DNA of 64,000 bases, taken from NCBI GenBank assembly GCA_964446825.1, contig CAYUQR010000004.1:22828-86827 (forward strand). Direction: 5' to 3'. The notes below the pieces were generated by a model. It was given only the letters and a program-made list of their open reading frames with translations, searched no databases and was not told where the DNA came from. This document shows, piece after piece, positions 1 to 64,000 of the stretch. The position numbers and the translations under genes were made by a program. How positions within the stretch are numbered: the stretch's first letter is position 1; every line of letters begins with the position of its first letter. This stretch comes from an uncultured Rikenellaceae bacterium (GTDB lineage: Bacteria; Bacteroidota; Bacteroidia; Bacteroidales; VadinHA17).

Positions 1-1070
1 ATTTGATCAGCATATAAAGGATTGGCTGTCAGCCTGAGCAAACTGAAACATAGTTTCATCCACGTCATGGTAACACAGGTCTCCATGGTATGATAAGTTG
101 GCTGCGTCTGATACTTTGCACCGTTATAGAAACATTCAAATGCCGTTCCCGAACCAGCAACATTTATTTCATTTTCAATAATATTGCTTACCGCCATTTC
201 AACAGCTTTGAGGTATTCAGGTTCCCCCGTAATACGATAGAGTTCAAGCAATCCATCATAACACGACATCATCTCATAAGCTTTCTGGCCGTTTTCATAA
301 GACCACCATACAGCAGGATGAGGGAATCTTTCAAAAACAGGAACAGCGGCTAGTGCACTGCTTATAAGCTTTGGCCCTTCAGGCGTCTCCCATTGTTCCA
401 CTATATATTTTGCAAAATCAAGATACTTTTTATCACCTGTATGACGATACAGATATACCATTGGTTCAAGAATTGAACTGCTTGGCATGCCACGGTAATT
501 ACCTGTTTTCACAATATTCACTTTTCCGGGTCCCACCCGGGTCATCAGGTTGTCGGCTAGCCTGCATGCTCCTTTGAGTGAGGCTTTATCTCCCGTCAGA
601 TCATAATAAGACTGTAATCCAAGCAGGGTATACTTCTGACCCCATATATCCCACTGCTGCAACCTGGCACTATCGGTATAATTGCCGATATAACCATCCG
701 GCATCTGGGTCAGCAACAACAGATTCACTGCATTTTTGACTTTTGCCAACATTTCCGGATCATTATTGTATTCGTATGAGGCTATAGCCGAAAGGATCCA
801 TTTCCCCCAGAACTCGGTCTGCCATAAATGGGTTTCATCCTTATGACGGAAAGGCTCAACCAGATAATCAGGATCCTGTGTTTTTATCCGTCGATCTGTT
901 ATCAGGTTCATTTTATCGCCCAGGTATCCTTTAATTTTTATTGACGAAGGAGAGAATGGAACCAGTTTATCAGGCACAGAATTAGAACTTCCTGATTTCA
1001 TGTCCGGATATTGACCAGTAATGCGAAGAGGGATAATAAATATGAAAACCATAACCAGATAAAACTTCAT
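1..1070 (-). CDS. GH127/GH146-like glycoside hydrolase (beta-L-arabinofuranosidase-like, DUF1680), 3' end runs off window
   Basis: Hand translation from ATG at 1070: signal peptide MKFYLVMVFIFII, then WQTEFWGKW, GQKAYEMMSCYDGL and METCVTMTWMKLC..LLRLTANPLYADQ motifs. Absent from the ORF track. Confidence 0.8.
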   Translation of the reverse strand, partial: MKFYLVMVFIFIIPLRITGQYPDMKSGSSNSVPDKLVPFSPSSIKIKGYLGDKMNLITDRRIKTQDPDYLVEPFRHKDETHLWQTEFWGKWILSAIASYEYNNDPEMLAKVKNAVNLLLLTQMPDGYIGNYTDSARLQQWDIWGQKYTLLGLQSYYDLTGDKASLKGACRLADNLMTRVGPGKVNIVKTGNYRGMPSSSILEPMVYLYRHTGDKKYLDFAKYIVEQWETPEGPKLISSALAAVPVFERFPHPAVWWSYENGQKAYEMMSCYDGLLELYRITGEPEYLKAVEMAVSNIIENEINVAGSGTAFECFYNGAKYQTQPTYHTMETCVTMTWMKLCFSLLRLTANPLYADQ

Positions 1071-1130
1071 AATGACTATTTTTAAATTGATCCTCTAATT
1101 TATTACAATTATTTGGCATATCACAGTTGT

Positions 1131-1178
1131 TCTCCCATTCTCTCAATCTCCCTCTCTCCCTTTCTCCCACTCTCCCCT
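1131..1178 (+). repeat. Degenerate 8-bp tandem repeat TCTCCCNN x6
   Basis: tctcccat tctctcaa tctccctc tctccctt tctcccac tctcccct, intergenic. Confidence 0.8.
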
Positions 1179-1259
1179 TCAAGTATCTTTATAATGCCTT
1201 CTGAATTGAAAACGTTATATTGCCAAATAATTGATATTTTTGTCGCGTAAAAATTATTT

Positions 1260-2765
1260 ATGACAGAACTTGAAAAATATTTTAACCCTTATCGTAAGAA
1301 TATCATTGGGATAGACAAGGAAATTGAAACACCATTCGGAAAGAAACCCCTGGTATATGCCGACTGGGTTGCCAGCGGAAGGCTCTATTCCAAAATTGAG
1401 AAGAGGATTTCTGATGATATAGGTCCTATGGTTGGAAATACCCATTCAGAATCTACAGGTACTGGAAAGGCGATGACCGAGGCATACCATCTTGCCCAGA
1501 AAATTGTGAAGCATCACGTTAATGCAAATGAAGATGATGTAATCATTTTCACAGGATCGGGGATGACTTCGGCAATTGTCAAGTTGCAGAGAATGCTGGG
1601 TCTGAAGGTACCTGAACAGGCAATTCACTACTGTGCCTATTCAAATGGAGATTACAGAAGATGCAATGATGTCCCGAACGACAACCGTCCCGTAGTTTTT
1701 ATTACACATACCGAACATCATTCAAACCATACTTCATGGTTTGAGACTCTTGCGGAAATTGTGGTACTGGAGCCTTCTCCTGATCTTAAAGTTAATCCCG
1801 AAACACTTAGAAAGGAGATAGCTAAGTACAAAAACCGGCCACTGCTTATCGGATCATTTTCAGCCTGCTCAAATGTTACGGGATATTACCCTCCTTACCA
1901 TGAGCTTGCTAAAATAATGCACGAACATAACGGATATTGCTTTGTTGATTTTGCAGCATCTGCACCATATGTCGACATAGATATGCATCCTGCTGACAAG
2001 AGTCATCAACTGGATGCAATCTTCTTTTCACCCCACAAGTTCCTGGGTGGTCCGGGGAGTGCAGGAGTACTTGTTTTTAACAAAGATTTATACAAGAACA
2101 AGACCCCTGATACACCTGGCGGTGGAACATTAAAATGGACAAACAGGTGGGGAGGATTCAGTTATATTACTGACATTGAAGTTAAAGAAGATGGAGGCAC
2201 ACCGGGCTTTCTTCAGGGAATCAAGGCAGCCCTGGTAATAAAATTAAAAGAGGAAATGGGTGTCTCGAAGATAAAAGAACGTGAGAGAGAGCTTATTAAC
2301 ATAACTTTCAGCGAATTATCAAAAATAAAAGGACTTCATATACTGGCACAGAACATCAGGGAAAGGCTTGGAGTATTCTCCTTCTATTTAGATAATGTGC
2401 ACCACAATCTTTTTACTATCTTACTTAACGATATGTTTGGGATACAGGTCAGAGGCGGTTGTTCCTGTGCGGGGACTTATGGCCATTTTCTACTGGATGT
2501 CGATCTAAGCATGTCAACGGAAATCACTGATAAGATTGATGCCGGTGATCTCTCCCTTAAACCTGGATGGGTCAGATTGTCTCTTCATCCAACAATGACA
2601 AACGACGAATTGTACTATATCATAAATGCTGTGGAACAGACTGTCGTTAATGCTGCAGAATGGGGGAAAGATTATGTATACGACCGTCACACCAACGAAT
2701 TTCATCATTGTAGAGCCAAGTCTGAGACATGGCTCTACAATTCATGGTTCAATATGGATGTTTGA
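1260..2765 (+). CDS. Aminotransferase class V (cysteine desulfurase/selenocysteine lyase-like)
   Basis: YADWVASGR, EHHSNHTSW, DFAASAPY, SPHKFLGG PLP-lysine motif, VRGGCSCAGTYGH. Confidence 0.85.
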   Translation: MTELEKYFNPYRKNIIGIDKEIETPFGKKPLVYADWVASGRLYSKIEKRISDDIGPMVGNTHSESTGTGKAMTEAYHLAQKIVKHHVNANEDDVIIFTGSGMTSAIVKLQRMLGLKVPEQAIHYCAYSNGDYRRCNDVPNDNRPVVFITHTEHHSNHTSWFETLAEIVVLEPSPDLKVNPETLRKEIAKYKNRPLLIGSFSACSNVTGYYPPYHELAKIMHEHNGYCFVDFAASAPYVDIDMHPADKSHQLDAIFFSPHKFLGGPGSAGVLVFNKDLYKNKTPDTPGGGTLKWTNRWGGFSYITDIEVKEDGGTPGFLQGIKAALVIKLKEEMGVSKIKERERELINITFSELSKIKGLHILAQNIRERLGVFSFYLDNVHHNLFTILLNDMFGIQVRGGCSCAGTYGHFLLDVDLSMSTEITDKIDAGDLSLKPGWVRLSLHPTMTNDELYYIINAVEQTVVNAAEWGKDYVYDRHTNEFHHCRAKSETWLYNSWFNMDV

Positions 2766-2840
2766 TGTAATAGGGGCTGAGCCCCTCAACAAATGAGACC
2801 TGGCTCTGCGTTACAAATAAATTCCAAAAAAACTTGCATT

Positions 2841-2864
2841 ATAAACATATGTTCATTATCTTTG
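2841..2864 (+). promoter_or_regulatory. Palindromic operator ATAAAC-ATAT-GTTCAT followed by -7 element TATCTTTG
   Basis: Lies between TTG (2834) and TAnnTTTG (2857), upstream of a DUF134 gene; recurs five more times. Confidence 0.75.
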
Positions 2865-2887
2865 TAGTGAACTATTGCTCATAATAT

Positions 2888-3472
2888 ATGTCACCACGAC
2901 CCATAAAACTCAGAAAAATAAGCAATCCCCCGTTAGTATCGGGATTTAAACCATATGGGGCAAAAGACACTGACAAAGATCCGGAGGTTGTTTTTCTTCA
3001 ATATGAAGAATACGAAGCAATACGGCTTTGTGATTATGAAAAGCTGAATCACCTCCATGCTTCTGAAATAATGAATGTTTCGAGGCCTACTCTTACCAGG
3101 ATCTATGCAAAAGCCAGAGAAAAAATGGCTGAAGCGATAGTTCTTGGGAAGCAACTGATTATTGAGGGAGGGAAAATTTATTTCGACAGCGAATGGTTTT
3201 CTTGTAAAACCTGCGGCTGCTTTTTTAATAATCCTGAAAAACAAGATGATAATAAAGAATGTCCTCTCTGTAACAGTAAGGATATTATAATTTGCGAGGA
3301 ATTTATATATGAAGATGAAGAATCTTTTTCAAGGTGCCACGATATTTGTGTCTGTCCTGTATGCGGATTTGAAAAACCTCATGGATTCAGAATTCCATGC
3401 AGAAACGAAATATGCCCTGAATGTCATCAGCATCTTATAAGGAAAGGAAGTCTTCACACTAAAAACATCTAA
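2888..3472 (+). CDS. DUF134 (UPF0251) DNA-binding protein with two C-terminal Cys-rich zinc-ribbon-like domains
   Basis: MSPRPIKLRKI, EEYEAIRLCDY, MNVSRPTLTRIY HTH; CKTC..CPLC and CVCPVC..CPEC. Confidence 0.9.
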   Translation: MSPRPIKLRKISNPPLVSGFKPYGAKDTDKDPEVVFLQYEEYEAIRLCDYEKLNHLHASEIMNVSRPTLTRIYAKAREKMAEAIVLGKQLIIEGGKIYFDSEWFSCKTCGCFFNNPEKQDDNKECPLCNSKDIIICEEFIYEDEESFSRCHDICVCPVCGFEKPHGFRIPCRNEICPECHQHLIRKGSLHTKNI

Positions 3473-3473
3473 T

Positions 3474-3794
3474 ATGAAAACAGCAATAACAAGTACCGGA
3501 AACACTCTTGAGAGTAAACTGGACCAGCGTTTTGGACGCTGTGCATATTTTGTCATTTATGATACGGAAACAACTGGAATGGAATTCATTCCAAACCACA
3601 GCAAAGATGCCCAGGAAGGAGCAGGTCCTGCAGCAGTGCAACTTGTTGCTTCGCGTGATGTCAGGAAAATAATATCAGGCGAATTTGGCATTAAGATAAA
3701 ATCGTTGCTTGACAGACTAAAAATACAGATGATTGTGCTGAAAGAACCTGAAAAAACCATAAATGAGATCATTGAAATGTTAAACAAAAAATAG
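3474..3794 (+). CDS. NifB/NifX-family (dinitrogenase FeMo-co domain) protein
   Basis: LDQRFGRCAYFVIYD, GAGPAAVQL, IISGEFG. Confidence 0.85.
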   Translation: MKTAITSTGNTLESKLDQRFGRCAYFVIYDTETTGMEFIPNHSKDAQEGAGPAAVQLVASRDVRKIISGEFGIKIKSLLDRLKIQMIVLKEPEKTINEIIEMLNKK

Positions 3795-3801
3795 ATAAAA
3801 G

Positions 3802-3984
3802 ATGCCACAAATTAATGGAACAGGCCCGGAAGGGAAAGGTCCGAAAACCGGTCGCGGACTTGGAAAATGCACGAAGCATTCTCCTGATGAGTTGCTTACC
3901 AGATTAGGAAAAGGTCAGGGAAAGCGACGGAAAACCGGTGGAGGAAAAGGAGAGGGAAAACGCTTAAAAAGCGATATGAAGTAG
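3802..3984 (+). CDS. DUF5320-like Gly/Lys/Arg-rich small protein
   Basis: MPQINGTGPEGKGPKTGRGLGKC; paralog at 17009..17188. Confidence 0.75.
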   Translation: MPQINGTGPEGKGPKTGRGLGKCTKHSPDELLTRLGKGQGKRRKTGGGKGEGKRLKSDMK

Positions 3985-4009
3985 AGCGAGGTCTCAGACC
4001 TCGCTCTAC
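3981..4009. repeat. Perfect 14-bp inverted repeat (REP-like)
   Basis: GTAGAGCGAGGTCT-C-AGACCTCGCTCTAC overlapping the stop codon. Confidence 0.75.
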
Positions 4010-4048
4010 AATAACAAATTAATTTTATTCATTAATAGAAAAATCATT

Positions 4049-4387
4049 ATGAAAAAACGTATTGCCATCCCATTGGAGAATGGGATATTATGCTCACATT
4101 TTGGTCATTGTCAGCAATTCGCAATTGTAGATGCTGAAAATAACTCGATATCAGGCGAGACATTAGTCACACCCCCGCCCCATGAACCCGGATTGCTGCC
4201 TGCCTGGCTGGCAGAAAAAGGAGTGACGGATGTTATTGCAGGTGGTATGGGACAACGTGCCATAAATCTCTTTAACAATCAAAAAATAAATGTATTTGTT
4301 GGTGCACAGATTAAGAATTATACGGATCTGGCAAATGATCTTATAAATGGCAGTCTTGTTGCCGGTGCAAATTATTGCGATCATTAA
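4049..4387 (+). CDS. NifB/NifX-family protein
   Basis: CSHFGHCQQF, PPHEPGLLP, IAGGMGQRA, ANYCDH. Confidence 0.9.
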   Translation: MKKRIAIPLENGILCSHFGHCQQFAIVDAENNSISGETLVTPPPHEPGLLPAWLAEKGVTDVIAGGMGQRAINLFNNQKINVFVGAQIKNYTDLANDLINGSLVAGANYCDH

Positions 4388-4399
4388 TCAGAGAGTATC

Positions 4400-5251
4400 A
4401 TGATATCAGATCACCGATGCTTCTTCTGCTTTACTAAGGCTTTTGAAAGGTTACTTGCTAAAGAGAATATTACCAACGAAGCAAAAAATTCTTTCACCAG
4501 GGATATGATTACTTTGTATCATACTAAATGGGATGAGCTTTATTCACCCGAATTCTCGCGCGAGCTTCATATCATATTAAGAAGCTATACGAATAATCCC
4601 GACCCGTACAAAGAAGAGAAAAGAGTGAACAACGATCAGGCATTGAATTTAATTTCTGAGTCTGAAAAGCTTGTTAATCAATCTGATGACCCTTTCCGAA
4701 CTGCCCTGAGAATAGCAATTGCAGGAAATATTATAGATTTTGCGGCGAATGATAATTTTAACATTCTGGTAACTATCGAAAAAGCTCTGAATTCAGGTTT
4801 TGCAATTGATCATTCAAGGCAACTTAAGAAAGAACTGGAAAAAGCCAGGTCTGTTTTATATCTTGGAGATAATGCCGGCGAAATAGTATTCGATAAACTT
4901 TTTATTGAAAAAATAAAACACCCGAATCTTACTTATGTGGTCAGAGGAGGACCTGTTATCAACGATGCCACCATGGAAGATGCCGAATATACAGGGATGA
5001 ACAAGATAACCAGAGTAATCTCAAGTGAGTATGACGCCCCTTCCACAATTGTTCATAAGTCAGGAAAATTATTCCAGGAATACTTCAGTAACGCCGACCT
5101 TATAATATCAAAAGGACAGGGCAATCTTGAAGGGTTGCTTCCATTAAACGATAAAAGGATATATTTTCTTTTAATGGTTAAATGCAATGTAATTGCTGAA
5201 CTACTCAAAGTTAATAAAGACGATTTAGTTGTTTACAATACTTCCGGTTAA
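4400..5251 (+). CDS. DUF89/ARMT1-like damage-control phosphatase
   Basis: CFFCF, IAGNIIDF, LGDNAGEIVFD, PVINDAT, ISKGQGNLEGL. Confidence 0.9.
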   Translation: MISDHRCFFCFTKAFERLLAKENITNEAKNSFTRDMITLYHTKWDELYSPEFSRELHIILRSYTNNPDPYKEEKRVNNDQALNLISESEKLVNQSDDPFRTALRIAIAGNIIDFAANDNFNILVTIEKALNSGFAIDHSRQLKKELEKARSVLYLGDNAGEIVFDKLFIEKIKHPNLTYVVRGGPVINDATMEDAEYTGMNKITRVISSEYDAPSTIVHKSGKLFQEYFSNADLIISKGQGNLEGLLPLNDKRIYFLLMVKCNVIAELLKVNKDDLVVYNTSG

Positions 5252-5286
5252 AGAGTAATTCAAAAGATTCAAATATAAATTTAAGC

Positions 5287-6231
5287 ATGATAAGTTTCGG
5301 ACCTGTGCCATCAAGAAGATTAGGAAGAAGCCTGGGAATAAACAATATTGTGACCCCAAAAATCTGTTCTTATAATTGTGTCTATTGCCAGGTTGGAAAG
5401 ACTACTAAAAAAAGTGCTGAAAGACAGGTATTTTTTAGACCTGAAGTAATTTTCAGAAATGTCGAGAAACATCTTAAAAAACTGAAGCCTGAGAATCATC
5501 CCGATTTTCTGACATTTGTTTCAAATGGAGAACCTACTCTTGATATAAACCTGTCAACTTCTATTGAATTATTAAAAAAATTAAACATCCCGATAGCAAT
5601 CATAACTAATGCTTCAATGATCTTTCATAAATCTGTCAGAGATGACCTTCAGCTTGTAGATTGGGTATCTCTTAAAATGGATGCCGGGGACAATGATACA
5701 TGGCAGCGAATTAACCGTCCCTTCCCCGGACTAGAGTTTAAGGAAATAATTGAGAATATACAGATATTTGCCAGTGAGTATAAAGGTACATTATGCACAG
5801 AAACCATGCTCGTTGATGGATTGAATGATAAACTAAAGAATCTGACAACCCTGTCGGAAATGATAAAACGGATTAATCCCTGGAAGGCATACATTGCAAT
5901 TCCTACAAGGCCTCCGGCTGAGAAATCGGTTAATCCGCCGGATGTAAAAATACTGAATCATGCATGGCAGATTTTTAATAATCTGGGTATCAATTCAGAA
6001 TTGCTGACTGGTTTTGAAGGGATTGTAACTGATTTAACTGGTAATATATATGAGGATATACTCAACATTACTGCAGTTCATCCTTTGAGAGAAGATTCAA
6101 TGCTTAACCTGCTACACAATAACAATGCTGATCTTCAGATAATTAACTCTCTTATCAGACAACGACTTATAAGGTCAGTAAAATACTTGGGGCATACATA
6201 TTATTTAAGGGAATATCATATCAATACTTAA
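5287..6231 (+). CDS. Radical SAM protein (COG0731-like)
   Basis: FGPVPSRRLGRSLG, CSYNCVYCQ, NGEPTL. Confidence 0.9.
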   Translation: MISFGPVPSRRLGRSLGINNIVTPKICSYNCVYCQVGKTTKKSAERQVFFRPEVIFRNVEKHLKKLKPENHPDFLTFVSNGEPTLDINLSTSIELLKKLNIPIAIITNASMIFHKSVRDDLQLVDWVSLKMDAGDNDTWQRINRPFPGLEFKEIIENIQIFASEYKGTLCTETMLVDGLNDKLKNLTTLSEMIKRINPWKAYIAIPTRPPAEKSVNPPDVKILNHAWQIFNNLGINSELLTGFEGIVTDLTGNIYEDILNITAVHPLREDSMLNLLHNNNADLQIINSLIRQRLIRSVKYLGHTYYLREYHINT

Positions 6232-6235
6232 TATC

Positions 6236-6754
6236 ATGGTCACACCTATTATCCTTTACGGGTCCTCGATACTCAGGAAACCTTCAGCTGAAGTTACATG
6301 GGATGATAATATACAGGAATTAAATGAAATGCTTTTTGATACTCTTAAAAAAGCAGAAGGTATTGGACTGGCAGCCCCTCAGATAAGTTTTTTAAAAAGA
6401 GCATTTGTTATTGATACCACTCCTGTTGTAGCAGATGATATAACAATTGAAAAATTTGAGGGGATCTTTCTTAATCCTCAGATAATAGACAGAAGCAGCG
6501 AGCCAGAAATCTTTAGGGAAGGTTGCCTTAGTTTCCCGGGGATATATGAAGATATATACAGACCAGGCAAAATCCTGGTAAAGTATCAGGATTTATCATT
6601 CAATACTATTGAAGAAGAAATGGATGGACTAAAAGCCAGGATATTTCAGCATGAGTTCGATCATTTATCGGGCATTCTCTTTATTGATAAATTAAGTATC
6701 ATAAGAAGAAAATTATTAACTGGAAAATTAAACAGGATTAAAAAGTTAAGATAA
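6236..6754 (+). CDS. def: Peptide deformylase
   Basis: GIGLAAPQ, EGCLS, QHEFDH motifs. Confidence 0.95.
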   Translation: MVTPIILYGSSILRKPSAEVTWDDNIQELNEMLFDTLKKAEGIGLAAPQISFLKRAFVIDTTPVVADDITIEKFEGIFLNPQIIDRSSEPEIFREGCLSFPGIYEDIYRPGKILVKYQDLSFNTIEEEMDGLKARIFQHEFDHLSGILFIDKLSIIRRKLLTGKLNRIKKLR

Positions 6755-6760
6755 ATAAAG

Positions 6761-7204
6761 ATGGAAAAAATCAAAATCGGCATAATAATCTGCGATAGAT
6801 ACCGAACCTGCACCGGAGGAAAGTGTTTCAGGGCCGCTGCTAAAAGAGAAGGCGCATTTTCAATATATGAAAACATGGAACTGGAGATTGCTGCTTTTAC
6901 AACCTGTGGAGGCTGCCCTGGCGGAAATATAGAATATGCACCTGAAGAGATGAAGAAAAATGGGGTTACACATATTCATTTTGCGACAGGATTCATCGTT
7001 GGCTATCCACCCTGCCCATACATGGAACATTTTAAAAAGTTCATCCCGGAAAAATATGGGATGAAGGTAATTATCGGAACACATCCAATTCCTCAAAAAT
7101 ATTATATCACGCATCATAACCTGGACACATGGAATAATAAATTTCTTCAGGAGTCGGTTAAACCAACTCTTGCAGATGAATCAACCCGTCTCAGATATGA
7201 TTAA
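6761..7204 (+). CDS. CGGC domain protein
   Basis: CDRYRTCTGGKC, TCGGCPG, GYPPCP, IGTH. Confidence 0.85.
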   Translation: MEKIKIGIIICDRYRTCTGGKCFRAAAKREGAFSIYENMELEIAAFTTCGGCPGGNIEYAPEEMKKNGVTHIHFATGFIVGYPPCPYMEHFKKFIPEKYGMKVIIGTHPIPQKYYITHHNLDTWNNKFLQESVKPTLADESTRLRYD

Positions 7205-8075
7205 AATTGCAATAGCCAGCGGAAAAGGAGGAACTGGGAAGACCTTTATTTCAACCAATATTTTCTATACAGTCTTTCAAACCAATTACAGGGCAGAACT
7301 TGTTGATTGTGATGCTGAAGCTCCAAATGCCGCTGCATTCTTCAATGCTGAAGAAACTGCAAAATTTGAAGTCACTCAGCAAGTACCGGTAATTAATACC
7401 GACATATGCACTTTTTGCGGCAAATGCCATGAATACTGTAACTACAATGCAATTTTTATATTGCCTCCGATGAAAATAATTAATGTCATCGAAGATCTAT
7501 GCCATGCTTGTGGGGCATGCAGTGTTGCCTGTAAATTCGGAGCAATAACAGAAAAGCCGGTTTCACTGGGCCAGGTAACCACTTTTTCGCTGAACAACTT
7601 TAACAGGATTCATGAAGCCCGAATAAATATTGGAGTTATGTCGCCTGTAAGTGTAATAAAAGCTGCAATAAAATCTACTGATATTCAATCAGATATTATA
7701 ATACTCGATTCCCCGCCAGGCACTTCATGCCCGTTCGTGCAAACGGTAGCAGCAGCTGATTATGTTATACTGGTCACAGAACCTACACCCTTCGGACTGA
7801 GTGACCTCAAACAGAGTGTTGAGACACTCAGGACTATTGAAAAACCTTTTGGTGTAATTATTAACCGGTCCGGATTGGGCGATACGAATGTTCAAAAGTA
7901 TCTTCTGCAGGAAGATATTTCACTGCTTCTTGAAATACCATTTAAAAAAGAGACTGCAGTATTATGTTCCAATGGCCTTATTGTATCTGAATACGATATC
8001 TTTCTTGCTCAACAGCTTCTGACAGTAACTGAAAACATTATGGCAAACCATGGAAATAGCAATAATCAGCGGTAA
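7197..8075 (+). CDS. MinD-superfamily P-loop ATPase with inserted ferredoxin domain (COG1149)
   Basis: ASGKGGTGKT, two CxxCxxC motifs, DSPPGTSCP, TEPTPFG; likely start ATG 7197. Confidence 0.9.
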   Translation: MIKIAIASGKGGTGKTFISTNIFYTVFQTNYRAELVDCDAEAPNAAAFFNAEETAKFEVTQQVPVINTDICTFCGKCHEYCNYNAIFILPPMKIINVIEDLCHACGACSVACKFGAITEKPVSLGQVTTFSLNNFNRIHEARINIGVMSPVSVIKAAIKSTDIQSDIIILDSPPGTSCPFVQTVAAADYVILVTEPTPFGLSDLKQSVETLRTIEKPFGVIINRSGLGDTNVQKYLLQEDISLLLEIPFKKETAVLCSNGLIVSEYDIFLAQQLLTVTENIMANHGNSNNQR

Positions 8076-8910
8076 AGGAGGAACCGGAAAATCAAGTATA
8101 AGCGCAGCATTTGCTACACTGAACGGCAAAGTTGTACTTGCCGACTGTGATGTGGACGCAGCAAACCTGTATCTTCTTTTTAATCCTTCAAACGAAGAAG
8201 AAGAGACTTACATTGCGGGAAAGAAAGCAGTTATAGATTATAATGTTTGTAATAGTTGCGGAATATGTGTGGATTATTGCAGGTTTGATGCAATTTCTCT
8301 TAAAGCTGGCAAGATTGTGATATCTGAAATATCATGTGACGGATGTATTCTTTGCTCTCGTATATGTCCGGAGAATGCAATCAACATGATCTCAAAAGAT
8401 AAAAGCCGGATGTATTCAGGTACTTTCCGTAATGGGAAAATGGTTTATGGACGTCTCGCTCCGGGTGAGGAAAATTCAGGCAAGCTTGTAAATATGGTGC
8501 GCGACAAGGCAAAAATATTATCCGAAGAAAGCGGGTTGGAAACCATCATACTCGATGGCCCCCCTGGCATTGGCTGTCCCGTAATTTCGACCATTACCGG
8601 AGTAGATAAGGTTGTAATCGTAACTGAACCAACTATTTCAGGATTACACGATATGGAAAGAACGGTCGGGATTGTTCAAAAATTCAGCCTGCCAACTTAT
8701 GTAATAATTAATAAGTTTGATCTTAACACTTCCATAATGTATCAGATTGAGGAGTGGTGTAAAGAAAGAAATATCGTTGTAGCAGGGAAGCTGCCTTTTG
8801 ATACTAAAATTGTAGAGGCAATGGTTCATGGCAAAAGCATTAATGAATATAAGCCCGATTTAAAGATCAGTAAGGATATTCAAGAGATCTGGAATAAAAT
8901 TATTAACTGA
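8050..8910 (+). CDS. Second COG1149 MinD-like ATPase with ferredoxin insertion
   Basis: ISGKGGTGKS, DCDVDAANL, CNSCGIC, CDGCILC, DGPPGIGCP. Confidence 0.9.
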   Translation: MEIAIISGKGGTGKSSISAAFATLNGKVVLADCDVDAANLYLLFNPSNEEEETYIAGKKAVIDYNVCNSCGICVDYCRFDAISLKAGKIVISEISCDGCILCSRICPENAINMISKDKSRMYSGTFRNGKMVYGRLAPGEENSGKLVNMVRDKAKILSEESGLETIILDGPPGIGCPVISTITGVDKVVIVTEPTISGLHDMERTVGIVQKFSLPTYVIINKFDLNTSIMYQIEEWCKERNIVVAGKLPFDTKIVEAMVHGKSINEYKPDLKISKDIQEIWNKIIN

Positions 8911-9158
8911 ATATTGTCGGGTACCTTATTTTTCTATCATAAAAATATTGCCTGTTTCCAGGATGGCATTACCATGCCTTTCACCCGATTTTATTAAAGC
9001 CTGAGGAATATTTTAAACCAATTTTAACATATGAGAATAATAACGTAAATATTATTATAATAATTTTGCATCTGCAATTCACAAGTCTTTTAAAGAAATA
9101 CTTAATATTCAATAAAATACAATTCCCTGTAAAAACAAACAAACCCGGAGGTAACATA

Positions 9159-10817
9159 ATGAATAATAATGATACCATATCAACGGATATATTAATAATC
9201 GGAGGAGGTCCCTCCGGTCTGGCAGCATCAATCCACCTGGCTGACATATTTAAGCAAAGGGGACTGAAAGGAAGAATATTACTGATAGAAAAAGGTCGTT
9301 CCATAGGGAGTCATATAATATCAGGTGCGGTTATAAAACCTTCAGTCTTCAGGGAATTACTTCCGGAAGCTGATATCTCTGAAATCCCTCTCACTTCAAA
9401 AGTAACTAAAGACAAAACTATAATGCTGGGGAAAAAAGGTGCTATAGCCCTTCCATTTAATATTCCCTATATGAGGAACAAAGGTAACTATACAGCTTCA
9501 TTAGGGCAGATATGCAGGTATTTAGCTGTCAAAGCCCAGGAAAGGGGGGTAGAGATATATCCCGGTTTTGCTGTTGATGAGATATTATACAAAGATGGAA
9601 AAGTGATTGGTGCCAAAACAAAAGATACTGGTCTGGATCATCATGGACATCAGCTGGAGAATTTCCAGGCAGGTACGAGTATAGAGGCTAAAATTACAAT
9701 TTTTGCAGAAGGGACAAGAGGCAGTCTTACCAAAACCCTGATTAAAAAATTCAATTTAACACTAGGCAGAAACGAACAGGTTTATTCATTAGGCTGCAAG
9801 GAATTATGGACAGTTCCCGAGGGCAACATTGAGGCCGGTCAGATTTACCATACGATGGGTTATCCGCTCAATATTGATGAATTCGGAGGAGGCTTCATTT
9901 ACGGGTTAAAAGATAATAAAGTAGCCGTCGGGCTTGTTGTCGGACTCGACTATAAAGATCCTTCTTTCGATACACACGATGCATTCCAGGTATGGAAAAC
10001 CACCCCCTTTGTTTCCAGTATTTTAAAAGGAGGCAAACTTCTGGAATATGGGGCTAAAACACTTCCTGAAGGTGGATACTATGCCATTCCAAAATTGTAT
10101 GTCGACAACGCTCTGATAGTCGGCGACAGTGCAGGCCTGGTTGCCATGCCAGCTTTAAAAGGAGTCCACCTGGCTATTAAATCCGGTATGCTGGCCGCAG
10201 AAACCACAGCCAATGCTCTGGAAAACAAGGATACTTCGGAAAGAACCCTTCAACAATACGAAACACTTTTAAATGCCAGTATAATTCACAAAGAACTTTA
10301 TCCTGTTCGTAATTTCAGACAGGGATTTGCCAAGGGGGAAATAATCGGCGCTTTACATTTCGCGACGCAATTAATAACTGGTGGAGCAGGTTTCTTCGGC
10401 AGGTTGAGATCTCATCCCGACTATCAGACCACACAAAAAATAAGCGAATTTAAAAAGAAACCTTTTAAGGATCGTTTCAAAGGTCAACTGGAGTTTGACA
10501 AAGTGCTGACATTCGATAAAGCTACTGATGTTTTCTATTCGGGAGTATACCACGATGAGCAACAGGTTGTTCATCTTCAGATTAACGACCCGGATAAGTT
10601 TAATGCAATTAACATTGAAGAATATGGGGCTCCCGAGCAATTCTTTTGTTCGTCGGAGGTATATGAACTTCATGTTAGCAAAACCGGAGAGAAGGAGCTC
10701 AGAATCCATGCAGAAAACTGCATGCACTGCAAAACCTGTGACATTAAATCTCCAGAAGAAGGAATTACATGGTTAGTGCCCAATGGCGGAAACGGGCCGG
10801 ATTTTCAAAATATGTAA
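9159..10817 (+). CDS. ETF:quinone oxidoreductase (FixC-FixX-like)
   Basis: GGGPSGL, GSHIISGAV, YGAKTLPEGG, C-terminal CMHCKTCDIK; likely start 9159. Confidence 0.9.
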   Translation: MNNNDTISTDILIIGGGPSGLAASIHLADIFKQRGLKGRILLIEKGRSIGSHIISGAVIKPSVFRELLPEADISEIPLTSKVTKDKTIMLGKKGAIALPFNIPYMRNKGNYTASLGQICRYLAVKAQERGVEIYPGFAVDEILYKDGKVIGAKTKDTGLDHHGHQLENFQAGTSIEAKITIFAEGTRGSLTKTLIKKFNLTLGRNEQVYSLGCKELWTVPEGNIEAGQIYHTMGYPLNIDEFGGGFIYGLKDNKVAVGLVVGLDYKDPSFDTHDAFQVWKTTPFVSSILKGGKLLEYGAKTLPEGGYYAIPKLYVDNALIVGDSAGLVAMPALKGVHLAIKSGMLAAETTANALENKDTSERTLQQYETLLNASIIHKELYPVRNFRQGFAKGEIIGALHFATQLITGGAGFFGRLRSHPDYQTTQKISEFKKKPFKDRFKGQLEFDKVLTFDKATDVFYSGVYHDEQQVVHLQINDPDKFNAINIEEYGAPEQFFCSSEVYELHVSKTGEKELRIHAENCMHCKTCDIKSPEEGITWLVPNGGNGPDFQNM

Positions 10818-10839
10818 ACAATTGTAAGATAATATAGCA

Positions 10840-12783
10840 ATGGCTCTAACAATATTAAGTCTGATAAAACAAGTCCCGCTGCCAGGTGAAATGAGAATGG
10901 GAGAAGATGGTTTGATGGAGCGGACAAAAGCAAAATCAATAATTAATATTGATTGCCAGTTTGGTTTGGAAGCCGGACTGCAACTCAAAAAACAACATCC
11001 TGATGCAAGGTTAATTGTTTGCTCAATGGGACCCGGTTCGTTTGAAAACTCTCTCAGAACTGCTATTTCCATGGGTTATGACGAAGCATACCTTTTATCT
11101 GACCGTAAACTTGGAGGAAGCGATACTTTTGCTACCGGCCTGGCTCTATCAACATTGATCAGGCACCTGGGCTTCACAAAAGATTCCAAAGAACCATTTA
11201 TTATTCTTGCAGGACGCCAGACCAGTGATGGCGATACGGCACATGTGCCATCGCAGGTGGCAGAAAACATGGGCATTCCACAGGCCACTTTTATAGAGAG
11301 CATAAAAGACGATGGACGTGGAAACGTTCTGGTAAAAAGGATTATAGAGGGTGGATATCAGATGATGAGATTACCCCTGCCCTGCGTAATCTCCCTTACC
11401 CCTACCGGAATCCCTCCTCGAAAGCCTTCGCTGAGTGGTGCGATTAAGGCCCGCAATATAAACATTACAACTTTCGGAGTCGACCAGATTGGTTTGGGAA
11501 CGGAGAAAATCGGTATTAATGGCTCACCTACCATTGTTTCGAAAGTGGTCAACATTGTTAGCGAACGACCACCTGTCGCATTGGCAGAAGGTCATAATGA
11601 AGTTAAGCTGGTTGATAGTCTGATCGAAAACTTTAAAAAAGGCGGGAATGTCCTGGAGAAGAAAGAGAAAGTTGCCAGGAAGGAAATCGAACGCCCTGAT
11701 TACCCCGAGAAAGACTTCAGAAACGGTGCAAGAGGCATTGTTACCTGGGCCGAGGTAGCCAACGGTAAAATTACAAGGCCATCCCTTGAACTTCTGACCC
11801 CGGCGAGAAACCTTGCAACGGAGTTAGGTGACAACACCCGGGTAATGACAATGATTATAGGAAAAAATGTTGGACCATTGGCTCAGACCCTTATTGAGCA
11901 TGGTTCAGATGAAGTAGTTATTGTCGAAAACAATAAGCTTGAAGAATATCTTGTTCTGCCCTTCTCCTCGATTTTTGCACAATTCATCAGGGAAAGGAAG
12001 CCTGAGATTGCTCTTTTTGCAGCAACAACATCAGGGAGGGAACTGGCTCCCAGGATCGCGATGAAAACCGAAAGCGGAGTAACAGCCGACTGCACCGGGC
12101 TCGAGATTGGAGAGTACATAAACAAGAAAGAACAGGTCATTTACAGACCTATACTCGAATCGCGCAGGCCCACTTACGGAGAAAGCAAACTTGCCACAAT
12201 CCTTGGCTTTGTATGTCCCCAGGTTTCGACAGCACGGGCAGGAACATTCGAAGTTCCTGAACGCATAGAAGGAAGACAGGGTATTATTTCAACTTTCAAA
12301 CCTGTTCTAAATGAAAAAGATTTTGTTGTTGAGATTGTGGAAACGGTAAGAGGAGAAGGCGGACTTCAAAATCTCTTCGATGCTGATATTATAGTCTCAG
12401 GAGGAAGAGGTGCCACAGGAGATAATTTAGGGTTGATAAAAGCACTTGCTGAAGCTCTAAAAGATAAGGGGATAAATGCTGAATGGGCATGCAGCCGTAC
12501 AGTTGTTGACGAAGGCGTTGCAGAATATGCCAGACAAATTGGACAGACAGGTAAAACGGTACGTCCCAGAATATATATTGCTGTCGGCATCTCAGGCGCG
12601 CTTCAGCACCTGGCCGGCATGAAAGAATCGGGGAAAGTGATAGCAATTGACCATAACGCCAGGGCAAATATTTTTCATAATGCCGATTTTGGTATTGTTG
12701 GTGAATATGCAGATATAATACCTGAATTAATTGAACGGGTTAAAGCAGGGTTTGCCTTTGGCATTGAAGCGAAAAAAAATTGA
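10840..12783 (+). CDS. Fused electron transfer flavoprotein beta+alpha (EtfB-EtfA/FixA-FixB)
   Basis: N-terminal beta motifs SDRKLGGSDT and GRQTSDGDT; C-terminal alpha motifs SGGRG, QIGQTGKTVRP, VGISGALQH. Confidence 0.9.
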   Translation: MALTILSLIKQVPLPGEMRMGEDGLMERTKAKSIINIDCQFGLEAGLQLKKQHPDARLIVCSMGPGSFENSLRTAISMGYDEAYLLSDRKLGGSDTFATGLALSTLIRHLGFTKDSKEPFIILAGRQTSDGDTAHVPSQVAENMGIPQATFIESIKDDGRGNVLVKRIIEGGYQMMRLPLPCVISLTPTGIPPRKPSLSGAIKARNINITTFGVDQIGLGTEKIGINGSPTIVSKVVNIVSERPPVALAEGHNEVKLVDSLIENFKKGGNVLEKKEKVARKEIERPDYPEKDFRNGARGIVTWAEVANGKITRPSLELLTPARNLATELGDNTRVMTMIIGKNVGPLAQTLIEHGSDEVVIVENNKLEEYLVLPFSSIFAQFIRERKPEIALFAATTSGRELAPRIAMKTESGVTADCTGLEIGEYINKKEQVIYRPILESRRPTYGESKLATILGFVCPQVSTARAGTFEVPERIEGRQGIISTFKPVLNEKDFVVEIVETVRGEGGLQNLFDADIIVSGGRGATGDNLGLIKALAEALKDKGINAEWACSRTVVDEGVAEYARQIGQTGKTVRPRIYIAVGISGALQHLAGMKESGKVIAIDHNARANIFHNADFGIVGEYADIIPELIERVKAGFAFGIEAKKN

Positions 12784-12838
12784 CCAACATTCAGGGCCAA
12801 AGCAAAGAAGAATAAAGCCTTCTAACCTTTTGAATCCG

Positions 12839-13492
12839 TTATTGCTTTACAGATTTCAGTAACCTGACATATTTCTTAAGATGGAGATGTTCACTGAAAT
12901 CTCCAAAGCCATAACCTTTAAGAATTTCTTTCCAGTCGCGTTTTATATAATCAAAAGCATAAATACACTCAACTTTTTTAAAGATAGCCCGGTGTAACCA
13001 GGGCATCTTATACATATCAAATTCTGCATAATCAAGTATATAGAATGCCCCCCCCGGTTTCAAATGATCAAATGCATTTTTTATGACAGCGTCCCTTACT
13101 TCATGAGGAAAACCATGAATAACAAAACTGATAAAAACCTTATCATAAGTTTTTTGCAGGTTCAGTGGCTGATCGATACGCTGGTTGATAAATTTAACCC
13201 GGTTGTCATTCTTAAACCTTTGCCTGAATTGCTTTTCCATGTCCTCTGAAATATCCAGACCGGTAATGCGTCCGTCTTCCCCCAGGGAAGATAACATCAG
13301 ACCTGCATTACGTCCTGTTCCGCAACCTAAATCGAGAATTTGATCTCCCGGTTGAATCTCCATATCATTTATCACTCTTTTTATAAAACTCCTGTACATA
13401 CCGACAGATCCGATGTTCATCACCTTGTCGTAATTCCTGGCAGTGAAAGGAGTAAGTTCAACACCAGATTCGGGATATAACTTTTTATTCAT
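12839..13492 (-). CDS. Class I SAM-dependent methyltransferase (UbiE-like)
   Basis: ILDLGCGTG, ITGLDIS, LKPGG. Confidence 0.85.
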   Translation of the reverse strand: MNKKLYPESGVELTPFTARNYDKVMNIGSVGMYRSFIKRVINDMEIQPGDQILDLGCGTGRNAGLMLSSLGEDGRITGLDISEDMEKQFRQRFKNDNRVKFINQRIDQPLNLQKTYDKVFISFVIHGFPHEVRDAVIKNAFDHLKPGGAFYILDYAEFDMYKMPWLHRAIFKKVECIYAFDYIKRDWKEILKGYGFGDFSEHLHLKKYVRLLKSVKQ

Positions 13493-13500
13493 AGTGTAAA

Positions 13501-13923
13501 TTAAGATTCTGTCACTTTTATCTCCGATGTAATTCCCAGAGCTTTTTTATATGTGGCACTTACCCCGCAATATCTTTCCTCTGACAGTTCAATAGCAGTC
13601 TTAAGCTTATCCATCGGTAAGTTTTTACCCGTGAATTCGTATATAACATGCATTTTATAAAACTGTTTCGGATGCTCATCCGTAAGATCTCCCTCTACTT
13701 TAACATTAAAACTATCAACCTGTACCCTCATTTTTTTAAGGATTGAAATTACATCCATTGCAGTACAGCCCCCCAGAGCCAGCAGCATAAAAGGTTTCGG
13801 ACGGGGACCTTTGTCCTGCCCCCCTACCATTGGATCTGCATCGATAACTATTTTATGGCCGCCGATATCACCTTCAAAAGCCATTTCACCGAGCCATTTT
13901 GTATTTACAATTTCTTTTCCCAT
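13501..13923 (-). CDS. OsmC-family protein
   Basis: GPRPK..LLALGGCTAMDV, RYCGVS. Confidence 0.9.
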   Translation of the reverse strand: MGKEIVNTKWLGEMAFEGDIGGHKIVIDADPMVGGQDKGPRPKPFMLLALGGCTAMDVISILKKMRVQVDSFNVKVEGDLTDEHPKQFYKMHVIYEFTGKNLPMDKLKTAIELSEERYCGVSATYKKALGITSEIKVTES

Positions 13924-14001
13924 GATTATTTAATTTATGCAAAGTTAGCATGATTAGTATATCGAACAAAGCATTCGAGTTTGCTAACATGAATATAAAA
14001 G

Positions 14002-14020
14002 GTTGAGATATTTCAACTTT
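14002..14020. promoter_or_regulatory. FNR-like palindrome GTTGAGATATTTCAAC(TTT)
   Basis: TTGA-N6-TCAA spacing; identical 19-mer at 38747..38765; upstream of osmC. Confidence 0.45.
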
Positions 14021-14525
14021 TTCATTGTCAAAGTTCAATTCATCGGAATCAGGCAGAAGCATTATGAAAAATGTCAGAAGACATCATTCCCAAGCCGGAA
14101 TAATGCCAACTGATATTAAATGTGACCTGAATCTAAGGAAATAAATGGATGATCATCCGTTGGCACTGACTCTAATGACAGTGATCTGCAATCAATAAGT
14201 ATTCTTTTATCGCATCCCGGAATTACAGTAATAACCATTTTAGTATCCGATGGTAAACGTCATCGTGAAGAGGGCATTAAAAAAACAGAAATCTCCTGCA
14301 TCGCTTTAGTGCCGACACGATCCTGGTAGACACAGGTATCGGTAATTAAAGAAGCCGTAACCTATATGATAAACGGGTATTATAAATCAGGACATTTTGT
14401 TGCATTATACGGGTTCCAGGTTAATCTTTAATTATATGTATATGATGTAGGACAAATAATGGATTCGGCAATAATGCGCTACGGTATTGATGAAGTCCAC
14501 AACTTTTCAGCTCAAAATACTGAAC

Positions 14526-14870
14526 CTACTCTCCTTTTTCTAATTCTCCGAGTCGTTTTTCAATATCTTCCTGCGAGCGGCTGAGTGCATCTGCCTGAGA
14601 TTTAAGCAGTTTAACTTCATCTTCTTTACTCATCGAAGGCATCCAGGGATAGCCCTTAAAGGATCCAGTATAAGCTCCGCCAAAGTTCCGGCCCCAGCCG
14701 AACCCCCTGCCTCTGCCCATACCCATACCTCTTCCATAGCCAAATCCCCTGCCCATTCCACCTCCAACTCCTTTTGTAAATCCCGGGGAATCAAATCCCT
14801 CACAATATCCTAATGCTCTTCCGGTTCTGAAACCTTGTCCCATTGGTCCGGTACGATCTCCTCTTGGCAT
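14526..14870 (-). CDS. DUF5320 domain protein (Gly/Arg-rich, C-terminal coiled coil)
   Basis: MPRGDRTGPMGQG.RTGRALGYC; true start 14870, because the longer ORF overlaps the promoter. Confidence 0.85.
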   Translation of the reverse strand: MPRGDRTGPMGQGFRTGRALGYCEGFDSPGFTKGVGGGMGRGFGYGRGMGMGRGRGFGWGRNFGGAYTGSFKGYPWMPSMSKEDEVKLLKSQADALSRSQEDIEKRLGELEKGE

Positions 14871-14978
14871 AATACTTAATTTTTTAAGTTTAATACTTAA
14901 TTTACTTAATATTAACTGTTTAACCAGATTAATGTGCCTGAGTATACAGTAATATATAATACAAAGATACAAATTAAT

Positions 14979-14994
14979 ATGAACATATGTTCAC
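14979..14994. promoter_or_regulatory. Operator ATGAAC-ATAT-GTTCAC
   Basis: Next to minus-strand -7 element TATCTTTG (14962..14969), upstream of the DUF5320 gene. Confidence 0.75.
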
Positions 14995-15046
14995 TTTATT
15001 TAAAATATTTTTGAATTTCATATCCCAAATTGTAAAAGAACTCTTA

Positions 15047-16765
15047 TTAAGTGAGCGTTACAGATAAAATCAAATTTAATAGCCCACCGGTTATCAGAGC
15101 TGATAAAAGCATTATCACTGTTGACTTCAATAAATCAATTAGGCCCAGTTCTTTTAAAAGTACTGCAAATGTAGCTACACACGGGAAGTACATAGATAAA
15201 ACAACAGATGAAACAATAAGCTGCTTTAGAGTCATGTTTAGAGGAATAAGCATTCCCACGGCAAGGTCTTTTCGCAGGAATCCAATTATCAATGCCCCCA
15301 CTGCCTCCTGAGGCAAACCTAAAAAATGATTAAAAACAGGGGCTGCTATTTTCCCGATAAACTGGATAACACCAAATGTATAAAGGAGATTGGCAATTAA
15401 AACACCAACCAACACAAAAGGCAGTGCTTCTTTGATAAACCACTTTAATCTCATCCAGACTTTTTTTGCTACCCCACTCAGATAAGGTATTCTGTATGGT
15501 GGAATTTCAATAAATATTTCTGGTGAGGTGCCCCTTATTATTTTTCTGAGAATTAAGCCTAATATGAACCACACCACTAACAGTGTTCCAAAAACCATAC
15601 CTAATCCTTTTATGCCATAGGGACCCAACAGACCGAATAACATAGCTTGTAGAGCCATGCAGGGTACTGCAATTGACATTAATGTTGCTGCAATAAATTT
15701 TTCCTTCCTTGTTTCCAGTATCCGCGTTGCCATGGCTCCCGGAACATTACATCCAAACCCCAGAAGCATGGGTATAATAGCAAGACCATGAAGACCCAAT
15801 TTATGCATTATGGTATCTACCATTACCGCCACACGGGGCAGATAACCTGAATCTTCCAAAAACGCAAGAACTGCATAAAATGCAAATACATACGGCAAGA
15901 CGGCTCCAATCGGTACAAATAATCCGGTGGTTAAAAGACCGAATGACTTTCCATAGTCCACAGCTCCGTTTACGAGCCTGCCAATAAGCAAATCATGCAA
16001 AACCACATGATTGCTCAAAAGTGCTGAGAGTTTAAGCATCAGGGGGGACCAGACATTTTCAAATAAAGGGTGAAATACGTAGTTTATCAGATTTTCTCCC
16101 AGGAAACGTATTGCCATGAACACCGACAGCAAAACCAATATCAGAATAGGGATACCTGTTATGGGTTTTACTGAAGCGTCGCGCAACTTTTCGGAAAAAG
16201 TATGGTGTTTATGTATCACATCCTGCACCTGTTCAATAATTTTACCAATTTCGTTCCACCTCTCTTCTTTATTAAAAACAAAATCAGAAGGGTGGGCTTC
16301 CTTAATTTTTTCAACAAGTTCCTTAATCCCTTCCCCTGTTAATGCACATGTAGGGATGCACGAGATGCCGATAATTTGTTCAAGTTTTTTCACATCAATT
16401 GAAATACCAATATGCTCTGTTTCATCAAAAAGATTAAGAGCAATCAGCATCGGCTTTTTCATCTGGATCAGTTGAAGCGTCAGATTCAGGTTACGCTCAA
16501 GGTTTGTTGAATCTATTATCTGTATAATAATATCACCTTCTTTAAGCATTTCTGTTGCCACCTCTTCGGCTTTGCATGTAGGATCCAGAGTATAAATACC
16601 CGGCACATCAATTATTTCAGCCCGTTCACCGGCCAGTGACACAAACCCCTTCGTGAAATCTATGGTAGTACCGGGGTAATTCGATGAAATCACATCTACA
16701 CCCGTAAGGCGGTTAAAAATAACACTCTTGCCTACATTAGGATTTCCTGTCAGCAAAATTTTCAT
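15047..16765 (-). CDS. feoB: Ferrous iron transporter B
   Basis: GNPNVGKS, NYPGTT, DVPGIY GTPase motifs; GFGCNVPG and YFPCVAT in the membrane domain. Confidence 0.95.
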   Translation of the reverse strand: MKILLTGNPNVGKSVIFNRLTGVDVISSNYPGTTIDFTKGFVSLAGERAEIIDVPGIYTLDPTCKAEEVATEMLKEGDIIIQIIDSTNLERNLNLTLQLIQMKKPMLIALNLFDETEHIGISIDVKKLEQIIGISCIPTCALTGEGIKELVEKIKEAHPSDFVFNKEERWNEIGKIIEQVQDVIHKHHTFSEKLRDASVKPITGIPILILVLLSVFMAIRFLGENLINYVFHPLFENVWSPLMLKLSALLSNHVVLHDLLIGRLVNGAVDYGKSFGLLTTGLFVPIGAVLPYVFAFYAVLAFLEDSGYLPRVAVMVDTIMHKLGLHGLAIIPMLLGFGCNVPGAMATRILETRKEKFIAATLMSIAVPCMALQAMLFGLLGPYGIKGLGMVFGTLLVVWFILGLILRKIIRGTSPEIFIEIPPYRIPYLSGVAKKVWMRLKWFIKEALPFVLVGVLIANLLYTFGVIQFIGKIAAPVFNHFLGLPQEAVGALIIGFLRKDLAVGMLIPLNMTLKQLIVSSVVLSMYFPCVATFAVLLKELGLIDLLKSTVIMLLSALITGGLLNLILSVTLT

Positions 16766-16777
16766 CAGGATCCCGGT

Positions 16778-17005
16778 TTATTTTATCTCCACCATTATTT
16801 TATTGGCCATACCATATCCTATAGCAAGTTCCGTATTACCTGAGCGTATTATCACGGGCCCCTTCATCCATTGACTGTTGACTTTGATAATTTCTTTTCC
16901 TGTCCGTATCCCCAAAGCATCAAGTTTTTTAACTAATCCAGCTCCTCCGTTAATAGTCATAATTATTCCTTTTTTCCCTTCTGGCAATTTATTAATTGAT
17001 ATCAT
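16778..17005 (-). CDS. feoA: FeoA family protein
   Basis: KLDALGIRTG, GPVII, AIGYGMANKI; adjacent to feoB. Confidence 0.9.
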   Translation of the reverse strand: MISINKLPEGKKGIIMTINGGAGLVKKLDALGIRTGKEIIKVNSQWMKGPVIIRSGNTELAIGYGMANKIMVEIK

Positions 17006-17008
17006 TAT

Positions 17009-17188
17009 TTAAGTATTATATTTTAAACGTTTCCCTCTTCCTTCTCCACCTCCTGATTTTCGGCGTTTGCCCATTCCTTTGCCAAGTTTCTGCAATAATT
17101 CTTCCCGAGGTACTTTTTTGCACTTACCAAGTCCTCTGCCTGTATCAGGTCCTTTGCCTTCAGGCCCGGTTCCATTCATTTGTGGCAT
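17009..17188 (-). CDS. DUF5320-like small protein (59 aa)
   Basis: Hand translation MPQMNGTGPEGKGPDTGRGLGKCKKVPREELLQKLGKGMGKRRKSGGGEGRGKRLKYNT; paralog of 3802..3984; not in the ORF track. Confidence 0.85.
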   Translation of the reverse strand: MPQMNGTGPEGKGPDTGRGLGKCKKVPREELLQKLGKGMGKRRKSGGGEGRGKRLKYNT

Positions 17189-17340
17189 AATTAAATGTTT
17201 ATCATAGTTATTATTTGTTGCACCGTTTTCAGTCAGTTTTTACAATTATCGAATAATGGACAACCCGTAAATCCTCTTTCGATCATTGTATTTAAGTTAT
17301 TAGCCGATACTTTAAGTGTTAAAATCATATTAACAACAGA

Positions 17341-18120
17341 TTAAAAATTATATATGTTTCCCGTTTTTACCAGGGCATTACCAAAGTTTTCATAAAAAGC
17401 CGACAAAGCTGGAAGATCAGTGCAATGTGAAGGCAAAACATGTTTCAGTTTATTATCTTTAATGTACCTGATTGTCTCCTTTGTCTGATTGTTATTCTCC
17501 TTCAGGTGAAACCCTCCCATTATGCCATAAAGATTATTTATACCGGTTACTTTCTTTGCATGTTCAAGGGTATTAACAATTCCAGCATGCCCACAACCAG
17601 TCACAACAAACAAACCCTCAGCCATTATAATAGCCATGGCACTATCGTCCATTACAAAATCATGTGTCCCATCTTCGAAAACAAAAGAGGTGGTAAGTGA
17701 TTCAAAATCGGTTACCCGGGGAATCTCTCCCAGAAAAAATATCTGCTCATAAATGTTATAAGGTTTAGATGCAGTAACAAGTTCGAATCTTCCGGCAAGT
17801 TCGTCTTTTGAATTTTTCAACCCAATATAAGAATTGTCCACTTTTCTGTATCGTTTCACAAAGCAACCCGGGTGACAAAGCAATCTGCCACCGGAGAGGT
17901 TCCATAATCCATCACCATGGTCAAAATGGCCATGACTCAGAATTACCATATCAATATCTTTCATACTGATGTTCATTACCTCTGCATTTTTCAGGAACAT
18001 ATCGCTTTGCCCCGTATCAAAAAGTAATCGTTTCCCATCGTATTCAATAAGATACGATAACCCATGTTCTGCAGGAGTATGTGAACCAGGATGATTATCT
18101 GCAAGCACTGAAATTTTCAT
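17341..18120 (-). CDS. MBL-fold metallo-hydrolase (COG1237-like)
   Basis: AEHGLS, FDTGQS, SHGHFDHGDG, GCGHAGIVN, GGFHL, SHCT. Confidence 0.9.
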   Translation of the reverse strand: MKISVLADNHPGSHTPAEHGLSYLIEYDGKRLLFDTGQSDMFLKNAEVMNISMKDIDMVILSHGHFDHGDGLWNLSGGRLLCHPGCFVKRYRKVDNSYIGLKNSKDELAGRFELVTASKPYNIYEQIFFLGEIPRVTDFESLTTSFVFEDGTHDFVMDDSAMAIIMAEGLFVVTGCGHAGIVNTLEHAKKVTGINNLYGIMGGFHLKENNNQTKETIRYIKDNKLKHVLPSHCTDLPALSAFYENFGNALVKTGNIYNF

Positions 18121-18129
18121 ATTAAATTT

Positions 18130-18152
18130 TTATTCAAATTTAATCTAAATAA
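18130..18152. promoter_or_regulatory. Fur-type box candidate TTATTCAAA-N5-TCTAAATAA
   Basis: Imperfect 9-5-9 palindrome upstream of the MBL-feoAB run; homologous site at 27602. Confidence 0.5.
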
Positions 18153-18159
18153 TTTTTAT

Positions 18160-18175
18160 ATGAACAATAGTTCAT
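18160..18175. promoter_or_regulatory. Operator ATGAAC-AATA-GTTCAT
   Basis: Perfect arms, in the divergent intergenic region between MBL and psd. Confidence 0.8.
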
Positions 18176-18241
18176 TTAAATTTACATGGTTTCTAATTAC
18201 AACTACGAATTCCGTAATCTAAAAACCATACTCTTGCAACA

Positions 18242-19105
18242 ATGTACATTTATAAAAATTCATACCCGCTTTTATTCCGCCTGGGTATAATTCTGATTAT
18301 CATAAATATATTTATAATATTCATAGCATTCCAGGGTAAGGCTTACCTTATTATACCAACGGTTTCTGTTTTTGCATTTATAAGCACAGTACTTTTTTTC
18401 AGAGTGCCGGAGAGAATAATTGCCAAAAACAATAATCTTGTTTATGCTTCCGCCGATGGCACTGTTGTAGATGTTGAGGAACTGTTCGAAGATGAATATC
18501 TGAATACTTCCTGCACAAAAGTATCCATCTTCATGTCGATGTTCAATATTCATCAAAATATTATACCTGTAAGTGGTAAGATCATATATTATAAGCATCA
18601 CCCGGGAAAATATCTTGTGGCATGGCACCCAAAATCAAGTTTTAAAAATGAACACACATCTATAGTAATTGAGACTAATGACGGCTTAAAACTTATGGTA
18701 CGGCAGATTGCCGGGTTTGTGGCAAGACGTATTATTTGCAATATAAAAGAAAATGATTATGTTGAACAGGGCGAAGAGCTGGGTTTTATTTTGTTCGGTT
18801 CACGGGTTGATATATTTCTTCCGGACAATACTGCGTTAAAAGTTAAAACAGGAGATAAGGTTAAAGCCAATATTAACCCAATTGCCGCGGTCGCTTATAA
18901 AGATACTGAAATAGAGTGCAAATGGTACCCGGTATGTCCTTTGAGAATATTCTACGAACAGGGAAAATTGGATAAAAGCTGGATTGAATTATATTGTAAA
19001 GGAGCATGGCTGAATTGTATAAGATACCAGATGGAAGAAAATGGAGAATATCATCCTGATAATATGATGCCCGACGGTAGTATAAATGATTTATTAACAA
19101 TATAG
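18242..19105 (+). CDS. psd: Phosphatidylserine decarboxylase proenzyme fused to a C-terminal Cys-containing small domain
   Basis: SADGTVV, HQNIIPVSG, RQIAGFVARRI, FGSRVD cleavage motif; extra ~65 aa CKWYPVCP..LYCKG..CIRY..HPD. Confidence 0.85.
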   Translation: MYIYKNSYPLLFRLGIILIIINIFIIFIAFQGKAYLIIPTVSVFAFISTVLFFRVPERIIAKNNNLVYASADGTVVDVEELFEDEYLNTSCTKVSIFMSMFNIHQNIIPVSGKIIYYKHHPGKYLVAWHPKSSFKNEHTSIVIETNDGLKLMVRQIAGFVARRIICNIKENDYVEQGEELGFILFGSRVDIFLPDNTALKVKTGDKVKANINPIAAVAYKDTEIECKWYPVCPLRIFYEQGKLDKSWIELYCKGAWLNCIRYQMEENGEYHPDNMMPDGSINDLLTI

Positions 19106-19119
19106 AAATGATTAAAATT

Positions 19120-19332
19120 ATGGAAAAATATTTAGTTGCATCATCAGGTGATACACTTGATTCAAAAGTAGCCAAAAGATTCGGTCATTCAGGATGCAAA
19201 GCAGGCGATTGCGATGGCGGGCATGGAACAGGAATAGGCATGGGCATGGGACAAAGAGATGGAAGAGTAATGGGCGAAGAAAGAGGAGCAGGAATGGGTA
19301 GCGGCAGAATCAGAGGCGAAAGAGGAAAATGA
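19120..19332 (+). pseudogene. Internally deleted NifB/NifX-family gene
   Basis: N-terminus nearly identical to 27806..28312, then jumps directly to the Gly-rich tail. Confidence 0.8.
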
Positions 19333-20123
19333 AAATTATAATGGATAAAAAAATTGTACATGACCTGGAAAAATGGTTCACCAGCTATGTAATGACATTT
19401 AAATATGACAACAATGAATTACAGCGCAACATAGATATTAAGAGAGAACACACAGAAAGGGTAACTGAAGAAATTATTAATATTGGAAAAAAGCTCGGAT
19501 TAAATGATAATGAGTTGAATCTGGCTGAAATAATTGCCCTGTTTCATGATATTGGCCGGTTTGAACAATATAACCAATATAAAACATTTTCTGACAATAA
19601 ATCGGAGAATCATGCTGAACTGGGGATTAAGATTCTAAAAAAATACAATGTATTGGGCATATTAGATAAAGAAATTCAGAATCTGATTTTATGCTCAATA
19701 AGATATCATAACCGTCCTTCAGTGCCCTTGGAAGAAACAGAAATATGCCTCTTTTATTCCAGGCTTATCCGTGATGCAGATAAACTGGACATCTGGAAAG
19801 TAGTCACCGATTATTATCACAGAAAAAACGGACATCGAAATGTCGCCCTCGAACTTGAATTACCTGACACGCCGGGAATCTCTAAAAAAGTTTATAATGC
19901 ACTCATGAACAGGCAGTTTGTTGAGATGAAACATGTTAAGAACATTAACGATATCAAATTACTCCAGGCAGGATGGATTTATGACATCAACTTTGAACCA
20001 ACATTCTATCTTATTAAAGAACGTCGTTACCTTGAAAAGATCAGGGAGGTATTGCCTGAAACGACTGAAATTAATGAAATTTTCGATTCCATCTTTCGCT
20101 CTTTAAATAGTTACTTTCACTAA
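19329..20123 (+). CDS. HD-domain phosphohydrolase
   Basis: EHTERV, LFHDIGR, IRYHN, RDADKLD. Confidence 0.9.
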   Translation: MKIIMDKKIVHDLEKWFTSYVMTFKYDNNELQRNIDIKREHTERVTEEIINIGKKLGLNDNELNLAEIIALFHDIGRFEQYNQYKTFSDNKSENHAELGIKILKKYNVLGILDKEIQNLILCSIRYHNRPSVPLEETEICLFYSRLIRDADKLDIWKVVTDYYHRKNGHRNVALELELPDTPGISKKVYNALMNRQFVEMKHVKNINDIKLLQAGWIYDINFEPTFYLIKERRYLEKIREVLPETTEINEIFDSIFRSLNSYFH

Positions 20124-20132
20124 AAATGTTAA

Positions 20133-20258
20133 ATGAAGATTAGCAATACGTCAAAATCAGAAAAAATGCCGGATTTTGCTTTCAGAATGATGTCATTGAT
20201 ACATGATAACCCACTTCTGTGGATATTTAAGGAAGATTATTACACATGTGCTGAATAG
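20133..20258 (+). pseudogene. N-terminal remnant, probably of a SAM-dependent methyltransferase
   Basis: MPDFAFRMMSLIHDNPLLWIFK, then reads into an unrelated fragment and stops. Confidence 0.4.
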
Positions 20259-20293
20259 TGTTGCGGGTTTACCAGTTCGCGATATTTTGCACA
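20240..20293 (-). pseudogene. 3' remnant of a uracil-DNA glycosylase gene
   Basis: Encodes KYRELVNPQHYSAHV*, matching KYRELVNPDHYSAHM* of 23780..24367. Confidence 0.8.
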
Positions 20294-20304
20294 ACCGGAA
20301 GTAA

Positions 20305-20583
20305 GTGGAAATAAATATCAAACAATTAGGCCCACAGGAGCTGGCTGTTCTGAGAAAGGAAATTCAATCAGCATTTGATGAGATAAAATCAAAATACGGA
20401 CTTTCTCAACTCTCGCTTGGTAATATCCGGTTTGATTTACTGCGATTTGGAAAATCTTCGCTTTCGAGTCCCCATGCAAATAAGTCCGTACCGGTTAACA
20501 ATTCTATATCTATTTCAGATCAGGGCAGTTTAATTCGTGCACTCTTTTCCAAAGGTGGATTTTTACTTTTATATTTACAGTAA
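20305..20583 (+). CDS. Hypothetical ORF, probably chimeric
   Basis: First ~45 aa look globular (EIQSAFDEIKSKYG..LGNIRF); the rest looks non-native. Confidence 0.3.
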   Translation: MEINIKQLGPQELAVLRKEIQSAFDEIKSKYGLSQLSLGNIRFDLLRFGKSSLSSPHANKSVPVNNSISISDQGSLIRALFSKGGFLLLYLQ

Positions 20584-20601
20584 AATATCATAATCCCGAA
20601 A

Positions 20602-21045
20602 ATGACAGGAGAATCATTAAATATAATCAACAACCAGCTTGAAAAACTGAAAGAACTTTTCCCCGAAACGGTTACTGAAGGAAAAGTTGACTGGGAAAAG
20701 CTTCAGGCAACTCTCGGTAAAGAAAATATCGAATTTCTTAATGAGCGTTACGTGCTGAACTGGGCCGGGAAATCCGATGCGTTCAAAGTATTGCAACAGA
20801 CAACCACGGCAACACTGAAACCGGTACCCGACGAATCAGTAAATTTTAATACCACTGAAAATGTGTTCATTGAAGGTGAAAACCTCGAGGTTCTGAAAGT
20901 GTTGCAGAAGTCATATTACGGTAAAATAAAATGTATAATCAGCGACCCGCCATACAATACCGGCAACGACAGCTTTATTTACCCCGACAGGTTTAAAGAA
21001 AGCAGGGAAGATTATCAGAAAAGGGCTATAAATCAAAAGGAATAA
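20602..21045 (+). pseudogene. mod: Type III R-M Mod subunit, N-terminal fragment
   Basis: LFPETVTEGKVDWEKL, LNWAGKS, IEGENLEVLK, DPPYNTG, then truncated. Confidence 0.9.
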
Positions 21046-22010
21046 AGGTTCTTTCACTTTTCTTTATCGACAGAGTGAAAAATTACAGGGAATATGATAC
21101 TGACGGGAATCCGGTCAAAGGTAAATTTGCACGATGGTTTGAGGAAATTTACACGAATGAGATTTCCAAACCCGCATTTAGAGACATAACCCGTAATTCA
21201 ATAGATGATATACACAACGGTTATTTTTCAAGCGATAATAAAGGGAGACTAAAAGATACCGGCGATGAAACTCAGCTTGATGAAACAAAAAATCCGCTTA
21301 TAAGATCAACCAGGGAAAAAGTGCTGATAACAGATGAAGGAGTCAGCGGTCAGCTTCTGAGCGACAGTGCAGATAACGGGTACACGGGCAGATTTGAAAT
21401 CCCTGATATTCTTTCATATATACAAAGCAAAACTGAGCTGACGCGTAATACCATATTTGAAATTTTGAAGAGAGCAAACCGGCTCAATGAGGCATTTATT
21501 AACCCGCAGTTATTTATGGATAATGCCGTTCTGAAAATAAGAGAAGAATTGCACCGGATGATGATTGAAGGCATAAAATATGAAAAATTCGGCGATAAGG
21601 TTTACGAAATGACATTATTCGATGATAGTGACCTGGAAATTTATATTGATAATTTCACTCATATAGTCAGGGATAGTTCCAAAACTATTTATAATAATTA
21701 TATTCCTCTCGACAGCAGCGTAGAAAACCGTTTTGCTATGGACTGCGAAAGCAGCGAACAGGTTGAGTTTTATTTTAAAATCCCCTACCGGTTTGAAATT
21801 AATACCCCTATAGGAAGGTATCGTCCCGACTGGGCCGTTGTTTTTAAGGGTGAAAAGAAAATATATTTTGTTGCCGAGACAAAATCTGCCGGAGAGGAAT
21901 TAAGAGAGAGCGAAAAACTAAAAATAGCATGTGGAACAGCACATTTTAAAGATTTTGACGATGTAGTTTATAAAAGAGTATCAACTGTTACTGACTTGAA
22001 AAATTTATAA
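21027..22010 (+). pseudogene. res: Type III R-M Res subunit remnant with internal deletion
   Basis: KGIKVLSLFFIDRVKNYR, HNGYFSSD, C-terminal YRPDWAVV..VAETK nuclease; no helicase motifs. Confidence 0.85.
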
Positions 22011-22043
22011 ACGGCTTGTAAAAAATTTTAACGAATCACAAAA

Positions 22044-23018
22044 ATGACAGATAAGATTTTGGAAGTCCAGGGCCTGAAAAAATCCTACAACGGCTTTGTT
22101 GCAGTAAACGGTATCAGTTTCCATGTGAACAGGGCTGAAATATTTGGTTTTTTAGGACCGAATGGCGCCGGAAAAACCACTACAATCAACATGCTGATTG
22201 GCATGGCAAAAATTTCGGAAGGCAGAATATTTTACAAGGGTAAAGACTTGACGGACAATATAAAAAAGGCACAGGAAATTATCGGTGTTGTCCCCGATGA
22301 GAGCAATTTGTATAATGAGATGAACGGTTTTGATAACCTCTGCTTTTGTGGCGCTCTCTACGGATTATCCAAACCGGGAAGAGAAGAGAAAGCACATAGG
22401 TTATTGGAATTATTCGGGCTGAAAGATGCAGCCGGTAAGAAATTCATGGCCTATTCCAAAGGGATGAAGCGCAAGCTGACTATTGCCGCCGCCCTTATCC
22501 ATGAACCTGAAATATTGTTTCTTGACGAACCCACCACCGGCATTGATGTGGCAAGTGTCAGACAGATTAGAAACCTTATTAAAGAGCTTAACGAAAATGG
22601 CACGACCATCTTCCTGACAACACATTATATTGAAGAAGCCGAACGCTTGTGCAACAGGGTTGCTTTTATTGACAAGGGTGAGATTATTCAAATAGACAGT
22701 GTCGAACAGTTGATAAAGGCAAGCAGGGAAACAAATATTATCGAAATCCATTTTGAACCTGTGAATAATGATAAAACCCGGTTACTGGAAAAGCTTAATG
22801 AGAAATTTCCGGGAATCGAATGTGTTTTTAAAAATGATAGCGCTATTAAAATAGTCAGTGCCAATAAAATTGATATTGCCCCGGTTGTAAACTACCTGTC
22901 AGCAGAAGGATTATTTATTTACGAAGCCAGGTTGATAAAACCCAGCCTTGAAGATGCTTTTGTAAAGGCAACAGGAATTGAAATTGATTTAATGAAAAAG
23001 GAGAAAGAGAAAAAATGA
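22044..23018 (+). CDS. ABC transporter ATP-binding protein (DrrA-like)
   Basis: GPNGAGKT, YSKGMKRK, FLDEPT, TTHY. Confidence 0.95.
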   Translation: MTDKILEVQGLKKSYNGFVAVNGISFHVNRAEIFGFLGPNGAGKTTTINMLIGMAKISEGRIFYKGKDLTDNIKKAQEIIGVVPDESNLYNEMNGFDNLCFCGALYGLSKPGREEKAHRLLELFGLKDAAGKKFMAYSKGMKRKLTIAAALIHEPEILFLDEPTTGIDVASVRQIRNLIKELNENGTTIFLTTHYIEEAERLCNRVAFIDKGEIIQIDSVEQLIKASRETNIIEIHFEPVNNDKTRLLEKLNEKFPGIECVFKNDSAIKIVSANKIDIAPVVNYLSAEGLFIYEARLIKPSLEDAFVKATGIEIDLMKKEKEKK

Positions 23019-23749
23019 AAAGTGCCATTGCATTTTGGAACATCCTGCTGAAAGACATGAAAAATTACTATCTGAAACCCCCTAATATCAGTTGGGGTAT
23101 TATTTTCCCTTTTGCATGGATGCTGATGATGTTTTTAAGAACCAAAACTGCATTCAACATAGAAGAAGTTTTTCCGGGAATTGTAGGTATGTCAATTCTT
23201 TTCGGTACGACTTCGATGCTATCGGTAACTATCACATTTGAAAGAAAGGCGCGTTCCTTCGAACGGTTATTATTAGCCCCAATCAGTATTGAATTGCTTA
23301 TAACTGCAAAAATTGCAGGAGCAATATTGTTTGGAATTTTTAACAGCATTGTGCCTGTTTTGTTTTCTGTTTTGTATTTTAAGGCTATTGTTGCCAATTG
23401 GGCTGTTTTGATTATCGGAATAATTCTTTTATCCATAATCTCAACATTACTCGGGCTATTCATATCTGTATCGGCAAAGGAAGTTTTTGAAGCACAAACC
23501 TATTCTAATTTTTTCAGGTTCCCCATGATTTTTCTTTGCGGACTGTTTATTCCGGTCTCTGCCCTACCCCTGATTATCCGGCCACTCTCCTATGTTTTAC
23601 CTGTCACATACGGGGTTGATGCCCTGCACCATGCAATTTCAGAAAACGGTTTTCTCCCCCTTAGCATTGATCTTACTATTCTTGTTGTTTCCTGTTTCCT
23701 GTTGTTTTTTATCAGCATTTATAATATCCGGAGGAAATGGATAATATAA
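23015..23749 (+). CDS. ABC-2 type permease
   Basis: Six hydrophobic segments, FERLLLAP, PMIFLCG.F.P, LPVTYGVDALH. Confidence 0.9.
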   Translation: MKSAIAFWNILLKDMKNYYLKPPNISWGIIFPFAWMLMMFLRTKTAFNIEEVFPGIVGMSILFGTTSMLSVTITFERKARSFERLLLAPISIELLITAKIAGAILFGIFNSIVPVLFSVLYFKAIVANWAVLIIGIILLSIISTLLGLFISVSAKEVFEAQTYSNFFRFPMIFLCGLFIPVSALPLIIRPLSYVLPVTYGVDALHHAISENGFLPLSIDLTILVVSCFLLFFISIYNIRRKWII

Positions 23750-23779
23750 AAATGGCTGCAATATTGCGCGGGTTGTTTG

Positions 23780-24367
23780 TCACATGTGTGCCGAATAATG
23801 ATCGGGATTTACCAGCTCGCGGTATTTGATAACAATTTTTTTAAAGTCCTCCCAGGTATCGCGTTTTAACGAAGGGTCGCGCAAGAGGGCAGCAGGGTGA
23901 TAAACCGGCATTGCCAGACGTTCATGCCATATTATCCAGTTGCCTCGTTCATGAGTGATCTTTCTATCCTGTCCTATCATGTATTTTAATGCCGTGGCCC
24001 CAAGCAATATTAATATTTTCGGATTAATAAGTTCAATCTGTTTTAAGAGCCAGGGCATACAAACGGCTGCTTCCTCCGGTGTGGGCACCCTGTTTTCAGG
24101 AGGTCTGCATTTTACGATATTACTGATAAACACATGTTCGCTTCGGGTAAACCCGCAGGCAGCCAGTATCTTGTCGAGCAACTGCCCCGATTTACCCACA
24201 AACGGTCTTCCCTGCAAATCTTCATCCCTGCCGGGGGCTTCACCAATAATAAATATTCCGCCATTTACATTTCCTTCTCCAAAAATAACATGCTGACGTG
24301 ACTGTGCCAATTCACATTTTGTGCACTTGAGAACTTCTTCCTTTAATAGTTCAAATCCTGAATTCAT
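23780..24367 (-). CDS. Uracil-DNA glycosylase family 4 (Fe-S)
   Basis: CTKCEL, GEAPGRDED, NIVKCRPPENR, HPAALLR. Confidence 0.95.
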   Translation of the reverse strand: MNSGFELLKEEVLKCTKCELAQSRQHVIFGEGNVNGGIFIIGEAPGRDEDLQGRPFVGKSGQLLDKILAACGFTRSEHVFISNIVKCRPPENRVPTPEEAAVCMPWLLKQIELINPKILILLGATALKYMIGQDRKITHERGNWIIWHERLAMPVYHPAALLRDPSLKRDTWEDFKKIVIKYRELVNPDHYSAHM

Positions 24368-24439
24368 TACAATAAGATTAAATCACAAAATATCGTTTAT
24401 TATTTTTTATCCTCCGCGAGGCATTAAAAAAAATATGGA

Positions 24440-24560
24440 TCACTTTATTTCAAATGGTATCTTCAAAGATACTGAAACATTTCTGCCCTGATTGTAATAA
24501 TTCAAAGGCTTAAGCGTGGAAAGATGATCATAATATTTTGTGCCAAATAGATTATGTGCC
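24440..24560 (-). pseudogene. C-terminal remnant of a second TonB-dependent receptor
   Basis: Hand translation NLFGTKYYDHLSTLKPLNYYNQGRNVSVSLKIPFEIK*, directly after the stop of the intact receptor. Confidence 0.7.
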
Positions 24561-27008
24561 TCAGGGGTTCATTCTCCCTCCCCGCCACCTGCGACGCTCC
24601 CTGTTTGGTTTTGAGTTTTGATATTCGGATCGCTTAAGGCGGGGTAGTTCATTCCCGATTTTAATACCGAAATAAACAGTTCGGGGCGATACCGGTCCAT
24701 AAATATATGCCGGATCACGGTCAATACCTGAATCAAAATCCGACTGGAAAGAATTGAATATGTTTTTTATTCCGGTAAAGAGCTGTAAAGAAGCGCCATT
24801 AAGTTTTATATCGTAGTGAATTTTACTTCCCAGATCGAAAAACGGATCAGACTTTCTTAATTCTCCGATATCAGTATCAGTCAAAGGGCCGAAATATGGT
24901 ACCAGCATCCTGCCTGTATAAGTTCCTGTAGCAGAAAGACCTGCATTGTTAACAAAATTCCAGTCAATATTAAAATAACCATAATCGGAAGGAGTACGGA
25001 AGAATTCTTTCCTGGCAAATTGCTGAGGTACATCATACATACTGGACTGAAAAGTAAAACCTGATGTTAAAGAAAAATCCTTCAAAGACCTAAGCTTTAG
25101 TTCCATGTTTATGCCTTTGACGACGGCCCCATTTTCTGTATTCTTTCTGGTATATAAAACTTTACCATTCTCATCCGGAACTCCTATTTCATTAACAAAA
25201 GGGTTTTGCAGTCTGGTATAGAATCCTTCAATTAAAAGTCCGGTTGTAACACTGCCGATAAGCTTGTTGAAATCAAGAGAAGCCATTATACTATGGCTGG
25301 TTTCCTGTTTAAGGGCAGGATCATTTACATTGATGACCTGTCGTGAACCTGATGTTTCAATATGCAGATCTTCATCAAATATCTGTGGAGCCCTGTAACC
25401 ATGTGAATAGCTTACCCGTGCCTGCAGTGAACTGAGAACTTCATACATCAGGCTTATACGAGGACTAAAAACATTACCATCTTTTGCTTCATTGTTTTTT
25501 GCATGGTCAACTATGCTGTAATGATCAAATCTTCCCCCGAGTCCGACTTTTAACCTGTTTATTTTCAGGTCATACTGAAGAAAAGCGCCTGTTGAGACCG
25601 ATGACTGGTCAGAAACCAATATGTTGTCAGTATGCGGGACACTGATTATTGAGTCATTGACAATTACAGCATTGGCATAGTCGGGATATCCCAGTTTCTC
25701 ATCTTTCAGATAATCTCCTGTATTTTCAATGCCTGCAATGAAGGAAGAAATTCCAAAGAAAGCTTTATATTGTATGCCGGTATTATATGTCAGCCCTTCG
25801 GAACTGCCATAATCTTTAAGCGACCGGTTGGCCCCGTAGTATGAATTACGCATGATATGCTGTGCGGAAAAGAATACAGATAAAAGATCATAATCCCGAA
25901 AATATTGCTCATAAGTTATCGCACCGGTTTTAAGGTCGTGTTTTATGGCTTCTGCCACATCCCTTTCATGCAATGGATACTCCTGTCTGTTTCCCCCGTT
26001 TCGTTCCTCCTTAATATTGAAGAAGTCGATGGAAATCTTACTCCGGAAGCCAAATCTGTGAAAGAATTGTGTCCCTATTGTCTGATTATTCATTGGCGAT
26101 ATTTCGGAATAACCATCGTTATTGGCATCTAACATTTTTCTTTCACGCGTAAATCCATAAAGAGCCATGCCGGTTTTGCTGTCGTCAGAAACAATCGATG
26201 TATTCAGGTTAACAGAGTAATCAGGTGCAACGCCTCCCGATCCTTTTAATCCAATACCTGTCAGCCCTGTATTAATGCCGGCTCCATAAGAGTTCGAGGT
26301 CGGTTCTTTCAAAATTATATTTATTGTGCCGGCAATAGCATTGCTGCCATAAAGAGCAGAACCTCCACCTCTTACAACTTCAATACGCTCTATCATGTTG
26401 GTGGGAATAAGTTCAAGACCATAAACACCGGCAAGACCGCTGAATATCGGATGACTATTAATGAGTATCTGTGAATAAGGGCCCTCCATCCCGTTCATCC
26501 TGACCTGTGAAAAACCACAGTTCTGGCAATCATTTTCAATTCTGATTCCCGGAGAAAAGCTCAATCCTTCGCTTAATGTTACTGACTGGGCAGAAGAAAA
26601 GAGCTTGGGAGAGAGAGTATTCACTATTGTGACTGATTCTGTCCTCTTCATCTCGCTTCTGTCGCCCGTTACAACAACCTCCTCAAGACCAAGAATATCC
26701 TGCTCGAGGTCAAAATTGATTTCCAGTGTTTCTCCTGCCTTGATCATAACCTCTTTTTCTGATGGTTTAAAACCTACATATCGGGCAACGAGCGTGTGAG
26801 TTCCTGCAGGTAAATTAATCAGTTGATAATGGCCCGTTTCGTCTGTATTAACGCCCATTGTCGTTCCCTTTATGCTGACCGTTGCAAAAGGGATATGGGT
26901 ATTGTTGCCTTTTACATGGCCAAAAATATTTGCATCTGTTTTTTTCTGAGAGTAAAGTATTGTTGTATTAAGAATAAGGACACATAACATCCATATATAT
27001 ATTTTCAT
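24561..27008 (-). CDS. TonB-dependent receptor with N-terminal carboxypeptidase-regulatory-like domain
   Basis: Signal peptide, EEVVVTG, plug ENDCQNCG..GMEGPYSQILIN, IERIEVVRGGGSALYG. Confidence 0.95.
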   Translation of the reverse strand: MKIYIWMLCVLILNTTILYSQKKTDANIFGHVKGNNTHIPFATVSIKGTTMGVNTDETGHYQLINLPAGTHTLVARYVGFKPSEKEVMIKAGETLEINFDLEQDILGLEEVVVTGDRSEMKRTESVTIVNTLSPKLFSSAQSVTLSEGLSFSPGIRIENDCQNCGFSQVRMNGMEGPYSQILINSHPIFSGLAGVYGLELIPTNMIERIEVVRGGGSALYGSNAIAGTINIILKEPTSNSYGAGINTGLTGIGLKGSGGVAPDYSVNLNTSIVSDDSKTGMALYGFTRERKMLDANNDGYSEISPMNNQTIGTQFFHRFGFRSKISIDFFNIKEERNGGNRQEYPLHERDVAEAIKHDLKTGAITYEQYFRDYDLLSVFFSAQHIMRNSYYGANRSLKDYGSSEGLTYNTGIQYKAFFGISSFIAGIENTGDYLKDEKLGYPDYANAVIVNDSIISVPHTDNILVSDQSSVSTGAFLQYDLKINRLKVGLGGRFDHYSIVDHAKNNEAKDGNVFSPRISLMYEVLSSLQARVSYSHGYRAPQIFDEDLHIETSGSRQVINVNDPALKQETSHSIMASLDFNKLIGSVTTGLLIEGFYTRLQNPFVNEIGVPDENGKVLYTRKNTENGAVVKGINMELKLRSLKDFSLTSGFTFQSSMYDVPQQFARKEFFRTPSDYGYFNIDWNFVNNAGLSATGTYTGRMLVPYFGPLTDTDIGELRKSDPFFDLGSKIHYDIKLNGASLQLFTGIKNIFNSFQSDFDSGIDRDPAYIYGPVSPRTVYFGIKIGNELPRLKRSEYQNSKPNRERRRWRGGRMNP

Positions 27009-27109
27009 TATAATAAGTTTAAATATTACACAATATGATTAACATGCAGGGAAACACTGCCCGCATGCAAAGAGAAATCTGTAATTCTCTGAAAAGTCTG
27101 ATTGTGCAA

Positions 27110-27478
27110 TTATGAAGTTGGCGCCCTCGGGCGGTGAGGAGAGTAACTATATAAAGAAAAATAAAGATTTGTATCAGGGATGAGAATTCTGATATTTAAA
27201 GCCTTTCGAAAAATCGCAATTCCCCAAAATATTAAGAGAGCAGTGGCAATAAAATGCGAAATGAAATGTATCAGAAGAAATCCATCATTTGAATGGTTGT
27301 GATTAACCGGAATATTTCCTGAGTGAGATTTAAATGGGTGTGAATGAACAATAGTAACACCATCAACTATATGAGTATGAGGGAAAAATGTAACACTCCC
27401 GAAATACCCCAGAAAGAGTATTAAAAGGAAATAACCTGTTATTTTCTTATATATCCGTTTTAAGCCGTCTAACTTCAT
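27110..27478 (-). CDS. His-rich small membrane protein upstream of the TonB receptor
   Basis: HTHIVDGVTIVHSHPF..HNHS between two hydrophobic helices; C-terminal RAP motif. Confidence 0.75.
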   Translation of the reverse strand: MKLDGLKRIYKKITGYFLLILFLGYFGSVTFFPHTHIVDGVTIVHSHPFKSHSGNIPVNHNHSNDGFLLIHFISHFIATALLIFWGIAIFRKALNIRILIPDTNLYFSLYSYSPHRPRAPTS

Positions 27479-27601
27479 TTTAAATAATGAAAACCTGTCG
27501 TAAATATAACATTTTTTCGATTGTGTTTCTGCGCTTCAGACAAACAATGCGAAGCAAAAACATATAAATAGTATTTCTGACATTAACACAAGCATCAACT
27601 T

Positions 27602-27624
27602 TTATTTAAAATTAGTCTAAATAA
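27602..27624. promoter_or_regulatory. Fur-type box candidate TTATTTAAA-N5-TCTAAATAA
   Basis: 9-5-9 palindrome with one mismatch, upstream of the His-rich/TBDR operon. Confidence 0.55.
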
Positions 27625-27631
27625 TTTTTAA

Positions 27632-27647
27632 ATGAACAAATGTTCAT
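27632..27647. promoter_or_regulatory. Operator ATGAAC-AAAT-GTTCAT
   Basis: Perfect arms; 7 bp from the Fur-type box, as at 18130/18160. Confidence 0.8.
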
Positions 27648-27718
27648 TTAAATTTGTTTATTATATTTAAAAGATTACATCACACCGCATTATCAGGTCA
27701 CTAATGGAGGAATTTAAG

Positions 27719-27802
27719 ATGGAAAAACCAATCAACTTATTCAATGATTCAGGCTGGGAAGATGCGCAGGAGTATTCGGCCGGGACAAGAAAAAAAATTT
27801 AG
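27719..27802 (+). pseudogene. 27-aa N-terminal remnant, possibly of a cupin-type protein
   Basis: GGAGG upstream; MEKPINLFNDSGWEDAQEYSAGTRKKI* abuts the next gene. Confidence 0.45.
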
Positions 27803-27805
27803 ATT

Positions 27806-28312
27806 ATGGAAAAATATTTAGTTGCATCATCAGGTGATACATTGGATTCAAAAGTATCAGGCAGATTCGGTCATTCCGGATATTTCATGATAATTGATCC
27901 GCTTACCATGGAGTATGAAACTTTCACAGGGGTAAGTACTGATGAAGATCAAAACATCGGGAAATTTATTACCCCGGCTGTAAAAAAGGTTATTGTCGGT
28001 AATATCGGTCCGTCATCATACAGCGAGGTATTATCTTACGGCTGTAAAGTTTACCTGTGCCGTAATATGTCTGTTAATGAGGCAGTAAGAAAAGTTAAGA
28101 ATGATGAAGTTCCGATATTGAAAGAGCCGACATTAAAAGATAGTATTCATTCAGCCCGTAAAGCAGGCGACGTCGATGGCGGACGTGGAGCAGGAAGGGG
28201 CATGGGTACCGGACAAAGAGATGGCAGAGGCAGAGGCACGGGTGGAGGACAAGGAAGTGAGATGGGAAGAGGAATGGGTGGTGGAAGAGGCATGGGAAAA
28301 AGAGGTAAATGA
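27806..28312 (+). CDS. NifB/NifX-family protein with Gly/Arg/Met-rich tail
   Basis: RFGHSGYFMIID, VGNIGP, tail GRGAGRGMGTGQRDGRG. Confidence 0.85.
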   Translation: MEKYLVASSGDTLDSKVSGRFGHSGYFMIIDPLTMEYETFTGVSTDEDQNIGKFITPAVKKVIVGNIGPSSYSEVLSYGCKVYLCRNMSVNEAVRKVKNDEVPILKEPTLKDSIHSARKAGDVDGGRGAGRGMGTGQRDGRGRGTGGGQGSEMGRGMGGGRGMGKRGK

Positions 28313-28373
28313 TATCAAATTAATAGCATGCCTATTGCAGTTTTGTGCATTTAAGTACCTCTTCCTTTAATAT

Positions 28374-28673
28374 TTAGATCTTAGAATTCATTACAAAAGC
28401 TTCATCGCCGCTTGTAGCGATCATGGCAGTAACCAGTGCCCCAAATGAGACCAGGTGGTGCGTGAACAGGGCCACAACGGTGAATGCCCCAAGGCATCCG
28501 GGTATTGCCCCCAATAGTCCGGCAATTATATACTACTTCCATTTGTTTCCGGTGAGATGCTTTTGCCATACTCCTTTTGATTGAACATTTATATATTCAA
28601 TCACCAGCATCATGATAAATACAAACCCGGATATCATGATGGATTGTAAGAACATTTTATAAATTACTTCCAT
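28374..28673 (-). pseudogene. Putative manganese/heavy-metal permease fragment
   Basis: Hand translation MMLVIEYINV..K*YIIAGLLGAIPGCLGAF..TAMIATSGDEAFVM; in-frame TAG at 28533..28535, then truncated. Confidence 0.75.
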
Positions 28674-29056
28674 AATACTTATTATTCAAAAATATTATTA
28701 ACTACTTTACGAAATTAAATCACAGAATATTCTTTAGTTTAGGAATACCTAAACTTATAAATAAAAGAGATTTGCTAATGTTTTTTGTTCTTCTGTCAAC
28801 AAAATTATTTTTTAGACTTCTTCTTTAAGAGTTGGCATTTTAACTTTAATGGAAGAAATAGTTTTGCGATTTCAAGAGCCTCCTACTGGAATGGTAAACA
28901 TCCCTATTCTATGATTAAATCTATGTAATTTTATAAAAAACAGTTATTTCTATTCAAATATATTTATTTTTATGCAATATATTCAAAATATAACTATATT
29001 TATGCAACATAATTTATTCTTATGCAAGAAGATAAAAATTTAAACTTATTTAATAT

Positions 29057-30559
29057 ATGTCTGAGAACCCTATAGGAAGCACCTGGCTAAAACAGAACTA
29101 CCAGCTTTCAAACGTTAAGTTGTCTCATGAATCTTACCTTGGTACACGATCGAAAGTTGAAGCATTGCAGGATGGGACAGTAATAGAAACCTTTCAGAAG
29201 ATGCAATATGCTCTTAAAGCAGACAATCCTGTAAGCCATTTTGAGTTTGCTCTGAAATATGATGATCTTCAAATGAATTTTTTTCAGGCTGTCCTAAAAT
29301 GTATCTCTGTAAAAGATATAGTTGAATTTATAAAATCGACTCCAAACTTTAAATATTCCAGAAAGATAGGATTTTGGTATGAATTCTTAACTAAAGAACG
29401 TCTCCCCATTGAAGATAGGCCAACCATTAACTATGTAGATTTAATTGACTCCAATCGGTATTTTACAGGTGTAAATGTTAAGAACAGCAGGTGGCGAATA
29501 AATAATAATTTACTGGGGGATGTGGGTTTTTGTCCTGCTATTAAGAGAACAGATGCTATTTCAAAAGTACTGGCGCTTGATTTTTCTGAGACTCTCAATA
29601 AAATCTCAAAGAACTATTCCCCTGAGATATTAAAAAGGGCTAATAATTATTTATATAAAAAGGAAACACGTTCATCTTACCAGATCGAAAAAGAAGAACC
29701 AACACCAGAACGCATTGAAAGATTTGTAAATTTATTAAGTAATGCTGGTAAGAACGATATTGCAGAGCTGCTTAGTGAGGAATCTCTGGTAATGTTACAG
29801 AATCAAATTGTTGATCCACGTTTTGCAGCGACAAATTTTCGTGATTTTCAAAATTACATTGGCCAAACAACATTGAATTATGATGAGATCATTAATTACA
29901 TTTGTCCACCACCGGAATTCCTTTCAGATTTAATAAAAGAGCTTTCAAATACTGCCATTAAAATGGAAGTTGTTCATCCAATTGTCAGAGCGGCTGCTGT
30001 TGCTTTTGGATTTGTTTTTATTCACCCGTTTGAAGATGGAAATGGAAGAATTCACAGATTTTTAATTCACGATATTTTATCGAGAGATAATTTTTTACCT
30101 TCAGGAATGATAATTCCCGTTTCTGCTCATATGGTAAATAATATAAAAGATTACGATGACGCCCTTGAAGTTTATTCAAAGCCACTTATGCATATAATCA
30201 AATACACAAAAAACGAAGAACAGGAATTATTGGTCTTAAATGCTTCTGATGTTGAAGGATATTACCGGCTTCCGGATTTAACCGCACAAACTGAATATCT
30301 TTGTAAAGTAATCGAAACCGTTGTATCTCATGACCTCCCTAATGAATTAATTTTTTTGCAAAACTATGATGAGGCTAAGGGGTTAATGAAGCAGAGGGTC
30401 GATATGCCTGATAAACTGATTGATTTATTTATCCGATTTACTCATCAGAATAACGGAATTTTCCCAAAGCGGAGAAGGTCTGATTTCCAAATGTTAAAGG
30501 ATGATGAAATAGAAGCCCTTCAGTCCATTTTTCAAGATGTCTTTACAGTAGAAAAATAG
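29057..30559 (+). CDS. Fic-domain protein
   Basis: HPFEDGNGRIHR motif; ATG at 29057 and TAG at 30557..30559 read on the + strand (ORF track strand label is wrong). Confidence 0.9.
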   Translation: MSENPIGSTWLKQNYQLSNVKLSHESYLGTRSKVEALQDGTVIETFQKMQYALKADNPVSHFEFALKYDDLQMNFFQAVLKCISVKDIVEFIKSTPNFKYSRKIGFWYEFLTKERLPIEDRPTINYVDLIDSNRYFTGVNVKNSRWRINNNLLGDVGFCPAIKRTDAISKVLALDFSETLNKISKNYSPEILKRANNYLYKKETRSSYQIEKEEPTPERIERFVNLLSNAGKNDIAELLSEESLVMLQNQIVDPRFAATNFRDFQNYIGQTTLNYDEIINYICPPPEFLSDLIKELSNTAIKMEVVHPIVRAAAVAFGFVFIHPFEDGNGRIHRFLIHDILSRDNFLPSGMIIPVSAHMVNNIKDYDDALEVYSKPLMHIIKYTKNEEQELLVLNASDVEGYYRLPDLTAQTEYLCKVIETVVSHDLPNELIFLQNYDEAKGLMKQRVDMPDKLIDLFIRFTHQNNGIFPKRRRSDFQMLKDDEIEALQSIFQDVFTVEK

Positions 30560-30673
30560 TCAGAGCTTGTTTTCATTAAATATATTTAAATTTATGTACT
30601 AATAGCCTGATATATATAAATATATGCATTATTATTTGTTTGATGGTTGTATGTGAAATCATTTTTATAAATA

Positions 30674-32020
30674 TTATAATGTAAATGCTAATTTGTATGC
30701 ATCATAGATGGCACTCTGAGCATTCCCCGCTTCTCTGGCATCTCCGGTGTAATAGACGGGTATTTTAAATTCAGGTTTAAAAGGGATATAGCTTGTCATA
30801 CCAGTGGAAACCACAATTGTATCTATATCGTCAAACCGGATATCCTCTCCGTTTTTCTCTGCAAAAACGGTTTTTCCTTCAACCTTTTTAATATTAGTAT
30901 GATCACTAAAGACTGTACCGCTGTCTCTCATAATTTTTAATGAAAGATTTTTAGCAATCATTTCCATATCTTCCCCAAAATCAGTTGTTCTTTTAACAAT
31001 AATTACTTTATTGTTTAGCGGTATTAAAGCAGTTGCAATATCAACGCCAATCAGCCCTCCGCCAATAATAAGTATTTTTTGATTTTCCGGTAAATTTTTT
31101 CTCAGCAAAATATCAGCCCGATAAAATTTATCTAACCCGGGAATTACTGGAATTTTTGGCTCAGATCCTGTGGCAAATATCACACCATCATACCCGGTCA
31201 GAATATCTGCTTTTGTAACTTCTTTAAAAATTATATTGATACCATACTTTTTTAATCTCTCAACGAAATATGGAACCAAACGTCCCATTGATTTCTTATT
31301 GGGAGTTAAGGGAGCTAAATTAAATTGCCCCCCCAGTCTGTTTTTTTCATAAAGATCAACGCCATGTCCTCTCTTTTTCAAAATTATCGCAGCTTCCATT
31401 CCTGCTATGCCTCCTCCGATGATAGCAAAGTGTTTAGGTTGTCTGGCTAGTTCATAAACCTCAGTTCCCCGGCCCACTTCCGGATTTACAAGACATTGAA
31501 GTCCCTGCCCTGATTTAACTCCTCCATGACATCCTTCTGCACATGCAAGACATGGCCTGATATTCCCGCTCACAAGCCCAAAGTGTTTACCGATAAAGTC
31601 AGGATCAGCTACCAGCGCCCGCCCCAACGCGATATATTCAGCATGATATTTTTGTTCCAGTAACTGAATATCTTCCCTGGCATTAACCTGTCCCACAAAT
31701 ATTACCGGTATTTTTACCTCTGACTTTATTTTACCTGCCAATTCCCATGTTTTACCTTTTGCGACAAACATGTGTTGAAAAAACCATGGTGGCGTTGAGC
31801 AGGCAGAGCCGGCAGAAACATGAATGGCTTTGTTACCTTATTCATCATGTCGCGGGTAATCATTTCAGGTACGGCCCCTCCGTTTTCACAAGCCTCGCCT
31901 GTTGACGACCAGAAATAATTTCCCGGTATTTTAGGATTTACCATTCTCCCCGGGTGATTAAGGTGTGCGGTCACTTTAGCCCCATTGTTATGCATCAGGT
32001 TAACCAGGCTGGTCAGCCCG
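30674..32020 (-). pseudogene. NADH:flavin oxidoreductase (Old Yellow Enzyme/2,4-dienoyl-CoA reductase-like), 5' truncated with an internal frameshifting deletion
   Basis: HLNHPGRM segment, then a frameshift near 31835 to AIHVSAGSACSTPPWFFQH; intact CLACAEGC and GGGIAG C-terminal half. Confidence 0.85.
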
Positions 32021-32511
32021 GGTATTTTATCCATGTCGGATTCGCCATAGTCGAGTATAAAGAAACTGCCTCCGGGCTTAAGATGCTCATATGCATTTTT
32101 TATAACGGCATCTCTCACTTCATGAGGAAAACCATGTATTACAAAACTGATAAAAGCTTTGTCATATCTCTTTTGTAAATTAAGCGGCTGATCGATTCTG
32201 CGGTTGATAAACTCAATTCTCTTATCGTCGTTAAATTTCTGACGGAATTGTTTTTCCATGTGTTCAGAAATATCCAATCCGGTTATATGGCCGTTATGGT
32301 TTAAATATTTACGCATCAGATTTGCATTTCTGCCCGTTCCGCGGCCCAAATCAAGAATTTGATCATCGGGTTTTATCTCCGTATCACGGATTACCTTTTT
32401 TATAAAACTCCTGTACATTCCAAGAGAACCGATATTCATCACCTTATCGTAATTTTTAGCAGTGAAAGGATTCAGCTCGACACCCGAATCAGGATAAATT
32501 TTTGTACTCAT
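32020..32511 (-). pseudogene. Truncated paralog of methyltransferase 12839..13492, fused in frame to the OYE remnant
   Basis: Highly similar up to DYGESDMDKIP; motif I changed to DLGRGTG. Confidence 0.85.
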
Positions 32512-32601
32512 ACCATTTTATTATTTGTTAATATTCAGTTTTAAAGAGGCATTAGAAAGATACCGGCACCAGCCAGATTTATTACAAAATAATGTTATGA
32601 C

Positions 32602-33048
32602 TCAATCATCTTTTCGGATAGTTGTTTTTAATATTCCATTCTTAATAGTAAAGAGCTTATGCTCTTCGGGATTGTTAGCAATTTCATCCTCAATCCATTT
32701 TATGTGCTTTTTCAGAATAAGACTAACTTCTTCCGCCGTCTCCGTATAAACAATAACCGGTATGAAGTACCTGTTAACCATTTTTATGTTTTTACCGAAT
32801 TTTTTTGATACGAGCACTTTAACATCAAGGTTCTGAAGCGAATCAATTATTGCTTTGCCTTTTTTCCGCAAGCCGTGTTCCTGTTTCTCGTCAAGGTTTT
32901 TAAAAATGTTGATTACTTCTTTCAGGAAATGCAATTCATCCATACTCCATTCAAATATTAAATACTTATCAGCATCACCGAAGTGTTTTGCCTCAAAATG
33001 ACCGGCATTGTTAACCGCCATTGCAAATCGAATAGGTTTCCTATTCAT
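32602..33048 (-). CDS. NifB/NifX-family protein
   Basis: KHFGDADKYLIFE, VLVSKKFGKNI. Confidence 0.75.
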   Translation of the reverse strand: MNRKPIRFAMAVNNAGHFEAKHFGDADKYLIFEWSMDELHFLKEVINIFKNLDEKQEHGLRKKGKAIIDSLQNLDVKVLVSKKFGKNIKMVNRYFIPVIVYTETAEEVSLILKKHIKWIEDEIANNPEEHKLFTIKNGILKTTIRKDD

Positions 33049-33059
33049 TTATTCACATT

Positions 33060-34280
33060 TTATTTTTTGCAGTCAATTTTTCGGATAAAATAAACTGACA
33101 TTAATACAATAATCATAAATAGTAAGAAGAAAGGACGGAAACCTAACCAGTTAATAATCAATCCGCCTGAAAGAGGGAAAATAGCAGGCAGTATATTTCC
33201 TGCTCCGGCAAATCCTGTATATAGTGCCCTGTTCTCTTTGTCTGAAACTTCAAGTAATAACCCGTTCATGGTAATTGAATATAATGAATAAATTATACCT
33301 CCCAGGATAAAAATATATCTGAGTGTATGCTCATCACCAACGAGTAATGTGATAGTTATAACCACCACCGACAATATCACATTTACATAAAGAAGAGGAT
33401 TATACTTAATTTTTTTTGAAGAGAAGAATACCATAAGGCTTATGATAACTATCCCGAATACTTTATAGAGTAAAAAGTTCCCGGTATCCTGACTCTGTGT
33501 ATTCAATGTTTCTTTGGCATAAAGCATAACAAAGGGCAGAAAGGAGATAATAATACCCTGTGTATTTATAAAACCGAGAAAATAGGCCAGCCTTTTATTC
33601 TCCTTTAATTCCGATCGAAGTATCCTTATGAAATCTTTAAATCCACTGATTTTTAATGTTGATGGAATATTTTCTTTTATATTCCAAAACCCTCCTGAAG
33701 CAATAAAAAGTAATAATGCCCCTGCAAAAAACATGTATGCATAATTTACTGGATATTCTGCTGACGATAATACTCTTTTTGCAAGGAAAGCAGATAATAA
33801 AACTACGATTCCAGCCAGTATTTGTTTTGTAGAAAAGAACAATTTTCTCTTATCTTCATTTATGCTCTTACCTAAAATATCAGCATAACTTATATTTGCA
33901 AATGCCCCACTTAACGAGAATATGGTTAATAATAGAAAGATAAGCCAAATAACCCATTTCGTCTGTGTACCCTGCAAATAAAATAAGATGAAACCCAAAG
34001 CGAAAATAGAAATCGTCCTTAAATTTATGCCTAATATCAGAAATTTCTTTTTAAAAGTCTTATTACTGATATAGGGTGCAAACAACAACTGCGTAAAACT
34101 CGAACCTCCCATCATAATGGCCGTCATAACACCTATATGTATTGCCTTCCCGCCTGAATCGATAAGCATTGAAGGAATGACAGTGTCAACATCCATAAAA
34201 CTTTGAGCCAGGGCAAGGAATCCGGCATGCCAAAGAAAGGAATAAAAGTTATGATTCGATATTTCACGTGGCAGAGTCAT
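33060..34280 (-). CDS. MFS transporter
   Basis: About 12 hydrophobic segments, YADILGKSI, ENRALYTG; likely start ATG 34280. Confidence 0.85.
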   Translation of the reverse strand: MTLPREISNHNFYSFLWHAGFLALAQSFMDVDTVIPSMLIDSGGKAIHIGVMTAIMMGGSSFTQLLFAPYISNKTFKKKFLILGINLRTISIFALGFILFYLQGTQTKWVIWLIFLLLTIFSLSGAFANISYADILGKSINEDKRKLFFSTKQILAGIVVLLSAFLAKRVLSSAEYPVNYAYMFFAGALLLFIASGGFWNIKENIPSTLKISGFKDFIRILRSELKENKRLAYFLGFINTQGIIISFLPFVMLYAKETLNTQSQDTGNFLLYKVFGIVIISLMVFFSSKKIKYNPLLYVNVILSVVVITITLLVGDEHTLRYIFILGGIIYSLYSITMNGLLLEVSDKENRALYTGFAGAGNILPAIFPLSGGLIINWLGFRPFFLLFMIIVLMSVYFIRKIDCKK

Positions 34281-34288
34281 TTTTAGAA

Positions 34289-34786
34289 TTATTTTAATAA
34301 CTCTTTCAGGCAATGTATCTTAAAACAAAACCAAGGCAATCGGTTTTTATATTCGATATAGTCTTTCCCGAATTTTTTAATGGCTTCCGGCTCTTCCATG
34401 AATTTAATCATGATCAGCATAAAAATTATTTCACCCGAAGCAATAAAAAGAATAAACGAAGGAGAACCTATCAAGAAGGCAAAACTTAACGGGAGAAAGA
34501 GCAAGCCAAGATGCATTGGATGCCTCATATATTTATAAGCGCCCTGATTAACAAGGACATTAGTTTCCATTCTTTTTAAATTCCCTTCGCGTCCATATTT
34601 TGCCAGTGTTCTTCCTGTATTTTTGCTTATCTTAAGTACTAATATCATAAGCAAAACTCCAATTAAAAAACTTATGATATGAAAGCCAATGCTGGTATGG
34701 GCATTTTCAAATAAGATAGTATCAAGGTAAAAACCCAGAACAGAACCTACTACTATCAATATTATCCAAACCAGTATTCTTACCAT
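34289..34786 (-). CDS. ICMT/PEMT-family membrane methyltransferase
   Basis: LVNQGAYKYMRHPMHLG, EEPEAIKKFG.DY..Y. Confidence 0.85.
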   Translation of the reverse strand: MVRILVWIILIVVGSVLGFYLDTILFENAHTSIGFHIISFLIGVLLMILVLKISKNTGRTLAKYGREGNLKRMETNVLVNQGAYKYMRHPMHLGLLFLPLSFAFLIGSPSFILFIASGEIIFMLIMIKFMEEPEAIKKFGKDYIEYKNRLPWFCFKIHCLKELLK

Positions 34787-34808
34787 TATTTTTTACTTTT
34801 TTATGCTT

Positions 34809-35096
34809 TCACCCTTTCCATGCTTCATTTTCTAACTGTAAAAACCGCGTTTTTTCTTCCTGAGTCATTACTCTGATGGTGTATTCAAATTCTAATCCCA
34901 GGGATTGAACAGGTTGTGAAACTGAACTAATAAGCGCTTCAGCTATGGGAATATTAGGGAAGGGGAATGCAAAAACCACTTTTACCTTATCATCAATTAA
35001 TTCCACATCAGTAACTATTCCTAATTTTATCAGAGAGTAACTGATAGCAGGATGATCTACCTGCGACAACGTATTTAAAACAATTTCTTTAGTCAT
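34809..35096 (-). CDS. DUF59/Fe-S cluster assembly-like small protein
   Basis: LSQVDHPAISYSLIKLGIVTDV. Confidence 0.65.
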   Translation of the reverse strand: MTKEIVLNTLSQVDHPAISYSLIKLGIVTDVELIDDKVKVVFAFPFPNIPIAEALISSVSQPVQSLGLEFEYTIRVMTQEEKTRFLQLENEAWKG

Positions 35097-35111
35097 AGTG
35101 AAATTATTAAA

Positions 35112-35912
35112 TTAAATTTTATCAGCATCTACAACAATTTCGTTTCGGTCATTTGTCTTTACAACATCCTTTAAAGACTCTGTATTAGGGAGGTAACCGA
35201 TGAAAATAAAGACACCGTCAGTTTTCATTTCGGACAATTCACCTGTTGTCAGGGTTTCGATCATCACGGCTTCAAGTATCTCATTACCTTTAATTTCCCT
35301 GAGTTCAGATCCCATTATAAAACTGATCTTCGGGTTCTTTTTTGCTTCCTGTATGGCATGTTCAAAAGCCTGAAAATTATTGAATTGATGCACAATGGTA
35401 ACTTTCGATGCAAAATTTGTAAGTGTAACTGCTTCTTCGAGAGCTGAATTTCCTCCACCCACTACAATTATTTCTTTGCCTGTAAAAAAATCGCCATCGC
35501 AAGTGGCACAATAGGAAATATCGGTGCCTTTACACTTTTCTTCATCCGGAATATTTAACGGGCGTGGTTTCCCCCCAGGCGCAAGAATAACTGATTTTGC
35601 CTGAAAGCTGCGACCATCTTCAAGTTCAATGGTTTTTATATTACCCTCCAGTTTATATCCGGCTATTTTGATATTCGACTTTATTTTACAGCCAAAATCT
35701 TTTGCCTGTTTTTTCATGATATTGGCCAATGTATAACCTTTGGTTGACTCAACCCCCGGATAATTAGCAATCTCGTCGGTCAAAATCATTTGTCCTCCGA
35801 TAGCACCTTCATTCAGGATGAGTGTGTCCAGCTTAGCTCTTGAAGAATAGATGCCTGCCGCCAAACCTGCCGCTCCGGCACCTAAAATCATCACATCATA
35901 TACTTCGTCCAT
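35112..35912 (-). pseudogene. trxB: Thioredoxin reductase, C-terminally truncated
   Basis: GAGAAG, CATCDG, GGGNSA present; ends at VVDADKI, missing the ~40-aa GD/FAD-binding tail seen in paralog 53115..54383. Confidence 0.8.
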
Positions 35913-35967
35913 GTTACTGAGAATCTATATTGCAAATCCGCAACTATAAGGCTATAGATATAAAATG

Positions 35968-36315
35968 CTATGCAAAAAACTGATCCATAACAGATATAAT
36001 TTGTTCCTTGTCCTGAATACTTGTAGTCGCCGTTACCATTTGCCCGTTTTTATAATACACGTTGAAAGGTAGCCCCATAAACCCCCTGCACAATGGGGCA
36101 TTCCTTATAGGAGAAGCCTCCGAAGTATCAAATCCCATTACATAAAATTTAACATCCGGCCGTTCTTCTTCCAATTCTTCCATTGCATCATAAACAGGAA
36201 TACACATGGGCCCCATACGGCCACAACTGACCATTACATTTTCATTCTCATTTATTATCTTCTCAAGTTCTGTTGCTGTTTCTATTTCATGAACAGCTGT
36301 TTCCAACATTTTCAT
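35968..36315 (-). CDS. Thioredoxin-fold protein with CGRMGPMC motif
   Basis: VSCGRMGPMCIPVY, GLPFNVYYKNG; next to trxB. Confidence 0.75.
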   Translation of the reverse strand: MKMLETAVHEIETATELEKIINENENVMVSCGRMGPMCIPVYDAMEELEEERPDVKFYVMGFDTSEASPIRNAPLCRGFMGLPFNVYYKNGQMVTATTSIQDKEQIISVMDQFFA

Positions 36316-36474
36316 ACTCTATAAATTAAAATTTAACATTATTATTAATTATTCCTTCACATATTCGTTTATGGGCAATTCTTTCAGGTAGGCAGATAAT
36401 TCTCTTATCTGTTTCCATTTAAAAAGATAAATAAAATGGCCTCAGCACTGGCTATTTGTATTTGATTTTTCATG

Positions 36475-36819
36475 TCAGGCCATTATTTCTGAAATAATTC
36501 CTTCATCCGATCTAAGCTTACCATTTATATAATCCTCGATAAGGTTACGCGGTGTATTTACAGGGATCCCCACAAAAAGGTTTATTCTTAAAGGAGCAAA
36601 TAAAGTGATAATTCGTTTATCGATCCTGTGAACAATAATATCTGTTATTCCTTCTACTGATGCCCACTCCGGCAATTTTGTTATATACTCCTTCGGAGCT
36701 ATTTCTATCTCTTCGCTTATCACATTACCATCGTTAATTTCAAATATTTCATAATGATCACACTGCCCGAAATATTCGCTTAGCCGACCTCCAACAACAG
36801 GAATTGCTACTCTTTTCAT
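36475..36819 (-). CDS. NifB/NifX-family protein
   Basis: RVAIPV..LSEYFGQCDHYEIF. Confidence 0.8.
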   Translation of the reverse strand: MKRVAIPVVGGRLSEYFGQCDHYEIFEINDGNVISEEIEIAPKEYITKLPEWASVEGITDIIVHRIDKRIITLFAPLRINLFVGIPVNTPRNLIEDYINGKLRSDEGIISEIMA

Positions 36820-37100
36820 TTAAATTTCAATTATTGACCGCAAAGATACCGTCAGTAATTTTTGCATTGACGAAAGCCGGTTTGGAAAATCAGTAGTTTT
36901 GTTTGAAATATTATAACTTTTTTCTTATAAAATTTCACTACTGACCGACTAAAAGTATGAGATTCTGAGTGAAACGATGTGAAGCGAAGAATCTCCTTTA
37001 AATATCATAGATTATCCCTTTAATAGTGTAAGTTTATCAGCAAAGATTAACATTTACCGACATTATATTTATTTTTGCATACATTTTTAATACTAAAAGC

Positions 37101-37793
37101 TTGGAACCCGATAGCAACAATAATTGTAAGGAATGTAAAAAAATATCAAAGTGTTTTCAGTATTTATATCCCAATGAACTGGAATTTATAAACAGCAGGA
37201 AAACGCAGATAATTTATTTAAAAGGCGAGACTATATTTAAACAAGGCGCCTTTGCTCCTTATATTTTATATGTTGTTGATGGCCTTGTAAGGGTATTTCT
37301 GCAAACAGGCAGTACAAAACAATTAAATATCCGTTTGACAAAACAGGGTGATTTCATGGCTTTTTCATCTGTTTTCGGGGACAATGTTTACAACTGTTCG
37401 GCAGTAGCCTTAAAGGATTCAACAATATGCATGATTGAAAAAACAGCATTGAAACAATTATTAATGAAAAATGCTGATTTTGCCATGCGTATCACATCCA
37501 GGAATTACAAGAATGAAGCACGATATCTTGATATAATACAAAATATTTCCTATAAGCAAATGAGGGGTAAACTGGCTTCGGCCTTATTATATTTGTCTTC
37601 GGAAGAATTCCCTGAAGAAAATGTTTTTCAATATTTAACCCGGCAGGATATTGCAGACTTTGCATCAATTACAATTGAAAGTGCTGTTAAATTTATCAAA
37701 GAATTTGAGAATGATGGAATTTTGAAGCTTAACGGGAAGGACCTTAAAATAATTAATAAGGATAAACTCGAAGAAATTGCTAAAAGAGGATAA
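37101..37793 (+). CDS. Crp/Fnr-family regulator with N-terminal Cys cluster
   Basis: CKECKKISKC, cNMP-like domain, HTH LTRQDIADFASITIES; TTG start. Confidence 0.9.
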   Translation: MEPDSNNNCKECKKISKCFQYLYPNELEFINSRKTQIIYLKGETIFKQGAFAPYILYVVDGLVRVFLQTGSTKQLNIRLTKQGDFMAFSSVFGDNVYNCSAVALKDSTICMIEKTALKQLLMKNADFAMRITSRNYKNEARYLDIIQNISYKQMRGKLASALLYLSSEEFPEENVFQYLTRQDIADFASITIESAVKFIKEFENDGILKLNGKDLKIINKDKLEEIAKRG

Positions 37794-37798
37794 ATTAT

Positions 37799-37870
37799 GG
37801 CCCGTTTGTCCAGGGGTCAGGACGGTAAATTCTTAGTCTACAGACGAAAGGTCGATTCTGTTGCTGACTA
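37799..37870 (+). pseudogene. Degenerate tRNA (tRNA-Glu-like 5' half)
   Basis: GGCCCGT-TT-GTCCAGGGGTCAGGAC then cloverleaf-spaced but mismatched anticodon, T and acceptor stems. Confidence 0.55.
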
Positions 37871-37890
37871 CAAAAAAAAGTAATAAGTTA

Positions 37891-38292
37891 TTAGTCAGGA
37901 TTTAGCCTGGTAATATTATCCGAATCGCATTTCCGGCATTGGTCTGCCGGTTTTATGGTAACCATTGTTTCGTGACAATCATCGCACCTATACCAATAAT
38001 CCTCAGTTACATACGTCCCACCCTGAATAATAATTGCTTTCCCTTCCACAAACGCCTTTGCAATATTTTTACGGGCTTTGTCGTATAGTCTCGTAAAAGT
38101 CGGACGTGAAATATTCATCTTTTTTGCAGCCTCTTCCTGTGTAAGATTTTCGTAATCGGCAAGCCTCAAAGCCTCATACTCTTCATACTTTAAATCAACA
38201 GATCCCAGTTCCCGCATCGGAATGCCAAATGGTTTATACCCTTCCATCTGAGGAGGTCTTGTTATTCTTCTATGTCGAATACGGTTGGGCAT
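37891..38292 (-). CDS. DUF134 protein
   Basis: EEYEALRLADY, MNISRPTFTRLY, CDDC..CRKC. Confidence 0.9.
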   Translation of the reverse strand: MPNRIRHRRITRPPQMEGYKPFGIPMRELGSVDLKYEEYEALRLADYENLTQEEAAKKMNISRPTFTRLYDKARKNIAKAFVEGKAIIIQGGTYVTEDYWYRCDDCHETMVTIKPADQCRKCDSDNITRLNPD

Positions 38293-38361
38293 TTTGCAAT
38301 TCAGATATAAATTAAATAGCTCTTAATACATCATTAATTAAGGTACAAATTTAATGTTTTA

Positions 38362-38377
38362 ATGCACCAATGTTCAT
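38362..38377. promoter_or_regulatory. Operator ATGCAC-CAAT-GTTCAT
   Basis: One mismatch; upstream of DUF134 gene, near minus-strand -7 TAAATTTG (38346..38353). Confidence 0.7.
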
Positions 38378-38412
38378 TTAATCTGCTTTTTAATTAGTTT
38401 TGCACCCACATT

Positions 38413-38485
38413 CGGCCCGTAGCTCAGCTGGCAGAGCACGTGACTCTTAATCATGGGGTCGAGGGTTCGATTCCCTCCGGGCCGA
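38413..38485 (+). tRNA. tRNA-Lys(CTT)
   Basis: Acceptor CGGCCCG/CGGGCCG, D arm GCTC/GAGC, anticodon loop CT-CTT-AA, T arm GAGGG-TTCGATT-CCCTC; CCA not encoded. Confidence 0.95.
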
Positions 38486-38499
38486 CAATTTTTACATCA

Positions 38500-38640
38500 T
38501 CACCCGTTTGCACTTATCATTATGAGTGTTTTCTTATTCAGAATCTCAGTTTTCCTGCATGAGATCTTTATAATGTTATCCTTTTCGAATTCAGTCAGTA
38601 TGCGACTTACGCTCTTTCTTTATGCATCTAATATACTCAT
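38500..38640 (-). pseudogene. C-terminal HTH remnant of a fourth Crp/Fnr gene
   Basis: LDA*RKSVSRILTEFEKDNIIKISCRKTEILNKKTLIMISANG* matches the C-terminus of 40490..41167. Confidence 0.8.
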
Positions 38641-38746
38641 TTTTCAATTTGTTTAGCTAATATTTAAGAAACTGAATCTAAATGCAAATCTATCTGATAC
38701 ATTTGTTGCAGGGGGAAAAAAACATATTGAAGATTATAGCCGAATT

Positions 38747-38765
38747 GTTGAGATATTTCAACTTT
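38747..38765. promoter_or_regulatory. FNR-like palindrome GTTGAGATATTTCAAC(TTT)
   Basis: Identical to 14002..14020. Confidence 0.45.
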
Positions 38766-38844
38766 AGTACTCTACCAAATCAATAGATGAATACGCGTCA
38801 TATCTCAACAGGCAGAAATAGTGATACCTAAAATGATGCATATT

Positions 38845-39330
38845 TTATGCAATAGATTTGTGCTGCAGGCTGATCTTTGAATTGAAAAGCATATTAGCAA
38901 AAAGAGATTTTTCTTTCTTCGTTTTTTTCAGCATATAATAAAATGTATTGGCTTCTGTATGGGTCAATTCATTTTCTGATGACAATATGTTGTAGATTTT
39001 TATAAGACAATCGTCAAAATGCAGTTCAATTTCAATTAAATCTCCCATAGTCACTTCGACTCGAGGCAAAATATTGTTTCTTAAACATTCAGTTATCTGG
39101 TTAGATAGCTTCTCACACGGGAAATCCAACCAGCAATTCATTGCCTTGGCGATTTTTTCATGGTGTGCCAGGTATTTTTCCCGTTCTCTTTCACGTTCAC
39201 AAAGATCAGATATTAATGACTTTATTTCACGATCTTCTGCATTTTTATAAAGTTCCTGATATAATTCTGCCACCTGCCGGTGATAATTTTGAATCTGACT
39301 GATAATATCGCTTTTTTGCCTGTACATCAC
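38845..39330 (-). CDS. Hypothetical helical protein (ferritin-like?)
   Basis: YHRQVAELY..EREREKYL..LHFDDCL; all-helical, Glu-rich. Confidence 0.55.
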   Translation of the reverse strand: MMYRQKSDIISQIQNYHRQVAELYQELYKNAEDREIKSLISDLCEREREREKYLAHHEKIAKAMNCWLDFPCEKLSNQITECLRNNILPRVEVTMGDLIEIELHFDDCLIKIYNILSSENELTHTEANTFYYMLKKTKKEKSLFANMLFNSKISLQHKSIA

Positions 39331-39634
39331 TTTGCCCTTTCTTTACTTTATTCAGATCTGCATTAACAGACCCAATGATTTGCTTTAACTGCCTTTATAC
39401 AAAGGTAAGCATCTATATCGCTAATTACAAGTACGTTAATGATTGTTGCAACAAAGATAACCTTGAGATTTATCAAGTTTTTTTTTGTGCAGAAAGCAGA
39501 AAATTTAAGTGCTTATATTGATTGAAATTACGACAACCCTGAAAAAGAATGGCAGCAGGGTCTCAGGCCTGACCTTTATTTTTTGTATATCTCAGATATT
39601 AAATATATTACGGACTAGATTGTTTAATATGGCT

Positions 39635-40327
39635 TTATCCCTTCTGATTAAGAATTATTAACCGTTCCATATCCCTGATCTCAATTTTTTTCCCTTTTAA
39701 TTCAATTATTTTTTCGTCGTTAAACTCCGATAAAATTCTTACAACACTTTCCATGGACATTCCTGATAATTCGGCCAAATCTTTCCTGCTTATATAAGAA
39801 AAAATATCAATCGATTTAAATTCTTCCCTGTTTAAATACAACAATGTATTTGCGAGCTTCCCATTTAATTGTCTGAGACCTAAATTTAAACATTTGGTAA
39901 GCATAATGTTGTAATTTTTACAATACCAGTCGGACAGTTTTTGGGAAAAATCACAACAATTTGTTACAAGGTCTTTAATAGCTTCACGGTCCATTGAACA
40001 AATTTTCGTTTCTTTTAATGCCGATGCAGAGAAATAATATGTATCATCGCCAAACAATGATGTTAAGCCAATAAAATCATCAGATTTTAACAGTTTAATA
40101 ATAATGTTTTTTTCAGGGCTTTCAATATAGACCTTAGCTAAACCATCCAGAATATAGATAATATTTGTTACCTTAATTCCTTCTTTTACTATTGTTTCAC
40201 CTTTTTTATACCTGATTTGGGTCTTTTGTAAATTATAAAACTTTTCAGTATTTTTTGTCAGATGAACAAAACATTCCGATCGCTCTGAACAATCATTGCA
40301 ATTCGTTTTTGTCAAATACCTGTCCAT
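39635..40327 (-). CDS. Crp/Fnr-family regulator with N-terminal Cys cluster
   Basis: CNDCSERSEC, HTH ISRKDLAELSGMSMESVVR. Confidence 0.9.
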   Translation of the reverse strand: MDRYLTKTNCNDCSERSECFVHLTKNTEKFYNLQKTQIRYKKGETIVKEGIKVTNIIYILDGLAKVYIESPEKNIIIKLLKSDDFIGLTSLFGDDTYYFSASALKETKICSMDREAIKDLVTNCCDFSQKLSDWYCKNYNIMLTKCLNLGLRQLNGKLANTLLYLNREEFKSIDIFSYISRKDLAELSGMSMESVVRILSEFNDEKIIELKGKKIEIRDMERLIILNQKG

Positions 40328-40489
40328 TATAGAAATTTGTTGTGAAGAATTGATAAGCTATCTCCATTTTTAAATTAAAAATAAAAAACAAGCTCATATA
40401 CAAAGATATAAATAAGATAGCAGAATTTACAAAGCTTATAACATAGTTTGTAAATTCAGCCATTCTGATTACAACCGGCTTCCCGGAAG

Positions 40490-41167
40490 TCAACCGTTTG
40501 CACTGACAAGCTGCAGGGATTTTTTGTTTAATATTTCAACTTTTTTCTTCGCAATCCTTATTAAGCCGTCCTTTTCAAATTCAGTAATGACCCTGCTGAC
40601 GCTTTCGCGTGAGGAATCTACAAGGCCTCCGATTTCTTCCTGGTTAACCGGCATTGTAAATATGCTTGAGTTATATATCTGGTCCGACATTTCCAGTAAT
40701 ACATCTGCAATTTTACCTCTTACCTGCTTCTGTGTACGATTGGCACACCTGAAAAAGATTTCAAGTTCTTTCCTGCATAATTCAATCATTATTTCATATG
40801 AGAAATCCGGGTTTATGCTGAGCAAAAAACGGAAAATAGCCATATCAATAAAACATACCTCTGCTTTCTCAACAACAGTAACCGAATACTGGTTTATCTT
40901 GTCACCGAATGTGGTTGGCAGTCCCAGGTAACTGGGCGCTTTTATCAGACGGATAATTTGTTCATGGTGTGGCCCTGCTATGTGAACCTTTGCCAGGCCG
41001 TTGCGCAGGTAGGCAACATTTGTTGAAAAAGTACCCTGTTTAATTATCGGATCACCCTTACGGAAGATTACGAGCGCGCAATTGCACGAAAGTTTTTCAA
41101 TCTCCTCTTCACTCAATGTAGATGCTGCTTTTGACTTTATGCTACAAAATTTGCATTCGCTTTTCAT
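40490..41167 (-). CDS. Crp/Fnr-family regulator
   Basis: CKFC..CNC, HTH NQEEIGGLVDSSRESVSR. Confidence 0.9.
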   Translation of the reverse strand: MKSECKFCSIKSKAASTLSEEEIEKLSCNCALVIFRKGDPIIKQGTFSTNVAYLRNGLAKVHIAGPHHEQIIRLIKAPSYLGLPTTFGDKINQYSVTVVEKAEVCFIDMAIFRFLLSINPDFSYEIMIELCRKELEIFFRCANRTQKQVRGKIADVLLEMSDQIYNSSIFTMPVNQEEIGGLVDSSRESVSRVITEFEKDGLIRIAKKKVEILNKKSLQLVSANG

Positions 41168-41187
41168 TTTTCAAAAATACTAATTTT

Positions 41188-41203
41188 TGTGATACAGATC
41201 ACA
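41188..41203. promoter_or_regulatory. Perfect CRP-type box TGTGA-TACAGA-TCACA
   Basis: In the divergent region between crp and dsrE; overlaps the crp -7 element TAAATTTG. Confidence 0.75.
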
Positions 41204-41293
41204 AATTTACATAATCAACCTCACAGCCAAAATTAAGCATCAAAGCTAATAATTTAGTTCTTTTGTGAATTAATTAACAATAAAATATTTATT

Positions 41294-41713
41294 ATGGAAA
41301 CGAAAAAATTATGTCTGGCTCTATATACAGGAAGCGTAGACAAACTGACGGCTGCAGGAGTAATCCTGGGCGGTGCAGCAGCTGAAGACATGGATGTTGA
41401 AATCTTTGTTCTTTTACAGGCTGCTTTTGCATTTAAAAAGGAAAATGCCATGGTTAATGACAGGGTTGCAGAAATAACTGATAAGAAAGACGACTTTCTT
41501 GCATCACTGAAACGTCTTGGTACCCCTCATTGGACTGAGGCTTTCAAAAAAGCGAAGGATCTGACCAGCATAAAAATACATATTTGCGGTTTTGCAGGAA
41601 AAGTATGGCATGGTGAAAAACTCGATGACTTTATTGATCTGGCTGATGACATTTGTGGCATTGCTCAATATATACAGGCAGCAGAAGAAGCTGATCTGAA
41701 TCTTTTTATCTGA
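41294..41713 (+). CDS. DsrE/DrsE-family sulfur relay protein
   Basis: DKLTAAGVILGGAAA, KIHICG, DDICGIAQY. Confidence 0.7.
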   Translation: METKKLCLALYTGSVDKLTAAGVILGGAAAEDMDVEIFVLLQAAFAFKKENAMVNDRVAEITDKKDDFLASLKRLGTPHWTEAFKKAKDLTSIKIHICGFAGKVWHGEKLDDFIDLADDICGIAQYIQAAEEADLNLFI

Positions 41714-41758
41714 TGCTTCTTAGCTTCAGGTTCATAAATAATTTTAAAAATAAAAGAA

Positions 41759-42013
41759 ATGATAGCAATTGAAGAACTTAAAAAACTTAAAGCAGACAAG
41801 GTAGTTGATGCCCGTGGAACTGCATGCCCGGGACCACTGCTGGAAGCAAAGAAGGCTATTGGCACGATAAAGCCTGGAGATACAATGGAAGTTTTATCTG
41901 CTGATGAAGGGACAAAATCAGATCTTCCTAAATGGTGCACCAAACAGGGTCATGAGTACCTTGGCACTATTGAGGAGAGCGGGTACTTCAGGGTATTCCT
42001 GAAGAAGAAATAG
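41759..42013 (+). CDS. tusA: TusA-family sulfurtransferase
   Basis: DARGTACPGPLL, VLSADEG..DLPKWC. Confidence 0.9.
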   Translation: MIAIEELKKLKADKVVDARGTACPGPLLEAKKAIGTIKPGDTMEVLSADEGTKSDLPKWCTKQGHEYLGTIEESGYFRVFLKKK

Positions 42014-42022
42014 GGAAACAGT

Positions 42023-42430
42023 ATGGCAGGTATAAATAACAAGAGTGCCAGAATCCTGGTGTTTTCTACTGAAAAAATTTCTGATCCCGCCATCGATATG
42101 GCGGGATTATTAAAATTGCATTACCCACCTACTGTCTATACGATATCCGTTCCATGTTCCAGCGGAATAAAATCAAGATGGATTATGCATGCTTTCGAAC
42201 AAGGATTTGACGGGGTATTTATTGCTGCTGACGGCAGTGATTGCCCTTATGGCGAATCATGCACTGAAAAAACAGGTAAGATAGTCGGTCAAACTCATGA
42301 ATTGATGACAGCAAAGAACATCGAACGGGCCCGGCTGAGAATGGCCGCTATATGTTCAGTTTGCAGTGAAGCTTTTGTAAAACAGATGAAAAGCTTTAAT
42401 GAGTATTTAATAAATAATTCAAATAATTGA
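42023..42430 (+). CDS. MvhD-like (hydrogenase Fe-S delta subunit) protein, variant ligand set
   Basis: SDPAIDMAG..HYPP, VPCSSG, FDGVFIA..DC, RLRMAAICSVC. Confidence 0.8.
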   Translation: MAGINNKSARILVFSTEKISDPAIDMAGLLKLHYPPTVYTISVPCSSGIKSRWIMHAFEQGFDGVFIAADGSDCPYGESCTEKTGKIVGQTHELMTAKNIERARLRMAAICSVCSEAFVKQMKSFNEYLINNSNN

Positions 42431-42432
42431 TT

Positions 42433-43734
42433 ATGAGCGGGGAAATAGTTAATGCCTCTTATGATGCGCTAGTTATTGGTGGTGGTATTGCCGGTGGTGA
42501 GGCTGCTATAAACCTGGCCAACAATGGATTCAGGGTACTGATTGCTGAAAAAGATCTTTCCATTGGCGGGAAAATGATTCTTTTGAGCAAGGTATTCCCG
42601 ACTTTAGATTGCTCTGCCTGTATTACCACACCAAAGGTATCTGAAATATCGAGGCACCCGGGTATTACAATATTCACAGAAACCGAAGTAAAAAGAATTG
42701 TTAAAACCTCTGAAAGCAGTTTCGAAGCGAAAGTGATCAGAAATCCGCGTTATATCATCGCAGACGACTGTACCGGCTGCCAGCTTTGCGAACAGGCCTG
42801 TCCCGTAGTCGTTAACGACCAGTTCCAGTACAACATGGTTGGACGAAAAGCAGCTTATATCCCTTTTAGTATTGCCAGTCCCAGGATAGCTGCAATAGAT
42901 ATTGAAAACTGTACTCTATGTGGTGCCTGCGAAAAGGTATGTCCGACAAAATGTATTGACTTCACGCAGGAGGCTATAGAATACCATATAGACATAAAAA
43001 CAGTTGTTATTGCCACCGGCTTCAACCTGTTCGATCCTCTCAGGATACCACGCTATGGATTCGGAAATTATAAAAATATAATTACCTCGATGCAAATGGA
43101 AAGACAGCTGGCTCCTACCCGGCCTTTTCATACTATTCTCAGACCGGGCGACGGCAAGATGCCTGATAAAATCGCTTATGTCCTTTGCACAGGTTCGCGC
43201 GATGTTACTGTGGGAAACCCGATCTGTTCACAGATATGCTGCATGTATTCCATCAAGCAGGCACAACTGCTCATGGGTGCACTACCTATGGCGGATGTGA
43301 CAATATATTATATTAACATAAGGTCATTTGGCAAAGGGTTTGAAGAGTTTTACGAACAGGCCAAAGGAATGGGAGTCAATTTTGTTAAAGGCAAAATAGG
43401 GAAGATAGCTGAAAAAGAGAACGGGAACCTTCTGCTGCGGTATGAAGACATAAATGAAAGTACCGTGAAAGAGGCTGAGCATGATCTTGTGGTGCTCTCA
43501 GTTGGTATTCTTCCTAATCCTGACACTGCAATGTTTTTTCCTGAAAAAGAACTTGAACTTGATCCATTCAGCTTTATAAATCAGACTGACCCACTTGCAA
43601 GACCAGCCAAAACAAGTATTGAAGGCGTCTTTGTTGCCGGCACAGCCTCGGGGCCTATGGATATACCCGACTCAATACTTTCAGCAGGTTCAGCCTCTGC
43701 TGAAGCGATCAGTTACTTAACTCAGAAACCATGA
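42433..43734 (+). CDS. HdrA/QmoA-like flavoprotein
   Basis: GGGIAG, SKVFPTLDCSAC, ferredoxin insert, LCTGSRD..CSQICC. Confidence 0.9.
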   Translation: MSGEIVNASYDALVIGGGIAGGEAAINLANNGFRVLIAEKDLSIGGKMILLSKVFPTLDCSACITTPKVSEISRHPGITIFTETEVKRIVKTSESSFEAKVIRNPRYIIADDCTGCQLCEQACPVVVNDQFQYNMVGRKAAYIPFSIASPRIAAIDIENCTLCGACEKVCPTKCIDFTQEAIEYHIDIKTVVIATGFNLFDPLRIPRYGFGNYKNIITSMQMERQLAPTRPFHTILRPGDGKMPDKIAYVLCTGSRDVTVGNPICSQICCMYSIKQAQLLMGALPMADVTIYYINIRSFGKGFEEFYEQAKGMGVNFVKGKIGKIAEKENGNLLLRYEDINESTVKEAEHDLVVLSVGILPNPDTAMFFPEKELELDPFSFINQTDPLARPAKTSIEGVFVAGTASGPMDIPDSILSAGSASAEAISYLTQKP

Positions 43735-45668
43735 ACAATAAGTTAGGCGTTTATATTTGTCATTGCGGCGGGAATATCTCCGATTATGTTGACGTAGAAA
43801 AAGTAAGGCAGTCAATTGAAAATGAGGAGGGTGTTATCGTTGCCAAAACCACAATGTTTGCCTGCAGCGATTCAAGCCAGAAAGAAATTGTGGATGATAT
43901 CACAAAAAATGTGCTGGATGGTATAGTAGTTGCCTCATGTTCTCCGAAACTGCATCTGATAACCTTCAGGGCTGTAGTGGAAAGAGCAGGTCTGAATAAA
44001 TATAACTATGTTCAGGCAAATATTCGCGAACAGGCCTCATGGGCTCACTCCGACAATAAAAGCGGGGCCACGGAAAAGGCTATTCAGCTGGTAAAATCGG
44101 CCATTGCCAGGGTGCGTCTTGCTGAACCCCTATATCCTATTATAATCCCTTCCAAAAAAGCCGTTGCAGTTATTGGCGGAGGTATTGCCGGATTAAGAGC
44201 AGCCATTGAACTGTCAGATATGGACTGCCCGGTAACAGTAATAGAAAGAGAACATTTTATCGGGGGCAGGGTGGCTCAGTGGGACATCCTGTTTACTACC
44301 AACCAGACTGGCAAAGAACTGGTAACCAAATTGTATGATGATGTTATAAAACGCGATAACATTACATTACTGACAGGTGCCGAGGTAATATCGAATAAAG
44401 GGAATATTGGCGATTTCAAACTTAAAATTAAAATAACGCCACGATATATTACCGAACATTGTAATACAGGCCACCTGCAAAAAGCTATTGATGCCTGTCC
44501 TGTTGAAGTACCTGATGAATTCAATTTTAATATAACAAACAGGAAAGCAATATATCATAATTTCCCGAGCGAATACCCACAATACCCTGTTATTGATATT
44601 AAAAACTGCACCAGGTGCGGCGAATGCGAAAAGATTTGCGATAGCGTTGATTTTTCCCAGGAGGAAGGAATAATTGAGATCAATGTAGGCTCCGTTCTGA
44701 TGGCTACAGGGTTCGATTCCTACACACCTGTTGAAGGAGAATTCGGATATCAAAAATTTGATAATGTCATAACACTCCCGCAGTTTAAAAGGCTGATTGA
44801 CCTCAATGATAAAAAACTTATATTCAAAGGAAAAGAAATAAAGAATATAGCATATATATATTGTGTCGGGAGTCGTCAGATAGAGGGAGAGAATAAATTT
44901 TGCTCAAGGTATTGTTGTACTTCTGTAATTCATGCCTCAATCCAGACAAAGAAGAAATTTAGAAACATCAATAATTTCCATTTTACAAGGGGAATAAGAA
45001 CATATGGGAAACAGGAGGTTCTGTATAACGAATCTCTTAAAACCGGTGATATTTACATGCAGTCGTATGAAGATGACCCGACTGTTGTTACCATGGAGAA
45101 TGAAAAGACCATAGTTAAAATTAACGACATTTTAACAGGGAAGAAAGAGATAACGGTTGAAGCTGATCTTGTTGTGCTGGTAACGGGCATGGTACCAAGA
45201 GCAGATAACACGGTTGCATCGATCTTTAAACTGCCAAAAGGCCGTGACAGATTCTTCAATGAGATCCACATGAAACTTCGTCCGGTTGAAACTGTTATCG
45301 ACGGAATAACAATAAGCGGAGCCTGCCAGGGGCCAAAAAATATTATGGAATCTGTCAATTCTGCCCTTTCAGCCGCTACCAAATCATTCTCTTATGTAAG
45401 TAAAGGAGAACTTGCACTCGAGCCAATAATAGCAAAAATTGACAAGAATGTTTGCACCTGGTGCGGAGCCTGTGCTGAAGCCTGTCCGTTCGATGCAGTC
45501 ATTATGGTGAAGGATGAGAAAAAAGATACAGCAACAATAAATAATTCCGTGTGCAAAGGATGTGGAATGTGTCTGCCAGTTTGCCCTGTGAATGCCATAG
45601 ATTTAATTGCCTACTCTGACAATGAAATTGAAAGTATGATAGATGCACTTGCAGATGTTAAGAATTGA
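43731..45668 (+). CDS. HdrA/QmoB-like flavoprotein with C-terminal ferredoxin
   Basis: VYICHCGGNI, VASCSP, NIREQ, YCVGSR..CSRYCC, CTWCGACAEACP, CKGCGMCLPVCP. Confidence 0.9.
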   Translation: MNNKLGVYICHCGGNISDYVDVEKVRQSIENEEGVIVAKTTMFACSDSSQKEIVDDITKNVLDGIVVASCSPKLHLITFRAVVERAGLNKYNYVQANIREQASWAHSDNKSGATEKAIQLVKSAIARVRLAEPLYPIIIPSKKAVAVIGGGIAGLRAAIELSDMDCPVTVIEREHFIGGRVAQWDILFTTNQTGKELVTKLYDDVIKRDNITLLTGAEVISNKGNIGDFKLKIKITPRYITEHCNTGHLQKAIDACPVEVPDEFNFNITNRKAIYHNFPSEYPQYPVIDIKNCTRCGECEKICDSVDFSQEEGIIEINVGSVLMATGFDSYTPVEGEFGYQKFDNVITLPQFKRLIDLNDKKLIFKGKEIKNIAYIYCVGSRQIEGENKFCSRYCCTSVIHASIQTKKKFRNINNFHFTRGIRTYGKQEVLYNESLKTGDIYMQSYEDDPTVVTMENEKTIVKINDILTGKKEITVEADLVVLVTGMVPRADNTVASIFKLPKGRDRFFNEIHMKLRPVETVIDGITISGACQGPKNIMESVNSALSAATKSFSYVSKGELALEPIIAKIDKNVCTWCGACAEACPFDAVIMVKDEKKDTATINNSVCKGCGMCLPVCPVNAIDLIAYSDNEIESMIDALADVKN

Positions 45669-45703
45669 TTATTTGCTTTTTACTTATTCAAAAATATTTC
45701 ACC

Positions 45704-45982
45704 ATGGAGATTGAGAAAGGGAAAACATATAAATACCTGAGAGAGAAAAGAGAGGTATCCCAGATTGCAAAAGATAAAATGAAACAATTCAGTAAAATGA
45801 AGAAAATAATACTGGATTCGCTTAAGGAGGGAGAGCTTACCGTTGATCAGCTTACGCAAAAAATCAACCTTCCAAAAGATGAAGTTCTATTTTACCTGAT
45901 GTCTTTGATAAAGTATGGTTTTGTGCAGACCGGTTCGATTGATGATATGGATGAATATTTCACTTATAAACTTAAACAATAA
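45704..45982 (+). CDS. Small winged-helix protein
   Basis: IILDSLKEGELTVDQL..EVLFYLMSLIKYGFV; likely start 45704. Confidence 0.65.
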   Translation: MEIEKGKTYKYLREKREVSQIAKDKMKQFSKMKKIILDSLKEGELTVDQLTQKINLPKDEVLFYLMSLIKYGFVQTGSIDDMDEYFTYKLKQ

Positions 45983-47025
45983 TGGCCTCTATAAATCCTG
46001 AATTCGGTAAAGAGTTAACTAAGTATGGGGCATTTGATTTCAACGCATGCTATAACTGTGGTAATTGTACGGCTGTTTGTTCTTTATCAACTGAAGAAGA
46101 TTCATTTCCCAGGGAGATGCTGCGATTAAGTGTACTTGGACTGGAAGATGACATAAAATCATCGCTTAAGCCCTGGCTTTGCTATTATTGCGGCGAGTGT
46201 ACAACTCATTGTCCGCAAAATGCCAATCCCGGCGAATTAATGATGTCACTCAGAAGATGGCTCACATCAGAATATGACTGGACAAAACTATCAGGTTTAT
46301 TATACCGTTCATTCCCTCTTACCCTGATTGCATTTTTAGTTTCAGCTATTGGGATTTTGGCATATAGTATATTAAAGAATTTTAATATGCCGGAAATAAT
46401 GTCATCAGGGCATACTTTTGAAGTTGCTGCCATTGCAGCGGTTTTCGCAATAATCCTAATACCAAACATTGTAAGGATGTGGTGGTTCATTATTTTAAAA
46501 CCAAAGGTTAAGGTTCCTTTATTAAAATATTTTAAAAGTCTGGGGGAATTGATTATCCATATGTTCACACAAAAAAGGACCCTTGGATGCGATGAGAATA
46601 AGCTCAGATGGTTTGAACATTTTATTCTTGTAATAGGCTATTTAGGGTTGCTTTTTACCACAGTCTTTCTCGACTGGTTTTCAAGTACCAATATTTTTGT
46701 AATTGTTCTTGGATATGTGATGAGTATAATAATATTTCTGGTCACTATTGATTTCATGTGGGATCGTCTTAAGAAGAATAAAGAGATAAGCAAGAATTCA
46801 CAACCCTCCGACTGGATGTTCGTTGGATGGTTGTTTTTAATGGGGCTCACAGCATTTTTCGTCAGGTTGTTTATCGATAGCGGATTGCTCGATAATAACA
46901 AATGGCTCTATATCTTTCATATGATAATCCTTGTTCAGTGGGCATTGATAATTGTCCCGTTCGGGAAGTGGACTCATTTTCTGTATCGGTCATTTGCCAT
47001 GTATTTTTCTAAGCTAAAAAGTTAA
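45982..47025 (+). CDS. QmoC-like protein: HdrC-type 2x[4Fe-4S] domain plus membrane heme b domain
   Basis: CYNCGNCTAVC, CYYCGECTTHCP; transmembrane His in RWFEHF, IFHM and PFGKWTH. Confidence 0.85.
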   Translation: MASINPEFGKELTKYGAFDFNACYNCGNCTAVCSLSTEEDSFPREMLRLSVLGLEDDIKSSLKPWLCYYCGECTTHCPQNANPGELMMSLRRWLTSEYDWTKLSGLLYRSFPLTLIAFLVSAIGILAYSILKNFNMPEIMSSGHTFEVAAIAAVFAIILIPNIVRMWWFIILKPKVKVPLLKYFKSLGELIIHMFTQKRTLGCDENKLRWFEHFILVIGYLGLLFTTVFLDWFSSTNIFVIVLGYVMSIIIFLVTIDFMWDRLKKNKEISKNSQPSDWMFVGWLFLMGLTAFFVRLFIDSGLLDNNKWLYIFHMIILVQWALIIVPFGKWTHFLYRSFAMYFSKLKS

Positions 47026-47073
47026 ACTTTTCTTAAATATTTGACTTAAACCAGTTTTTTTAGTACCTTTACT

Positions 47074-47091
47074 TATTCCTAAATAGGAATA
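47074..47091. promoter_or_regulatory. Palindrome TATTCCTA-AA-TAGGAATA
   Basis: Between the putative -7 element and the start of the Fur-family gene. Confidence 0.5.
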
Positions 47092-47116
47092 TTTATCATT
47101 TAATATTACTTCTTAA

Positions 47117-47548
47117 ATGGCCAATAAATCAATTATAAGAATTCTGGTTCAGAACGATTTAAAAGTAACTCCTCAAAGAGTTGCCATACTGGAAGTGATT
47201 CTTGCACTTGAAACACATCCTACTGCTGATAATATCACTGAAGTTCTGAGATTTGCTCATCCCAATATCTCTCTAGCCACCATATACAATACTCTTGAAA
47301 CTTTCTCAAAAAAGGGAATAGTACACAAGGTGAGCACTGATAACGATACTACAAGATATGATCCGATAAGTGAAAGGCATCATCATCTTTATTGCCCTGA
47401 ATCGGGTCGTATAGAAGATTTTTACGATGAAGAGCTCAATAAAATACTTGACGATTATCTGATGAAAAAAAATATTCCCAATTTCACTATTGATAATGTC
47501 AGGATACAGATCATGGGGAAATTCACTGACAGGAAAATAAATAAATAA
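47117..47548 (+). CDS. Fur-family regulator (PerR-like)
   Basis: VTPQRVAIL, HPTAD, SLATIYNTL, RYD..HHHLYC. Confidence 0.9.
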   Translation: MANKSIIRILVQNDLKVTPQRVAILEVILALETHPTADNITEVLRFAHPNISLATIYNTLETFSKKGIVHKVSTDNDTTRYDPISERHHHLYCPESGRIEDFYDEELNKILDDYLMKKNIPNFTIDNVRIQIMGKFTDRKINK

Positions 47549-47680
47549 CCATATTAAGTTTTACAATTTAGGATATTGATCATTGATTCAGGATAAAAAA
47601 TAAAAGCAAAGAACTACCCACTGTTGCAGGGGTGAGTTCATGATAATAAGATTTAAAGATAAACTAACATTTAAAGTATT

Positions 47681-48181
47681 ATGGGACAAAAAGGAAGATC
47701 AATTGTAAAAATGGATGTTGATAAGTTAATCAACCTGTTGAACAAAGCATTAGCAGACGAGTGGCTCGCTTATTACCAGTATTGGGTAGGAGCTAAAGTG
47801 GTTAAAGGGCCGATGAAGGATGCGGTCATTTCGGAGCTTACCATTCATGCTACTGAAGAACTTAGTCACGCTGAACTTTTAGTAACCAGAATCATCCAGC
47901 TGGGCGGAACACCAGTTCTGTCGCCTGAAGAGTGGCTCAAGATTACAGGTTGTGGGTATGACCCTCCCCTTGATCATTATGTAGAGAAAATTCTTGATCA
48001 AAACATACAAGGGGAACAGTGCGCTATAAGCTTTTATAGTGGATTGCTCGATATTACAAGAGAGGGTGATCCTGTTACATACAACATAATCCTTACGATT
48101 CTGTCGCAGGAGGTTGAACATGAAGAAGACCTGTCTTCACTGAAAGAGGACCTTGAATTAATGCTTGCAAGAGGGAAGTAA
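47681..48181 (+). CDS. DpsL/bacterioferritin-like protein
   Basis: KALADEWLAYYQYW, EELSHA, GEQCAI, EVEHEEDL. Confidence 0.85.
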   Translation: MGQKGRSIVKMDVDKLINLLNKALADEWLAYYQYWVGAKVVKGPMKDAVISELTIHATEELSHAELLVTRIIQLGGTPVLSPEEWLKITGCGYDPPLDHYVEKILDQNIQGEQCAISFYSGLLDITREGDPVTYNIILTILSQEVEHEEDLSSLKEDLELMLARGK

Positions 48182-48243
48182 TCAGTGATCAGTGATCAGG
48201 AATCAGGAATCAGTGATCAGTAATCAGTAATCGGTAATCTGTA
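48181..48243 (+). repeat. Heptamer tandem repeat (consensus ATCAGTR) x9
   Basis: atcagtg atcagtg atcagga atcagga atcagtg atcagta atcagta atcggta atctgta. Confidence 0.9.
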
Positions 48244-48299
48244 ATTAAGAATTACTGGTTTTTAAAAAAATTGACTATTATTAACTAAAAACAAATATA

Positions 48300-49007
48300 A
48301 TGGAAGAGAATCAGGTAGTTGCCATGCCACGAATTGGCGATAAGGCACCATCATTTAAAGCAGTTACAACGCAGGGAGATATAAATTTTCCTGGCGATTA
48401 TTCCGGAGGCTGGGTAATCCTTTTCAGTCACCCTGCCGATTTCACTCCGGTATGTACATCTGAATTCATGACATTTGCAAGTATGGCAGATAAGTTTGAA
48501 GAAGCCAACTGCAAGCTTGTGGGTCTTTCGGTGGACGGACTTTACAGCCACATTGCATGGTTAAGGACCATCAAAGAAAAAATTGAATATAAGGGGATGA
48601 AAGATGTCGAAGTTAATTTTCCTCTTATTGAAGACATCACAATGGAAGTAGCCAAAAAATACGGAATGATACAACCAGGCGAAAGCAATACCAAAGCTGT
48701 AAGAGCAGTATTCTTCGTTGATCCCAAAGGCATTATCAGGGCAATTATATATTACCCGCTAAGCCTTGGACGTAATTTTGACGAACTATATAGATCCCTG
48801 ATTGCCATGCAGACAGCCGATGCATTTTCTATTGCCACTCCGGCCGACTGGCGTCCGGGTGATGACGTGATTGTTCCTACTGCAGGATCTTGTGGAGTCG
48901 CAAAAGAAAGGATGGAGAAAAAAGAGGAGATGCATTGTTACGATTGGTTTTTCTGTACCAAAAAGCTTGATAAAGATAAGCTATTTAAAACGGTGCTGAA
49001 GAAATAA
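48300..49007 (+). CDS. Peroxiredoxin (Prx6/archaeal-type)
   Basis: HPADFTPVCTSE, GRNFDE, TPADW, C-terminal CYDWFFC. Confidence 0.95.
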   Translation: MEENQVVAMPRIGDKAPSFKAVTTQGDINFPGDYSGGWVILFSHPADFTPVCTSEFMTFASMADKFEEANCKLVGLSVDGLYSHIAWLRTIKEKIEYKGMKDVEVNFPLIEDITMEVAKKYGMIQPGESNTKAVRAVFFVDPKGIIRAIIYYPLSLGRNFDELYRSLIAMQTADAFSIATPADWRPGDDVIVPTAGSCGVAKERMEKKEEMHCYDWFFCTKKLDKDKLFKTVLKK

Positions 49008-49175
49008 TCAAGATTCATTATTGTTCATACCCTGACCGCAAAGTACACACAAGATATATAAATAATACAAAGGGGCTATCATATCAATTGCTTCTTTGCC
49101 AAGTAAATAAATTCCTGGTGAACTTTGCGGTTATTTTTTTGTTCCATAAATACTTTTTCACTTGATACAGACCAT

Positions 49176-49793
49176 ATGAACGAATTTGACATAAAAGCAG
49201 CAGGATGGGATCAGAACCCTATGATCTGGAATCGGGCCAATGCCATTGCCAATGAAATAAAAAGACAGCTGCCATTAAACAACAGAATGACTGCACTGGA
49301 ATTCGGCGCAGGTACGGGAGTAACCAGTTTTATACTTAAGGATTCACTGAAAGAGATCACTTTAATGGATAATTCAAGAGAAATGGTGAAAATAATGGAT
49401 GAGAAAATAAAGGAAACAGGTGTTAAAAATCTTAAAACAGTGAACTTTAATCTTGAACATGAAAACTATAATGTTGCAAAGTTCGATCTTGTTTTTAACC
49501 AGATGGTTCTTCATCACATCACTGACATTCGTGATATCTTAAATAAATTTTTTAATCTTCTGAATCCGGGAGGATTTCTTGCTTTAGCTGACCTGTATCC
49601 TGAAAATGGCTCCTTTCACGGGGAGGGTTTTACCGGTCATAAAGGCTTCGATCCGGCAAAATTGTCAGAATTACTTTCTAAAGCTGGATTCAATAATATA
49701 AGTCACAGGCAGTGTTTTGTCATTAACAAGGAAATATCTGATTCTGTAAAAAAACAATTTAAGGTATTCCTGCTTACAGCTAACCGGCCTTAA
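49176..49793 (+). CDS. Class I SAM-dependent methyltransferase
   Basis: FDIKAAGWD, LEFGAGTG, LHHI, HKGFD; likely start 49176. Confidence 0.85.
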   Translation: MNEFDIKAAGWDQNPMIWNRANAIANEIKRQLPLNNRMTALEFGAGTGVTSFILKDSLKEITLMDNSREMVKIMDEKIKETGVKNLKTVNFNLEHENYNVAKFDLVFNQMVLHHITDIRDILNKFFNLLNPGGFLALADLYPENGSFHGEGFTGHKGFDPAKLSELLSKAGFNNISHRQCFVINKEISDSVKKQFKVFLLTANRP

Positions 49794-49860
49794 GTCTAAA
49801 AAGAGATATAGCGTAAAAAATGATTATTTAGTAAAAATAATCTCTTATTTTATTTGCATT

Positions 49861-49876
49861 ATGAACGTAGGTTCAT
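49861..49876. promoter_or_regulatory. Operator ATGAAC-GTAG-GTTCAT
   Basis: Perfect arms, flanked by TTGCATT and TATCTTT exactly as at 2841. Confidence 0.8.
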
Positions 49877-49899
49877 TATCTTTACATAAAACAAGAGAT

Positions 49900-50145
49900 A
49901 TGAAAGCCTCAATAGCAATTAAGATTTTTTTTATTCTGCCTCTTATACTTTTTGTTGATTATATCCTTATGGCGATAATAGGATGTTCAACATGCCTTTT
50001 TGGTCTTGGTGAAGATTTTTACTGCGGTCCTTTTTGTGCAGCAGGAAAAATAATTTTAGCTTTGTCAGTGATATTCTTTGGCTACCTTCTCTACCCGGAT
50101 ATCAAGACATTGTTCAAATCAAACAAAAATGGCGAGGCCAAATAA
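49900..50145 (+). CDS. Small two-helix membrane protein with Cys-containing loop
   Basis: GCSTCLFG..YCGPFC between hydrophobic helices; the ORF-track start 49861 lies inside the operator. Confidence 0.65.
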   Translation: MKASIAIKIFFILPLILFVDYILMAIIGCSTCLFGLGEDFYCGPFCAAGKIILALSVIFFGYLLYPDIKTLFKSNKNGEAK

Positions 50146-50533
50146 AAGCAGGAAAATCTCTAACCCCCCCAAAATGAAGGGCTTTAAGCCCTATGGAATG
50201 TCTTTCTGCAAAATTGACCCAGTTGTTTTGAAATTTGAAGAATTTGAAAGCATCAGATTGATAAATTACGAAAGACTTTCCCAGGAACAGGCGGCTGAGC
50301 AGATGAATATTTCACGTCCTACTTTCACACGGATATATAACAGAGCTTTAAAACAAATTGCCAAATCTTTTGTTGAAGGTAAAGCCCTTGAAATTGAAGG
50401 AGGAAATTACCTCCTTGAAAAGGACTGGTATCGTTGCAAAAAATGCTATAAGCTTATTGAGGGCTTAGAAAATCATTTCAGATGCAAGGATTGTAATTTA
50501 TATGGCGACAGTGAATTAATAAAATTAAATTAG
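50129..50533 (+). CDS. DUF134 protein
   Basis: MARPNKSRKI, EEFESIRL, MNISRPTFTRIY, CKKC..CKDC. Confidence 0.9.
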   Translation: MARPNKSRKISNPPKMKGFKPYGMSFCKIDPVVLKFEEFESIRLINYERLSQEQAAEQMNISRPTFTRIYNRALKQIAKSFVEGKALEIEGGNYLLEKDWYRCKKCYKLIEGLENHFRCKDCNLYGDSELIKLN

Positions 50534-50548
50534 GATACTGGATATTTT

Positions 50549-50938
50549 ATGGAAATAATATTTGAAGGAGACAAAATAGTTACCGCATTATATAATGGAC
50601 ATACAATCAAAACAGATCAACCTCTTGACAATGGAGGAGGCAATACCGCTCCTGCCCCATTTGATCTTTTTATGGCATCGATAGGCACATGTGCAGGAAT
50701 CTATGTGAAATCATTCTGCGACAGACGTAATATACCTACCGATAATATAAGGATCTTTCAGGATGTTGAATATAGTAACAAGACTCATCTTCCCGCTAAT
50801 GTCACAATTGATATTAAATTACCGGCTGATTTTCCTGAAAAGTATAAAGATGCTGTCATGAATTCGGCTGATCTTTGTGCGGTAAAAAGATCCATCTTCG
50901 ATCCTCCGGCTTTCCGGATTAAAACATCCCTGGCATAA
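50549..50938 (+). CDS. OsmC-family protein
   Basis: TDQP..GG..APAPFDLFMASIGTCAG, LCAVKR. Confidence 0.9.
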   Translation: MEIIFEGDKIVTALYNGHTIKTDQPLDNGGGNTAPAPFDLFMASIGTCAGIYVKSFCDRRNIPTDNIRIFQDVEYSNKTHLPANVTIDIKLPADFPEKYKDAVMNSADLCAVKRSIFDPPAFRIKTSLA

Positions 50939-51041
50939 TAAAAAAATATACGATTTATTGGCTTTAAGAACTTTCTCATATCCTGATAATTAACCAACTC
51001 AGAAATTAAAATAAAAATAAGTAATTTAAGAGGTCCGATTA

Positions 51042-52778
51042 TTGATGCATTTTATGAATACAATAATCCACAAACCTCTTAATTCCCTTTGGCTTAAAGC
51101 TTCTGTGATTGGAAGTTTCTGGGCTTCTATAGAGATTATTTTAGGTAGTTTCCTCCATAATCTAAAGGTCCCGCTTTCCGGTACCATCCTTTCATTTATA
51201 AGTGTCTTCCTATTAATCTCATTTCTTCAGATCTGGAAAGAAAATGGCTTGGTTCTGAGGGCAGGTATAATTTGTGCATTGATGAAGTCAATCTCACCAA
51301 GTGCGTTGATAATAGGGCCCATGATTGGCATTTTCACCGAAGCAATGCTTCTGGAATTCTTCATCTGGTTACTTGGTAAAAATTTGTTTGGCTATATGGC
51401 AGGCGGTGCATTCGCAATCTTAAGTGCATTACTCCATAAACTGGTTAGCCTGATAATCTTATATGGCTTTGATTTCGTTAAAATACTAAATGCATTTTAT
51501 CAGTTCGCCGTAAAACAGATTCATCTGAGTGATCCAAACCCGTTACACCTGGTAACATTAATCGTATTAATCTATTTATTGACCGGGATACTCGCCGCTA
51601 TTGCAGGATACCTAACAGGCAAAAAGTACATGGTTTCCAGGGGAACATCTGCAATGACAAATGGAATAAAAATTGAATATAAGGAAAAAACGCCTTTTAT
51701 CGCACAAGAACACAGGTATTCGGTATTTAATCTGTTTCTGAACACTTTTGCAGTTATTATCAGCCTCTTAATAATCAATTCAGACAAATCCGTTATTCTC
51801 TGGCTTATTCCTCTGATATATATATTGTATTGTGTGATTCATTACAAATCTTCACTGAACAGATTCAAAAAGATATCCCTCTGGCTGCAATTCATTATAA
51901 TTACCGCTATAGCTGCCTTTCTCTGGAATGGCATTTCAGGGGAAAGTATGTTTTCTTTAACCGGACTTACGGCAGGATTAAAGATGATAAGCAGAGCAGT
52001 GGTGGTAATAATCGGATTTGCGTCTATAAGTATTGAGTTAAAAAATCCGGTGGTAAAATCTGTTCTGTATGGCAGAGGTTTTGCCAGCCTGTACCAATCT
52101 ATCAATCTCTCATTCTCAGCACTAGGTTCAATCATATCATCTATGCCGGAATCAGGTAGCATTCTCAGACAAACCCGTACCTTTATGCGGGGGATACTCA
52201 GTCAGGCTGAAAATCTTCTCGAGATCTTTGAGAGTGAAACTATGAAGAGATCCCCTGTAATTATTATTACCGGAGATATCCGACAGGGGAAAACAACCTA
52301 TGTAAAGAAAATAGTCAATAAGCTGCAAAATCATAATAAAAAAATAGCTGGATTTCTATCAATTGGTATTGATGCTAATGGAGAGCGTTCCGGATTCAGA
52401 CTACATAATATACAAACAGAAGAGCAGGTTGAATTATGTACAAAAGTGCACCAAATGACCTGGCTGAGGTATGGGAGCTATTATTTTAATCCGGTTGGAA
52501 TTCAAACGGGCAAAGAAATTCTGAACAAAGCCAACCTGGAGGGCATACAATTAATAGTTATTGACGAAATCGGACCACTGGAAATTAATGATAACGGCTG
52601 GAGCGGATCCATAGATAATCTTTGTCAGAACAGCCAGATTCCTCAGCTGTGGGTCGTCAGAAAATCCCTGACAGACAAGATTATCAAAAAATGGAATATT
52701 GGAAATGTTTATATCTTCGATATCAGTGAAGATAGTGTTGAAGATGCTGAGAATAAAATCCTTGAGCTCATCCAGTGA
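51042..52778 (+). CDS. Polytopic membrane protein fused to a C-terminal THEP1/NTPase_1-type P-loop domain
   Basis: Many hydrophobic segments (WASIEIILGSFLHNL); then ITGDIRQGKTT and IVIDEIGPLE. Confidence 0.75.
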   Translation: MMHFMNTIIHKPLNSLWLKASVIGSFWASIEIILGSFLHNLKVPLSGTILSFISVFLLISFLQIWKENGLVLRAGIICALMKSISPSALIIGPMIGIFTEAMLLEFFIWLLGKNLFGYMAGGAFAILSALLHKLVSLIILYGFDFVKILNAFYQFAVKQIHLSDPNPLHLVTLIVLIYLLTGILAAIAGYLTGKKYMVSRGTSAMTNGIKIEYKEKTPFIAQEHRYSVFNLFLNTFAVIISLLIINSDKSVILWLIPLIYILYCVIHYKSSLNRFKKISLWLQFIIITAIAAFLWNGISGESMFSLTGLTAGLKMISRAVVVIIGFASISIELKNPVVKSVLYGRGFASLYQSINLSFSALGSIISSMPESGSILRQTRTFMRGILSQAENLLEIFESETMKRSPVIIITGDIRQGKTTYVKKIVNKLQNHNKKIAGFLSIGIDANGERSGFRLHNIQTEEQVELCTKVHQMTWLRYGSYYFNPVGIQTGKEILNKANLEGIQLIVIDEIGPLEINDNGWSGSIDNLCQNSQIPQLWVVRKSLTDKIIKKWNIGNVYIFDISEDSVEDAENKILELIQ

Positions 52779-52876
52779 TCAGAGTCTTCTTAAACCGGAT
52801 GCAAAAGAAAAACCGCACAGAGCTGTTTTTATAATGCTCTCTGCGGTTAAAAAATTTCACAACCAATTTTGTCCTG

Positions 52877-53080
52877 TTATTCCTTCTTCTTTGTACTTAA
52901 ACCAAATGGTAAATAAAGGGGGCAGAAACTAATAAGACTTGTTACTACAAATATACCTGCCACTATTAAAAGAATAATTGCCAATGTACCTGTTATTACA
53001 TGAGTAAAATAAAGTACAAGCACGACAATTGCAACCAGTATCCTGATCACCTTGTCAATAGTTCCCATGTTCTTTTTCAT
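52877..53080 (-). CDS. DUF2892 (YgaP-like) membrane protein
   Basis: NMGTIDKVIR, CPLYLPFGLST. Confidence 0.9.
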   Translation of the reverse strand: MKKNMGTIDKVIRILVAIVVLVLYFTHVITGTLAIILLIVAGIFVVTSLISFCPLYLPFGLSTKKKE

Positions 53081-53114
53081 AATAAAATAATTTTAAAATT
53101 ATTAATATCCAAAG

Positions 53115-54383
53115 TTAATCCATCTCTTTTGAAATCGCCATTGCGGCTATTGTCCCGTCAGCAACAGCAGTAGTTATCTGACGATATTTTTTGCTTATCA
53201 CATCTCCCACAGCATAGACTCCCGGTATGTTTGTCCTCATATCTTCATCGGTCTTTATATATCCCCACCTGTCGAGAATCAGTTTGTCCTTAAAAAGGTC
53301 AATATTGGGTTTCATTCCGATAAAAATAAATACTCCGTCACTAAACAGTTTCCGGCGCTCTTTTATTTTTAGATTTTCCACTTCTGTTATCATCTTATCT
53401 CCTTCCCTGGTGAACGATCTTGGTTCATTCTCAAACAGAATGTTAATTTTCGGATTTTTGAATACTTTCTCCTGAGCCTGCTTATTTGCTGTCAGCTTAT
53501 CAAACTGGTGAACGATTGTCAGTTTACTTGCAAACCTGGTAATATATTCCGATTCTTCGACAGCTGAATTACCACCACCAATAACAATAACCTCTTTGCC
53601 ATCAAAGTATTTTGCGTCGCAGGTAGCACAGTAAGAGATCCCCTTACCTTTAAGTTCCCTTTCACCCGGGGCCCCTGTAAGATTCGGAGTTGTACCGGTA
53701 GCTATAATGATCTTTTTTGCTTTTACGGTTTCATACTCATCTATTAAAACCTCTTTTTTATCAAGATCAACTTTTGTAATATCAACTGCTACTTTGTATA
53801 CTGTGCCGCACAGTTTAGTCTGCTCACTCATGTTATGTGAAAGCATATAACCCGCCTGAGGCTCAATAAAACCCGGATAATTTGAAACTTCATGAGTAGT
53901 TGACACATGTCCGCCCGGCAATGCAATATCGATAAGGACAGTATTGACTTTAGACTGACACAGGTATAAACCGGCTGTAAGGCCTCCGGGACCTGCGCCA
54001 AGAATTATAACGTCAAACTCTGAAACAGAAGGTTTAACATTGTTTTTTATCTCTTTTACTCTTTTTTCCGGCAACATATTATTCAGGTTGCGAATAATAT
54101 CTATCCTCTTGATTCCGCCCACCAGTCTTTCGCCGACCTCTTTCCCATTGTTGAAAAACAATAGTGTGGGAGAACCATTAACACCCAGCTTTTCAGCCAA
54201 ATCCCTATTTTGCTGGCGAAATATTTTAAGGAATTTTACATCTTTTCCATATAATAATGATAAGTTCTCATATTTTGATGCCAATGCCTCGCAGGGAGGA
54301 CATTCAGTTGAATAAAAATCAAGGACCACTTTGCCTGACTGCAATACCTCACTTTCAAATTCTGTTGAATTTATCTCTTTCAT
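53115..54383 (-). CDS. Thioredoxin-thioredoxin reductase fusion (Trx N-terminal)
   Basis: ECPPCE Trx domain; GAGPGG, CATCD, GGGNSA, AVGD..ITTAVADG. Confidence 0.9.
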   Translation of the reverse strand: MKEINSTEFESEVLQSGKVVLDFYSTECPPCEALASKYENLSLLYGKDVKFLKIFRQQNRDLAEKLGVNGSPTLLFFNNGKEVGERLVGGIKRIDIIRNLNNMLPEKRVKEIKNNVKPSVSEFDVIILGAGPGGLTAGLYLCQSKVNTVLIDIALPGGHVSTTHEVSNYPGFIEPQAGYMLSHNMSEQTKLCGTVYKVAVDITKVDLDKKEVLIDEYETVKAKKIIIATGTTPNLTGAPGERELKGKGISYCATCDAKYFDGKEVIVIGGGNSAVEESEYITRFASKLTIVHQFDKLTANKQAQEKVFKNPKINILFENEPRSFTREGDKMITEVENLKIKERRKLFSDGVFIFIGMKPNIDLFKDKLILDRWGYIKTDEDMRTNIPGVYAVGDVISKKYRQITTAVADGTIAAMAISKEMD

Positions 54384-54413
54384 ATATTTTAAAATAATTA
54401 TACCTGTTAAAAT

Positions 54414-55745
54414 TTATATGGCGACATTCTCAAAATAAGCCGAAAAACCAAGTTCCAGTAGTTCCTTCACAGGCCTGCAGTCGGTAGAACATATCTCGCC
54501 GGTTCTGTTCCTTGCAACCGATCCACATCCTCCACCACATGCCAGCCGGACAGGGCAGTCTTTGCATTCAGGAATAGATGTTACATCGCGTCTTTCCCAC
54601 TCCTCAATTATAGAATCTCTGCGTGTTACAACAGGATAGAATGTACCCAATGATTCATCTGATTTCCCGACTGTGGCAGTGCATGAGTAAATCTGACCTG
54701 TATAATCAAAAGCCCACTCAGTTTTACATGCGGGACAAGAATCAAAAAGAGGGTCAGGGAGATCTCCATTCTCTGAAATAAATTTTGCTATAGAATATGC
54801 AGGTTTGTAAAATTCAAGAATATGGGGATGCACTTTAGTAAGTTCATAGATTGCCTCAAAGATTGCTACTCTGTCGAACAGTTTATCAGGATCAGACTGA
54901 CAATGATGCAACTCATAATTCCGGCCCATCTGGCTTTTGAAGAAAGCACTTTTTGTCCAGCCTTTGTCAATAGCAAACTGTGCCAATTCAGGAAGGTTAC
55001 TGATATTTTCTTTATCGATTACCATCCGGAGATTTATATCAATTTTGTTTTCCAGACAGGAATCTATACCTCTCACAATCTTGTTAAAGGTACCTTCTCC
55101 TCCTTTCAGAAAACGGCGCCTATTATGGACTTTTTCAGTACCATCGAGGGTGACCTGGATTTCACGAATTTTCCCTTTTCCAAGTATCTGAGAATATTCT
55201 TCCAGAAAATACCCATTGGTCACAAAGCTTACTTCAAGATCAGATTCGACGGACCTTTCAAGTATTTGTGATATAAGTTCTTTTTGTTTTGGACTATTAA
55301 GAAGCGGTTCCCCTCCGAAAATTGTGATATACTTCTTGCGCCCGGCAAACTCCCTGCTGACATAGCTGAAAAATGTATCGATAACTTCCGTACTCAGTCC
55401 CTGAACAGGATTTGTATATTGATCCTGGTAACAATAGGTACAGGCAAAGTTGCAGCTGTAGTTTGTCACAAAAAATATCTGTATTTCATCCTTGTCGCGG
55501 GAATCAATAAAATCGAGGTATCTTTCACGATAAATACGTGTTTCTTCTGTTTCATCAATCAAATATCCCTTTTCTATCAATTCACTCATGAAATCATCAT
55601 CAGTCTTTTTCCCACTTTTGATCATCTCAACCTTTCTCGCATCATCAACGGACAGAATATCAGCATTACCTGTAAGAAGGTTGATGATGAAATAGTTTTC
55701 AGAATCCCTGATCCTTGAAAAAATATTGAATTTTGAATATTCCAT
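54414..55745 (-). CDS. Radical SAM/SPASM peptide maturase with RRE-like N-terminus
   Basis: CNFACTYC, FGGEPL; SPASM CPAC..YSC..CKDC..CGGGC..C; ~80-aa winged-helix-like N-terminus. Confidence 0.9.
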   Translation of the reverse strand: MEYSKFNIFSRIRDSENYFIINLLTGNADILSVDDARKVEMIKSGKKTDDDFMSELIEKGYLIDETEETRIYRERYLDFIDSRDKDEIQIFFVTNYSCNFACTYCYQDQYTNPVQGLSTEVIDTFFSYVSREFAGRKKYITIFGGEPLLNSPKQKELISQILERSVESDLEVSFVTNGYFLEEYSQILGKGKIREIQVTLDGTEKVHNRRRFLKGGEGTFNKIVRGIDSCLENKIDINLRMVIDKENISNLPELAQFAIDKGWTKSAFFKSQMGRNYELHHCQSDPDKLFDRVAIFEAIYELTKVHPHILEFYKPAYSIAKFISENGDLPDPLFDSCPACKTEWAFDYTGQIYSCTATVGKSDESLGTFYPVVTRRDSIIEEWERRDVTSIPECKDCPVRLACGGGCGSVARNRTGEICSTDCRPVKELLELGFSAYFENVAI

Positions 55746-55824
55746 TTAATGATATAAAAATATCAGACGAGATCGTTCTAAAATGAATGAATTTTGTGAT
55801 TGACCAATTTTTTTGCAGAGATAG

Positions 55825-55923
55825 TTAATCGTGACAGCCGACAACTGTTTTAGAAGTTTTGGCGCAACACTGGGCGACTTTTGAACCGGCCCTGTTTTCT
55901 TTCTTTTTAATCAGACTTTTCAT
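55825..55923 (-). CDS. Putative RiPP precursor peptide, 32 aa
   Basis: Hand translation MKSLIKKKENRAGSKVAQCCAKTSKTVVGCHD; directly upstream of the rSAM/SPASM gene; missed by the ORF track. Confidence 0.8.
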   Translation of the reverse strand: MKSLIKKKENRAGSKVAQCCAKTSKTVVGCHD

Positions 55924-55933
55924 AATTTATCAT

Positions 55934-56392
55934 CTATTTTAATAAAACATCATTTACACCTTTTTCCAGGTTTTCTTTCGACACAAACCCTACAACAAGC
56001 TGTGGCTTCCCTTTCACAGGTATGAATACCAGGGTAGGCAGCCCGCTTATTCCAAGTGATTGGGTGACTGCTCTTTCCTGGTCAGTATTGACCTTGTAAA
56101 CAACTATTTTACCGGCATACTCTTTTGCAACTTCCTCAACCAGGGGAGAAAGTACACGACACGGAGGGCACCAGTCAGCATAAAAATCAATAATGGCCGG
56201 CTTGTCTCCTTTATAATTCCATACCTTGTCAGATTCATAATCAAAAACATATTTCCTGAATGTATCGTTTGTGAGAGGCATAACTATTTCGCCGGAAGCC
56301 AGTTTTGTACCTTCGGCAGGCTTATTCCCTGATTTACAACCTGATATTAGCAGAGATAAAGTGAGCGCTGTTAAGACAATGTTCTTTCTCAT
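55934..56392 (-). CDS. Thioredoxin-like lipoprotein
   Basis: Lipobox LISGC, DFYADWCPPC, GISGLPT. Confidence 0.9.
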   Translation of the reverse strand: MRKNIVLTALTLSLLISGCKSGNKPAEGTKLASGEIVMPLTNDTFRKYVFDYESDKVWNYKGDKPAIIDFYADWCPPCRVLSPLVEEVAKEYAGKIVVYKVNTDQERAVTQSLGISGLPTLVFIPVKGKPQLVVGFVSKENLEKGVNDVLLK

Positions 56393-56404
56393 GTTCTTAT
56401 ATTT

Positions 56405-57061
56405 TCAGTTTTTACAACCACAACCACCTTTACCCGATGGTTTTTCTCCGGCAACAGTCCAGGATGAGACTCTTGTCATTCCTTTTTCGTAAGGTTCTGA
56501 TTCTTCAATGATCTTAATTGAACCAAACCCGGCGTTATGAAGTTGTTCCAGGTATTCGTCTCGAGTTACAGAACCTGCCCAGCATTCTGAAATTGCAACA
56601 GGGTCATTTCTGAATTCATCAGCAATGGGCTCAATAGCATAAATATCACTTACCACAAATCTACCGCCATTCTTGAGTATCCTGAAGACCTCATTCCATA
56701 CAGCCTGTTTGTCAGAGGCATGATTGATTGTACAATTTGAAATAACAAGATCAGCAGTATTATCTTTGAGATTAAGTTTTTCAAGCGAACTCTGAATAAA
56801 GTTCACATTATTGATTCCAAGCCTTTCTGCTGTGCTTACGGCTTTCCTGATCATACCACCTGAAATATCGATGCCGTAAACCTTACCCTTTTCCCCGACA
56901 GTTTCTGAAAGTCTTAAAACATCTGTCCCCCTTCCGCTGCCAAGATCAACGCATATCTCTCCGGGCAATGCCCCGGAATAATTAATTGCTCCTCCGCAAG
57001 AAAGGCAGCATGTTGATTCTGCAAGATCGCTGTATCGTTTATTGATTTCAGTATATTCCAT
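56405..57061 (-). CDS. ArsM-like SAM-dependent methyltransferase
   Basis: CCLSCGGA, DLGSGRG, ISNCTIN, SECWAG, C-terminal CGC; likely start 57061. Confidence 0.75.
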   Translation of the reverse strand: MEYTEINKRYSDLAESTCCLSCGGAINYSGALPGEICVDLGSGRGTDVLRLSETVGEKGKVYGIDISGGMIRKAVSTAERLGINNVNFIQSSLEKLNLKDNTADLVISNCTINHASDKQAVWNEVFRILKNGGRFVVSDIYAIEPIADEFRNDPVAISECWAGSVTRDEYLEQLHNAGFGSIKIIEESEPYEKGMTRVSSWTVAGEKPSGKGGCGCKN

Positions 57062-57145
57062 TCTGTTTTTTTTTACCACTCCGAATTTTTAGGAGCTTAT
57101 TTCAATCTTCAAAGATGTTACTTTTAAAAAAGTGGCGCAAAGATA

Positions 57146-57159
57146 ATGATAAATATCAT
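57146..57159. promoter_or_regulatory. Palindrome ATGAT-N4-ATCAT (FNR-like) abutting the -7 element
   Basis: Adjacent to minus-strand TATCTTTG (57138..57145) of the methyltransferase/RiPP operon. Confidence 0.45.
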
Positions 57160-57233
57160 GAATCGCAATAGTATCACTTAAATCTTTTTAATATCACTTA
57201 TTTTTTTAACTTTGTAAAGTAAACTTTCTGAAA

Positions 57234-57665
57234 ATGAGTTCAATTTTTAAAAATGATCTTGATGATGATCGCCTTTCAGAGCTTTTCCGGAGTGATGAAA
57301 AATGTTATGAATTCCTGGCCAACCTGAAATGGAGTGAGGGTTTCACTTGCCGTAAATGCGGCAATAAAAATTATTGTCAGGGCAAGACACCATATTCAAG
57401 GCGATGCACCAAATGCAAGGCAGAAGAATCAGCTACCTCCGGTACTATTTTTCATAATTGTAAATTTCCTGTAAGCAAAGCTTTTTACATTGCATATAAT
57501 GTATGTAAAGGGAAAGAAAACATTTCCACATATGAATTTGCCCGACGGTTATCGCTCAGGCAGATGACCTGCTGGAATTTCAAGGCCAAGATTCAGAATG
57601 CGCTTCAGGAAATTGATTCACTTACCGAGAGGGAAAAATCATCGATACAAAAAATTCTTTCATAG
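57234..57665 (+). CDS. Stand-alone IS1595-type zinc-ribbon/HTH protein (no DDE domain)
   Basis: CYEFLANLKWSEGFTCRKCG, RRCTKC..SATSGTIFH; no catalytic domain or IRs seen. Confidence 0.7.
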   Translation: MSSIFKNDLDDDRLSELFRSDEKCYEFLANLKWSEGFTCRKCGNKNYCQGKTPYSRRCTKCKAEESATSGTIFHNCKFPVSKAFYIAYNVCKGKENISTYEFARRLSLRQMTCWNFKAKIQNALQEIDSLTEREKSSIQKILS

Positions 57666-57694
57666 ACCAGTAAATAATCCTATTTGATCAGTTA

Positions 57695-58594
57695 TCAGGC
57701 AAGATACATATTTATCAGTTGTTCATAGAGTTCCTGTTTACCGCTTATGGTTACAGGTTCCCCTGCCTTAGAAGCTATTTCCCTTAATTTTTCAAGAGTA
57801 AGTTTCCCTTCTTCAAAGTCTTTTCCCGATCCTTTATCAAAAGACTCGTATCTTTTCTTACGCATCTGAAGATATTCACTCTCTTTCAATATCGTATCCG
57901 CTATTACAAGCGATCTTGCGAAAGTGTCCATTCCGCTTACATGAGCAATAAATAAGTCTTCATTATCGGTGGAATTTCTTCTTACTTTGGCATCAAAATT
58001 GATTCCGCCATGTGTAAATCCTCCGGCCTGCAGAATTACCAACATAGCCTCGGTTATCTCATAAATATTGGTTGGGAACTCATCGGTGTCCCATCCATTC
58101 TGATAATCACCTTTATTGGCATCAATACTGCCTAACAGGCCTGCATCGGCCGCAACCTGAAGCTCGTGCATAAAAGTATGTCCGGCAAGTGTGGCATGAT
58201 TAACTTCAATATTCAGTTTAAAATCTTTATCAAGGCCATGATGACGCAAGAATCCTATAATTGTGGCAACATCAAAATCATACTGATGTTTCGAAGGCTC
58301 CATGGGTTTTGGCTCAATAAGGAATGTTCCGTCAAAGCCAATTTTTCTTCCATAGTCGCGTGCCAGAGAGAGCATCAAGCCTCTGCTTTATCCTATCATC
58401 ATTTTTTGCATTTTCCCATGGATATAACCTTGTAGCATTCCCAAATGGATCAGAACCGTCGCCACAGAAAGAATGCCAGTATGCTATGGCAAATCTGAGA
58501 TGATCCTTCATCGTTTTACCCAATACGATCTCGTCGGGGTTATACCATTTAAAAGCCAGTGGATTTTTAGATTTCCTGCCTTCATATTCGATCA
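57695..58594 (-). pseudogene. xylA: Xylose isomerase, 5' truncated with an internal frameshifting deletion
   Basis: [26 protein letters not shown] joined out of frame to [29 protein letters not shown]. Confidence 0.9.
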
Positions 58595-58595
58595 G

Positions 58596-58660
58596 CCCCC
58601 TGCCCCCCTAAAGAGGGGTTAATTCTGTACTATTTTTAACCCCCTTTGGGGGGTCGGGGG
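58596..58660. repeat. G/C-rich bipartite palindrome (REP-like)
   Basis: CCCCCTGCCCCCCTAAAGAGGGGTT..AACCCCCTTTGGGGGGTCGGGGG. Confidence 0.7.
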
Positions 58661-58669
58661 TTTTAATAT

Positions 58670-59368
58670 CTATTCATGAGACCTTCTTTCCCTGTAAATA
58701 CAATCTTTCATATCGCAGATTTTGCAGGTATAAGCAAGTCGTTTAACTTCCTTCCCGATGCCAATAATACCGCTCACTGATTTAACAGGATTCATAAGGG
58801 CTGATTCAGTTAACCGGATACCACAAAAGTTATCCGGGACCAGCTGGAATAGTTTATGTTGTTCTGCCACATCCCAACCACAATATCCCGGACTGTAACG
58901 GTTAGTAATCTTCATTCCTGAAGCCAGGGCCTGGTCTTCAAGATTAAGCTGCATGAGATCGGCTGCCGCCTCAACAATTTCACTTCCTATAACATCGAAG
59001 ATATAACCTCTGAGCAGATCTTTCTCAATCATTGCTTTCCTGCTGTTCAGTCCGATCTCTTCTCCTGCAGTGCAGATGAACACCGCAATTGACTCAGACT
59101 TTTTTAACTGCCCAAAAATAATTTTACCAATATCGAATCTGATATTACTGATCTCAGCAGATTGTGTTTCCTTATGGAACCTGATATCATTAAAAATGTT
59201 ATACTGAGCTTTTATATTGCAGATATCGTGTGCTTCCATTAATAATTCATTAATGAGACCGGTAACCAGTCCACGGTCCTCCCCTTCTTTGTATCCTATA
59301 ACTTTCTCAATAGCGGGGACGCTCAGCTTCAGATCCTTCAAGTCAAACTCAAATGTCCTGTTTACCAT
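58670..59368 (-). CDS. B12-dependent methionine synthase activation-domain protein
   Basis: AVFICTAG, RYSPGYCGW, MNPVKSVSGIIG, CKICDMKDC. Confidence 0.85.
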   Translation of the reverse strand: MVNRTFEFDLKDLKLSVPAIEKVIGYKEGEDRGLVTGLINELLMEAHDICNIKAQYNIFNDIRFHKETQSAEISNIRFDIGKIIFGQLKKSESIAVFICTAGEEIGLNSRKAMIEKDLLRGYIFDVIGSEIVEAAADLMQLNLEDQALASGMKITNRYSPGYCGWDVAEQHKLFQLVPDNFCGIRLTESALMNPVKSVSGIIGIGKEVKRLAYTCKICDMKDCIYRERRSHE

Positions 59369-60833
59369 TCTTTGTAGTAGCTTTTAATACTTTGTTATTA
59401 TCAAGGCCTGATTCAGTCACAATTCTCTGAACTATGGATTCCCATCCCATAGTCATGATATGAATTCCATTCACTCCTTTTTTATCTTTTATCCTGTCAA
59501 TCATCTCAAGAGCAACCTGAACACCTTCCTCTGCTCCCGATTCCCCGGCCTTAACCATGCGTGACATAATCTTTTCCGGAACCCTGACCCCGGGAACTCT
59601 TTCGTTGAGATATTTAGCTGTTTTATAATTCTTCAAAGGTGCAATTCCAATCAGAATAGATACCTTACCAAGGATATTTCTTTTATCAAGCTGTTCAAGC
59701 CATAAGTCGAGGCGGTCGGGATCAAATATAATATTTGTCTGAAAAAACTGAGCTCCTGCGTTCACTTTTTTATGGTCCTTTATAGCCTGAAGTTCAGGGT
59801 CTGAGGCAAAAGGAGTCGTTGCGGCTCCGAGAAAAAATTCAGGAGGTTCTTTAATACTACTTCCATCAAGATAAAGGCTATCGTCTCTCATTCTTCTAAG
59901 GATCCAGAGCATCTGCACAGAGTCAATATCAAAAAAATTCATATTCCCGGTTGGAGGAAGGCCAATAACCGGACTGTCGCCTGTCAGGCAAAGAATATTC
60001 CTTATTCCAAGGTATTTCAGTCCAACAGCTATAGATTGCAGACTGTTTCTTGTTATATCACGGGCGACTATTTGATATACTGGTTCAGTATTGTTATCAT
60101 CTGCTACTTTACTGCATATCAGACTCGACATATTTGGCTTGCCTGCAGATGAGTTCATAAAATTAACCGCATTTACAAAAGGGCTTACTGACTTAATATC
60201 CTTTATTAACTTTACAGTCATCGTGTCATGTGGGGATGTTACCTCGGTAGTCACAACAAATTCACCATCCACAAGTGCCTTCTGAAGACCAGAAACTGAT
60301 TTTATGTTTTTTGCCTGATGATATTCTGAGTCACCCTGCCACCAATCTGGCTGTCGGATCTTCCTGAAAACGTTGTCCCATAATATTTCTTTTCTGACTT
60401 TACCTTTAAATATGAGTCCACTTATGAACTTCCAGGTACCTGTTTTAATTATCTGCCGGGCAACATCACTCCATGTTCCTGTTCCGGTTTTATTCCAATC
60501 GAGTGGAGGTAAGACTTCAAGAAGAGTTTCCTGCCTGCCAGTTTTTAATGCCCTTCTATAAATATTGTACCAGACGCATTTACGAGTTTCGTCGATATAG
60601 CAATTTTTCTCCGGGGTTATATTGCCGCAAGGGCCGTTTCTTAATCCTTTCGGGCATTCCATCGGACATATGAAAGCTGTCTCCTGAAGGAGACAATTCC
60701 CACACATGCGGCATCCAAATAATGGGCCTTTAATGCTGAGTTCTGCTTTAGCCAGTATACGGCTTACAAATTTTTCGCGTTTGAAAGGATAAAAGGCCGG
60801 TTGCCATCTGCGTGCAGGTTTGATGCCAGACAT
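59349..60833 (-). CDS. metF: Methylenetetrahydrofolate reductase with fused N-terminal Cys-rich MetV/MTHFR_C domain
   Basis: CRMCGNC..CPMECPKGLRNGPCG; TTEVTSP, ILCLTGD, AGAQFFQTN. Confidence 0.85.
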   Translation of the reverse strand: MSGIKPARRWQPAFYPFKREKFVSRILAKAELSIKGPLFGCRMCGNCLLQETAFICPMECPKGLRNGPCGNITPEKNCYIDETRKCVWYNIYRRALKTGRQETLLEVLPPLDWNKTGTGTWSDVARQIIKTGTWKFISGLIFKGKVRKEILWDNVFRKIRQPDWWQGDSEYHQAKNIKSVSGLQKALVDGEFVVTTEVTSPHDTMTVKLIKDIKSVSPFVNAVNFMNSSAGKPNMSSLICSKVADDNNTEPVYQIVARDITRNSLQSIAVGLKYLGIRNILCLTGDSPVIGLPPTGNMNFFDIDSVQMLWILRRMRDDSLYLDGSSIKEPPEFFLGAATTPFASDPELQAIKDHKKVNAGAQFFQTNIIFDPDRLDLWLEQLDKRNILGKVSILIGIAPLKNYKTAKYLNERVPGVRVPEKIMSRMVKAGESGAEEGVQVALEMIDRIKDKKGVNGIHIMTMGWESIVQRIVTESGLDNNKVLKATTKNGKQDI

Positions 60834-60868
60834 AATAGGTCAGATTCAAGAATAAAAAAGAAAATCAA

Positions 60869-61711
60869 TTAGTTAACTCCTGATTGAAAATTTTCCAAAA
60901 ATCGTACTGCATAATCGTCCCTGCAAAGGATCAGATCAGTTGCTCTGACGATAGGGACAATCTTCTCCGGGTTTGCAATAGGGCATGTTAATCCGTTAAG
61001 AATAGATAACACCATAAATGCTGAGTTTAAAACCTCCCTGTTTGGCAAACCGAATGAAATATTACTGGCACCCTGAGTAATGTTCAGTCCGAGTTTCTGA
61101 TGGACAAGTCTGATAGTATCCAGTGTAACGATACATGCCCGGGGATCAGCACTAACTGCCATTACCAAAGGATCGATAATCACATCATTTTCATTGATCC
61201 CGAGCTTGACTGCCCTTTCCAATATCTTTTCTGCAATGATGAGTCTTTTTTCAGGATCATTTGTAATTCCTTCATCATCCATGGTCAGTCCTATAATAGC
61301 AGCTCCATACTCTCTGGCCATTGGCAACAGAGTATTTAAAGACGCCTCTTCTCCGTTTACGGAATTAATAAGACATTTCCCTCCCGCTACCTTAAGTGCA
61401 GCTTCTATAGCATCAGGATTCGGGGAATCGAGGCAAAGCGGAATATCAAATTTTTCTTTTACAGCCAGAACAGCCGCAGGGAGCAACTTCACGTCATCAA
61501 CTCCAGGAAACCCCACATTTATATCGAGTACATCAGCCATTGCCCTGATCTGTTTGTCAGCCAGGTCGAGCATATATTCAAAATTCCCAACTTCGAGCGT
61601 TGATACCAGTTTTTTCTTTCTTGTGGGGTTTATGCATTCACCAATAACAACTACAGGACCGTTGGTATCAATAACCACTTCCTTTGTTTTTCCTTTGAGA
61701 ATTGTCTGCAT
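60869..61711 (-). CDS. Pterin-binding methyltetrahydrofolate:corrinoid methyltransferase (AcsE/MetH pterin domain)
   Basis: IGECINPT, LDINVG, CLDS, INSVNG, IIDPL, GASNISFGLP. Confidence 0.9.
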   Translation of the reverse strand: MQTILKGKTKEVVIDTNGPVVVIGECINPTRKKKLVSTLEVGNFEYMLDLADKQIRAMADVLDINVGFPGVDDVKLLPAAVLAVKEKFDIPLCLDSPNPDAIEAALKVAGGKCLINSVNGEEASLNTLLPMAREYGAAIIGLTMDDEGITNDPEKRLIIAEKILERAVKLGINENDVIIDPLVMAVSADPRACIVTLDTIRLVHQKLGLNITQGASNISFGLPNREVLNSAFMVLSILNGLTCPIANPEKIVPIVRATDLILCRDDYAVRFLENFQSGVN

Positions 61712-61718
61712 AGTCTTT

Positions 61719-62387
61719 TTATGATACCAGCTCTTTCAGATAATTAACTGCTCCCTGAGGGTCGGGAGAATAAAAGTCAGCGCCAATCTTTTTACAATAT
61801 TCATGAGTGACAGGTGCACCGCCAACCATTATTTTTGAATCTGCATATTTCTCTTTTATTGCTGCCACAATCTTTTTCATGTTTTCCATGGTTGTTGTCA
61901 GCAATGCTGAGAGACCAACTATAGCATCAGGGTTTTCATCCAGGGCTTTAAGAAACTTTTCTGATCCTGCATCAACTCCAAGGTCGATAACCTCCCATCC
62001 ACCTCCCTCTATCATCATAGCAACCAGGTTTTTACCAATATCATGGAGATCACCTGAAACAGTACCAATAATAAATTTACCTTTTCGTTTTGTTTCACCT
62101 GATATAAAAAATGGTTTAAGATGAACCATAGCGCTGTTCATTGCTTTTGCCGACATAAGCATCTGGGGCACATAGATCTCTTTTCTGCTAAACTTATTGC
62201 CAACAGCAGCCATGGCAGGGATAAGGGCATTTTCAAGTATCTCATCTGCTTTGATTCCCGCATCCAGGGCTTTTTTAGTCAGCTCATCAGCTCCTTCCAG
62301 GTCTTTCATCGCCGGGGGATAAGTTGAGGTCTTATTTATTTTCCCGAACTCCACACATTTTGCAATATTTTCAAGAATCTCATTCAT
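61719..62387 (-). CDS. Corrinoid (B12-binding) protein
   Basis: GDLHDIGKNLV, VGLSALLTTT, MVGGAP. Confidence 0.95.
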   Translation of the reverse strand: MNEILENIAKCVEFGKINKTSTYPPAMKDLEGADELTKKALDAGIKADEILENALIPAMAAVGNKFSRKEIYVPQMLMSAKAMNSAMVHLKPFFISGETKRKGKFIIGTVSGDLHDIGKNLVAMMIEGGGWEVIDLGVDAGSEKFLKALDENPDAIVGLSALLTTTMENMKKIVAAIKEKYADSKIMVGGAPVTHEYCKKIGADFYSPDPQGAVNYLKELVS

Positions 62388-62690
62388 ATTTCTAAAGTTA
62401 AAATCAGATAATAATATCGGCAGAACAAAAATGATGTTTTATTCCATCTGCATCACCAAAATAATTCATTTTTTTTATTTTCAGTTATATTCTTTTAATT
62501 ATTTGCATGCCTCGTTTAATCCGGCTATATTTTGATTTCTTTAATTTCTATATATCCATGTAATTCAAAATATAGTATCTTTAATTCTATAATTTATAAG
62601 GTGGAGACCAGTAACCATTCAAAAAACGGGGCGGTATCGAAAAGCCAGATGAGTAGGTAAACCTAATATAATCTCAAACAATCATCTATT

Positions 62691-64000
62691 ATGAAATTCA
62701 CCTTTATTCTTATGTTCAGTCTTTTGCTAAATGTCGCTGGTGCTCAGGACAATCCTGTTGGTATCTTTCAGAATAATTCTGATATAGGAAATCCAAAATT
62801 ATCTGGTTCAGCCACTTACAATAAAATGGACCAAAGCTATGACCTAAAAGGAGCAGGCTATAATATCTGGTTTGAAAGGGATGAGTTTCACTACCTGTTT
62901 AATAAGATAAAAGGTGATTTCATCCTGACAGCAAATTTTGAGTTTGTAGGCAAGGGAACTGAAGCGCACAGAAAAACAGGATGGATGGTCAGGGAGTCGA
63001 CGGATGAAAAGGCACCTCATATTTCCGCCACTCTGCACGGTGATGGTCTGACTGTTCTGCAATGGAGGGTTTCTGCCGGAGCAGCAATGAGAGATCCCCA
63101 GGATGAGATATTTGCTAAAGATTCAGCTTACAGTGTAATACAGGTTGAGCGTGCCGGTAACCTGATAACAATGAGAGCCGCTCATACAGGGAAACCTCTC
63201 GAAACGGTCGGTTCGCACGAAATGGATAATTTATCTGGTGAAGTACTTGTTGGGCCTTTCATTTGTTCCCATAACCCTGATGTAAGTGAAGAGGTTAAGA
63301 TATGGAATGTAAGGATCGACGGACCAGTTGCTGAAGATTATAATCCTTACAGTTCGGGCTACCTTGGATGCAGGCTGGAGACGATGACCGTTTCAGACGG
63401 AAAGAGAATGGTTATCTATGAAAAACAGGGCAGTTTCGAAGCCCCGAACTGGATGCCTGATGGGAAAAAACTCCTTTTCAACATGAATGGCTTGTTATAT
63501 AAAATACCAGTTGAAGGAGGGGATATCGAAAAACTAAATACTGATTTTGCTACCCGTTGCAATAATGATCATGGGATTTCATTTAACGGAAAGTTGCTGG
63601 CTATAAGCAGTTCACCTGAGGGAAAAGGTTCGGCGGTATATGTTTTACCTCTTACAGGTGGTGTACCAAAACTTATAACCGAAGATACCCCTTCATACTG
63701 GCATGGATGGGCACCTAATAATGAAGAGGTGGTATATGTAGCACGGCGTAATGGTAAGCAAGAATATAATATTTACCGAAATTCTATCGAAGGAGGAAAA
63801 GAGGTTGCACTTACAAACATTAAACCAGGTCAGCATGTTGATGGATGTGAATATACTCCTGACGGAAAATATATTTATTTTAATGGCAATCTTACCGGCA
63901 TGATGCAGATATGGCGTATGAAACCTGATGGGTCAGGAAAGGAACAAATCACTTTCGATAATTATAATAACTGGTTCCCACATATCTCCCCCGATGGAAA
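62691..64000 (+). CDS. Secreted TolB-like protein with PD40 repeats, 3' end runs off window
   Basis: Hand translation: signal peptide, DIGNP..GAGYNIW, EAPNWMPDG, NNDHGIS, HGWAP, NWFPHISPDG. Confidence 0.85.
   Translation, partial: MKFTFILMFSLLLNVAGAQDNPVGIFQNNSDIGNPKLSGSATYNKMDQSYDLKGAGYNIWFERDEFHYLFNKIKGDFILTANFEFVGKGTEAHRKTGWMVRESTDEKAPHISATLHGDGLTVLQWRVSAGAAMRDPQDEIFAKDSAYSVIQVERAGNLITMRAAHTGKPLETVGSHEMDNLSGEVLVGPFICSHNPDVSEEVKIWNVRIDGPVAEDYNPYSSGYLGCRLETMTVSDGKRMVIYEKQGSFEAPNWMPDGKKLLFNMNGLLYKIPVEGGDIEKLNTDFATRCNNDHGISFNGKLLAISSSPEGKGSAVYVLPLTGGVPKLITEDTPSYWHGWAPNNEEVVYVARRNGKQEYNIYRNSIEGGKEVALTNIKPGQHVDGCEYTPDGKYIYFNGNLTGMMQIWRMKPDGSGKEQITFDNYNNWFPHISPDG

Follow-up and report, generated by a model that had tools for sequence, protein, structure and literature searches.

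A corrinoid- and folate-dependent methyl-transfer operon of uncultured Bacteroidales and its possible role in the oxygen-free use of plant-sugar methyl groups

The window analysed here, a 64-kb stretch of DNA from an uncultured Rikenellaceae bacterium, contains four adjacent genes that include modules like those of the cobalamin-dependent methionine synthase MetH. The question raised by this locus is whether it represents a split methionine synthase or a route by which methyl groups from other compounds enter the folate pool. Both possibilities were put forward in the initial annotation, the latter with O-methyl sugars as the example, on account of a neighbouring xylA gene. The genes occupy positions 58670-62387 of the minus strand as four co-directional, tightly packed ORFs; in the order of transcription, gaps of 7 nt and 35 nt are followed by an overlap of 20 nt. 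The proposed operon of corrinoid protein, pterin methyltransferase, MetV-MetF and activation domain is confirmed. It had also been stated that the window lacks both the homocysteine (Hcy) module and a substrate-specific methyltransferase (MT1), and neither was found anywhere within the 64 kb. No paper describing the operon was found in the literature.

The first gene (61719..62387, minus strand) encodes a corrinoid (B12-carrier) protein of 222 aa, with matches to PF02607 and PF02310 and the motif DLHDIG, which conforms to the DxHxxG of His-on proteins. Its best NCBIfam matches are corrinoid proteins of the MtgC/MtbC type, which score above MetH, and its nearest solved structures are 1Y80 (Moorella corrinoid protein, 152 bits), MttC and the corrinoid protein of a Desulfitobacterium O-demethylase; the MetH B12 domain scored only 103 bits. 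The second gene (60869..61711, minus strand; PF00809, Pterin_bind) encodes a putative methyl-tetrahydrofolate:corrinoid methyltransferase of the MeTr type, 280 aa in length, which would fill the MT2 role. The best NCBIfam match was NF005719 (methyl-THF:corrinoid methyltransferase), with 253.5 bits, below its cut-off of 259, and the nearest solved structures were 4O0Q (Desulfitobacterium, 129 bits) and 2YCI (MeTr, 128 bits). MetH pterin domains scored 88-121 bits, the highest of these being 1Q7M, the Thermotoga Hcy-folate fragment, close behind 4O0Q and 2YCI. Judged by these scores, the corrinoid protein and MeTr appear to lie nearer to catabolic corrinoid systems than to the majority of MetH domains, with the Thermotoga pterin fragment coming near in the case of MeTr.

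The third gene (59349..60833, minus strand) encodes a MetV-MetF fusion of 494 aa. An N-terminal, cysteine-rich MetV-type domain (PF12225, residues 26-114, 89 of 95 model positions), with eight cysteines in residues 41-86, is followed by an MTHFR TIM barrel (PF02219, residues 184-476, 285 of 287 model positions). Matches to solved MTHFRs were weak (31-37 bits), and the combination of MetF barrel and MetV module found in the profile search is that of MetVF-type enzymes.

The fourth gene (58670..59368, minus strand) encodes a stand-alone protein of 232 aa that resembles the MetH activation domain (AD-like protein) and matches Met_synt_B12 (PF02965) with 42 bits, the cut-off being 25. The top sequence match in phmmer was 1J6R (TM0269), and the AF2 model (pLDDT 92.9) likewise gave 1J6R as the top Foldseek match (TM 0.74/0.86), followed by MetH reactivation domains. 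The sequence R157-x-x-P-G-Y aligns with the RPAPGYP motif of the MetH from the same genome. In sequence and fold the protein is of the TM0269 type, with an activation-domain fold, a predicted AdoMet-binding RxxxGY motif and a separate polypeptide of about 200-240 aa. It is not encoded beside a MetH that lacks an activation domain and would have to be served: its partner is a free corrinoid protein, and the MetH of this genome has its own activation domain (367 bits). Four cysteines (C163, C215, C218 and C223) are invariant across 76 diverse homologues and are all kept in this genome's copy. With these cysteines in addition to its TM0269/MetH fold, the protein may possess a metal or iron-sulfur site of its own. 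The four-cysteine signature is undescribed, and the AD-like protein is widespread, with 4737 clusters at 50% identity.

At least 54 species of uncultured Bacteroidales share the operon, and among the 71 related loci with enough flanking sequence, 54 contain all four genes. MetVF was detected in 12 of 301 sampled Bacteroidales. The carriers, all of which are uncultured, are abundant Bacteroidales that, according to the titles of their records, derive from peatlands, thawing permafrost, lake sediments and soils. In these relatives the operon is situated in or beside glucuronoxylan loci, with genes for SusC/SusD, GH10, GH3, GH67, GH115, CE15, xylB-xylA, an SDR, an enolase-type dehydratase and a LacI regulator. 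In 18 of 66 loci the corrinoid-protein gene is preceded by a LacI-type operator at a distance of 103-203 bp, or of 358 bp in one weaker match; in about eight more, where the operon lies inside the locus, the operator precedes SusC. GH67 was found in 22 of the 53 genomes with the AD-like gene, as compared with 19 of the 248 without it. In genome G185 the same gene set is situated beside a pectin methylesterase, UxaC and UxaE.

The corresponding region of the present genome has been rearranged. The corrinoid-protein gene and a PD40/DUF5050 gene diverge from a shared promoter region (62388..62690), which gave no match to the operator TGCAANCGNTTGCA at up to three mismatches; the operator of the relatives has been lost here, and in the alignment of upstream regions the homologous position decays in a graded fashion. 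On the other side of the operon, where the order in relatives is AD, xylB, xylA, xylB is missing and the xylA cited in the initial annotation proved to be a pseudogene remnant with an internal deletion (57695..58604, minus strand) rather than a working gene. Its 227-aa ORF matches XylA positions 210-435, and tblastn recovered only residues of about 12-89 and 213-439. An IS1595-family transposase fragment (57234..57665, plus strand; PF12760 zinc ribbon, partial match to NF033547) adjoins it at the edge of the rearranged locus. An intact xylB-xylA pair is present on contig C22.

A genome-wide search for an MtaA/URO-D MT1 and an ASKHA activator, as the initial annotation had suggested, yielded one URO-D/MtaA-like gene, one divergent URO-D-like gene and no activase: PF14574 (ASKHA/RACo type, including RACE/RamA) had no match in the genome, nor were MttB or MtaB found. 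The first URO-D-family gene (G000:C24:18645-19679) directly follows the LacI gene of a glucuronoxylan locus, and an operator is present 71 bp upstream of that LacI gene. The best NCBIfam matches of its product are methylcobalamin:CoM methyltransferase models, and it is MtaA/CmuA-like rather than HemE; ferrochelatase was not found in the genome. In the second candidate, on contig C103, a sugar porter is combined with a divergent URO-D-like domain. To nominate a URO-D-family MT1 for the operon is new here. The xylan link is indirect in this genome, with the MT1 candidate on another contig, the operator decayed and the adjoining xylB and xylA lost.

That the C24 protein pairs with the operon's corrinoid protein is proposed from their co-occurrence and from gene neighbourhoods in other genomes. 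A URO-D gene follows the xylan-locus LacI gene here, in four close relatives and in G270. At a threshold of E ≤ 1e-10, which admits weaker URO-D paralogues, the query matched in 45 of 301 sampled Bacteroidales, 42 of which also carry the AD-like gene; of the 12 genomes with MetVF, 9 have a strong orthologue (E of about 1e-97 or lower), and an orthologue accompanies the window-type operon in 30 of 40 genomes. The remaining ten lack it, which counts against the preferred reading set out below, although all ten have other URO-D-family genes. Since related genomes are not independent, these counts overstate the case. In G007, G178 and G207, which belong to other families, a cluster combines URO-D, Hcy methyltransferase, corrinoid protein and AD genes (with no corrinoid-protein gene detected in that of G007). 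In G178 the clustered gene is the sole URO-D match. No stand-alone MeTr and no MtaB were found in the three genomes, so that URO-D is the only donor-side enzyme left to them.

In the reading preferred here, held with about even confidence, the operon is the shared folate-side half of a system for the oxygen-free harvest of methyl groups from plant sugars (xylan or uronic acids) into tetrahydrofolate. A substrate-specific MT1 encoded outside the operon, for which the C24 URO-D gene is the prime candidate, would deliver the methyl group to the corrinoid protein, where it would be held on B12. The MeTr-type enzyme would exchange it between corrinoid protein and tetrahydrofolate, and the MetV-MetF fusion would interconvert methyl- and methylene-tetrahydrofolate. 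From the corrinoid protein the methyl group would thus pass by way of tetrahydrofolate into the one-carbon pool, either as methionine through the separate MetH or as methylene-THF through MetVF. Repair of oxidised Co(II) would fall to the TM0269-type protein, which would methylate it reductively, probably using S-adenosylmethionine, and so do the work that ATP-dependent activases perform in classical O-demethylases. The methyl source would be a compound derived from plant polysaccharide, with 4-O-methyl-glucuronate favoured; the alternatives are a uronate methyl ester or an aromatic with a methoxy group, for instance ferulate. What the data show is gene content, conservation, genomic association, folds and motifs, from which the substrate, the flow direction, the partnership with the URO-D protein, the cofactors and the function of the four cysteines are inferred. 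The O-methyl-sugar route of the initial annotation is the better supported of its two readings, through the embedding in xylan loci, the LacI operator of relatives and the URO-D candidate; the reason originally given for it fails, because xylA is here a pseudogene. Against the preferred reading, Co(I)-dependent demethylation of sugar alkyl methyl ethers is chemically much harder than that of aryl methyl ethers. Formate-THF ligase was not found in the genome, so oxidation of the methyl group would bring no obvious gain in energy.

A more specific proposal may be offered tentatively, as possible rather than probable: that in anaerobic Bacteroidales of peat, soil and sediment a new URO-D-family methyltransferase strips methyl groups from sugar acids of the plant cell wall (the 4-O-methyl ether of glucuronoxylan and/or uronate methyl esters) in a B12-dependent manner, that the carbon passes to folate or straight to methionine, and that the protein in charge of repair represents a new class of corrinoid reactivase, dependent on SAM and with its own four-cysteine, possibly iron-sulfur, site of electron entry.

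The same components could also operate in reverse, as a biosynthetic methylase in which MeTr would load the corrinoid protein from methyl-THF made by MetVF, and the MtaA-like URO-D protein would pass the methyl group to an acceptor other than homocysteine (a thiol or another nucleophile). This is considered unlikely, but several observations speak for it. MtaA and MtbA, which act on the acceptor side, are members of the URO-D family, and methylcobalamin:CoM methyltransferases are the best models for the C24 protein, in which a conserved His/Asp/Cys triad occupies the zinc-ligand positions of MtaA. In G270 the URO-D gene is grouped with MtaB and a corrinoid protein, as is MtaA in the MtaABC methanol systems, and there URO-D would be the acceptor-side enzyme, which counts against the preferred reading. 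In family f50, furthermore, the orthologous corrinoid protein and MeTr probably run from methyl-THF to corrinoid, the opposite direction, with MetVF probably working towards the corrinoid as well. Against reverse flow, the URO-D protein has H-x-D where MtaA has its canonical H-x-C zinc motif, an acceptor-side URO-D would leave the clusters of G007, G178 and G207, which lack MeTr and MtaB, with no donor, and the position behind a catabolic sugar regulator is better suited to a catabolic role.

A split methionine synthase, redundant with MetH and with a homocysteine-binding partner in trans, is less probable still. The domain set of the operon (PF00809, PF02607 and PF02310 with DxHxxG, and PF02965 with the RxxxGY motif) is indeed that of MetH minus the Hcy module. 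Stand-alone Hcy methyltransferases occur in 32 of 53 genomes with the AD-like gene and in 25 of 248 without it, and in G298 and G185 the orthologues adjoin a stand-alone PF02574 protein, with no full-length MetH shown there. In f50, close orthologues of the operon genes (56-76% identity) are grouped with such a methyltransferase and no full-length MetH was seen, so for some relatives this reading holds. For the present genome (completeness 97.6%) it is not supported. Contig C3 carries a complete MetH of 1224 aa, with Hcy, pterin, B12 and activation domains, and MetF directly after it. The Hcy S-methyltransferase that the initial annotation had proposed to look for was found only within this protein, which holds the sole genome-wide match to PF02574; a tblastn search with a relative's stand-alone Hcy methyltransferase matched the same gene only. 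Only three B12-binding genes were found in the genome, namely those for the operon's corrinoid protein, MetH and methylmalonyl-CoA mutase. With a complete MetH present, the operon does not appear to be this genome's methionine synthase. Full-length MetH was also present in all ten operon-carrying genomes checked, and the corrinoid protein and MeTr mostly score nearer to catabolic systems than to MetH. Finally, the lost operator, deleted xylB, broken xylA and adjoining IS fragment might suggest a decaying leftover without current function, a very improbable reading given four intact, tightly coupled ORFs of full length for their families, retention of all invariant residues in the AD-like protein, and an intact candidate MT1 behind an intact operator and LacI gene.

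Glucuronoxylan is among the most abundant polymers on land and bears 4-O-methyl-glucuronic acid on about one in ten xyloses. By reasoning from the pathway, the methylated sugar acid cannot complete the usual hexuronate route, in which the aldolase step needs a free 4-hydroxyl, until the methyl group is removed. The fate of this methyl group, in folate and methionine or released as methanol, affects the substrate that reaches methylotrophic methanogens. The URO-D-family methyltransferase and the widespread reactivation protein are concrete candidates for bench work, and the latter could stand in for ATP-dependent activases in the biocatalytic use of cobalamin methyltransferases.

Among known systems, the four-component corrinoid O-demethylases of acetogens, Desulfitobacterium and Methermicoccus (Odm, Mtv, Mto) comprise MT I, a corrinoid protein, MT II and an activating enzyme (PMC3727330, PMC8630106). 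The operon appears similar in its small His-on corrinoid protein and in a pterin-binding MT II predicted to give the methyl group to tetrahydrofolate, the best-scoring solved or curated relatives of both belonging to such systems; a dedicated reactivation protein is likewise present, and the candidate MT I, as a member of the URO-D/MtaA-CmuA superfamily, would be a further point in common. It differs in having a TM0269-type four-cysteine protein instead of an ATP-dependent RACE/RamA activase, in including an MTHFR, in the placement of MT I outside the operon and in its host, a fermentative member of the Bacteroidales without Wood-Ljungdahl context. The loci involved are polysaccharide-utilisation loci, which suggests methyl groups carried by sugars and not by aromatics alone.

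Acetogens possess MetVF-type methylenetetrahydrofolate reductases, which in methylotrophic acetogens also oxidise methyl-THF. The fusion shares with these the cysteine-rich MetV module and the MetF barrel; unlike them, it unites both parts in a single chain that starts with MetV, it shares an operon with the corrinoid protein, MeTr and the reactivation protein, and it occurs in a host that also has a canonical MetF beside MetH.

Split forms of MetH are known from Thermotoga (TM0268 and TM0269) and, in three parts, from Phaeobacter (bioRxiv 10.1101/192971), and in Ruegeria the corrinoid protein of MtgBCD is common to glycine betaine demethylation and methionine synthesis (PMC12478193). As in these cases, modules reside on separate proteins, with a stand-alone activation-domain protein as in Thermotoga, and, as in Ruegeria, several donors and acceptors could share a single corrinoid protein and a single bidirectional methyl-THF enzyme. 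Unlike the split enzymes, the present set has no Hcy module and is accompanied by a complete MetH. Rhodobacterales use a RamA-like activase where the operon has an activation-domain protein, and TM0269 lacks the four-cysteine signature, having Gly at the C163 position and no C-terminal cysteine tail.

In marine Bacteroidetes, a cytochrome P450 demethylates 6-O-methyl-D-galactose (PMC6292453). There too, a polysaccharide-utilisation locus is equipped for the dedicated removal of an O-methyl group that, if left on the sugar, would prevent its catabolism. The P450 system is unrelated in sequence, depends on oxygen and releases formaldehyde, whereas the one proposed here would work without oxygen and retain the methyl group on B12 and folate; if the proposal is correct, it would constitute the oxygen-free counterpart of P450 sugar demethylation.

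The region from 58670 to 62387 of the window was found to contain four open reading frames on the reverse strand; 7 nt separate the first from the second and 35 nt the second from the third, and the last two overlap by 20 nt. The first encodes a corrinoid protein of 222 aa (B12 cap and Rossmann module, with the His-on DxHxxG motif) and the second a pterin-binding methyltransferase (MeTr) of 280 aa, whose top curated match was methyl-tetrahydrofolate (methyl-THF):corrinoid methyltransferase (253.5 bits; cut-off, 259). The third gene encodes a MetV-MetF fusion of 494 aa (MetVF), in which a Cys-rich MetV-type domain (residues 26–114) precedes an MTHFR barrel (residues 184–476), and the fourth a protein of 232 aa (the AD-like protein), which resembles the MetH activation domain over the C-terminal half of that domain. 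These reading frames and domain matches bear out the composition of the operon given in the initial annotation. The xylA gene that it placed next door proved to be a remnant (57695–58604) with an internal deletion of approximately residues 90–212; only residues ~12–89 and 213–439 are left, xylB is absent and an IS1595 fragment adjoins. An intact xylB-xylA pair is situated on another contig of the same genome (C22, 11966–14809), with 63–67 % identity to the copies of relatives. Further downstream, on the far side of the pseudogene and IS fragment, a cassette (53115–57079) encodes an ArsM-like methyltransferase, a thioredoxin, a radical-SAM/SPASM maturase and a fusion of thioredoxin with thioredoxin reductase. 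A functional tie between this cassette and the operon was rejected, since the pseudogene and IS fragment intervene and only about 6 of 80 related loci have the cassette after the operon; it is probably a unit of its own.

The nearest solved relative of the AD-like protein by sequence is TM0269 of Thermotoga (1J6R). Its structural model (pLDDT 92.9) matched 1J6R at TM 0.74/0.86, followed by the MetH reactivation domains of Thermus, E. coli and human, and its R157-x-x-P-G-Y aligns with the RPAPGYP motif of the MetH encoded in the same genome. Four cysteines are invariant in 76 AD-like sequences (33–80 % identity): C163, immediately after the R157 motif, and C215-x2-C218-x4-C223 in the tail. Both Cys motifs were found in 137 of 145 full-length cluster representatives and in 21 of 21 Bacteroidales copies, whatever the gene architecture, whereas TM0269 lacks them. 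The C-terminal tail is the sole low-confidence part of the model, as is expected of a metal-dependent fold, and the sequence motifs suggest that the four cysteines may form a Zn or iron-sulfur site. Such a site, if redox-active, would provide a direct entry for low-potential electrons. The family comprises 4737 clusters at 50 % identity (E values up to 0.001).

Neighbourhoods of related loci were assembled from homologue searches, with our own ORF calling and clustering. Species representatives with a relative of the AD-like protein numbered 420, and the 80 best matches all came from Bacteroidales MAGs (peat, fens, lake sediment and soil). All four genes occur in the same order at 54 of the 71 loci with enough flanking sequence. 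Eight of the 71, the closest relative among them, lack MetVF (L013, L051, L053, L071, L072, L078, L085 and L088), and four lack MeTr (L027, L044, L046 and L065), so that only the corrinoid and AD-like proteins are constant across the operon variants. No in-frame stops, as would be read for selenocysteine, were detected by tblastn in the MetVF genes of the relatives, except for one in a short, 40-residue match in L051. The operon is flanked by xylan genes, which encode SusC/SusD, GH10, GH3, the glucuronoyl esterase CE15, the α-glucuronidases GH67 and GH115, XylB-XylA, a regulator of the LacI type, an SDR and a dehydratase of the enolase family; in several genomes it lies, co-directionally, between SusC-SusD-GH10 and GH3-CE15. 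A pair comprising a GFO/IDH/MocA-type oxidoreductase and a DUF6807 protein recurs beside the corrinoid operon in approximately 38 of 80 loci (L013–L092).

In 18 of 66 loci of relatives, a LacI-type operator, TGCAATCG(G/A)TTGCA, precedes the corrinoid-protein gene by 103–203 bp (by 358 bp in a single weaker match); in about eight more, where the operon sits inside the locus, it is found upstream of SusC instead. In the genome of the window the motif occurs, at one mismatch or fewer, just twice, both times within a xylan locus on contig C24, and none was found upstream of the operon itself. Alignment of the upstream region (62388–62690) with those of relatives revealed graded decay of the operator at the homologous position: L028 still has it intact, L024, L038 and L043 have partly degenerate forms, and in the window and L013 it can no longer be recognised, while a TAnnTTTG-like promoter block remains conserved in these regions. 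Because the operator is present in relatives and none precedes the operon in the window, the link to a LacI regulon, as judged from operator sequences, is valid for the family and not visible in this genome. A σ70 promoter and terminator scan returned fewer sites than shuffled sequences; the model is ill-suited to Bacteroidota, and the result was set aside.

A candidate for the substrate-side methyltransferase (MT1) is encoded at the C24 xylan locus. The gene (18645–19679; 344 aa) is the sole PF01208 (URO-D) match in the genome and is separated by 93 bp from the LacI gene that precedes it, in a locus that also encodes CE15, SusD, SusC, GH115, GH3, GH10 and an MFS_2 transporter; one operator lies 71 bp upstream of that LacI gene. 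The same LacI–URO-D order was observed in four close relatives and in G270, a genome from another family, and a more distant clade has the URO-D orthologue flanked by gcvP and a DUF6807/GFO-type pair. Among loci L113–L132, those of a second clade have a GFO-type (Oxidoreduct_C) oxidoreductase gene after the URO-D gene, accompanied at four loci by a DUF6807 protein, and gcvP before it. The protein atlas labels the C24 product just 'uroporphyrinogen decarboxylase family protein'. Its zinc-ligand positions are occupied by a conserved H-x-D...C triad, and it scored higher with MtaA/CmuA-type models than with HemE. That it is HemE is unlikely, given those scores, the failure to find a ferrochelatase in the genome and the adjoining corrinoid genes elsewhere. 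Neither MttB nor MtaB was found in the genome, and methanol was rejected as the methyl donor there on the latter ground. Its B12-binding genes are only three: those for the operon corrinoid protein, MetH and methylmalonyl-CoA mutase.

On contig C103 (3881–6511), a divergent URO-D-like domain and a sugar-porter MFS transporter share a single open frame of 876 aa; the adjoining genes encode a 3-keto-disaccharide hydrolase, a GFO/IDH/MocA oxidoreductase and another sugar porter. The URO-D-like domain is an orthologue of a ~415-aa type and shares 75 % identity with a protein of 419 aa that is encoded on its own upstream of the operon in L063. The fusion was seen in one other record only; as either a recent in-frame event or an error of assembly may explain it, it was not relied on.

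The main argument for the C24 gene as MT1 comes from other Bacteroidales families, in which, at 20 loci, the AD-like protein is a constant partner of corrinoid proteins and URO-D-family methyltransferases. In one architecture, a URO-D gene is divergent from a stand-alone homocysteine (Hcy) methyltransferase, a corrinoid protein and the AD-like protein, although no corrinoid-protein gene was detected in the G007 cluster. Three genomes with such clusters (G007, G178 and G207) have a full MetH, with no stand-alone MeTr and no MtaB, and in the one-contig genome G178 the cluster gene is the only URO-D match. Since the only other methyltransferase in clusters of this type, the Hcy enzyme, takes a methyl group, the URO-D protein must be the methyl supplier, which argues that its C24 orthologue is MT1. 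MeTr and MetVF join this architecture in the same block in G298 and 3 kb away in G185; these two genomes have Hcy methyltransferase of the stand-alone type only, and the corrinoid/Hcy set is probably the methionine synthase there. The G185 cluster (contig C4; L094:3274–8053) adjoins a pectin methylesterase, a GDSL esterase, the glucuronate isomerase UxaC and the tagaturonate epimerase UxaE, which points to methylated uronic acids. A second architecture consists of a ~415-aa URO-D-like protein, a corrinoid protein, an MtaA-like URO-D protein (H-x-C...C zinc motif) and the AD-like protein; AraC, SusC/D and transporters frequently accompany it. In one genome (L103:8274–9854; 526 aa) the AD-like protein carries a fused CobW/HypB/UreG-type GTPase, and in another (L105:4309–5232) such a GTPase is encoded between MtaB and the AD-like gene, which hints at a metal chaperone serving these corrinoid or zinc enzymes.

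The direction of methyl transfer may also be the opposite one, with the machine running towards the corrinoid and the URO-D protein passing the methyl group to some acceptor. An MtaABC-like cluster in G270 favours this possibility (contig C11; L097:9247–12867). There, inside a glucuronoxylan locus, a stand-alone Hcy methyltransferase, a corrinoid protein, an MtaB-type methanol:corrinoid methyltransferase (515 bits) and the AD-like protein are encoded with a divergent URO-D gene, a set that looks like a methanol-fed, folate-independent methionine synthase of MetH-type and methanogen-type parts. The likely direction of flow in family f50, in which orthologues of the operon lie beside a stand-alone Hcy methyltransferase, favours it as well. 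The clusters in G007, G178 and G207, with the Hcy enzyme as the taker of the methyl group, support the URO-D protein as supplier.

Co-occurrence was determined for 301 sampled Bacteroidales genomes; relatives are not independent, so the counts are indicative only. The AD-like gene was present in 53 of the 301, and a match to the URO-D query (E≤1e–10, weaker paralogues included) in 45, of which 42 also had the AD-like gene. MetVF fusions were found in 12 of the 301 genomes, nine of these with a strong URO-D orthologue. The orthologue occurred in 30 of the 40 genomes with an operon of the window type; the other ten all have other URO-D-family genes, often of ~420 aa and with an adjoining second corrinoid protein. 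Stand-alone Hcy methyltransferase was found in 32 of 53 genomes with the AD-like gene versus 25 of 248 without it, and GH67 in 22 of 53 versus 19 of 248.

The window belongs to the MAG of an uncultured member of the Bacteroidales, which comprises 154 contigs (3.92 Mb) and is 97.6 % complete. The operon may be decaying in this genome, but every ORF and invariant residue is intact. A complete 1224-aa MetH (Hcy, pterin, B12 and activation modules) is encoded there, with a canonical MetF directly after it, and the sole PF02574 match of the genome sits in that MetH; the operon is thus not needed as a methionine synthase and is without a homocysteine partner. The split methionine synthase entertained in the initial annotation is therefore not borne out for this genome, and a search for the activator that it envisaged returned no RACo/RamA-type activase in this genome. 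That the operon may act as a methionine synthase in trans is opposed by the same lack of an Hcy partner.

The analysis establishes the parts of the operon system, with their folds and motifs, their conservation and the genomic company they keep, whereas its substrate, partner, direction and cofactors are inferred. In the most likely mechanism, the URO-D-family MT1 would take a methyl group from a methylated compound freed by the xylan or uronate machinery and place it on the Co(I) corrinoid protein; MeTr would hand the methyl group on to tetrahydrofolate, and MetVF would connect methyl-THF with methylene-THF. The AD-like protein would bring the corrinoid back to Co(I) after accidental oxidation, and the methyl group would then feed methionine synthesis via MetH, along with the remainder of the one-carbon pool. 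A search of the genome found no formate-THF ligase, so methyl assimilation is expected over energy-yielding oxidation to formate, which is unsupported there; in a few relatives the ligase gene lies directly after the operon. The substrate that would best fit the GH67, GH115 and CE15 context is 4-O-methyl-glucuronate. An alkoxide is a poor leaving group, and a uronate methyl ester or an aryl methyl ether (e.g. ferulate) would for that reason be chemically easier.

A literature search covering corrinoid-dependent sugar demethylation, the operon and stand-alone PF02965 proteins found no description of the Bacteroidales system. Sugar O-demethylation has been described only as an oxygen-dependent P450 route (PMC6292453), and split MetH is known from Thermotoga and Phaeobacter (10.1101/192971). 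The modules of the operon are of the MetH type, yet in this genome it differs from MetH in having no homocysteine partner and in not being the sole synthase. It would work like the four-component O-demethylases, but lacks an activase of their kind and its MT1 would be encoded elsewhere. The closest published analogue in logic is the MtgBCD/MetH system of Ruegeria, where demethylation and methionine synthesis share a single corrinoid protein and a single bidirectional methyl-THF enzyme (PMC12478193).
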